The notes: generated by a model from the letters alone, not told the origin. 64,000 bases of DNA from Bacilli bacterium (GCA_022482735.1 JAKVOO010000001.1:1222837-1286836), one strand, 5' to 3'; counted from the first letter of the stretch, positions 1 through 64,000 are shown. Translations and numbers: made by a program.

Positions 1-963
1 GATATTGCGGTAAACATCAGATCAGCCAATCCCTGGTACTATGGTATGAGTGGCGGTAGTCAAAGCGGGATTTCTAACGTCCATACCACGAATGATTATG
101 CGGAAATTTGTAGTTTATCCTATGGGGAAGAGAGTAAAAGACCTCGCCTGATATTTTCTTATACAGACAGTGAACATTTGGAAAAATCAACGCCTTTTAC
201 CGAAATTGAAAATGGAAGATCAGGTACGGCCAGAATTAATTTATTTTCAAAGGAATACACTTTCACCCATCCGGATTTAACCATTAATTCAGGAAATCTT
301 TCCGTTGGTTTGTTTCATTTTTATAGCTCATTGTTTTCGCGAACCATAAGGGGAACAAATAATTCACTCGGCTGGGGTGTCGGTTGGAAAACCAATCTCC
401 ATCAATGGCTTTATAAGTATAAATATGCCGCTGATGCCGATGAACTTAAGGTCGTTTATACCGATGGATTGGGTAGCGATCATATTTTCCTTGAGCGATG
501 GTATTACGAAAAGAATGGTCAAAAAATCTGCATCAAACGCAGCGAAGTATACATCAATACCCTGGGGGAATTGGCTTATTTAGATCCGACGGGAAAAGAG
601 TATTTAGTAAAATATAAAGTTAAGTCGGACGATGGGCTAACTTTAACAACTTCAGCGGGGATGTTTGGTTATCGCGACAAGACAAAATTTAAAAGTATCA
701 ATAGAAAATATTTTGACGAACACAATAACGAAATTGCGATGCAAGGTGCCGATCTGAAATTAAAGCTGTATAGTACTCCCGGCCCGACATCGACACCCGG
801 TTTTGCTAATGCAGCGGAACTTTCATGGCTCAACGATAACGGGTTAGCCATAACCAGTCAGGATTTTAGGAATGATTTCGCCGATAATCTATGGAAATAC
901 TCTTTCGATATTAGTTCTGCGCTCTATTATCCCCACTTATGTAAACTCGCCACTTTTATATGA
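1..963 (+). CDS. 5'-partial ORF, open from window start in frame 1. Probable N-terminal/upstream part of the RHS/YD-repeat protein. Reading frame breaks near 870-1217.
   Basis: Frame-1 ORF is open from position 1 (ORF track 46..963). Overlapping open frames 872..1162 (frame 2) and ~1053..1217 (frame 3) then return to frame 1 at 1210, suggesting serial +1 shifts of one large gene. Confidence 0.45.
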   Translation, partial: DIAVNIRSANPWYYGMSGGSQSGISNVHTTNDYAEICSLSYGEESKRPRLIFSYTDSEHLEKSTPFTEIENGRSGTARINLFSKEYTFTHPDLTINSGNLSVGLFHFYSSLFSRTIRGTNNSLGWGVGWKTNLHQWLYKYKYAADADELKVVYTDGLGSDHIFLERWYYEKNGQKICIKRSEVYINTLGELAYLDPTGKEYLVKYKVKSDDGLTLTTSAGMFGYRDKTKFKSINRKYFDEHNNEIAMQGADLKLKLYSTPGPTSTPGFANAAELSWLNDNGLAITSQDFRNDFADNLWKYSFDISSALYYPHLCKLATFI

Positions 964-1209
964 CGGAACGGATTATTTTTCTATGTTTGCCAAAGCCAAG
1001 CATGAACTTCAAATTGTAAACCAATATAAAAATTCGTCTGTGAATCTACTAACGGTCAAAGATAAATTGGAAAGCACCAAGATTACAGGTGAAAAAGTCG
1101 GCTGTGTCTTTGATACAACCCTTGACCGACTACTACGAAACGGAGGAGATTTTACAACTTAAGAATCAAGTAGAACAATACGAGAATGCCATAGTCGAGG
1201 CAAAAGAAA

Positions 1210-4200
1210 ATGCCTAAAAATATATCCGGCAGTCTCGAGAGCGCAATCAACGGTTTGGAAGAACTAAAAAAATCCAAGGCGAGAATTCATGTTTCAATTA
1301 ATCAACAAAAAATAAGTTATGATCCAGATAATGTAAATTCAGACGCTTTTAAAATGGCATGTTATTCCCTCCAAGGCAATCTAGACCAAATTGAGTTGCA
1401 AATTAAAAGTGCGGACGGACAAATAGTCTCAACTAAAACCAGTTTGGCACGAGCGCTTAGAACGGTTGATGAATATGAACTAATCAGGGATAATCTTCAA
1501 GCAAAATTAGCGGGGCTTATCAAGAAACAAAAGGAAGCCCCCAATGATTTTATTACTGATGAAGAAGGAAATATTCTTGGCTTTGACTACTATGGGCGGC
1601 TTGTTTTAATCGCGGATAAATACGAAAAAGCGATACGGATTAAATTTAAGGAAGACAAGGATTTGTTTGAAGAGATTCAAACCGAAAATGGAATAATTAA
1701 GTTTAATTATGACAGCAATGAACTATTGAAAGAAATAGTTGATGTGAATGGAAAAACAATTTGCTTTAGTTACACCAACCCAAAGTTTTTATCGACAATC
1801 AAGTATGACGATATAAGCGCGCATAATTCGACTTTTGCCTATCAGAATGATCGGTTAACCAAAGTTACCGATGCGGCGGGTTTCAATCTAACAATCAGTT
1901 CTTCGACCAATAGTTTATTTGTCGTTCAATCTACGACTACGAAAAAAATCAACAACGATGGTTTAGTCGGATTTGCTGAACAGCAAACAAAAAAAATAAT
2001 CGATTTATCATTGGTAAAATCGGGATTGAACACGACATTAACCAACAACATGAATAACGATGTTGCCACCTATTCGTTTGACGAATTAGGTCGGCCGTTA
2101 AATGTTATCAGTTCACGCGGTGCGGATAGTGAATATAACTATGCAAAATATAATGATCATGGTGATGTTCTCATTGAATCAACTTTTTCTAGTCGGCACA
2201 TTCTTCGAAAGTTTATCGAAAACGGAACATCGACTGGTCTTAGCCGAACCGTTTTGTTCAGCGATACGGACGATGTAAGTGATAATATTTGGCGGGGTAA
2301 TCTCTTAAATACCGATACTTTAGTTTATTATTTTGAGTTTCAAAGTGATAGTGGCCAAGCAAGTTTTATGGCTACGATTACGATTACAAATAGAGATGGC
2401 AGCAGTAATATAAAGCAAATATCAATTACCAACCAAACCAAGGTCTTGTTGCTACCGATAATTTGCAACAAAGACAACATTATTCAAGCTAAAATCGAGA
2501 CCACATCGGTATCGCAAGTGAAAAGTTTTGGTATTGCCACCGGGGATGGAATATTTAGCGCATATGATGATGATAATTTAATTGAAGAGCGACAGGGACT
2601 TAACACAACCTTGTATTTAGACTTCAACCATAAAAAGCCGACCAAAATAAAAACGATCGATCGATATAATAATACTAAGGTTAGCGTTTTATCATATAAT
2701 GACAAAGGTCAATTAACCTATAACGAAGATCAAGATGGCAACATCGAGGAAAGATTTTATAACCCCGAGGGCGAACTATTAGAAAGCGTAGCTTATAACA
2801 AAAAATCGGCGACCGATAAAACCATCAATAAATACGAGTATGACGAAGATGGCAATGTGACCGAACTAAACGGATTGCTTCCAAATAAAGAAGGAAAGAT
2901 TAATCCGACAAAAAACCAGTACTATCCCGGAACAAAAAAAGTCAATTATCAAACGGCACCGAATGGTTTAGTCACGAGTTATGGTTTCGATTTTTATAAT
3001 GGTAGTTTACTTTCGAAAAGTGCTGAAGTAGATGGTATAGCCAACACCACCAACTATCACTATCAATTTGGTTTTTTGACGAGTGTTTCCCATCAGGAAT
3101 TTGATATTCACTATGAATTTGATGGGCAAGGTCGCAAGACAAGCGTCGATGTTGCATGCAATAATATTGTCAAGTTTGAATATGACGACAATTTTATTGT
3201 GGATGGTTACTTAGGAAGTAAAATTATTACAAAGTATTTTAATCACGGAATGCTTGACAACGCCGTTACGGTCATAAGCGATATTTACGGTAAAACAAAA
3301 AGCGTCGCCGACACCGCAGGAACAAGCATTGCATACAACTACGATAGTTTTGATCGTTTGACGTCAACTATAAGTAACAATGAGTCAACGCATTTTGAAT
3401 ACGACAAGCGGGGAAATATCAAATATAGCGATATCGTTTATAATGATTTCGGCAAGGTGGATTTTAATTACACCTACACGATAAAAGATCAGGTTGAAGA
3501 GAGTATAACGACGATTAGCGATACCGCAGAGCTTTATAAGTATAAAACCAAATTTATATATGATCCCTTGGATCGCCTGATACAAGTACATAATTATTTT
3601 AATGTTAATAACCTAAAAAGTGATGATAAGTTAACTGATGAATACGACTTTTCCAATCGATTAATTAAGGAGCGGATTCACATTAAGGATGATGATGAAC
3701 CAAGCGAAAAGCATCAATTGCTGGCTAATGAATATTTATATCTAAAAAGTGAAAATCAAGCGACTAATTTGATTAAAAAGAACGTGACAACCCTACTTGA
3801 CGATACTCAAGATGTCACAACCTATAACTATGATGAGATGGGAAATATTACCCGTATCAAAAACAGCGATAATGATATTACTTACGAATACGATAAGCTT
3901 AGTCGCCTCACACGGGAGAATAATCGCAAATTAGAATATAGCCAAATATTTGAGTATGATGAAAGTGGCAACATTTTACGGAGCGAAAAGTATGCATATA
4001 CGAAAGGCGAACTCACCATCTTCATTAGTGGCAGCACATATTCGTACAATCAAAGCAACTATCAGGATCAGCTTGTTGACTTCAATGGAGAAGAGATTAT
4101 TTATGACGGACTAGGTAGACCGACCACATATCGAAACAAGACCTTAGTATGGTCCCCGCGGAGCACACTACTTAATTACGATGGTTATCAATATCAATAT

Positions 4201-5352
4201 AATGAGCAAGGAATACGTATTAGGAAAGTAGTCGGAGATACAACCCATAAGTATTATGTTTTGGGAACCAAAATATATACCGAAGAACTAATTCGTGATG
4301 GTATTAGTAAACTCATTAAGTATCGGTATTTTGGTGATAAACTGTATGGCTTCAATTATAATGATATTGATTATTACTATATCAGAAACACCCAGGGTGA
4401 TATCACATCGATTATTACTAAAGGCGGCACAGAGGTTGCAAGGTATACATATGATGCTTGGGGTAACCATGTAGTCAGTAATTTAACCGGTGACAATATC
4501 GGAGATATCAATCCATTTAGATATCGTGGATATTACTTTGATCAAGAGACTGGACTATACTATCTAAATGCAAGATATTATGATCCCGAAACAGGAAGAT
4601 TTATCAGTCAAGATAACATCAGTTATTTAGAACCGGAAATGATTAATGGTTTGAACTTGTATGCTTATTGTGGAAATAATCCTGTTATGAATGTTGATCG
4701 AAATGGTACCTCTTGGTGGAAAGATTTTTGGGGTGGTGTAAAAGACTTTTTTGATAATCCAATTACACAAGCTGTAATAGGAGGTTTAATAATTGTTGGA
4801 CTAGGAATAGCAACAATTCTTACTTTAGGTGCTACGGCTCCTATAACTGGACTTGCTGCTTCAATGGTTGTGGGTGCTTTCTGGGGTGCAGTTGCGAGTG
4901 CAACGTTTGGCGCTATATCTGGCGGAATTCAGTTTTCTGACGGAAAAATTGGATGGTCGTGGTCTGGTGCAGCAAATGGGTTCATGTGGGGCGCGATTAC
5001 TGGAGGTATAGCCGGTGCTGCTGGAGCATGGTTAGGAAATATTTCTTTTATGAAAGCAGCGGTAGAGAATGGTTCTAAATTTGCAAGAGCAATAAATTTT
5101 GGTTTTCAAGTAACTAGTAATTCAGCATTATCTGCTTCAGTTACCACAATTCAAGGATTGATAACAAATAATTTTTCTTGGACAGATGTGGCTTTTTCTG
5201 CGGCTTTTGGTGCACTGGGGGGCGCGCTTGGGAATTGGTTGTCAGGAACAAAATGGGAGAAAGGTATAAGAGGATTTATGATTGGTTTTGGCTTAACTGG
5301 TTTAGAATCAGTCACAGCATTCTTGTACTATTTGTATGGAGATAAAGAATGA
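1210..5352 (+). CDS. RHS/YD-repeat polymorphic toxin (WapA-like) with a C-terminal glycine-zipper hydrophobic toxin tip
   Basis: 1380-aa ORF with many YD repeats (YEYDxxGN, RYTYDAWGN). Conserved RHS core end YYLNARYYDPETGRFISQDNISYLEPEMINGLNLYAYCGNNPVMNVDRNGTSWW. This is followed by a ~210-aa Gly/Ala-rich hydrophobic tail with GxxxG/AxxxA repeats. Confidence 0.85.
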   Translation: MPKNISGSLESAINGLEELKKSKARIHVSINQQKISYDPDNVNSDAFKMACYSLQGNLDQIELQIKSADGQIVSTKTSLARALRTVDEYELIRDNLQAKLAGLIKKQKEAPNDFITDEEGNILGFDYYGRLVLIADKYEKAIRIKFKEDKDLFEEIQTENGIIKFNYDSNELLKEIVDVNGKTICFSYTNPKFLSTIKYDDISAHNSTFAYQNDRLTKVTDAAGFNLTISSSTNSLFVVQSTTTKKINNDGLVGFAEQQTKKIIDLSLVKSGLNTTLTNNMNNDVATYSFDELGRPLNVISSRGADSEYNYAKYNDHGDVLIESTFSSRHILRKFIENGTSTGLSRTVLFSDTDDVSDNIWRGNLLNTDTLVYYFEFQSDSGQASFMATITITNRDGSSNIKQISITNQTKVLLLPIICNKDNIIQAKIETTSVSQVKSFGIATGDGIFSAYDDDNLIEERQGLNTTLYLDFNHKKPTKIKTIDRYNNTKVSVLSYNDKGQLTYNEDQDGNIEERFYNPEGELLESVAYNKKSATDKTINKYEYDEDGNVTELNGLLPNKEGKINPTKNQYYPGTKKVNYQTAPNGLVTSYGFDFYNGSLLSKSAEVDGIANTTNYHYQFGFLTSVSHQEFDIHYEFDGQGRKTSVDVACNNIVKFEYDDNFIVDGYLGSKIITKYFNHGMLDNAVTVISDIYGKTKSVADTAGTSIAYNYDSFDRLTSTISNNESTHFEYDKRGNIKYSDIVYNDFGKVDFNYTYTIKDQVEESITTISDTAELYKYKTKFIYDPLDRLIQVHNYFNVNNLKSDDKLTDEYDFSNRLIKERIHIKDDDEPSEKHQLLANEYLYLKSENQATNLIKKNVTTLLDDTQDVTTYNYDEMGNITRIKNSDNDITYEYDKLSRLTRENNRKLEYSQIFEYDESGNILRSEKYAYTKGELTIFISGSTYSYNQSNYQDQLVDFNGEEIIYDGLGRPTTYRNKTLVWSPRSTLLNYDGYQYQYNEQGIRIRKVVGDTTHKYYVLGTKIYTEELIRDGISKLIKYRYFGDKLYGFNYNDIDYYYIRNTQGDITSIITKGGTEVARYTYDAWGNHVVSNLTGDNIGDINPFRYRGYYFDQETGLYYLNARYYDPETGRFISQDNISYLEPEMINGLNLYAYCGNNPVMNVDRNGTSWWKDFWGGVKDFFDNPITQAVIGGLIIVGLGIATILTLGATAPITGLAASMVVGAFWGAVASATFGAISGGIQFSDGKIGWSWSGAANGFMWGAITGGIAGAAGAWLGNISFMKAAVENGSKFARAINFGFQVTSNSALSASVTTIQGLITNNFSWTDVAFSAAFGALGGALGNWLSGTKWEKGIRGFMIGFGLTGLESVTAFLYYLYGDKE

Positions 5353-5996
5353 AATATTTAATTGGATTTCTATTTATATTATTTTTAGTCTTGTTTTTCA
5401 CTGTTCCTCTTGCTTTTGGCATATATGAAAGTGATAGAATGCACAAAAAATGGAACAAAAATAATAAGATTATTTATTTAGGAAAGATGAACTTCATGTT
5501 TTTAAACTATCCAAAAACAAGCAAAGAAATGAGCAAGTTTGCTTTTACTTGCAATGTATCACTTTATTCATATGTTTTTGTAACTATTATTATTGCTGGA
5601 GTGTTTGCTTTCATAATTCCAAACTTGAATATATTATTGTATTGCACATATTCGATTATAATTTTGCCTATTGGAATTTTCTTGATATCTATGATTGAAG
5701 GAACGAGGTTTTATAAGGAAAAACATCTTGAGAAAAAAAATAAACTTGAAATGTCGGGCATTGTCTCTATTGTGAAAAGAGCAGTCAGAAGCGTGCTTCA
5801 AACGTATGTCGATTCGCTCAAAAAAGAAGGCAAGTTTGACAAAGAAGCGCAAGCTAGAGCTTTGGAACTTGCCCGCACACGGATATTGGCTGAATTAAAT
5901 GTGGAAGCAAGAGAATTCATAACTGCAAATTATGGTGATCTGAACGCTTTTATAACAAACCAAATAGAAGCTACTATTAACTTGTTAAAAAAATAA
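5349..5996 (+). CDS. Putative immunity protein (N-terminal multi-TM, C-terminal charged/coiled region)
   Basis: Start overlaps the rhs stop (ATGA). Hydrophobic N-terminal helices. Position immediately 3' of the toxin tip. Confidence 0.45.
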   Translation: MKYLIGFLFILFLVLFFTVPLAFGIYESDRMHKKWNKNNKIIYLGKMNFMFLNYPKTSKEMSKFAFTCNVSLYSYVFVTIIIAGVFAFIIPNLNILLYCTYSIIILPIGIFLISMIEGTRFYKEKHLEKKNKLEMSGIVSIVKRAVRSVLQTYVDSLKKEGKFDKEAQARALELARTRILAELNVEAREFITANYGDLNAFITNQIEATINLLKK

Positions 5997-6613
5997 CTTA
6001 GGAGTATTTATTGGGGCATAAAAATCCGATTGTACTATCGTCATCAAAGAGTGATTGTTTTAGGTTACATATAGTAATAATGCGGTTGGAAATTTGGCAT
6101 ATGATTGTAATGAATGATTTGGAAAATGAAAAACACACGATTTAACACTAATTACATGAAGCAAGCATAAATCTATAAAACACTATTTAAGTAGAAAAAC
6201 CATAATACGAGTACGTATGGTTAAAAAAGTGTTTACTATTGGATTATCAGTATTATTAGTGATTTGCGTGATTTCCACATTAACACACGTTATTCTAGAC
6301 ATCGGACTATCTTTCTATATATTCAATGGTGAGTTTTTGGTTAAGATATCGAATGTGTTTTTCCGTATTATGTGGCTATCCCTAGTTCTTTTATATTTAT
6401 GAATTCAAATATAAAGACAAAATTATTTTTATAGGAATGATTGAAAAGGGGAGACTTAATAAAAGGAAAGTATGGCATTTTGTTGTCAACAATCTAAACA
6501 ATAATGACAAAGTAATATACTCAGAATATGGTACGGCAGAGTTACTTTTAGAAAATGCATGTATTGAAGGTAAAAAGATAAGAGAATTATGGGAAGATTT
6601 AATTATAGAATAA

Positions 6614-7894
6614 GTTTTTGATGGATTAGGTAGACCAACAACATATAGAGATAAAACACTTGCATGGTCACCTAATAGTACCTTGTCTGCATATGAAAGT
6701 TTTAATTATACTTACAATAATCAAGGCATTAGAATTGAAAAAGTAGTTAGTCATGCAACGCATAAATATTTCGTTAATGGAACGAAGACATTATTAGAAG
6801 AATTAAAAACCAACAATGTTAAGAAATATTTTAAGTACAAGTATTTTGGTGATAAGCTGTATGGCTTCAATTATAATGATATTGATTATTACTATATCAG
6901 AAACATCCAGGGTGACATCACATCGATTATTACTAAGGATGGCACAGAGGTTGCAAGGTATACATATGATGCCTGGGGTAATCATGTAGTAAATAATTTA
7001 ACTGAAGACAATATCGGTGATATCAATCCATTTAGATATCGGGGATATTACTATGACAAGGAAACCCAGTTATATTACCTCAATGCTAGATATTATGATC
7101 CGGAAGTCGGAAGATTCATCAGTCAAGACAATATTAGTTACCTTGCACCAGAAACAATAAATGGACTAAATCTTTATGCTTATTGTGGGAATAATCCGGT
7201 GATGTACCTTGACAGAGCCGGACATAGCTGGGAAAGTTTCTGGAGTAGTGTTGGAAATTTTTTTGCTAATGTTGGTAAAGTTATAGGCGGAGGATTACTA
7301 GCAATAGCCGGAGCTGCATTTACTATAATAACCCTTCCGATTGCTTTGATAATTCCTGGTGGAGGATTTCTAACTCAAATAGGATTTTCGACAGCAATGT
7401 ATGGAGGATTTGTAGCTGCATCTGTATTCGATAGTCAAGTTAAGTCAGACATGCAAGCGATAGGATGGAATCCTTTTAATTCTAGTGAGAGTGCCGTGCT
7501 TAATTCCAATAGTGTGTCTTTTTATAAGGGTGTTCCAGTTTTTAGAACGGCTCCTGGTAGCAGGTCCGGATCTTTTTTAGGAATTTTCTTAGATAGTAAT
7601 GAAAAAGATGACGCATATGGAAGAGACACCGTTCGACACGAATGGGGACACAATATACAGCAAGGTATAATGGGACCAGCTAGATTTGCTCTCATGATAG
7701 GACTTCCTTCTTGGCAGGAATGGAGTAACAGAAGTTATTACACAAGACCGTGGGAAATAATGGCTGATATTTTCGGGAACGTCCATGAAACAAGGAATCA
7801 TAATAAATCGGATGTTTCAAGAGGAATTTGGTATACGATAATATCCACGATGTTTGGTCCGTTTGGCTATTTTTTTCTAATCGGTGAGTACTAA
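6614..7894 (+). CDS. Orphan rhs C-terminal tip module 1 (no own 5' start before Met 6683). Alternative toxin tip with an HEWGH (HExxH) motif.
   Basis: Translation from 6614 (FDGLGRPTTYRDKTLAWSP...QGIRIEKVV...RYTYDAWGNHVV...LNLYAYCGNNPVMYLDRAGHSW) is collinear with the last ~180 aa of the main RHS core. The tip then diverges (Gly-zipper segment followed by RHEWGHNIQQ). Confidence 0.6.
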   Translation, partial: VFDGLGRPTTYRDKTLAWSPNSTLSAYESFNYTYNNQGIRIEKVVSHATHKYFVNGTKTLLEELKTNNVKKYFKYKYFGDKLYGFNYNDIDYYYIRNIQGDITSIITKDGTEVARYTYDAWGNHVVNNLTEDNIGDINPFRYRGYYYDKETQLYYLNARYYDPEVGRFISQDNISYLAPETINGLNLYAYCGNNPVMYLDRAGHSWESFWSSVGNFFANVGKVIGGGLLAIAGAAFTIITLPIALIIPGGGFLTQIGFSTAMYGGFVAASVFDSQVKSDMQAIGWNPFNSSESAVLNSNSVSFYKGVPVFRTAPGSRSGSFLGIFLDSNEKDDAYGRDTVRHEWGHNIQQGIMGPARFALMIGLPSWQEWSNRSYYTRPWEIMADIFGNVHETRNHNKSDVSRGIWYTIISTMFGPFGYFFLIGEY

Positions 7895-7916
7895 TTTATA
7901 TTGGAGGTGAAATCAA

Positions 7917-8429
7917 TTGAAAAAATCAAAAAACATAACTATTTATATTTATTTTGTTATCTCAAGTCTTTTCTTGACGGGATGCAGCGATTTATATAAA
8001 GGGTATACAGGAGAGCATCCTGACCTATATTCTGTGGCAATCAACAGCAAAGAGGATTTTTTAGGTTACATTAGATCGGAAGTGCGGCATCAACCCGTCG
8101 TCGAATCGCTTGAAGAAGATCACTACGGAAGGCAGCTTTTTGTCTATTCCGAAGGTCAAGGCACCTCCGGCGATGTTTATTTGATTATTTCGCAATATGC
8201 GACGGATGAAAATGCTTATTTCTATTATGGAATCAATTACATTTCGGAAGAGATTATAGAAGGAAACTATATTCATCTTTATGGTTCAAAAAAACCGGCG
8301 ACTATCGATAATCCTTATAATGAATTCGCCATAGATGAGATCAATGAGCTTAAGCAGTCAAATGACTGGGGCGAGGAAATTGATATTTCCAAATGTACAC
8401 AAGTGGAGATTGTCAATGAAAAAAACTAG
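7917..8429 (+). CDS. Lipoprotein, putative cognate immunity protein
   Basis: Signal peptide plus lipobox LFLTGCSD. Immediately 3' of orphan tip 1, after an AGGAGG-like RBS. Confidence 0.4.
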   Translation: MKKSKNITIYIYFVISSLFLTGCSDLYKGYTGEHPDLYSVAINSKEDFLGYIRSEVRHQPVVESLEEDHYGRQLFVYSEGQGTSGDVYLIISQYATDENAYFYYGINYISEEIIEGNYIHLYGSKKPATIDNPYNEFAIDEINELKQSNDWGEEIDISKCTQVEIVNEKN

Positions 8430-8638
8430 TAACATCATAGATTTTCTAAATAAGACTAACTTGTTATGCTAGTTCGTTTCTTTTAATCCATTTACAAATA
8501 ATTCTTGACGCCACCTAATTTCATAAACTTTTATTTTAAGAAGAAAGTATGCTATTAAAGGATAGCTTAAGTCATCAATTAAAAATAAAACATACTCATA
8601 CGGAAAATTAATTATCAGTATTAATATCGACATAATGA

Positions 8639-9559
8639 GCAAGGTATACATATGATGCTTGGGGTAACCATGTAGTCAGTAATTTAACCGGCGACAATAT
8701 CGGGGATATCAATCCATTTAGATATCGGGGATATTACTATGACAAGGAAACCCAGTTATATTACCTCAATGCTAGATATTATGATCCGGAAGTCGGAAGA
8801 TTCATCAGTCAAGACAATATTAGTTATCTAGAACCGGAGACAATTAATGGATTAAACCTTTATGCTTATTGTGGCAATAATCCAGTAATGATGACAGATA
8901 GTACCGGATGCACGCCTTGGTATGATATTTTAGGTTGGATAGGTCTTGGTCTTGTTGCAGCAGCAGCTATTGTTCTTACAGCGGGTATGGCGGGTGCCGT
9001 TATCGGCGGAATTGCAGGCGGAATAATTTACGGAGCCGCGATAGGAACTCTTGCAGGAGCCGCAATAGGAGCAGTCGGCGGTGCCGTAGTCGGAATGATT
9101 TATGACGGCGTTAATGGAAATGCGTTTGGCACGAGTATTTGGAGCGGTGTAAAAGCAGGATTTGGAATCGGGGCAATCGCAGGGGCAATAATTAGTGGTG
9201 CGATTGGTGGTGCGGCGGCTTCCTCGGTTACGGGAATGACTAATACATCGTTTTGGACTGGATTAGGTTCGAATGGATCAAGCATTGCTGCCAATGCTGC
9301 TGGACAGCAAGGGCTTACAACAATAGGGCAAACATTTGGTGGAAAAGTTGTAGCGGGGGTATCAAAATTTGTACCCAAAGCTGTTTCAAGGGTTCTATGG
9401 GCTTCATTGTCCAAAACTATGGCCTCTACTGTAGCCATGTCGAGCGTTTCAGTCTTTTATGGAGGCACAGTTTTTGCAGGTTCAGTGTTTGCTATGTATG
9501 AATTACCTTACTTGGCAGCAAGGGGCATCGAAATACTTTATCATCTTCTTGGAGGTTAA
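8639..9559 (+). CDS. Orphan rhs C-terminal tip module 2 (5'-truncated; first in-frame ATG at 8888). Glycine-zipper toxin tip.
   Basis: In-frame translation from 8639 (ARYTYDAWGNHVVSNLTGDNIGDINPFRYRGYYYDKETQLYYLNARYYDPEVGRFISQDNISYLEPETINGLNLYAYCGNNPVM) matches the RHS core end, followed by a Gly/Ala-rich hydrophobic tip. A TGA lies immediately upstream. Confidence 0.55.
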   Translation, partial: ARYTYDAWGNHVVSNLTGDNIGDINPFRYRGYYYDKETQLYYLNARYYDPEVGRFISQDNISYLEPETINGLNLYAYCGNNPVMMTDSTGCTPWYDILGWIGLGLVAAAAIVLTAGMAGAVIGGIAGGIIYGAAIGTLAGAAIGAVGGAVVGMIYDGVNGNAFGTSIWSGVKAGFGIGAIAGAIISGAIGGAAASSVTGMTNTSFWTGLGSNGSSIAANAAGQQGLTTIGQTFGGKVVAGVSKFVPKAVSRVLWASLSKTMASTVAMSSVSVFYGGTVFAGSVFAMYELPYLAARGIEILYHLLGG

Positions 9560-9560
9560 C

Positions 9561-10046
9561 ATGAAACAAATTGAGGGTTTTATATCTGATCAAATAAATA
9601 ATGATGAGATTGGTGAGTATGTCGTATATCGTACTTATAGAAAAATGATGACTAAATACTCACACTATGATGAGCTTGATCCAAAAACTTACAAGGAGCC
9701 ACAATTATATATCAAAGAGGTGCCTTCTTTTGATGAAACTTATGAAATGTTTATGTCGTATAATAGTTTAAATTTGACAAAAAATAGAGCTCAAGATATT
9801 TGTTTATCATTATTTTATAATCCATATTTTGAGGAGATATACGATAAAATAAGAAAGAACTATAAGAATATTCCAAAGAATAAGTTAAGATATTTAGCAA
9901 AAAATTTGTTTGAATGTTTGGCGGATCCAGTTCAATATCGAATAATTGTCGAAATCAATATATTTGATAAACCCACTAAGAACTATTACATTGAAAAGGA
10001 TATTTTCAACAAAAGCAATGAATTGCTAAAGCTAATTAATACTTAA
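9561..10046 (+). CDS. Putative immunity protein (soluble, ~161 aa)
   Basis: GGAGG RBS then ATG at 9561 directly after the tip-2 stop. The longer ORF call 9459.. overlaps the toxin tail and looks like read-through of the frame. Confidence 0.4.
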   Translation: MKQIEGFISDQINNDEIGEYVVYRTYRKMMTKYSHYDELDPKTYKEPQLYIKEVPSFDETYEMFMSYNSLNLTKNRAQDICLSLFYNPYFEEIYDKIRKNYKNIPKNKLRYLAKNLFECLADPVQYRIIVEINIFDKPTKNYYIEKDIFNKSNELLKLINT

Positions 10047-10096
10047 AAACAGACAATTAAATTAAAACCACAGCAAACAAACAACTTGTTAAAAAA

Positions 10097-10130
10097 CGCG
10101 GTAGTCAGGAAACTGGCTACCGTTTTTTGT
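10097..10130 (+). terminator. Rho-independent terminator
   Basis: cggtagtcag..ctggctaccg stem followed by TTTTTT. Confidence 0.55.
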
Positions 10131-10286
10131 TTAGATAAAACCTGAAACAGATATATTGTCAAAATTTTTAATAGAAACATTAAATATCTCTTAAGGCGTT
10201 CACAAACATTTGAAATGTAATCTATTCTATTTAATTTATTTTTTACATTAAATTTGCTATAAGTACGGATAACTTTGAGGGGATTT

Positions 10287-11402
10287 ATGAGGATGGAATT
10301 TAAAGATAAAGTTAAAGCCGCAAGACTAAAAGCTTTCATGAGTCAGGAAATGTTTGCTAAGGAAATTGGATTAGCTTTCTCAACTGTGAACAGGTGGGAA
10401 AATGGCTTAGAGGTCGATTACTATTACCTAAGAAATACCCAAGGTGATATCGCTTCAATTATTGATCGAAATTGTATTGAAGTAGCAAGATATACATATG
10501 ATGCCTGGGGTAATCATGTAGTAAATAATTTAACTGAAGACAATATCGGTGATATCAATCCATTTAGATATCGTGGATATTACTTTGATCAAGAGACTGG
10601 ACTATACTATCTAAATGCAAGATATTATGATCCCGAAACAGGAAGATTTATCAGTCAAGATAACATCAGTTATTTAGAACCGGAAATGATTAATGGTTTG
10701 AACTTGTATGCTTATTGTGGAAATAATTCTGTTATGAATGTTGATCGAAATGGTACCTCTTGGTGGAATCCATTCACTTGGGATGCTAAAACATGGAATA
10801 TTATTGGTGCGATTGCGACTGTTGCCGTTATTGCTGTAGCTGTTGCAGCAACTGCTGCACTTGCTATCGCTACTGGAGGTATTGCTGGTGCAGCTATAAT
10901 GTTCATTGCAATTAGTACGGGTTTTGGTACAGCAATTGGTGGAGCTTCTGCAATTGCCAACGGAACAAGCATAACTGCTGGTGTTTTAACAGGGGCATTT
11001 AAAGGAGCAGCAACTGGTGCAGCAGTTGGTTTGGGTATAATGACTGGTGGCGGTGCCTTTTCGGTTATGGGAGGTGTGGCAGCATTTGGTGGTGCACTCG
11101 GTATTAATTTTGCAACTGGTATGTTAAATTATACTATTGATAATAGTTTAAATAATCGTGGTTTAAATTGGGGCGATGCTTTAGGAAGCGGCAGTATGCA
11201 AATGTTATCTGGAGCAGCTGCATTTGCTTCTGGATTATTAATTGGTGCTTCTGGATTCTACAATGTTCTAGGTACAACAAAGATGTTTTCTGGTCAATGG
11301 TTTGGAAACATCGCTGTTGGACAACTATTTAAAGGTATAATATACTATCCTCTTAACTTCGTATTCTCTATGTTGCAAAGAAATAATTTTAGTGGGAGTT
11401 AA
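10287..11402 (+). CDS. Chimeric ORF: XRE-family HTH N-terminus fused in frame to an rhs core-end fragment plus glycine-zipper toxin tip (orphan module 3)
   Basis: N-terminus MEFKDKVKAARLKAFMSQEMFAKEIGLAFSTVNRWENG is a Cro/C1-type HTH. It is followed directly by VDYYYLRNTQGDIASII...RYTYDAWGNHVV...NNSVMNVDRNGTSWW, collinear with the main RHS core, then a Gly/Ala-rich hydrophobic tip. Confidence 0.55.
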   Translation: MRMEFKDKVKAARLKAFMSQEMFAKEIGLAFSTVNRWENGLEVDYYYLRNTQGDIASIIDRNCIEVARYTYDAWGNHVVNNLTEDNIGDINPFRYRGYYFDQETGLYYLNARYYDPETGRFISQDNISYLEPEMINGLNLYAYCGNNSVMNVDRNGTSWWNPFTWDAKTWNIIGAIATVAVIAVAVAATAALAIATGGIAGAAIMFIAISTGFGTAIGGASAIANGTSITAGVLTGAFKGAATGAAVGLGIMTGGGAFSVMGGVAAFGGALGINFATGMLNYTIDNSLNNRGLNWGDALGSGSMQMLSGAAAFASGLLIGASGFYNVLGTTKMFSGQWFGNIAVGQLFKGIIYYPLNFVFSMLQRNNFSGS

Positions 11403-11405
11403 TCA

Positions 11406-11930
11406 ATGGAAAAAATTAAATTACAATCGAATAGGAAATGGATATTTATAACTATATTACCTGGTGCAATTATTATATTAGCGGTCATTTTATTAATATT
11501 GGTAATGCTAATAGTTGATTTTGAAACAACTCGGAACCTTGGCATACCGATTGTATTACTTTACATACTGATTCCAGCAGAATGTGTCTATATCGCAATA
11601 CTTTTAGTAACAAAGTATAAAAAAGGTATGAGTTATGTATTTTATGCTGATAGAATTGAAATATACAAAAAAAATATATTTCAATATGCAATTAATGTTT
11701 CAGATATTGACACAATGAACTATTATCCGTTCAGATTTCATTATATACTAACAATATATGCAGGTGCTTTGCCAGAAGGTGGAGCTTGGAAAATTCATAT
11801 TGCAACGAGTGATCATGAAAAACATTCCTTAGGTTATATCAGTCAACACGATGCTAGAAAGATTAAAGAAATATACCCACATCTGATGAAGATTATGTAC
11901 GACAAGAAAGATCAAACTACTAATGATTAG
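11406..11930 (+). CDS. Putative immunity protein, membrane (2 TM then soluble domain)
   Basis: Starts 4 nt after the chimera stop. Hydrophobic N-terminus. Confidence 0.4.
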   Translation: MEKIKLQSNRKWIFITILPGAIIILAVILLILVMLIVDFETTRNLGIPIVLLYILIPAECVYIAILLVTKYKKGMSYVFYADRIEIYKKNIFQYAINVSDIDTMNYYPFRFHYILTIYAGALPEGGAWKIHIATSDHEKHSLGYISQHDARKIKEIYPHLMKIMYDKKDQTTND

Positions 11931-11983
11931 AGTATTAGATATTTTCTATCAATGCTTTTATAAAGATTACCGAACAAGTATAT

Positions 11984-12166
11984 TTGACAGATTTCAAACC
12001 ACAAGTTGAATTTATAAAAAATTTATTAGACTATTTATCTGATGATATGCAATGCGAAATAATTGTAAAAAGCGGAATGGCAACAAATGATTTAAAGCAG
12101 TATCATTTAGCGAATGATATTTATAACAGAAGCAAAGAATTGTCACGCCTAATCTTGATTAAATAG
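11984..12166 (+). pseudogene. Remnant of an immunity-type gene
   Basis: Its C-terminus ...NDIYNRSKELSRLILIK resembles the C-terminus ...KDIFNKSNELLKLINT of the 9561..10046 protein. Only ~60 codons are open. Confidence 0.3.
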
Positions 12167-12474
12167 AAATTCGATAATAATAAAACAATAAAAATTTTAA
12201 TTTTTTAGATAGGGTTTTTGAATAAATTCTTTCTTTTTTATTAAAATAAATTTTTTGATAGCCAGAAGTCGCTGATATGTGTAGAGTTGTAAATGATGTG
12301 AGACCAATTTTTTTAGGGAAAGAAGACTGATTTGCTAATATCATTTAGGCAAATATTTCTTTAATTATTAATTATTCTCTTTTTTTTAAAGGCGTGATTC
12401 ATTCAAGCGAAGAACTGCAGATATTGTTCAATTGGATTAATTTTTCCTTCTTTTTGTTTTACTAAACTTAATGA

Positions 12475-12503
12475 TTGCAATATCGACTTTTACAAGTTAT
12501 AAT
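12475..12503 (+). promoter_or_regulatory. Sigma-A type promoter for rpmG-secE-nusG
   Basis: TTGCAA, 17-nt spacer, TATAAT. Confidence 0.5.
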
Positions 12504-12541
12504 TCTATCGATAAAATTATTACATAAGGATGTGATTTTAG

Positions 12542-12694
12542 GTGCGGGAAAAGGTTCTTTTAATTTGCTCAGAATGTCTATCACGAAACTATACAACCAC
12601 ACGGCGGAAAGACGCCAGCGTAACAGAGCGTCTTGAGTTAAAAAAATTTTGTCCAAAATGCAACAAGATGACGATCCATAAGGAAAGCCGCTAG
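12542..12694 (+). CDS. rpmG: 50S ribosomal protein L33
   Basis: GTG-initiated 50-codon [53 protein letters not shown] (Cys-x2-Cys zinc ribbon), immediately upstream of secE-nusG. Below the ORF-track length cutoff. Confidence 0.75.
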
Positions 12695-12703
12695 GAGGAT
12701 ATT

Positions 12704-12904
12704 ATGTCAGCAAAGAAATATTTTGGCGAAGTCGTCAAAGAAGGAAAAAGAGTTCGGTGGCCCAAGCGGGAAACGATTATTCCTCTTATTGTCGTGGTTG
12801 TTATTATCACGGCGATTTCGGCCTTGATTTTAAATTTAGAGGACTTGGCGGCGGCGCGCTTATTAGGCGCGGTCGAAGATGCCTTTAAAGCGATCAAAGG
12901 ATAG
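12704..12904 (+). CDS. secE: Preprotein translocase subunit SecE
   Basis: 66 aa with a single TM. RBS AGGAGG. Position between rpmG and nusG. Confidence 0.8.
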   Translation: MSAKKYFGEVVKEGKRVRWPKRETIIPLIVVVVIITAISALILNLEDLAAARLLGAVEDAFKAIKG

Positions 12905-12914
12905 GGAGTTCTAA

Positions 12915-13469
12915 ATGGAAAATAATGAAAAAGATGTTCAATGGTATGTTGTTAATACCTATTCTGGACACGAGAATACAGTTAAACTAAATCTTCTACG
13001 GCGTGCTGATTCGATGAATTTGCATGATTTTGTCTTTCGGGTCATTGTCGCAGAAATTGAAGTTGATGTTCTTAAAGATGGTCTCCCCACGGGTAAGAAA
13101 AAGATGAAGAATCTTTATCCCGGTTATGTCTTTATTGAAATGATTATGTCGGATGAGGCATGGTATATGGTGCGTAATACCCCAGGCGTCACCGGATTCG
13201 TCGGCTCCAGTGGCGGCGGCACCAAGCCATTCCCGGTTCCCCGCGAGCAGATTGAACCGATTCTGAAACGGATGGGTGAAATTGATGCGAGTATGTATGA
13301 CCGGTACACGGTTGGAGACTTTGTTAAGGTTATCCATGGATCTTTTGAAGGAACGGAAGGAAGAATTACTTCCATTGATAAAGATACGGGCAACGTTAAA
13401 CTTGAAGCCGTCTTCTTTGGCCGGCCGACGGTTCTCGAAGTTGAATTCGCGCAAATAGAGAAGATTTAA
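12915..13469 (+). CDS. nusG: Transcription termination/antitermination factor NusG
   Basis: NGN plus KOW domain sequence. Conserved synteny. Confidence 0.95.
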   Translation: MENNEKDVQWYVVNTYSGHENTVKLNLLRRADSMNLHDFVFRVIVAEIEVDVLKDGLPTGKKKMKNLYPGYVFIEMIMSDEAWYMVRNTPGVTGFVGSSGGGTKPFPVPREQIEPILKRMGEIDASMYDRYTVGDFVKVIHGSFEGTEGRITSIDKDTGNVKLEAVFFGRPTVLEVEFAQIEKI

Positions 13470-13473
13470 AAAT

Positions 13474-13503
13474 TATTCCCACGTAAAAGTGGGAATTTTT
13501 TTG
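13474..13503 (+). terminator. Rho-independent terminator after nusG
   Basis: ttcccacgtaaaagtgggaa hairpin plus T7. Confidence 0.7.
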
Positions 13504-13561
13504 TTGACAATATGAATGCCCGTTCATATAATGTAGACGATATATGAATGAATATTCATAT
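13504..13561 (+). promoter_or_regulatory. Consensus promoter (TTGACA-17-TATAAT) with two ArsR/SmtB-type 12-2-12-like inverted repeats
   Basis: TTGACA at 13504-09 and TATAAT at 13527-32. Inverted repeat ATATGAATgcccgTTCATAT lies inside the spacer (13510-29). A second repeat ATATGAATGAATATTCATAT lies at 13542-61, just upstream of the arsR-family gene. Confidence 0.6.
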
Positions 13562-13575
13562 TTAGGAGATGCGCT

Positions 13576-13875
13576 ATGACAAGAAAAATATTGCCTACCG
13601 AGGATGTATTAGAAAAGATGGAACATTTATTGAGCATCACCGCGGATTATACGCGATTAAAAATTTTGTGTGCCTTGCTGGACGGCCCCAAATATGTCGG
13701 AGAATTGCAAAGCATTGCCGATGCTTCCCAATCTCTTATTTCGCATCAACTGAAGGTATTAAAAGACGCCTCGCTGGTAAAGAATGAACGTGCAGGCAAT
13801 CATGTAAGTTATTCGTTGAGTGATGACCATGTCGCTTCACTCTTGTCAGTGGTTTTTGATCACGCATCCGAGTAG
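13576..13875 (+). CDS. ArsR/SmtB-family metal-responsive repressor (CzrA/CadC-like)
   Basis: 99 aa with a winged HTH (ELQSIADASQSLISHQLKVLKDASLV). Precedes a heavy-metal ATPase. Confidence 0.85.
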   Translation: MTRKILPTEDVLEKMEHLLSITADYTRLKILCALLDGPKYVGELQSIADASQSLISHQLKVLKDASLVKNERAGNHVSYSLSDDHVASLLSVVFDHASE

Positions 13876-13885
13876 AGGTTTGAAT

Positions 13886-16000
13886 ATGAAAAAACTATAT
13901 GATATTAAAGGCTTTGATTGCGCCAATTGCGCATTAAAAGTATCTCGTCATTTAAGTAGTGACCCCAAGATTAAAAGCGCTAGCATCGACTTTGTAAACG
14001 AAAAACTATATGTTGATTACCAAAAAGATGAACTTTCGATTGAGGAATTAAAACGGAAGGCCGCCGAAGTAGAAAGCGACCCGTTAGAAATACGCGAGCA
14101 CCGAAACTCGCAAGTGGCTAAGACCCCCATTTTAACAAGGGCAATTAAAATAAAAATATTGCGCATTATCATTAGTGCGGTTTTGCTTGGCTTAGTCTAC
14201 TTTTTTGATCGATATCCGCTCTTAACAACTGCGATGAACGAAGCACTAATCATCGCCGTTTCAATTATTAGTTATTTGCTCATTAGTTACGATATATTAT
14301 TTAAAGCGGGAAGAAATCTATTTACAGGACGAAGCGTTTTTGATGAAACGGTTTTGATGAGTGTGGCGACTTTGGGAGCATTTGCCATTCAAAGTTATGA
14401 AGAGGCAGTCTTGGTAATGCTTCTTTTTCAAATCGGTGAAATTTTTGAGGATATATCAATTGAAAAATCTCGTCGATCAATTGTTGCCGCCCTAGATTTA
14501 AGGAGTGATATCGCCCATGTATATCGCAATGATGAATATATGGATGTCGATCCTTCAATATTGGTAAAAGGTGATGTTATCATGGTGCGCGTTGGGGAGA
14601 TTATTCCGGTAGATTCGACGGTAATAAGCGGAACTGGATCATTAGATACATCGTCATTAACTGGCGAATTTTTACCTCAAGGCGTGGTTGCGGGGGATGT
14701 CGCTTTAAGTGGGACAGTTGTGACGGATGGCATTCTGATTTTAAAAGTCGAAAAAGCCTATCAAGAGTCGACAATTAGCAAAATAATTGAGCTAGTTACA
14801 ACTTCGGGAGAACATAAAGCCAAAGCTGAAAAATTTATCGCTCGCTTTTCTCGTTTTTATACTCCAATTGTAATGGCCTTAGCTCTTTTGGTGGCAATTA
14901 TTCCTCCCCTTTTTAATGGTGATTGGCGCGGAAGTGCCTACACGGCTTTAACTTTTCTTGTCGTATCTTGCCCTTGCGCCATCGTAATATCGGTTCCGCT
15001 TGCTTTTTTTACAGGAATTGGATTGGCAAGCAAAAAAGGCATTGTGATAAAGGGAGCCAATTATCTTGATCGACTCAATGAGGTTAAAACAATAATTTAT
15101 GACAAGACGGGGACTTTAACTACTGGAGAATTTTCTGTTACTAGCTTTTATTTTGTTAAAAGCGATGAACAAATTGCTCGGCAATTATTGGTATCTCTTG
15201 AATCGCTGAGCGGACATCCATTAGCAAAAGCCATAACTGGACATTTCAAAGATATTGAAATCTTAAATGTTGACCAGTTTCATGAGGAGACTGGCCGGGG
15301 ATTAAGGGCGTTATATGATGGGAAAGAAGTTTTAGTGGGCAATAGTCAGTTTTTAAAAAGCAACCATATTACTCTCGGCGAGACCATTCAAAGTGGAGTT
15401 GTTGTGTATGTTGCTTATGATAAACGGGTCATTGGCCGAGTAGAACTTAACGATACAATTAAACCGGGAGTCGCCGATATGGTTAGTAAATTGCATCGCG
15501 AGCATGTCCGTTTAGAAATGTTAACGGGCGATCGCGAAAGTAATGCGGCGCATATCAGTCAAAAAATTGGTATTGATGAATATCATGCTGAACTACTTCC
15601 TCAAGATAAAATTCGCTACCTTGATGAAAAACTGGCTGGATCTAATTCAAAGCAAGCTGTGGCTTTTATTGGCGATGGAGTTAATGATGCCCCATCCATT
15701 GCAAAGGCCGATATAGGAATTGCAATGGGAGGAATTGGCAGTGATATTGCTGTCAGCAGCGCAGATGCTGTGATTATGAACGATGATCCACGGAAGGTGG
15801 CCACAGCGATAAAAATAGCCCGCATTACCCGGCGAAGGGCAATAAGCAACATCGTCATTGCCCTAATTGTTAAAATTAGCGTTATGGTGCTAGCCTATTT
15901 CAATTTGGCTCCGATGTGGCTCGCCGTACTTAGCGATTCGGGATTAGCAATTCTTCTTGTTATAAATTCTCTGTTACTAATAAAAGCAAAAGTGGAATAA
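13886..16000 (+). CDS. Heavy-metal (Cd/Zn-type) translocating P1B-type ATPase
   Basis: N-terminal HMA domain (GFDCANCA), CPC transmembrane motif (SCPCAIV), DKTGTLT phosphorylation motif, GDGVNDAP hinge. ATG at 13886 with RBS; the ORF-track start 13820 is likely too early. Confidence 0.9.
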   Translation: MKKLYDIKGFDCANCALKVSRHLSSDPKIKSASIDFVNEKLYVDYQKDELSIEELKRKAAEVESDPLEIREHRNSQVAKTPILTRAIKIKILRIIISAVLLGLVYFFDRYPLLTTAMNEALIIAVSIISYLLISYDILFKAGRNLFTGRSVFDETVLMSVATLGAFAIQSYEEAVLVMLLFQIGEIFEDISIEKSRRSIVAALDLRSDIAHVYRNDEYMDVDPSILVKGDVIMVRVGEIIPVDSTVISGTGSLDTSSLTGEFLPQGVVAGDVALSGTVVTDGILILKVEKAYQESTISKIIELVTTSGEHKAKAEKFIARFSRFYTPIVMALALLVAIIPPLFNGDWRGSAYTALTFLVVSCPCAIVISVPLAFFTGIGLASKKGIVIKGANYLDRLNEVKTIIYDKTGTLTTGEFSVTSFYFVKSDEQIARQLLVSLESLSGHPLAKAITGHFKDIEILNVDQFHEETGRGLRALYDGKEVLVGNSQFLKSNHITLGETIQSGVVVYVAYDKRVIGRVELNDTIKPGVADMVSKLHREHVRLEMLTGDRESNAAHISQKIGIDEYHAELLPQDKIRYLDEKLAGSNSKQAVAFIGDGVNDAPSIAKADIGIAMGGIGSDIAVSSADAVIMNDDPRKVATAIKIARITRRRAISNIVIALIVKISVMVLAYFNLAPMWLAVLSDSGLAILLVINSLLLIKAKVE

Positions 16001-16038
16001 AAAAACCGCGATGGAAGTTTTCTTGCCATCGCGGTTTT
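16001..16038. terminator. Bidirectional rho-independent terminator between convergent metal-ATPase and ktrA-like genes
   Basis: aaccgcgatgg...ccatcgcggtt hairpin flanked by A-run and T-run. Confidence 0.7.
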
Positions 16039-16040
16039 AC

Positions 16041-16736
16041 TTAATTGCCGGCGTGTTCGATTGGTTCTTTGTTAATAAAATTACTGAAATCTTCGATGTC
16101 ACCATTTAATCCAACAACGAATACTATGTCACCGGGATGAATCTTATCGAGCGCTTTCGGGGCGAAAGTTTTGCCTCCGCGCTGAATCAGTATAAGGTTT
16201 ACTCCAAACTCGTTGCGCGGATTTAAAGCTTGAATAGTCACTGGTCGATAATCATTTCTAATAGTGATTTTGACGACTGAATAATCACCAGCAAGGGAAT
16301 AGTAATCGAGAAAGTCGTCGTTTCCTAAACGATTGGCCAGCCCCAGTCCAGCGAGACGTTGAGGGGTAACAACCTCGGTAGCGCCGAGCTTTTTAATAAT
16401 GGGAATGTAGGTTTCATTATCCATCCGTACAATAACATGCTTGATGTTCATACTCACCAGTAAAACAGTAGTAAGAATTGAAGCCACAGTGTTGTCGCCA
16501 TAGCAAACGATGGCATGCGAAACATTTTGAATTTCTAGTTCTCGCAGTGCCTTCTCATTTGTGGAATCACAGACAAAGGCTGTAGGGGTAAGTTCAGAGG
16601 CGATACGAACGGCTTCCTCATCTTTGTCCAAGGCGATGACATCTTTGTTGAGAGAAACTAACTCTTCAACAATAGACATTCCAAATTGACCAAGACCAAT
16701 TACGACGAAAGTTTTCTTTTCATTGCTATTTGTCAT
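16041..16736 (-). CDS. Potassium uptake system, NAD-binding RCK subunit (TrkA/KtrA family)
   Basis: GxGxxG Rossmann motif (VIGLGQFG). Two RCK halves. Adjacent to the TrkH/KtrB-type gene. Confidence 0.85.
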   Translation of the reverse strand: MTNSNEKKTFVVIGLGQFGMSIVEELVSLNKDVIALDKDEEAVRIASELTPTAFVCDSTNEKALRELEIQNVSHAIVCYGDNTVASILTTVLLVSMNIKHVIVRMDNETYIPIIKKLGATEVVTPQRLAGLGLANRLGNDDFLDYYSLAGDYSVVKITIRNDYRPVTIQALNPRNEFGVNLILIQRGGKTFAPKALDKIHPGDIVFVVGLNGDIEDFSNFINKEPIEHAGN

Positions 16737-16744
16737 ATTTCCTC

Positions 16745-18091
16745 CTAGCCGACAATTACGTCAGCTTCTATATTAGCGTAATGTAATTTTTCTTCCCGAT
16801 TCATGGATTCGCTGACGGATGAAATTAAAGTCATCGGTCCAACTCGGCCAAAGAACATTAACGTACATAGCACTATTTTACTACCAGTCGATAGGTAAGG
16901 GGTAATTCCAAAAGAAGTGCCCACTGTTCCAAAGGCGGAGAAGCATTCGAATACAACTGCGGAAAGACCATAAGTCGCATATATATCATTGCTGGGATTG
17001 TTTTGCTCTAGCCGATTCACGACCAATACCCCAATCATAATTGCCATAAAAGCAAAGAAGACAAGGGTTGTAGCCTGAATAAAGTTCTTTTGGGAAAAAG
17101 AGCGTTTAAAAGCTTGAGCTTTTTTACCACGGATAAAACTCCAACCAGTGATGAGAATCACGAACCAAGTGGATGTTTTAGTTCCGCCTCCGGTTGAAAG
17201 AGGAGAAGCACCGATAAACATCAATAAGAGTAAGATCCCTCGAGCGCCAGTGGTAAGTCCGCTAATTTGAACGGTATAAAATCCTGCGGTTCTAGCCACC
17301 ACACTTTGGAATAAAGCGTGATAAAAACTAATACCACCCTCATCTAACAAGAAAACTAAAAGCGCACCACCAAAGGTTAGTATGAATGACATCAAAAGAG
17401 AAATCTTGGTAATTATGCTCCAATTGCGGATGCGCTTCGTTTTTAAAATATCGCCGATAACGAGGAAGCCAATTCCCCCTAAAAATACCAGCATAATTGT
17501 GTTTAATGTCACAATATAATTTCCATAATATGGCATCAATGAAGAATCGCCAATAAGATCAAACCCCGCATTGTTAAAAGAACTAATGGCTTGAAAAATC
17601 GATTTTCCAACGCCGGTCCAAAATCCATATTGAGGAATAAAAACAATCATAAATGGAATTGATCCAATAGCTTCAATTATCAAAGAAATAATCACCATTT
17701 GGCGAATAAAGCGCAGTATGTTGGCATTTTGGCCAACGCTGAAAGCCCGTTTTAGCAAGTAGCGATCAAGGACGGATATTCGTCTTCCAAAAAGTGTAAT
17801 AGTGAAAGCGAAGATTGTAATAAAACCAAGTCCACCTAATTGAATTAAAAGGGCGATAACAACTTTTCCAAAAACTGAAAAGGTGTCAACGAGACTGCTA
17901 TATACATTCAGTCCAGTAACGCATACGGCGCTAGCGGCCGTAAAAAAAGCATCGATAAACTGTGGCATTTCGCGATTTTGATAGGCCCACGGAGTCCATA
18001 AAATAAAACTACCGAGCAAAATGACGAGAGAAAAACTCAATGCCACGGCAAGATATGGAGAAATGTGCAACTTTTTTAAAAGCCGATACAT
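16745..18091 (-). CDS. Potassium uptake membrane subunit (TrkH/KtrB family)
   Basis: 448-aa polytopic protein with repeated pore-loop GxG segments. Forms an operon with the RCK subunit. Confidence 0.85.
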   Translation of the reverse strand: MYRLLKKLHISPYLAVALSFSLVILLGSFILWTPWAYQNREMPQFIDAFFTAASAVCVTGLNVYSSLVDTFSVFGKVVIALLIQLGGLGFITIFAFTITLFGRRISVLDRYLLKRAFSVGQNANILRFIRQMVIISLIIEAIGSIPFMIVFIPQYGFWTGVGKSIFQAISSFNNAGFDLIGDSSLMPYYGNYIVTLNTIMLVFLGGIGFLVIGDILKTKRIRNWSIITKISLLMSFILTFGGALLVFLLDEGGISFYHALFQSVVARTAGFYTVQISGLTTGARGILLLLMFIGASPLSTGGGTKTSTWFVILITGWSFIRGKKAQAFKRSFSQKNFIQATTLVFFAFMAIMIGVLVVNRLEQNNPSNDIYATYGLSAVVFECFSAFGTVGTSFGITPYLSTGSKIVLCTLMFFGRVGPMTLISSVSESMNREEKLHYANIEADVIVG

Positions 18092-18394
18092 AGTATCCTC
18101 AATGAGTTATCAATAACTCTAGCGTGAATATAGCACAAGTCCCCGTAATTGTCTACACGACCGAGTTCGGCTATTATTGACCCTTAAATAGCACTTTTAT
18201 ATAAAATGTTCAATATTTTTTTAGTAAATATAGGAAAAAATGTTGCCTTTAGACTATTAAACATTTATAATACCAAAGCGTAGGTTGGAGGAGTATGGCT
18301 TCTTATAACCTACGGTTTGTTTTGTGGAAGGGTGCACGATTAGCCCTTTGACCACAGCACGGACAACATACTATTTATCAAGGAGGAAAGTCAC

Positions 18395-18808
18395 GTGAGT
18401 AAAAAAATCGCTAAGGTAGTTAAACTAGAACTCATCGGCGGTGAGGCTAAACCAGGACCGAAGCTTGCTTCGGCCGGTATTGTCATGCCCAAGTTCTGTA
18501 CAGATTTTAACGCCAAGACGGGTGACCGGAAAGGTGAAGTGGTTCCGGTTATCATTACTGCCTATGAGGACAAGTCATTCGACTATGTTATCAAGACTTC
18601 ACCGGTTGCTGGATTGCTTTTAAAAGCAGCGGGCATCCAAAAGGGTTCTAGCAACGCTAAAACTCAAGTTGTTGGCCATATTAGCCAAGAACAATTAAAG
18701 AAGATTGCCGAATACAAATTGCCTGATTTAAATTGCGATGATTTGGAAGCGGCGATGAAAGTCGTCGAAGGTTCCGCTCGTAATATGGGCATTGCTGTCG
18801 ATAAATAA
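18395..18808 (+). CDS. rplK: 50S ribosomal protein L11
   Basis: Conserved L11 sequence. GTG start. Confidence 0.95.
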   Translation: MSKKIAKVVKLELIGGEAKPGPKLASAGIVMPKFCTDFNAKTGDRKGEVVPVIITAYEDKSFDYVIKTSPVAGLLLKAAGIQKGSSNAKTQVVGHISQEQLKKIAEYKLPDLNCDDLEAAMKVVEGSARNMGIAVDK

Positions 18809-18856
18809 AACGTGGAAGAGTGGAATGCTCGTTAATACCACCAAGGAGGAAATTTT

Positions 18857-19534
18857 ATGAAGAAAGGTAAAAAGTATCAAGCGGTTGCGGCTCTTGTTGA
18901 TGCGACGAAGCTTTACGAAATTGCGGATGCAGTTGAACTCGTTAAAAAGACTTCTACCACCAAATTTGACAGTACCGTTGATGTTTCTTTCCGTTTAAAC
19001 ATTGATCCCCGTCAAGCGGATCAACAAATTCGGGGTACGTTAGTGCTCCCCCATGGCAATGGCAAAACCAAAAAAGTTTTAGTCATTACCAACACCAAAC
19101 TTGACGAAGCAAAAGAATCTGGCGCCGATTTCTTCGGTGGCAAGGAAATGCTCGACAAGATTAAAAATGAGAATTGGTTTGCTTTTGATACAATCATCGC
19201 TACCCCCGACATGATGGGCGAAATTGGAAAATTGGGCCGGGTTCTTGGACCTAAAGGCTTGATGCCAAACCCTAAAGCCGGAACCGTTACGATGGATGTT
19301 GCAAAAGCCGTTGCGGAGGTTAAAGCCGGAAAGATTGAATATCGTCTCGACAAGGAAGCCAATATGCATGTTTCCTTTGGCCGGGTTTCATTTTCCGCTA
19401 ATGATCTCGCTGACAACCTAAACGCTATTTGCGAGCGGATAGTTCATGTCCGTCCGTCAAGCGTAAAGGGAGTCTACATTAAGAACGCTGTCATCCATAC
19501 GACCATGGGACCAGCCTATCCATATTACTTTTAA
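18857..19534 (+). CDS. rplA: 50S ribosomal protein L1
   Basis: Conserved L1 sequence. Confidence 0.95.
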   Translation: MKKGKKYQAVAALVDATKLYEIADAVELVKKTSTTKFDSTVDVSFRLNIDPRQADQQIRGTLVLPHGNGKTKKVLVITNTKLDEAKESGADFFGGKEMLDKIKNENWFAFDTIIATPDMMGEIGKLGRVLGPKGLMPNPKAGTVTMDVAKAVAEVKAGKIEYRLDKEANMHVSFGRVSFSANDLADNLNAICERIVHVRPSSVKGVYIKNAVIHTTMGPAYPYYF

Positions 19535-19715
19535 TGGTCGCTAATTAAGTTTCGAAAGCATTCAATATACCAAAGACAGCAACGGCTAGATTAAAGCTTA
19601 ATAATGTTGCCGAGGTGTAGGATAAAGATTATTCTCGAAAACTCTCAGTTAGAGAGTTACTCATGGATATTGGAAGCCTCAGAAAATACAAAAATTTTTT
19701 ACAGGAGGTGGAACT
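19535..19715 (+). promoter_or_regulatory. Long rplJ 5' leader (candidate L10 autoregulatory leader)
   Basis: 181-nt untranslated gap between rplA and rplJ, the usual location of the L10(L12)4-binding leader in Firmicutes. Confidence 0.35.
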
Positions 19716-20204
19716 ATGAATCAGAGCGCTTTGCAAGCGAAGGAAGCGGTAGTTAAGGAAGTCGTTGAATCGGCCAAAAACGCCAAATCAGTTCTTATCT
19801 GCGAATATCGCGGATTGACTGTGGCGGAATTAACTGAACTTCGTCGGTTGCTCAAAAAAGAGAATGCGAAGTTGGCGGTTTATAAGAATTCATTGGTCGA
19901 ACGTGCGGCTGCTGAACTCGGATATACAAGCCTTAATCCATTGCTCGAAGGGCCTAATGCTATCATATTTGCAGATGATGCAATTTCTGGAGCAAAAGTC
20001 CTTACCAAATACGCGAAGGCCAACGATAAGTTGGTTGTCAAAGGTGGAATCGTTGAAGGTTCTTTACTTGATGGCAAGCAATTGGTTACTTTATCAAAGT
20101 TGCCAGGACGCGACGGCCTAATTTCTATGTTCTTGTCGGTGCTGAACGCACCAATCCGGCAATTTGCGGCTACAATTAAGGCCGTTGCCGATGCCCAAAA
20201 CTAA
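19716..20204 (+). CDS. rplJ: 50S ribosomal protein L10
   Basis: Conserved L10 sequence. Confidence 0.95.
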   Translation: MNQSALQAKEAVVKEVVESAKNAKSVLICEYRGLTVAELTELRRLLKKENAKLAVYKNSLVERAAAELGYTSLNPLLEGPNAIIFADDAISGAKVLTKYAKANDKLVVKGGIVEGSLLDGKQLVTLSKLPGRDGLISMFLSVLNAPIRQFAATIKAVADAQN

Positions 20205-20225
20205 TACCATCAGGAGGAAAAAAAC

Positions 20226-20603
20226 ATGGCAAAGTTAACAAAAGAAGAGATTATTGCCTCTCTTAAAGAGATGAGCGTTCTCGAACTCAATGATTTAGTC
20301 AAAGCTGTTGAAGAAGAATTTGGTGTTTCCGCCGCCGCTCCAGTCGCTGCGGCTGCTGCTGCTCCAGCTGAAGAAGAAGCGGCTAAGGGACCATCCGAAG
20401 TTTCGTTATTCGTTAAGGCAGTCGGCCCAACGAAGGTTCAAGTCATCAAAGCTGTCCAAGCCATTACTGGTCTCGGACTTATGGATGCCAAGAAGTTAGT
20501 TGACAAGGCTCCAGTCGCTATCAAAGAAAAGATTTCTCCAGTTGAAGCCGAAGAACACAAGAAAGCTCTTGTTGAAGCCGGTGCTGAAGTCGAAATCAAA
20601 TAA
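20226..20603 (+). CDS. rplL: 50S ribosomal protein L7/L12
   Basis: Ala-rich hinge, conserved C-terminal domain. Confidence 0.95.
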
Positions 20604-20676
20604 GTTAGCTAGAGTCTAGACGTTAAAACTCGCTTACCAATAGGCGGGTTTTTCGCGCTTTTAGGGGGGTGAGAAT

Positions 20677-21291
20677 GTGAGCCATTATTTTACCAGTGAC
20701 GATGGTGTTAAAAGCCAGCCACATCTGATTGAATATACGATATCCAACCACACTTTCTCCCTTATTAGTGACTATGGCGTTTTTAGTCAAGGCAAGTTAG
20801 ATCGAGGAAGTGAGGCGCTGCTTAAGCACCTCATTTCCATTAATCTAAGCGGAACAATTCTTGATCTCGGAGCTGGGATTGGAGTAATTGGAATTACCTT
20901 GAAAACATTTTTCCCCGAACTAAAGGTGATCATGCTCGAAATTAATGAACGAGCGATTAAAATGGCGAAGGAAAATATTAGACGCGACAATTTATCGGAT
21001 ATCGAAGTTCGAACTAGCGACGTTTGCTCAGCTCTTAGGGAGAACGAAAAATTTGTTGCCGTTGTAACCAATCCCCCAATTCGTGCCGGAAAAACTACCG
21101 TCTACAGAATGTTCAAGGAAGGTTACGACCATCTATTTGATGGCGGTTCGCTCTTCTTCGTAATGCGAAAAAGCCATGGCGCACCTAGCGCCCAGAAGTT
21201 TGTGGCAGAGTTGTTTGGTAATTGTGAACTAGTGAAGCGAGATCACGGTTACTATATCTTCCATGCAGTACGAAATAACGAGCAAAAATAA
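20677..21291 (+). CDS. Class I SAM-dependent methyltransferase (YbxB/RsmC-like small rRNA methyltransferase)
   Basis: 204 aa. GTG start. DLGAGIG SAM motif and NPP motif. Conserved position between rplL and rpoB as in Bacillus ybxB. Confidence 0.8.
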
Positions 21292-21311
21292 CAAGCAAAG
21301 CGAGGCCATTT

Positions 21312-24300
21312 ATGTCTAACAACTTCAATTTACCTAAAAAAACTTTGACCAATCACCGGATTGATTTTTCGAAAATCTCCGGCACTCTATCTCTTCCTTA
21401 TTTGGTGGAAATCCAAACGGATTCCTTCAAGTGGTTCTTAAGTGAAGGAATCGAAGAGGTCTTAAAAGATGTATTTCCGATTAATAACTACGCGGACAAT
21501 TTAGTCATCGAGTATGTCGGATGTCATTTTGAAGAACCAAAATATGACTATTTAGAATGCAAAACCCGGGATTTTACCTACAGTGCTCCTTTAAAAGTTA
21601 AACTTCGTCTACGGTTTAAAGAAACCGGCGAAATTAAAGAGAGCGATGTCTTTATGGGCGATTTCCCGTTAATGACCGATTCGGGCACTTTTATTGTCAA
21701 TGGTGCTGAACGCGTTATCGTGAGCCAACTTGTGCGCTCACCCGGCGCCTATATGTCAAAGACAATGGATAAGTCTGGAAAATGGATTTTTGAAGGCGAC
21801 CTTATTCCGACCAGAGGAACTTGGCTCGAATTTGAAAGTGACGCTAAAGATATTCTCAACGTTCGAATTGACCGGCAAAGAAAGATGTTTGCCTCGATCT
21901 TCCTTAAGGCACTCGGTCTTACGGATGATGAGAAAACATTGGAACTTTTTGATTCCCATCCGGCCAAAAAATCTCGTAAAAAGAAAGCTGATGAAAAAGG
22001 AGATGACGAATTATCTCCATTGGAACTTACTTTACGCAAGGATGCGGAAACGCGGAGTTCAAATCAAGCTCTTTTTGAAATTTTCCGGAAACTTAAGCCG
22101 GGAGAACCCTCGACCGAAGAAGGAATTGCTAATTTTATCGTGCAGAAGTTCTTCGATCACAAACGCTATGATTTAGGCCGGGCTGGACGTTATAAATTTG
22201 CCAAGAAATTAGGCATTTACAACCGCTTAACGGATATGATTTTAGCGGAAAATCTCGTCAGTGCCGATGGAGAGATTGTTTTTCCGGCCGAAACCTTATT
22301 AACTAAGGAAATAGTCGAGGATTTACAAGCTCAAAAATTCTTTGAGAAAGGTGCTCACGTTGAGCACATTTCCATCAATCAATCCCTTGACTCACATGAT
22401 GCGGTTAACGTGGTTAGAGTTTATACCAATGATAAAAAAGAGAAAATCGTCTCTATTGTAGGAACAGATTTAACTCTTACTGATCAGTGTGTGACAATTC
22501 CAGATATGATTGCTACTTTTTCTTATTTTATGAATATTCAATTTGGCATCGGCCAAACGGATGATATCGACCACCTTGGCAATCGTCGTGTGCGCTGTGT
22601 CGGAGAATTAATTCAAAATCAATTTCGCATTGGACTTTCAAAAATGGCTAAAGCGGTTAAAGAAAAAATGTCCATCAGTGAAATCGATTCAGTAACCCCG
22701 CAATCATTAGTTAATATTCGTCCATTAACGGCGAGCATTAAAGAATTCTTTGCCAGTTCACAACTTTCGCAGTTTATGGATCAAACTAATCCACTCGCGG
22801 AATTAACGAATAAACGGCGGTTATCGGCTTTAGGACCAGGCGGTCTTACAAGAGATCGCGCCAGTTTTGAGGTTCGTGACGTTCACTATTCACATTATGG
22901 TCGTATTTGCCCGATTGAAACCCCAGAAGGTCAAAACATCGGTCTTATTAATAACCTTGCTTGTTATGCGAAGGTTAATAAGTATGGTTTCCTTGAAACT
23001 CCATATCGGAAAGTGGAAAGAGGAACTGGAAAAGTTCTCGATCGTAGTGAGTACTTATCCGCTGATCAGGAACGCGAATTTGTTATTGCCCAAGCCAATG
23101 TTAAGTTGGATGCGAATAACATTATTATTGATGAAAATGTCGTGGCTCGTCACGATGGTGAAAATATAGTTGTATCTCCAACTAAAATCGATTATATCGA
23201 CGTTTCTCCTAAACAAATTGTCTCGATTGCGGCAGCGTGTATTCCTTTCCTTGAAAACGATGATGCAATGCGGGCTCTTATGGGTGCAAACATGCAACGT
23301 CAGGCTCTACCATTATTAAGACCACACGCGCCTTTTGTTGGCACGGGTATGGAAGCGAAGATTGCGCATGACAGTGGGTCTTCAGTCGTAGCCAAAGCCG
23401 ATGGCGTTGTCACTTACGTTGATTCACGGAAGATTATCGTTGATGAAAATGGTACGAAGAAGGTTTACCTACTTCAAAAATATGCTCGTAGTAACCAAGG
23501 AACCTGTTTCAATCAAAAACCGATAGTCAATATTGGCCAAGTAATTAAGACCGGTGACGTTATCGCCGATGGACCAGCAATGGAAAATGGCGATTTGGCT
23601 CTTGGACAAAATGTCACGATTGCCTTTATGACTTGGAATGGATATAACTACGAAGATGCGGTTATCATGAGCGAAAGACTTGTGAAAGATGACGTCTACA
23701 CGTCTATTCATATCGAAGAATACGATGTCAAATGCCGGGAAACTAAACTTGGCAAAGAAGAAATTACCCGCGATATTCCAAACGTGGGCGAAGATGCCAA
23801 AAAGTACCTTGATGAGCGTGGCATTATTGTTCCGGGAGCGGAGGTCAAAGAAGGCGACATTATCGTTGGCAAGACCACACCAAAGGGACAAAGTGAGCCT
23901 TCACCGGTTGAAAAATTAATGATGGCAATTGCTTCAGATAAGGCTAAAGAAGGAAAAGACACCTCCCTTCGAGTTCCGCATGGCGGAGCTGGAACGGTTG
24001 TCGATGTGAAAATATTCACCCGCAAATCTGGAGATGAATTACCTCCAGGCGTCGACCAAGTTGTTCGTGTTTATATTGCTCAAAAACGGAAGATTTCCGA
24101 AGGCGATAAGATGAGCGGACGACATGGTAATAAGGGCGTTATTTCACGCATTCTACCAGAAGAAGATATGCCATTCTTACCGGACGGAACTCCAGTCGAT
24201 ATTATGTTGAATCCACTTGGCGTTCCTTCACGGATGAACATTGGTCAGATTTTGGAAATTCACTTAGGTATGGCCTGCAAGCGTTTAGGAATTAAAATTG

Positions 24301-24938
24301 CAACCCCTGTTTTTGACGGGATGAGCAATGAGGAAATTTTTGCGCTTATGAATGAGGCTGGGCTTCCAAAGGATGGAAAGACCATTCTTTATGATGGCCG
24401 TACAGGTGAACGTTTTGATGAACGAATCAGTGTCGGCGTTATGTATATGATTAAATTAGTACACATGGTTGATGATAAACTACATGCTCGGGCGACCGGA
24501 CCATATAGCCTTGTCACTCAACAACCACTTGGTGGTAAAGCACAAAATGGTGGTCAAAGATTTGGTGAAATGGAAGTTTGGGCGCTTGAAGCTTATGGGG
24601 CGGCTCATACTCTCCAAGAAATTCTTACTATCAAGTCGGATGACCGCGTGGGTCGTCGTCGGGCCTATGAATCAATCATTAAGGGTCGGCCGCTTCCTCA
24701 ACCAGGAATTCCAGAATCTTTCAAGGTTCTAACCAAAGAATTCCAAGGACTTGCGCTTGATGTTCAATTGCTTGACTCGGATGGTAGTTCCATCGATCTC
24801 AATCAAATTGCCAAAGACAATATCGAAGAGGAAAGACGTATTCGTCGTTCAATCCGCGATAAAGACGAAGGTGATGATCAAGAAGAGATTGTCGTGGATG
24901 AAACGGAATTAACGTCTACCATTGCAGACGGAGAATAA
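21312..24938 (+). CDS. rpoB: DNA-directed RNA polymerase subunit beta
   Basis: 1208-aa uninterrupted ORF with hallmark RpoB motifs. Confidence 0.98.
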
Positions 24939-24953
24939 AAGGAGGAATGAAAA

Positions 24954-27900
24954 ATGTTTGATGTAAATCGCCTGGCGGCTATGAAAGTGGGCCTGGCCTC
25001 CCCCGAAAAAATCCGTTCCTGGTCCCATGGTGAAGTAAAAAAACCTGAGACCATTAACTACCGGTCCCAAAAACCGGAAATGGAAGGCTTATTTTGCGAG
25101 CGCATTTTTGGTCCTAGCAAGGACTATGAGTGTCACTGTGGAAAATATAAGCGTTCACGCAATCGTAACATCGTTTGCGAAAAGTGTGGCGTTGAGGTTA
25201 TTTCGAGCGAAGTGCGGCGGGAAAGAATGGGGCATATTGAACTTGCTTCACCCTGCTCCCACATTTGGTATTTAAAAGGAATTCCATCGCGAATGGGATT
25301 AATTCTTGATGTGTCTCCCAAACAATTAGAGGAAGTTATCTATTTTGCTGGACACATTTGTCTAAGCCCAGGAACATCTAAGGTTCTTTATTACAAGGAA
25401 TATCTAGATGAGAAGGTTGCTCGTGATGTCTTTAAACTCACGATTCAGGAATTCAAGGATACGCTTCCCGAGGGTTCCTATGAAGCCGCTCAAGCTGAAG
25501 AGATTGTTGCTAAAATGGAAAACGTTGCGCAACCATTCGACTTTTATACGGTTTCCAAATTTATTTCTAAATATACGGGAGCCGAATTTGGCGAAGGTGC
25601 GGAAGCTATTAAGCGTCTTTTGAAAGAGATTGATCTTGATAAGGAATTTAATGGCATCACGGAATCGCTTAAAAACTCCACTGGACAACGGCGGCAAAAA
25701 GATGTTAAACGTCTTGAAGTTATCGAAGCTTTCCGTAATTCAGAGAATCGTCCCGAATGGATGATTTTAGACGTCATTCCGGTAATTCCACCAGATTTAC
25801 GTCCGATGCTTCAACTTGATGGCGGTCGGTTTGCAACTAGCGACTTAAATGATTTATATCGTCGGGTTATTACCCGTAACAACCGGCTTAAGAAACTAAT
25901 TGAAATGAATGCGCCTAGCGTCATTCTTATGAATGAAAAGCGGATGCTTCAAGAAGCGGTTGATGCTTTAATTGATAACGGACGGAGAAATAAACCGGTT
26001 ACTGGTAGTGGCGGTCGGCCTTTAAAATCTCTTTCCAGTGCCTTAAAAGGTAAACAAGGTCGTTTCCGGCAGAATCTTCTTGGTAAACGGGTCGACTATT
26101 CAGGACGTTCAGTTATTGCCGTTGGTCCAAGTTTGAAGATGTATCAATGCGGAATACCAGTCGAAATGGCAATTCAGCTATTCCGTCCTTTCATCGCCAG
26201 TGTTTTAATTAGCGAAGGCAAGGCCAACGGACATCGAAATGCGGATAAATTAATCGATAAATATGACGAGTCTGTTTTCGATATTATCGAGCGCATTATC
26301 GGCGAACACCCCGTTTTACTAAACCGGGCGCCAACGCTTCACCGTTTAGGTATTCAAGCTTTCCAACCAGTTTTAGTTCAGGGAAGGGCAATTCGTCTTC
26401 ACCCTCTAGTTTGTACTGGTTTTAATGCGGACTTTGATGGCGACCAAATGGCGGTTCACGTTCCTTTGGGAAAGGCTGCTCAAGAAGAAGCATTAGATCT
26501 TATGTTGGCTAGCAACAACATTCTTGGTCCGAAAGATGGCCGACCAATTGTTACTCCTTCTCAAGATATGGTCATCGGTAACTATTACCTTACGACCGAA
26601 GAAGATAAAGAAGAATTTAGCAAGCGGGCTGAAGATGATCGGGCTCGTGGTGACGAAGAAGAAGCCGCACTCTACGACATGTATGCCGCAAGTGAAGGCA
26701 AGGTTTTTAAATCAATTGAAGAGGTGCTTTTAGCCTATCAGACTAAGCAAGTGCATCTTCATAACCGGATTGCCATTCCAGGTGCAGCCTTGAAGAAAAA
26801 GGGCTTTACTGTCGAAATGAACAACTCCTATATGTTGACGACGGTTGGAAAGATTATTTTTAACTTAATTTTCCCGGCTGATTTCCCTTATGTCAATGAG
26901 CCTACGAAAGAAAATTTGGAGAATGATTTAATTAAATTCTTTGTTCCTAGAGGAACGGACATTAAATCGGCAATTGCTTCAACTTCTCTACGCTCGCCAG
27001 TCAAAAAAGGTGATATTTCAAAAATTATCGATAGTGTTTTCCATCGCTATGGAACTTCAAAGACATCCGCTGTGCTTGATAAAATCAAGGATCAGGGATT
27101 CCGCTTTTCTACAGTGGCAGGACTCACGGTTGGTATTGCGGATATTCGTCTTGTTGAGGGCAAAAATCAAATTATTGCCAATGGCGATTCGCAGGTGGCT
27201 AAGATTAACCATGCGTTTGCCAAGGGTCTGCTTACCGAAACGGAACGTCATGCCCACGTTATTGAAACATGGCAAGATGTATCGGATAAAGTCAAGGACG
27301 CTTTAACCGTTCAGTTTGATGCTGACAAGCATAATCCGCTCTTTATGATGAAGGATTCTGGAGCTCGTGGTAACATTTCGAACTTCTTGCAACTTGAAGG
27401 TATGCGGGGACTTATGAGTTCACCAAACGGTGATACGATTGAACTTCCAATTAAATCTTGTTTCCGGGAAGGAATCTCCGTTTCTGAGTTCTTCATCGCC
27501 TCGCACGGTTCTCGTAAGGGTGGTGCGGATACGGCGTTAAAAACTGCCGACTCAGGATACTTAACCCGTAGACTTGTCGACGTGGCGCAAGATGTCATCG
27601 TCCGTGAGGATGATTGCCATTCCGATCACGGATTTGTCGTTACGGAAATCAGTGAGACAAAACAAGGTCAAAAATCAGTTATTGTTTCCCTTGCCGATCG
27701 GCTTATTGGCCGGTATGCGGTTCGGGATATTGTTGATCCCGAAACGGGCGAATTGCTCGTTAAAGGTAATACATTGATTAACGAGGATGATGCCAAACGA
27801 GTTGGTAACTCTAATGTTAAATCAGTTGAGATTCGTTCATTGTTTGGTTGTGAAACCAAGGATGGAGTCTGCCGCCACTGCTATGGTCGTAACTTAGCAA

Positions 27901-28808
27901 CGGGCAAAGAAGTTGAGATTGGCGATGCTGTTGGCGTTATGGCTGCCCAATCTATCGGTGAGCCTGGTACTCAATTAACGATGCGTACCTTCCATACTGG
28001 TGGTGTTGCCGGTGGCGAAGACGTTACGCAGGGTCTACCTCGGGTTCAGGAATTATTTGAAGCCCGTAATCCAAAAGGTGAAGCGGTTATTTCAGAAATT
28101 TCCGGTTTTATATCAGGAGTTTCGGAGAGCAATGGACGCTTTACGATTGAAGTTAAAAACGATCTTGAAAGCAAGACCTATCTTACTAACTACGGAGCTC
28201 GTTTACGGGTGAGTATGAATCAGGAAGTCAAGAATGGTGAACGGCTAACCGAAGGAACAATTTCACCGAAGAAGTTACTCGAAGTTAGCGATATTACAGC
28301 GGTCGAAAACTATATTCTAAATGAAGTTCAAAAGGTTTATCGGGTTTCGGCAGCGGTCAACATTTCGGACAAGCACATTGAAGTCATCATTCGGCAAATG
28401 TTGCGCAAAGTTGTTGTCGTTGACGGTGGCGATACGGAGTTATTACCGGGAATGCGCGTTAACGTTATTCGCTTTACCGATATTAATGAGCAGGCGCTTA
28501 ACGAGGGCAAACGGCCAGCAGTTGCTCGACCATTGATTCTTGGAATTACCAAGGCGGCCTTGGAGACGGAAAGTTTCCTCTCGGCAGCTTCCTTCCAGGA
28601 GACAACGCGAGTTCTTACCGATGCTGCAATCAAGGGCAAGATTGATCCTCTCCATGGCTTGAAGGAAAATGTCATCACTGGCAAACTTATTCCAGCGGGT
28701 CGAGGCATGCTTACCCGTGAGGAAGAAACAGGGATGCTTGATGCCTTTGAAGTTCGTGAAAAGATGGAAGAGGTTGATGACCATTATAAAAGCGATTACG
28801 ATAAGTAA
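24954..28808 (+). CDS. rpoC: DNA-directed RNA polymerase subunit beta'
   Basis: 1284 aa. Zn finger CHCGKYKR...CEKCG and the NADFDGD catalytic motif. Confidence 0.98.
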
Positions 28809-28820
28809 TCCGTAAGATAG

Positions 28821-28851
28821 ACCCACCTAAAATTTTAGGTGGGTTTTTTTG
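28821..28851 (+). terminator. Rho-independent terminator after rpoC
   Basis: Perfect palindrome acccacctaaaattttaggtgggt plus T7. Confidence 0.85.
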
Positions 28852-28886
28852 TTCTATTTTCTAAAAAATTATATAATATATTTATT

Positions 28887-30203
28887 ATGGTCAAATCGCA
28901 CATTCCTTTTAAAATAGAGATGACAAATTCGCTTTTAAGAGCCTTAAAAGAATACTTTATTTTGCTCTTAAGTGGTTTGGTGTTTTTTATGTTTATGCCC
29001 GATATTTTTCCTGCCGCTTTTTTATTATTGGTTATGCTGTCCCTTATTATGAAACTTAGTGGATCAAAGAATTTTTTTATTCGATTGGATCCACTTTTTA
29101 TTGGATCAATTATGATGCTTTTTTTCTTTTTTACGGGAAGGGGCAGCGCAAGTGAAATCAGCATATACCGTGGAGGATTGATCGTAACTTTTTGGCTGGC
29201 GGGGATCTTTTTTATTCTCTTATCAATTGGTTTTCATTTTTTGAATCCCAAGACCATAGAGCGTATCTTTCCCCGAAAGATTCGCCAAGCTTTAAAGTTA
29301 TTTTTGCTTATAGGAGGATTAGTTATATTGGTCTTTACTCAGTTAAATACTCCTTCCCTGCTCAACTGGCCATTATTATCGCTAACCATAATTGGAGGGG
29401 CAATGGCAGTTATCAGTAAATTTAAGACAAAATGGAAACCAACGGTATTTCGAGGGCTTTCCATTGCGCTTTTCTTTTTACTTTTACTTTTTGGTCTTGT
29501 CGAAGCAATCGGTAATCGCTCTATTTTGGATTTACCGCAAATTGTTGAAACTTCTTTTTCTTTTAATACTTATCAATCATCTTTCTTCTTACTTATAAAG
29601 CCGTTGAGTTTTCTTCATTTTGACTTGACTAGCATCTTAGTTATTTTGCCGGTGACATTGGTATATTTTTTAAATAGTTTTGATTTAGCAGAAAAGGCAG
29701 GCGAGGGCCAAGAGATGAATTCGCAGTCGTTATTAGTAACGATGATATTAAGTCTTTTTGCTTTTTCACCGATTGCTATTTTAAGTAAAGAGAAAGCCGA
29801 TTTTCAAATAAGAAAAAGGGTACTGATTTTGACCTATACAATCATTATGCTTTTAACCATAGTCATTACCCCCCTAATTTTGGGAATACTTAAAACTTTC
29901 AGCCTTAATGTATTTATCGTTTTAGCCTCCTTTGGATTGATATTAGTTGCTTGGCAATTGATTTTTAAAGCACCGTTTGCCATAAATCTATCTTCTAATA
30001 GAACTAAGAAATATTTATTAATAGGGATATTTTTATTAGAAATATTAACATTGCTCTTCGATTTGATTTACTGCGATCGTTTTGGACATTTTATTCTTTT
30101 TTGGCCTGATTTTTATGCTCCTAGTTTTATTCCAATAACTGTCATTTTGCTGCTTGTGCAATTGTTTTGGCCGACGGAAAAAAAGAAACCGCTTTCACGA
30201 TAA
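28887..30203 (+). CDS. Polytopic membrane protein, function unknown (≥10 predicted TM helices)
   Basis: Highly hydrophobic ORF. Start chosen at the first ATG after the rpoC terminator (ORF track 28839 spans the terminator). Confidence 0.5.
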   Translation: MVKSHIPFKIEMTNSLLRALKEYFILLLSGLVFFMFMPDIFPAAFLLLVMLSLIMKLSGSKNFFIRLDPLFIGSIMMLFFFFTGRGSASEISIYRGGLIVTFWLAGIFFILLSIGFHFLNPKTIERIFPRKIRQALKLFLLIGGLVILVFTQLNTPSLLNWPLLSLTIIGGAMAVISKFKTKWKPTVFRGLSIALFFLLLLFGLVEAIGNRSILDLPQIVETSFSFNTYQSSFFLLIKPLSFLHFDLTSILVILPVTLVYFLNSFDLAEKAGEGQEMNSQSLLVTMILSLFAFSPIAILSKEKADFQIRKRVLILTYTIIMLLTIVITPLILGILKTFSLNVFIVLASFGLILVAWQLIFKAPFAINLSSNRTKKYLLIGIFLLEILTLLFDLIYCDRFGHFILFWPDFYAPSFIPITVILLLVQLFWPTEKKKPLSR

Positions 30204-30275
30204 GCAAAGACAGTTTTTGATTGCCCTCAATGACACTTAGGAATAACGTAAGCATACATGAAAAGAGGATATAGT

Positions 30276-31937
30276 ATGAAAAAAATTCGTTTATTAATTC
30301 CCGTAGCCTCGGCCTTATTGATCGTTGGCTGCGCAAATGGAGGAGGAAGCAGTGAAGTAACTTCTGGCGGATCAAATACCAGTGTTAGTGAAAGTACAAC
30401 CAGTGAATCGACGCCTTCGTCTGAAGCGTCTAGTTCAATTGAAATTGTCAATCACCCGGATACTCCAAGCAATTATTATCAACTGAACTCAACCGAGTAT
30501 TTGGCCGGTTCTACTCACTATGATGTCCGCACCTCGGATGGGTATGTGGATATGCCTTCAACGGGGGACCAAAAATTATTGGTGATCCCGGTCGAATTCA
30601 CAGATGCTCCAGCATCGAGTTTAGCGGGAGGAGCCGAACAAATTCGTTCCTATATCCACGATACTTTCTTTGGAGAAACGGGAACAACCAGTTGGTATTC
30701 CTTGGCTGAATACTATTCAGTCTCAAGTTTTAATCATTTAAATTTTAGCGGTGAAGTTACCAATTGGTGGAATTGTGGCTTAAGCAAATCAGAAGCCGCT
30801 GCTGGGGGAACGGCTAATGTCCACAATATCGTCAATAGTGCGGTTGCGTGGTATAAGAGTGTCAACGGAGAAGAATCCACTAAACAATATGATACAGATG
30901 GCGACGGCTATGTTGATGCTGTTTATCTAATCTATAGTGCCAGTATTTATGGCGATGCCACGACATCCGATGACGATTTCTATTGGGCTTATGTGACCTG
31001 GACCGATAATAATCCAAATGTTGCTTCGCCAGTTCCTTTCAACTTTATGTGGGCAAGTTGGCAGTTTATGTTTGAGGCGGAATACAAAAGTTCCTCCGGA
31101 ACATGGAACTACTCAAGCATTGCTAGTGGCACTGCCAAAGTTGATGCGCATACCTTTATCCATGAGACAGGGCATTTAATGGGCTTAGAAGATTACTATA
31201 CCTACGATGATCCAACCGTCGATTATGAGGCTTTAGGCGGTCTTGATATGATGGATTATAACATTGGCGATCACAACATTTGGTCGAAATGGATTCTTGG
31301 TTGGGCGGATCCTATCGTTGTTACGGACTCGACATCGCTCACTTTAGAGCCTTCAAATCTTAACGGTCAATTTGTTCTTCTTGCACCAAGTTACAAGAAT
31401 CAAGTTTACGGAGAATACATTTTACTTGAGTTCTATGCACCAACAATTTTAAATGAAAAAGATGCAGTCAATAGATATGCTGGCTATTATCCACTTAATT
31501 ATAGTGAATATGGTGTTAAGATTTATCATGTTGATGCACGGATTGCGGAGTATTCATATTCGGTCAGTGGCAACAATGTCACCTTCACCTTAATTGATTA
31601 TGTCGATGCTATCGGTGAAAGCAATTATTATCAAGGCTTGGCGCACTACAATACGAAGAGCTATTCTATGAATCCGGCTTTCAAACTTATTTCGATTATG
31701 GAACCGGGAGATCGTGGAACTTTAAAAACAAAAATTCGCCAACAAGGTTCTTCTGATCGGACATTAGGCTATTATAATTTAGCATCCAATAGTTTCCTTT
31801 TCCAAGAAGGAGACACCTTCGGATACGATTCATTTGCAAATTATAAATTAGATAGTGGCGATCAACTTGGCTTCCGTTTTGCGATTACTTCCTTAACCGA
31901 GGAAGGGGTAAACATAAGCTTTGACAAATTAGCCTAG
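30276..31937 (+). CDS. Lipoprotein zinc metalloprotease, M6/M7-like (HExxHxxGxxD), paralog 1
   Basis: Signal peptide plus lipobox LLIVGCANG. S/T-rich linker. Motif FIHETGHLMGLEDYYTYD. AAGAGG RBS before ATG 30276; an alternative ATG lies at 30258. Confidence 0.8.
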   Translation: MKKIRLLIPVASALLIVGCANGGGSSEVTSGGSNTSVSESTTSESTPSSEASSSIEIVNHPDTPSNYYQLNSTEYLAGSTHYDVRTSDGYVDMPSTGDQKLLVIPVEFTDAPASSLAGGAEQIRSYIHDTFFGETGTTSWYSLAEYYSVSSFNHLNFSGEVTNWWNCGLSKSEAAAGGTANVHNIVNSAVAWYKSVNGEESTKQYDTDGDGYVDAVYLIYSASIYGDATTSDDDFYWAYVTWTDNNPNVASPVPFNFMWASWQFMFEAEYKSSSGTWNYSSIASGTAKVDAHTFIHETGHLMGLEDYYTYDDPTVDYEALGGLDMMDYNIGDHNIWSKWILGWADPIVVTDSTSLTLEPSNLNGQFVLLAPSYKNQVYGEYILLEFYAPTILNEKDAVNRYAGYYPLNYSEYGVKIYHVDARIAEYSYSVSGNNVTFTLIDYVDAIGESNYYQGLAHYNTKSYSMNPAFKLISIMEPGDRGTLKTKIRQQGSSDRTLGYYNLASNSFLFQEGDTFGYDSFANYKLDSGDQLGFRFAITSLTEEGVNISFDKLA

Positions 31938-32000
31938 TATACATTAAACTAGAATACCGGTCATCTCTTGGCCGGTATTTTTTAAAGGAGAGCATTCAAT

Positions 32001-43554: not shown

Positions 43555-44661
43555 ATGAGAAAAATCGTAAAAAGTCCCGATGCGGAAGCTTCTTCCGGCG
43601 GAACTTCGCTAAAACTCAGCGAACGCCCGACCTTAGAAACCCGCAAACCTAAACGTAATATATCAATTTCGGCCAAGGCGTGGATTGCCTTGATACCAGC
43701 TTTATTCTTTTTAACAATATTCACAGTATATCCAATCATCAATACCACCATTATCGCTTTTATTAACAACTTTAACTGGCAAGATGGTGCAGGTTCGTTT
43801 GCCCTTAGCAATTATTTTGTTCAGTTGGCAAACTCACAAAATCCGGATCTTTTGACGCCGGTTACGGCCCCGTCATTTGGCTTCCAAAATTTCTATTATG
43901 TGTTAACGAGCTCAGAATTTCTGCGCTCACTTCTCAATACGGCGATTCTTACTTTGGTCTCAGTGCCGTTAACTATTCTCATATCCTTATTAATTGCGGT
44001 TTTCTTAAATTCGCTTAAGTGGATGCGGGGAGTCTATCAAACCATTTTCTTCCTCCCGTATGTTACCAATACGATTGCTCTAGGAATGGTCTTTAACGTC
44101 ATGTTTGGTCCATATGAGTCAGGACTAGTCAACCAGTTCATGTCTTTATTTGGTGTTTCGGCCCGGTCGTGGATTTCAACGGGCATTTCAGGAGTTATCG
44201 CTCCGACGAGATTCACTATGGGCGTGGCTATTATTACCTATACAGTTTGGACAGGAATCGCCTTCAAGATTCTCGTCTTTATGAGCGGTCTTGCGAGTAT
44301 TGATCGTCAATACTACGATGCGGCTAGAATAGATGGTAGCAGTCGATTTACTATTTTTAGGCGAATAACAGTTCCGCTGCTTAGCCCGCAATTGCTATAC
44401 ATTACAATTACGTCATTTATCGGTTCATTTAAAGCCTATACGGGAGTTATGTCCCTATTTGGCAATGGATCAGCCAACAATGGCGCTGGCGACTTCGGCG
44501 GTGCGTCAACCACCGAATGGTTGACAGTTGTTGGTTATATTTATGCTAATCGTCAATTAAGACTACCAGTAGCGGCGGCCGGCTCGGTTGTTCTATTGAT
44601 TATCATTCTTTTTATTACCGTAATTCAAATGCAGGTTTCAAAAACCCGCGTTCACTACTAA
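43555..44661 (+). CDS. ABC transporter permease (MalF/UgpA-like)
   Basis: Polytopic membrane protein. Position after the ATPase. Confidence 0.8.
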   Translation: MRKIVKSPDAEASSGGTSLKLSERPTLETRKPKRNISISAKAWIALIPALFFLTIFTVYPIINTTIIAFINNFNWQDGAGSFALSNYFVQLANSQNPDLLTPVTAPSFGFQNFYYVLTSSEFLRSLLNTAILTLVSVPLTILISLLIAVFLNSLKWMRGVYQTIFFLPYVTNTIALGMVFNVMFGPYESGLVNQFMSLFGVSARSWISTGISGVIAPTRFTMGVAIITYTVWTGIAFKILVFMSGLASIDRQYYDAARIDGSSRFTIFRRITVPLLSPQLLYITITSFIGSFKAYTGVMSLFGNGSANNGAGDFGGASTTEWLTVVGYIYANRQLRLPVAAAGSVVLLIIILFITVIQMQVSKTRVHY

Positions 44662-44673
44662 GGAGGAAATCTT

Positions 44674-45591
44674 ATGGCACAACATGAAATGTACTTCGCT
44701 AGTGAAAAAGAACGGAAGATTTGGAGGACCAAATTTATTATTTCTCGGGTTCTTCTATTTACCTTTTTGACCTTATTCGCTTTGTTTATTTTGCTTCCAT
44801 TCTGGTTTATGATTGTTACCTCATTGAAATCATCCGATGCTTACCAAATTGAGCAACAGAGAAAAATCCTTCGTTTATTTATTCCATTCAATGAGATATC
44901 ATTCTTAAATTTCTCCAAGATTTTTGGTACTAAAGGAAACTTTGGACAGTATTTTCTCAATACAGCTATCGTAGCAATAGCGTCGACCGCATTTACAGTC
45001 GTTACTTCGGTCTTGGCAGCTTTCGCTTTTGCCCGGTTAGAATTTAAAGGAAAGAATCTTCTGTTTACCATCTTCTTAGCAACGATGATGGTTCCAGGCG
45101 AAATGATGATTATTACGAACTATCAAACAGCAATTTCATTGCAGTGGGCTAATACTTTCGCCGCTTTGATTTTGGTGCACGGTATCAGTGTTTTCTATAT
45201 TTTCTATCTGCGGCAAACATTCCAGCAAATTCCAAATGAATTATACTTAGCATCGAAAGTTGATGGTTATGGAGAATTCCATTACTTGGTCAAAGTCATG
45301 GTTCCAATTGCTATGCCGACTATAGTAACAATCATCATCTTAAATATGATGGGTTCGTGGAATGCCTATATTTGGCCGAACCTAATCGCAAGTGGTACTA
45401 ACCCAATCACGGGGCAGGATATGAAGTTGGTTTCCAACGGCTTAATGAGTTTATTTACCAGTGAATTCAAAAGCGAGGATACCGTCAAGATTGCTGGATC
45501 CATGGTTGTTACAGCACCTTTATTGTTAGTCTTTATTTTCTTCCGGAAATATATCATGCGTGGTGTTTCCAGAAGTGGAATTAAGGGTTAA
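44674..45591 (+). CDS. ABC transporter permease (MalG/UgpE-like)
   Basis: Polytopic membrane protein. Adjacent permease pair. Confidence 0.8.
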   Translation: MAQHEMYFASEKERKIWRTKFIISRVLLFTFLTLFALFILLPFWFMIVTSLKSSDAYQIEQQRKILRLFIPFNEISFLNFSKIFGTKGNFGQYFLNTAIVAIASTAFTVVTSVLAAFAFARLEFKGKNLLFTIFLATMMVPGEMMIITNYQTAISLQWANTFAALILVHGISVFYIFYLRQTFQQIPNELYLASKVDGYGEFHYLVKVMVPIAMPTIVTIIILNMMGSWNAYIWPNLIASGTNPITGQDMKLVSNGLMSLFTSEFKSEDTVKIAGSMVVTAPLLLVFIFFRKYIMRGVSRSGIKG

Positions 45592-45655
45592 AATAGAGTA
45601 TGGTTAGAATATAGATTGTTGCAAAAAAACAATTGAAAGGAGTTTTTCAGAGGAC

Positions 45656-47155
45656 ATGAAAAACAAAGTTCGTTTCTTAAGTTTATCGGTTCTTACTTCT
45701 GTTGCTCTTCTCTCGGGATGTGGAAACAAGAAGTCAATCACTTTTTGGACGGGATTCGGGGCTACGGTCAACGGTGTATTACAGCCATTAATCGATCAAT
45801 TCCAAAAAGACAATCCGGAGTTTACGATTAAGTATGAAACCAAAGGTGGATATGACAATTTACAACAAGCCATTAACCTTTCGGTTTCCAATTCGGCCTA
45901 CCCCAACATTGCAGTTGGATATCCAGATCATATGGCAAGCTATATGATGGCCAACATTCTTTTGCCGCTTGATAGTTATATTGCGGGAGAAGATGGAGTC
46001 GATCTTACTGATTTCAACCAAGACTATCTTGTGGAGAACCAAAGCTTGGCCTACCACAAAAAGACGGATGGTACAAATGACTATGAAAATCCATACACCA
46101 TGGGACTTCCATTTAATAAATCAACGGAAGTAATGGTGGCCAATCAAACATTCGTTGATTGGATTATTACCAAGGATGAAACCAACACAATCAAAGTTCC
46201 AGAGACTTGGCAAGAAGCAAAAGTCGTAGGCGAAAAAATTCTTGCGATTATGAAAGATGGCGATTACTACGGAAAATATATCGATTTGGATGGGAATATT
46301 TTAGTCCCAGAAGGCGATAAATTAACTTCCGAAGAAAAAGCTCAAGTGTTACTTGATTTAACACAGACTAATGAAAACAATTTCCGTCCGTTCTCATGGG
46401 ATTCTACAGCGAACTTCTTCATCACGATTGTCCGTGATTGGGGTGGAACTTATACCGAGATGGGTAATGATATCCGTAGTGGTTATCTCCAATTTGATTC
46501 AGCTGAAACACGCGCTGCCTTATCATTCTTTCAAGAGATGGCCCACGAAAGCGTTATTGGTGTTCCTCAAAACTGGGGTGAATCAAGTTTCTCATCAACG
46601 CCATTCAATGCCAATAAAACTATTTTTACGATTTCATCTTCGGCGGGTGTCACTTCGAATATTCCACCGAATAATGCCTTTAAAGTAAGCATTAACGCCA
46701 TTCCTTTTAACCAAGGCGAGACCAAATATGTTATCTCGCAAGGAACTAACTTGATGTTGTTTGACCAAGGCAGCGATGAAGCTAAAGCCTATAGCTGGAA
46801 GTTAATTAAGTACTTAACCACACAGGTTAATGACAGATTTGCTTTAGGAACAGCTTATTATCCAGTTACTAAGACAATGGCTAATACTCAGACCTATCTT
46901 GATTTCTTAAGCAATACCGATGGTAAAACAGCTTCACAATTGGCAGTAATTAATGCCGCTCAATTGAATGTTGATGTTTATGATGCTGAGGATAGTTCTT
47001 GGGTAAAGTTTGTTGATCCAGGATTCTATGGCTCTTCAGAGATTCGTTCAGCTGTAAGCAACATTGTTCCGCGCGTTTTCAATGATGAAGGGGCGACAGT
47101 TGATGGTGTTTTAGCTGATGTATTGACTACTTTGAAACCATATATCAAGAAATAA
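45656..47155 (+). CDS. ABC transporter substrate-binding lipoprotein (family 1 sugar SBP-like)
   Basis: Lipobox LLSGCGN. ~500-aa soluble domain. Operon position. Confidence 0.75.
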   Translation: MKNKVRFLSLSVLTSVALLSGCGNKKSITFWTGFGATVNGVLQPLIDQFQKDNPEFTIKYETKGGYDNLQQAINLSVSNSAYPNIAVGYPDHMASYMMANILLPLDSYIAGEDGVDLTDFNQDYLVENQSLAYHKKTDGTNDYENPYTMGLPFNKSTEVMVANQTFVDWIITKDETNTIKVPETWQEAKVVGEKILAIMKDGDYYGKYIDLDGNILVPEGDKLTSEEKAQVLLDLTQTNENNFRPFSWDSTANFFITIVRDWGGTYTEMGNDIRSGYLQFDSAETRAALSFFQEMAHESVIGVPQNWGESSFSSTPFNANKTIFTISSSAGVTSNIPPNNAFKVSINAIPFNQGETKYVISQGTNLMLFDQGSDEAKAYSWKLIKYLTTQVNDRFALGTAYYPVTKTMANTQTYLDFLSNTDGKTASQLAVINAAQLNVDVYDAEDSSWVKFVDPGFYGSSEIRSAVSNIVPRVFNDEGATVDGVLADVLTTLKPYIKK

Positions 47156-47169
47156 CAAGGAGAAAAATA

Positions 47170-48294
47170 ATGAAAAAAGTAACTTCAACAATTTTTGGTC
47201 TTGTCGCAGCTTTTGCTCTTGTCGGTTGTTCCGGCGGCGGTGAAAGTGTTGATGCTTCCTCGCTAGTCTCGACAGCAATTAACAACCCGGCGATTTTGAT
47301 TTACAACAATCGCGGTATGTTAAATACCGAGACAATCGAACTAGATGGCAATACTGAGGAAACGGTTACCATCACGACTCAACTTACAGTTAGTGGTCAT
47401 CCAGTTGGCATTCAATGGGTGCCGAATTCAGGCAGCGTATTTTCTTTCGGGGCCGAAGATGATAATCATCACATCGTTGCCACTCCAAATTATCCAGAAG
47501 TTGGCGGCGACAATATCGGTGCTACACTTACGGCCAAAGCCATTTTCGATGGCGTTGAATCTGATCCGATGACTTATACCTTTGTTTTCAAAGCTCCAGA
47601 GAAGAAATTCGAAAAAATGCCATTGAGCGAAATCCGGACTAAAGCTACTAGTAAAGAACGGGTTTGGGTTGAAGGTCAAGTTACGGCTATTATGCCTGAC
47701 TTTGATATCGCCTATATCCAAGAAAATGGATATGCCATTGGTTTATACAAGTTATCTACCTCTGGTAGTCAAATCACCTTGCTTGATGGATCAACTCGGG
47801 ACATCCAAATTGGTGACTATGTTAAGGCCATTGGCGAATATGCACCTTACAATGGTCTAGCCGAAGTCAGCTTTATTGAAAGCCTGGTTGAAGTGGAAAA
47901 GCCGGCCGGATTCGAACTCGGTGAAGTCAAGACACTTACCGGCTCCGATTTTGAAATCGATCCAATGACGCAAATGTTCCCGGTTACCAATTACGACGGA
48001 ACACTCGTCCAAGTAAATGGACTTGAATTTGTTAAGTTTACGGATAAAGATGGAAACACAATCAGTGCGCTTCCAACTGACGGCAAGACCCACTCCAATA
48101 TTGTCTGTATGTTAGGTGACACGCAAGTTTCAATTTATGTTTCCTACCATATCGGTTCAGCCAATCAAACCGCAATTGCTGGTTTCTTCAGTTCATTAGC
48201 TGCTGGAGCCAAGTTTAACTACAGTGGTATTCTTGGTTGGTATACCAATCCCAATTTGGGCATTATTTCGGTCAGTGATTTAGCACTTGCCTAA
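47170..48294 (+). CDS. Lipoprotein of unknown function, co-transcribed with the ABC importer
   Basis: Lipobox ALVGCSGGGES. No recognisable catalytic motif. Confidence 0.5.
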   Translation: MKKVTSTIFGLVAAFALVGCSGGGESVDASSLVSTAINNPAILIYNNRGMLNTETIELDGNTEETVTITTQLTVSGHPVGIQWVPNSGSVFSFGAEDDNHHIVATPNYPEVGGDNIGATLTAKAIFDGVESDPMTYTFVFKAPEKKFEKMPLSEIRTKATSKERVWVEGQVTAIMPDFDIAYIQENGYAIGLYKLSTSGSQITLLDGSTRDIQIGDYVKAIGEYAPYNGLAEVSFIESLVEVEKPAGFELGEVKTLTGSDFEIDPMTQMFPVTNYDGTLVQVNGLEFVKFTDKDGNTISALPTDGKTHSNIVCMLGDTQVSIYVSYHIGSANQTAIAGFFSSLAAGAKFNYSGILGWYTNPNLGIISVSDLALA

Positions 48295-48320
48295 TAATCC
48301 TAAATAGATCTAATTACTAA

Positions 48321-48351
48321 AGGCTTAGAGAAAAACTCTAAGCCTTTTTTT
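48321..48351 (+). terminator. Rho-independent terminator
   Basis: aggcttagag aaaaa ctctaagcct plus T7. Confidence 0.85.
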
Positions 48352-48400
48352 CTTCTTGCAATAAATCGTTTCTTGATATACAATAACAACGCTTTATAGC

Positions 48401-48476
<76 letters not shown>

Positions 48477-48487
48477 TGAGATAAATT

Positions 48488-48510
48488 CTCCCTTTCAAGG
48501 GAGTTTTTTA
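48488..48510 (+). terminator. Rho-independent terminator after tRNA-Lys
   Basis: tctccctttcaagggaga plus T6. Confidence 0.7.
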
Positions 48511-48533
48511 TTTTTAATTTTAGCGCGTATAAT

Positions 48534-48986
48534 ATGAATGTTAGGAGTGAGAACAAAATGGGTAAAATGAATCTAACATTAGCGCGCCGCTATCTTGCCG
48601 CTTTAAAAAAGGGCCAATCACAAAAGTATCTCAATCGCGATAATCTCGCCAAATTAATTGGAGTCTACTCGGACATTGTGGCATTAGATTTAAGTTTCTT
48701 TGATCCCCTCGTTAATATGGACTATGATTATGATCTTCTTACATTAATTCCCAATATTGAAAACTACATTTCTAATATCGTTAAGCAGAAGAGCAAAGCA
48801 AAAAATAATTTACACCTGAAACGCAATGAATTAGATCGTTATGCTTCAATCGGCGAATTTGTTTTTACTAAGATGACAATCGGTGCCAGTGGAATCGTTA
48901 ATAAAAATGTCACTCTTAGCGATAAAGATTTACTTTTGTTAAAAAAACTTATTTTGCGCGAAATTAAAAATCGGAATAAAAAGTAA
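48534..48986 (+). CDS. Hypothetical protein (150 aa, Lys/Asn-rich)
   Basis: ORF only. No motif recognised. Confidence 0.3.
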   Translation: MNVRSENKMGKMNLTLARRYLAALKKGQSQKYLNRDNLAKLIGVYSDIVALDLSFFDPLVNMDYDYDLLTLIPNIENYISNIVKQKSKAKNNLHLKRNELDRYASIGEFVFTKMTIGASGIVNKNVTLSDKDLLLLKKLILREIKNRNKK

Positions 48987-48994
48987 ATATCCTT

Positions 48995-49037
48995 TTGCCC
49001 CGCAAGCCAGTATTTGGTAGAGGGGCAATTTTTTTTG
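48995..49037 (+). terminator. Rho-independent terminator
   Basis: ttgcccc...ggggcaa plus T8. Confidence 0.6.
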
Positions 49038-49117
49038 AAAAAAGTGGAGGGAAACCTTAATTTTAGATGTTTATTATTGTATAATAAAAAGCGGTTATGA
49101 AATGATGGAGGAAAAAT

Positions 49118-52100
49118 ATGTCAGAAATTAAAAAATCATTCTTATCCGTCGATGGAAATACGGCAGCAGCCTTAGAAAGTTATAACTTTGCTGAAGTCGC
49201 TGCGATATATCCTATTACACCATCGTCCCCTATTGCGGAATACATCGACCTCTATGCTTCTCAAGGAAAGAAAAGTTTCTTTGATAACACAGTAAAAGTC
49301 GTTGAAATGCAATCGGAAGCAGGGGCGGCGGGCGCAGTCCATGGTGCCTTACAGGCCGGCTCTTATGCCGTTACCTATACCGCTTCACAGGGACTATTAT
49401 TGATGCTTCCAAACATTTACAAGATTGTGGGCGAAATGTTACCTGCTGTCTTCCATGTTGCGGCTCGTAGTATTGCGACCCGGGCTCTTTCTATTTTTGG
49501 TGATCACCAGGACATCTATGCCGTTCGGCAAACCGGTGCGACGATGATCTGTGCTCATAGTGTTCAAGAAGTGGCAGACTTGGCGCCAGTAGCGCACCTT
49601 GTGGCTATGGAATCTATGAACCCTGTTATTCACTTCTTTGATGGTTTCCGTACTTCTCATGAAATTCAAAACATTGAATTTGTCGATAATGAAGAATGGA
49701 AGAAACTATTACCTTTAGATAAGATTGAGGAATTCCGGAAACGGGCTCTTAATCCTCATGGCCATGCGGTTACTCGCGGTGGCGCCGAAAACGATGATAT
49801 TTATTTCCAAGGAAGAGAAGCGGCCAACTTACATAATGACGCAGTTATCGGAATTGCCGAAAAGTATTTTGCGGAAGCAAGTCGGTTAACTGGCCGTGAA
49901 TACGCCCCGTTTGTCTATGTGGGAGCCAAAGATGCGACAAAAGTTATTATCGCGATGGGTTCCGTTACTGAAACAATTACGGAAGTGGTCGAAGATTTAA
50001 ATAGAAAAGGTGAAAAAATCGGCTTAGTTAAAGTTCACCTTTATCGTCCTTTTTCAGCCAAACACTTGGTCAATGTTATCCCAAGCACCGTTAAGAAAAT
50101 TGCGGTTTTGGATAGAACCAAAGAAATTGGCGCCTTGGGTGAACCACTATATGTTGATGTGGTTACGTCCTTTGCTCAAGTTGGACGGCAAGTTGATGTT
50201 ATTGTCGGCGGCCGTTATGGACTTAGCAGTAAAGATACTCAACCGAAGCATATTAAAGCGGTCTTTGACTTCCTCGATAACAAGCCCTGGAACTCATTTA
50301 CTGTTGGCATTGATGACGATGTTACTCATTTGAGCGTTGCCCCAGATGAAGAATATGTTCTCAAACATGATTATCGTTCCTGCCTATTCTATGGATTGGG
50401 TTCGGATGGAACAGTTGGGGCCAATAAATCTTCTATTAAAATTATCGGTGATGCCACTGGTCAATATGCGCAAGCCTATTTCGCCTATGACTCCCGGAAA
50501 TCAGGTGGAGCAACCCGTTCCCACTTGCGGTTTGGTAAGTCTCCAATTCACTCAACGTATTATGTTGAGAACGCCGATTTTGTCTCTTGCTCTCTTGATT
50601 CCTATCTTTTCCAATTCGATATGGTTAGAAACCTCGGTGAGGGAGGAACCTTCCTTCTTAACACCGATATGGATGATGAGACATTGGAAAAAACGATGCC
50701 GAATCGGATGAAGTATCTCTTAGCCAAGAAGCATGCAAAATTCTATGCCATTGATGCAAATAAAATTGCGGAAAGCATTGGCATGGGACGGCATACCAAT
50801 ACAACCTTACAAGCGGCGTTCTTCTATCTCAATCAGGATATTATGCCCTATTCTGAGGCGCAAGATTGGATGAAGAAGCTTGCCAAGAAGACCTATGGTC
50901 GTAAGGGCGATGAAATTGTTCAAAAGAACTATAAAGCAATCGACATGGGGGCTGAAGGTCTCCGTGAAGTAAAAGTAAAAGCCGAATGGATTAAGTTGAA
51001 ACCAGTAAAAGAAGTTGTTACAACTGGTGATGAATACTTTGATACATTTGTGACTCCGATCGACAAACTAGAGGGTAATGATTTACCAGGTCAGTCGTTT
51101 CACTAAAGATGAACTTCTCGACGGAACGATGCAAAACAACATTACATTCAAACAAAAGCGGAAAATTGCTTCCATGGTTCCACATTGGAACAAGGATAAT
51201 TGTATCCAATGTAATACCTGTTCATTTGTTTGTCCCCATGCTACAATTCGTCCTTTCTTAATAAGCGAAGAAGAGATGAAGGGAATGCCAGAGGTCATTA
51301 AGGATGATGTACTTCAAGCAATGGGACCAAATGTAAAAGAATTTAAGTTCCGAATTCAAGTTTCAACCGCGAACTGTGTCGGATGTGGATTATGCGCAGT
51401 TACGTGCCCCGGCAAGGGTGGACAAAAAGCCCTTACGATGGTTGAGGCTCGGGGTGAATATCCGTTGGAAGCCGGTGCTGATTACCTATATCAACACGTT
51501 TCCTATAAAGCGGATAAGTTCCCGACGAACTCACCAAAGGGTGTTGGATTCCTTCGCCCTTATCACGAAATCAGCGGCTCCTGCGCCGGTTGCGGTGAAA
51601 CTCCTTACTACCGTTTAGTTACGCAACTATTCGGAAAAGATATGATGATTGCCAATGCAACGGGTTGCTCGTCAATTTATTGTGGTAGCACTCCCGGCAC
51701 GCCCTTTATTTCCGATGAGAATGGTGATGGTGTGGCTTGGGCCAACTCTCTATTTGAAGATAACGCTGAATTTGGTTTCGGTATGCGGACGGCTAATGAC
51801 TACAAGTTATCAACCATTTGCAAAATACTTGATGCCAACAAAGCGGAAGTTGAACCTGAACTGCAAGCTCTAATTGATGAATATGAAAAGAGCATTAAGG
51901 ATCGGGAAGCTTCACGGAAGATTATTCCTGGTTTGATTGAAGCCTTAAAGAAGAGCGCTAATGAACCGATAAAAGAAGCGCTAAAATATGAGGCGGATTT
52001 CCTTGATAAGTCAATTTGGATTGTCGGTGGAGATGGCTGGGCTTACGATATCGGTTATGGTGGCTTAGATCACGTTTTGGCAAGTGGCGCGGACGTTAAT

Positions 52101-52652
52101 ATCCTTGTCCTTGATACCGAAATTTACTCCAATACTGGCGGACAAGCTTCTAAATCAACGCAAACCGGCGCTATTGCTAAGTTTGCTGCTAGTGGAAAAA
52201 CCGGTTCCAAGAAGAATTTAGCACTTATGGCGATGGCTTATGGTGATGTTTATGTCGCTCAAGTCTCACTTGGCGGCAATCCAATGAAGACCATTCAAGC
52301 CTTTAAGGAAGCTGAATCTTATCACGGACCTTCGATTATTATCGCTTATTCGCCATGTACAGAGCATGGTATTAAAGGTGGCCTCTCTAATCACAACACC
52401 GTGGAGAAGAAAGCGGTTGAATGTGGCTATTGGCCAGTATTCCGCTACGATCCACGTAAAGAAGTCGCGGATAAATCAGGCCTAGAAATAGACTGCAAAG
52501 AACCCGATTACAGCAAATTTAGAGAATTTGTCATGGGTGAAACCCGCTTTGCTCAGTTGCCGGCGGTGAATCCGGATAATGCCGAGTTCCTCTTGAACAA
52601 AGCTCAAGAAGAAGCCAAGAAACGGTTTGACCGGGTTAAGAAATTTGCCTAA
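49118..52652 (+). CDS. Pyruvate:ferredoxin (flavodoxin) oxidoreductase, interrupted by an apparent +1 frameshift at ~51089
   Basis: ORF 49118..51106 (domains I-III) and ORF 51078..52652 (ferredoxin 2x[4Fe-4S] CIQCNTCSFVCPH / CVGCGLCAVTCP, and TPP domain GDGW...). The junction reads GNDLP|VSRFTKDELLDGTMQ once one G of CCAGG is removed. Confidence 0.9.
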
Positions 52653-52661
52653 TAAAAAAAT

Positions 52662-52692
52662 GCCTCCCGAGGTTTTCTCGGGAGGCTTTTTT
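52662..52692. terminator. Bidirectional terminator between convergent genes
   Basis: gcctcccgag gtttt ctcgggaggc flanked by A-run and T-run. Confidence 0.85.
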
Positions 52693-52711
52693 AATATCCA
52701 GCGTTTATTAT

Positions 52712-53486
52712 TTATTCCATAAACAAATAACTGGTCATTGATAAAGATCCAAATGTATATCCTTTGTTAAACACCTCAATTTTATCTTCTGGAGTTACAA
52801 GGCCTAAAATGTAAAGCAAGGGATAAAAGTGATCAAGATAGGGAACCGCCAAATGACTACCAGATAATGAATGGTATGCGGTGACTTTATCAAAATTTCG
52901 ATTTAAGATTGCCTTTTCTATTTCATCGTCAAATGCTCGAGCCCAAATAAAAGGATCGTCAAGGTGACCAGGATCCATAAGTCGAAGGTTATGAACAATG
53001 TTGCCACTGCCGATAATTAAAATATTTTTATCGCGTAAAGAAGATAAATCCTTGCCAATACTAAAAGCTTCGTAAGATGATATGTCACCATTAACGCTCA
53101 ACTGTAAAACGGGGATATCAGCTTGTGGAAACATTTTGGCTTAAAACGGACCATGTTCCGTGGTCGATTCCCCAGCTATTGTCCACCTGAACTTTGCCTT
53201 GAGTAAGACTGATAATTTGTTCGGCCAGTCGTGGACTGCCTACAGGACGATATTTCAATTGATATAGTTCGGCTGGGAATCCATACATATCATATATTTG
53301 GCGTGGTAAATCCAAGTTATTGACGACATTTTTATCAGTAAACCAATGAGCAGAAATAACAAGAATTGCCTCTGGGCGACTAATTTTTTTAGCGATTTCT
53401 TGCCAACCACGCGTATATATATTATCTTCAATGGCATTCATCGGCGATCCATGACCAACGAAAATGACAGGCTGTTTTTTTGACAT
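52712..53486 (-). CDS. Extradiol ring-cleavage dioxygenase, class III (YgiD/4,5-DOPA dioxygenase-like), interrupted by an apparent +1 frameshift at ~53134-53137
   Basis: N-terminal ORF (VIFVGHGSPMNA...DHGTWSVLSQ) and C-terminal ORF (MFPQADIPVLQLS...HNLR...YLDHFYPLLY) are collinear with YgiD. The junction is restored by deleting one A in CAAAATG. Confidence 0.8.
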
Positions 53487-53534
53487 AATATTTCCCTCTT
53501 TTTAAATGATAACAAAAAAATGAGAATAAAAAAA

Positions 53535-53611
<77 letters not shown>

Positions 53612-53829
53612 ACCGCAATATCTATTATACTAACCTACCTTAAATTTTCAATTGCAAAATTCACAGTCAAATTCTTTTGGTGCCAAAATTATGATAATCG
53701 GCATAATAAAAAAACAAAGCTAGGGCAATATTATTTTTCTTCCCTTAGTTTAATGGTAAAAAAAGTAGTCAAAATAATATCATGATTTGCTTACATAGGG
53801 TAAAATAACTAAATGAGGTGTTACTAACT

Positions 53830-64000: not shown

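Follow-up and report, generated by a model that had tools for sequence, protein, structure and literature searches.

In an uncultured gut-type Bacilli bacterium, represented by a metagenome-assembled genome, an open reading frame fuses the beginning of a small regulator gene of XRE type, in frame, to an orphan rhs toxin cassette (10293–11402, plus strand, 369 aa, start ATG 10293; all coordinates are those of the window, the whole 64-kb stretch of DNA that was analysed). The join itself is real. On balance, it is best explained as a one-off scar of illegitimate recombination that would have donated expression signals to the last cassette of an rhs array, leaving the chimeric protein as a tolerated by-product and the immunity protein encoded downstream as the selectable product. 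The cassette is a recombination scar of one lineage and not a new kind of system.

Both parents of the chimera are recognizable within the one reading frame, as an earlier note on this DNA had proposed. The Pfam profile HTH_3 matches in the N-terminal 48 aa (E 3.2e-8, 33.9 bits against a cut-off of 23) and the NCBIfam profile TIGR03696, Rhs_assc_core, matches residues 69–154 (10497–10754; 81.8 bits against a cut-off of 32.5). RHS sequence begins at residue 41 (VDYYYLRNTQGD), and a core tail with the complete Rhs_assc_core inside it occupies residues 42–154, from DYYY to NVDRNGTS (10416–10754, plus strand). At the DNA level, 10417–10768 is 91% identical to the core of the main rhs gene at 4373–4721, including an exact run of 177 nt from 10551, and the cleavage motif is NNSVMNVDRNGT and not PxxxxDPxGL, a variant that is identical in the main gene. 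The core is followed by a variable, hydrophobic tip (residues 155–369 and the stop codon; 10755–11402, plus strand) composed of 18% Gly and 17.5% Ala and containing many small-xxx-small motifs, so that the course of the frame through RHS core and cleavage region into a glycine-rich tip is as the note had described it. Translation from ATG 10293 yields MEFKDK, the start common to all free-standing XRE relatives, and this codon (10293–10295, plus strand) stands 10 nt downstream of a Shine–Dalgarno (SD) sequence, GAGGGG, at 10277–10282. Gene callers on independent contigs chose either 10293 or the alternative ATG at 10287, and the ORF listing adds a TTG start at 10275 (10275–11402, 375 aa).

The origin of the N-terminal part is clear at the level of the protein family. 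Residues 1–38 (10293–10406, plus strand; MEFKDK to NRWENG) share 79–82% identity with free-standing XRE proteins of 62–64 aa (P0122 and P0123) and 66–74% with further free-standing XRE proteins; the E values of the former, 1e-11 to 1e-13 against 5.8 billion proteins, mean that this is not a chance resemblance. A tblastn search of species-representative genomes located 80 loci with XRE relatives in gut Clostridia and Bacilli, nearly all of them full-length genes of 61–81 aa (53–81 aa over all loci), and most of the matches stop at residue 38 (range 36–40). RHS matches to residues 1–100 of the chimera, in turn, start at query residues 37–43. Taken together, these limits place the breakpoint within codons 39–41 (L39-E40-V41; 10407–10415, plus strand), between the end of XRE homology at G38 and the start of RHS homology at GAGGTCGAT. 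The junction reads GAA AAT GGC TTA GAG GTC GAT in the window, and the corresponding stretch of a sister orphan, P0008, reads TAT GGC TTC AAT TAT AAT GAG GTT GAT. The chimera junction and the RHS YGF codons of P0008 have the 7-nt ATGGCTT in common, which may possibly represent microhomology at the join, in which case a simple join at this place would need the loss of a further 9 nt.

In other genomes, the family sits immediately upstream of its neighbors: the next gene begins −23 to +105 nt from the XRE gene, mostly within 50 nt, and at least 24 of the 37 distinct proteins encoded 3′ of family members possess DNA-methylase or type I R-subunit domains (N6_Mtase, 10; C5 DNA_methylase, 6; N6_N4_Mtase, 4; HSDR_N, 4), with ResIII, Mrr, T5orf172 or UvrD domains among the others. 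Restriction-modification (R-M) type genes in this position suggest that the donor was a small leader regulator of the kind found in R-M or defence operons. Members of the closest sub-group, which start with MEFKDKVK, are often free-standing. There is no R-M gene near the XRE fragment in the window, where RHS sequence follows the fragment instead. The true donor, at an identity above 82%, was not found, the closest full-length relative (82%) being located on a contig of 676 bp; the 64-kb window holds neither an XRE paralogue nor a donor, and a plasmid collection queried with P0123 returned only genes for a generic 'helix-turn-helix transcriptional regulator' at ~40% identity.

What the chimera retains of this regulator is less than the earlier note had suggested. 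The assignment to the XRE-type HTH_3 family stands, but the segment is 38 aa long and not ~45, and it covers only positions 1–32 of the 55 in the profile, corresponding to helices 1–3, such that it is a fragment and not a domain. It could be imagined that the N-terminal HTH has kept its DNA binding and serves to autoregulate or target the chimera, as helix 2-turn-helix 3 is present and all 13 of the 13 family-invariant residues (up to G38) are kept. We consider this reading very improbable. The more than 80 relatives all continue for ~25 residues beyond residue 38 with the conserved pattern K-P-N-Y-x-A-Q-K-A-F-x-x-F-C-x-x-N-x-I, which is missing from the chimera. Because helices 4–5 of the HTH fold are absent, we infer that the 38-aa fragment could not serve as a DNA-binding regulator and that folding or DNA binding of the truncated HTH is most unlikely; with its domain incomplete, the chimera is not an XRE regulator in any functional sense. 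Nor was the architecture seen elsewhere among the proteins compared: the combination of HTH and RHS is absent from the top 120 whole-protein homologues and from the top 150 of 9781 matches to residues 1–100 among 1.84 billion representative proteins, and in a phmmer search of the 277 retrieved proteins it occurs only in P0001 and P0121, the latter being the interrupted variant discussed below.

A fusion adjoining repeated sequence invites the suspicion of a chimeric join at the repeated RHS core or of a reading frame created by an indel, and some features of the data are in keeping with it: the window and one further contig (L001) resemble long-read assemblies and have frame errors elsewhere (in the main rhs gene of the window and in a split nusG of L001), and short-read contigs end shortly after entering the repeat, at 10445. 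This explanation is effectively refuted. More than 10 independent assemblies show the same junction without any difference, which rules out an assembly chimera. L001 (a 1.48-Mb JGI contig) and two contigs from other JGI samples (L002 and L003) encode exactly this protein of 369 aa, which is present at NCBI as a 'MAG: Bacilli bacterium' protein. L002 and L003 span the whole ORF and match the window at 100% identity over 7870–14020 and 8458–12037. Six Logan contigs from different SRA runs (L112–L117) cross the junction identically before ending at 10445, at the start of the repeated RHS core, and the junction lies 30–40 nt before that break point. The note had called for read support across 10380–10420; the independent assemblies that cross the fusion point exclude a chimeric assembly.

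The note had also named a stop between the HTH and RHS segments as evidence against its proposal, and such a stop exists in a single assembly, the frame being uninterrupted in the others. In L013 (SRR29876926; protein P0121) a C to G change at 10421 converts Tyr43 to TAG, giving NRWENGLEVD*YYLRNTQGDI; the junction is the same as in the window and the stop follows three codons after it. Though the change is located within 38 nt of the end of a single contig, four neighboring differences are third-codon-position changes matching a P0008-type allele, and for this reason the stop variant looks like real sequence. The full-length chimera is not universally maintained. Strains are otherwise identical from ~4100 to ~12500–13000, depending on the strain, so that, L013 apart, the XRE fragment shows no polymorphism and no selection signal. 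The ORF directly downstream (11406–11930) is intact and 100% conserved in all samples.

The chimera is the third orphan cassette of an array on the plus strand that starts with a main rhs gene (1–5352). This gene contains YD repeats and its own helical, Gly-rich tip, and has an intact frame over 1210–5352, with Rhs_assc_core at residues 1081–1166 of the 1380-aa ORF; the upstream part is in shifted frames, with changes near 932, ~1100 and ~1210 relative to an intact protein of 2113 aa from L004. It is followed by a putative immunity membrane protein for the main tip (5349–5996) with several hydrophobic segments, a role assigned from position. Orphan 1 (6614–7894) consists of a core tail and a HEWGH tip in a frame that is open from 6614, and is accompanied by a putative lipoprotein-like immunity ORF (7917–8429). 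Orphan 2 (8639–9559) consists of ~83 codons of core tail and a Gly-zipper-like tip, followed by its putative immunity ORF (9561–10046). Downstream of the chimera, a 174-aa ORF with two N-terminal transmembrane (TM) segments (11406–11930) starts 3 nt after the toxin stop, and an SD of its own (GGGAG) lies 8 nt upstream of its ATG; no Pfam or NCBIfam profile matched this ORF, and we take it from its position to be the putative immunity gene of the chimera. A 60-aa remnant at 11984–12166 corresponds to the C-terminus of an immunity gene of the orphan-2 family (41% identity over 46 aa, E 1e-9), after which the array gives way to rpmG-secE-nusG. There is no Rfam RNA family in 5000–14000 and no tRNA near the rhs locus. 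The chimera and all of the immunity-like ORFs have an SD and a start codon; among the orphans of the array, the chimera is the only one with an SD and ATG, as orphan 1 is without an SD or proper start and orphan 2 has neither.

The locus is prone to rearrangement, and the interpretation of the fusion as a recombination scar, already advanced in the earlier note, gains from this. The samples that gave L002 and L003 also contain an alternative haplotype of the rhs locus (L004–L007). Its main core is 93.9% identical to window positions 1–4689, and it has a different main tip and immunity gene, another orphan (P0008) and remnants of an IS3-like transposase. Of the main tip found in the window, it retains no more than the final ~270 nt, and the immunity gene known from the window comes next. 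The core of the third orphan is itself a mosaic: 10416–10483 is 91% like the P0008 orphan of L004, 10484–10551 is 94–100% like orphan 1, and 10551–10727 is identical to the main gene (177 nt). The remnant immunity gene at 11984–12166 is a further trace of rearrangement. The exact match to the main core further implies that the cassette can still be exchanged into the main gene by homologous recombination, the ordinary function of an orphan.

The earlier note had proposed to look in related genomes for a free-standing XRE gene at the orthologous position, and none was found by genome, metagenome or exact-protein searches. Metagenome contigs from a collection without this organism, scanned with a degenerate XRE pattern and an exact tip pattern, contained no unfused XRE/orphan-3 locus; a scan of genome contigs for the unfused locus returned only relatives at no more than 74% identity; and exact-protein look-ups of both flanking immunity genes led only to the same arrangement. 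With the ancestral unfused state not found, the data fit a deletion as well as an insertion, and the breakpoint given above is a probable one.

The position of the cassette in the array gives significance to the signals that the XRE fragment brought with it. Between orphan 2 and the chimera lies an intrinsic terminator (10098–10133, plus strand; hairpin 10098–10123) with a perfect 11-bp stem, a 4-nt loop, a following UUUUUUGUUU and a preceding A-run. Its folding energy is −20.7 kcal/mol (z −5.3; 0 of 200 shuffles were as stable), and it is the only convincing terminator-like site in 5900–12700, the other match of the scan being a 5-bp stem within the coding sequence of orphan 2. With a strong terminator just upstream, the last cassette would need a promoter of its own, and the XRE-derived signals are the only visible route for transcription.

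The earlier note held that a promoter, ribosome binding site and start codon had been captured together: the SD and ATG do come from the donor, but the candidate promoter is degenerate. A predicted extended −10-like element, TGCTATAAG, is located at 10255–10263 (plus strand) and not at 10252–10260 as the note had placed it, and ends 30 nt 5′ of ATG 10293. Upstream of the XRE relatives there is a TTGCAA-N17-TGnTAnAAT arrangement that ends ~30 nt before the ATG, a position to which the predicted element is homologous. In the window, the hexamer is degenerate (TATAAG), with a final G where the relatives have T, and the −35 position is poor (TTTATT at 10235–10240). In sigma-70/sigma-A promoters, only two positions of the −10 element are of the highest importance, and the final T occupies one of them. 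Promoter-like matches in this AT-rich region occur at the level of chance (37 versus 34 ± 6 in shuffles), without enrichment. The inverted repeats in 10124–10292 are weak and only AT-rich, and the alignment with relatives reveals no evident conserved operator (C-box). From sequence, it is possible that the captured promoter is active, and it may also be weak or dead.

The principal alternative is that the fusion is a neutral scar with a decayed promoter, which would drive expression of neither the chimera nor the immunity gene; the cassette would be no more than stored DNA at the end of the array. The degenerate −10, the poor −35 and the unenriched promoter-like matches all favor it, as do the stop at codon 43 in L013, the restriction of the fusion to one lineage and the fact that a join is in frame by chance in one case out of three, an expectation that also counts against the reading preferred here. 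Yet relic status sits poorly with an intact SD and ATG and with the full set of family-invariant residues, or with an immunity ORF that has a good SD and has remained unchanged in every sample, and an extended −10 with its TG can work without a −35 in Firmicutes. We regard an inert relic as a serious possibility, though on the whole a doubtful one.

At the other extreme, the captured signals could have turned a silent orphan into a self-sufficient pair resembling a toxin–antitoxin (TA) module. By analogy, the Asp-protease motif would free the Gly-rich tip in the cytoplasm, where it would depolarise the producer's own membrane unless blocked by the two-TM immunity protein. Analogous behavior is known from Salmonella Typhimurium: for the Rhs-CTs of both main and orphan genes, promoters and a CTG start were shown experimentally inside conserved rhs sequence, and the products form type II TA pairs with RhsI (Starsta et al. 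2020, PMC7043789). Similarly, EsxX, a glycine-zipper toxin, is reported to exert its toxicity both from within the cytoplasm and from outside (PMC12744356). The complete Rhs_assc_core with its cleavage region, the SD and ATG and the tightly linked immunity gene are all compatible with such a module. Against it, self-cleavage outside of an RHS shell is unproven, the tip matches no characterised toxin, and L013 has lost the toxin part while the locus was kept, which speaks against necessity. An autonomous module of this kind therefore appears unlikely, and the same low likelihood attaches to the broader proposal that an expressed toxin and immunity pair might act in addiction or growth control and hold the end of the array beyond the terminator under selection. 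If the TA-like reading were true, L013 would represent a strain with a disarmed toxin that kept its immunity.

The activity of the tip is presumed from its composition and a structural model. AlphaFold2 predicts a six-helix bundle with moderate confidence (pLDDT 67, pTM 0.66), for which no significant fold match was obtained in the PDB, and the tip sequence has no significant match in Pfam (including its Gly-zipper entries), NCBIfam or the PDB sequences. Relatives of the tip, at 51–60% identity, are found in RHS proteins and orphans of other Bacillota. It is presumably a membrane-acting toxin. In this it would resemble the depolarising glycine-zipper toxins TelE, EsxX and TspA (PMC10434224, PMC12744356), as it is Gly/Ala-rich, hydrophobic and helical with small-xxx-small motifs and has a predicted membrane protein as its immunity partner; unlike a true homologue, it has no detectable sequence or fold relationship to them, and the three toxins are carried by LXG/T7SS proteins and not by RHS.

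The preferred reading, a recombination scar that donated expression signals, accounts for these observations as follows. Illegitimate recombination, either a deletion or an insertion, would have taken place in the rearrangement-prone rhs locus and joined the 5′ end of an XRE gene (the probable promoter, SD, ATG and codons 1–38) in frame to the orphan at the DYYY motif, in the last YD repeats. The XRE fragment would be the donor of initiation signals only. Through it the last cassette, stranded behind the terminator, would gain an SD, an ATG and possibly a promoter. The selectable product would be the downstream immunity protein, translated from its own SD, and this gene is probably the main beneficiary of any transcription. 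The chimera would not be exportable, since it is without the RHS shell and the N-terminal delivery part; it would stay in the cell as a by-product neutralised by the immunity protein, and it would be dispensable given the stop right after the junction in L013.

Compared to known systems, the locus is closest to the orphan rhs-CT/rhsI and cdiA-CT/cdiI modules that lie behind complete genes for polymorphic toxins (Poole et al. 2011, PMC3150448; Koskiniemi et al. 2014, PMC3967940). Three cassettes follow the main rhs gene (which ends at 5352) and its immunity-like ORF (5349–5996), the 5′ part of the RHS portion of the chimera is homologous to the 3′ end of the main core, the variable tip after Rhs_assc_core is succeeded by a small putative immunity ORF with its own SD, and tips are swapped and rearranged between strains. 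Classic orphans are toxin fragments without translation initiation signals (Poole 2011, PMC3150448). The chimera departs from this customary feature, with a foreign SD, a foreign ATG and 38 regulator codons behind a terminator, and it is the presence of initiation signals that makes the cassette unusual. As in Salmonella, a tip with a short piece of core might be produced in the absence of the shell and delivery part, with the immunity protein as antitoxin, but the signals of the chimera come from a captured foreign gene and are known from sequence, and the host is a Gram-positive-type Bacilli MAG. With the leader XRE/Cro-C1 regulators of R-M systems (controller or C-protein-like), the chimera shares residues 1–38 (at 79–82% identity), the SD-ATG arrangement and the position of the extended −10, and it differs in the missing C-terminal ~25 aa (helices 4–5) and in the absence of an R-M gene after the fragment. 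In the literature retrieved, by a search that was not exhaustive, no orphan toxin was described as joined to the start of a foreign gene.

The usual description of orphan toxin cassettes is that of a silent reserve, activated only when recombination brings a cassette into the main gene. Besides such recombination and the internal promoters known from Salmonella, the locus offers a natural example of a third expression route, in which an unrelated regulator gene contributes its 5′ end by fusion. The host is a gut bacterium of Gram-positive type, where RHS biology has barely been studied. Its value is that of an illustrative case from a single lineage rather than of a discovery. Should the cassette be transcribed from the captured signals, it would show how immunity genes beyond an operon terminator can stay expressed.

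The XRE-type domain whose codons 1–38 open the chimera (10293–11402) belongs to a widespread family of proteins of 61–81 aa, represented at 80 genome loci (L023–L102) and described by the consensus ...SFATVNRWE.GK.KPN...F..FC..N.I. Hosts are gut Clostridia, Bacilli, and Negativicutes, and the genes lie directly 5' of type I, II, and III R-M genes, with which they frequently overlap. In NCBIfam, no named family matched these proteins above the curated cut-off.

Relatives of the chimera's tip also occur in arrays made of orphans alone (L103:7340–16000 and L008:8001–10867), with no full-length rhs gene within 8–10 kb in either case. The L103 array is located immediately upstream of rpsL-rpsG-fusA-tuf, a position that resembles that of the window array upstream of rpmG-secE-nusG-rplK. 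The L008 orphan follows a terminator and has a GTG start preceded by a weak SD. Stand-alone ORFs of this kind, made of a core tail and a tip, may be expressed.

Within the window array, orphan 1 and its following ORF (6614–8429) combine a tip carrying an HEWGH motif (HExxH, metallopeptidase-like) with a product that has a lipoprotein-like N-terminus (LTGC); neither the tip nor this ORF had a match in Pfam. At the far end, a 60-aa ORF (11984–12166) is what remains of the C-terminus of another immunity gene, whose product was a relative of the orphan-2 immunity protein (41% identity, E 1e-9). This remnant shows that the array formerly ended in one more cassette. A low-complexity 98-aa ORF on the minus strand (10043–10339), which runs across the AT-rich intergenic stretch upstream of the chimera, terminator included, is probably not a gene.

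Downstream of the array, strain differences cluster in one short patch, at 12500–14000 in L104/L105 and L111 and at 14000–15000 in L106. The L104 patch has about 110 differences within 1.5 kb, at the 3' end of nusG and the ArsR-type gene, with the whole orphan array and the patch flanks identical to the window; the L106 patch sits in a P-type ATPase gene instead. Both patches resemble tracts imported by recombination.

Compared with the intact 2113-aa L004 protein, the main rhs gene shifts frame at three points within window 900–1250: near 932 and at about 1100 and 1210. The main rhs of the 1.48-Mb JGI contig L001 breaks elsewhere (about 2957, 3035, and 3740 in L001 coordinates), and nusG is also split in that contig. 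Long-read indel errors may account for these breaks; alternatively, the window strain may carry the delivery gene as a pseudogene.

A second haplotype of the same rhs locus (L004:993–11756 and L006:5589–6322, compared with window 1–5774) was present in the same metagenome samples. Its main core is 94% identical to that of the window, with a different tip and immunity gene, an additional orphan (P0008), and IS3-like transposase remnants; of the window's main tip it retains only the final ~270 nt. This haplotype directly documents that the tip has been replaced and that the rhs locus has undergone IS-linked decay.
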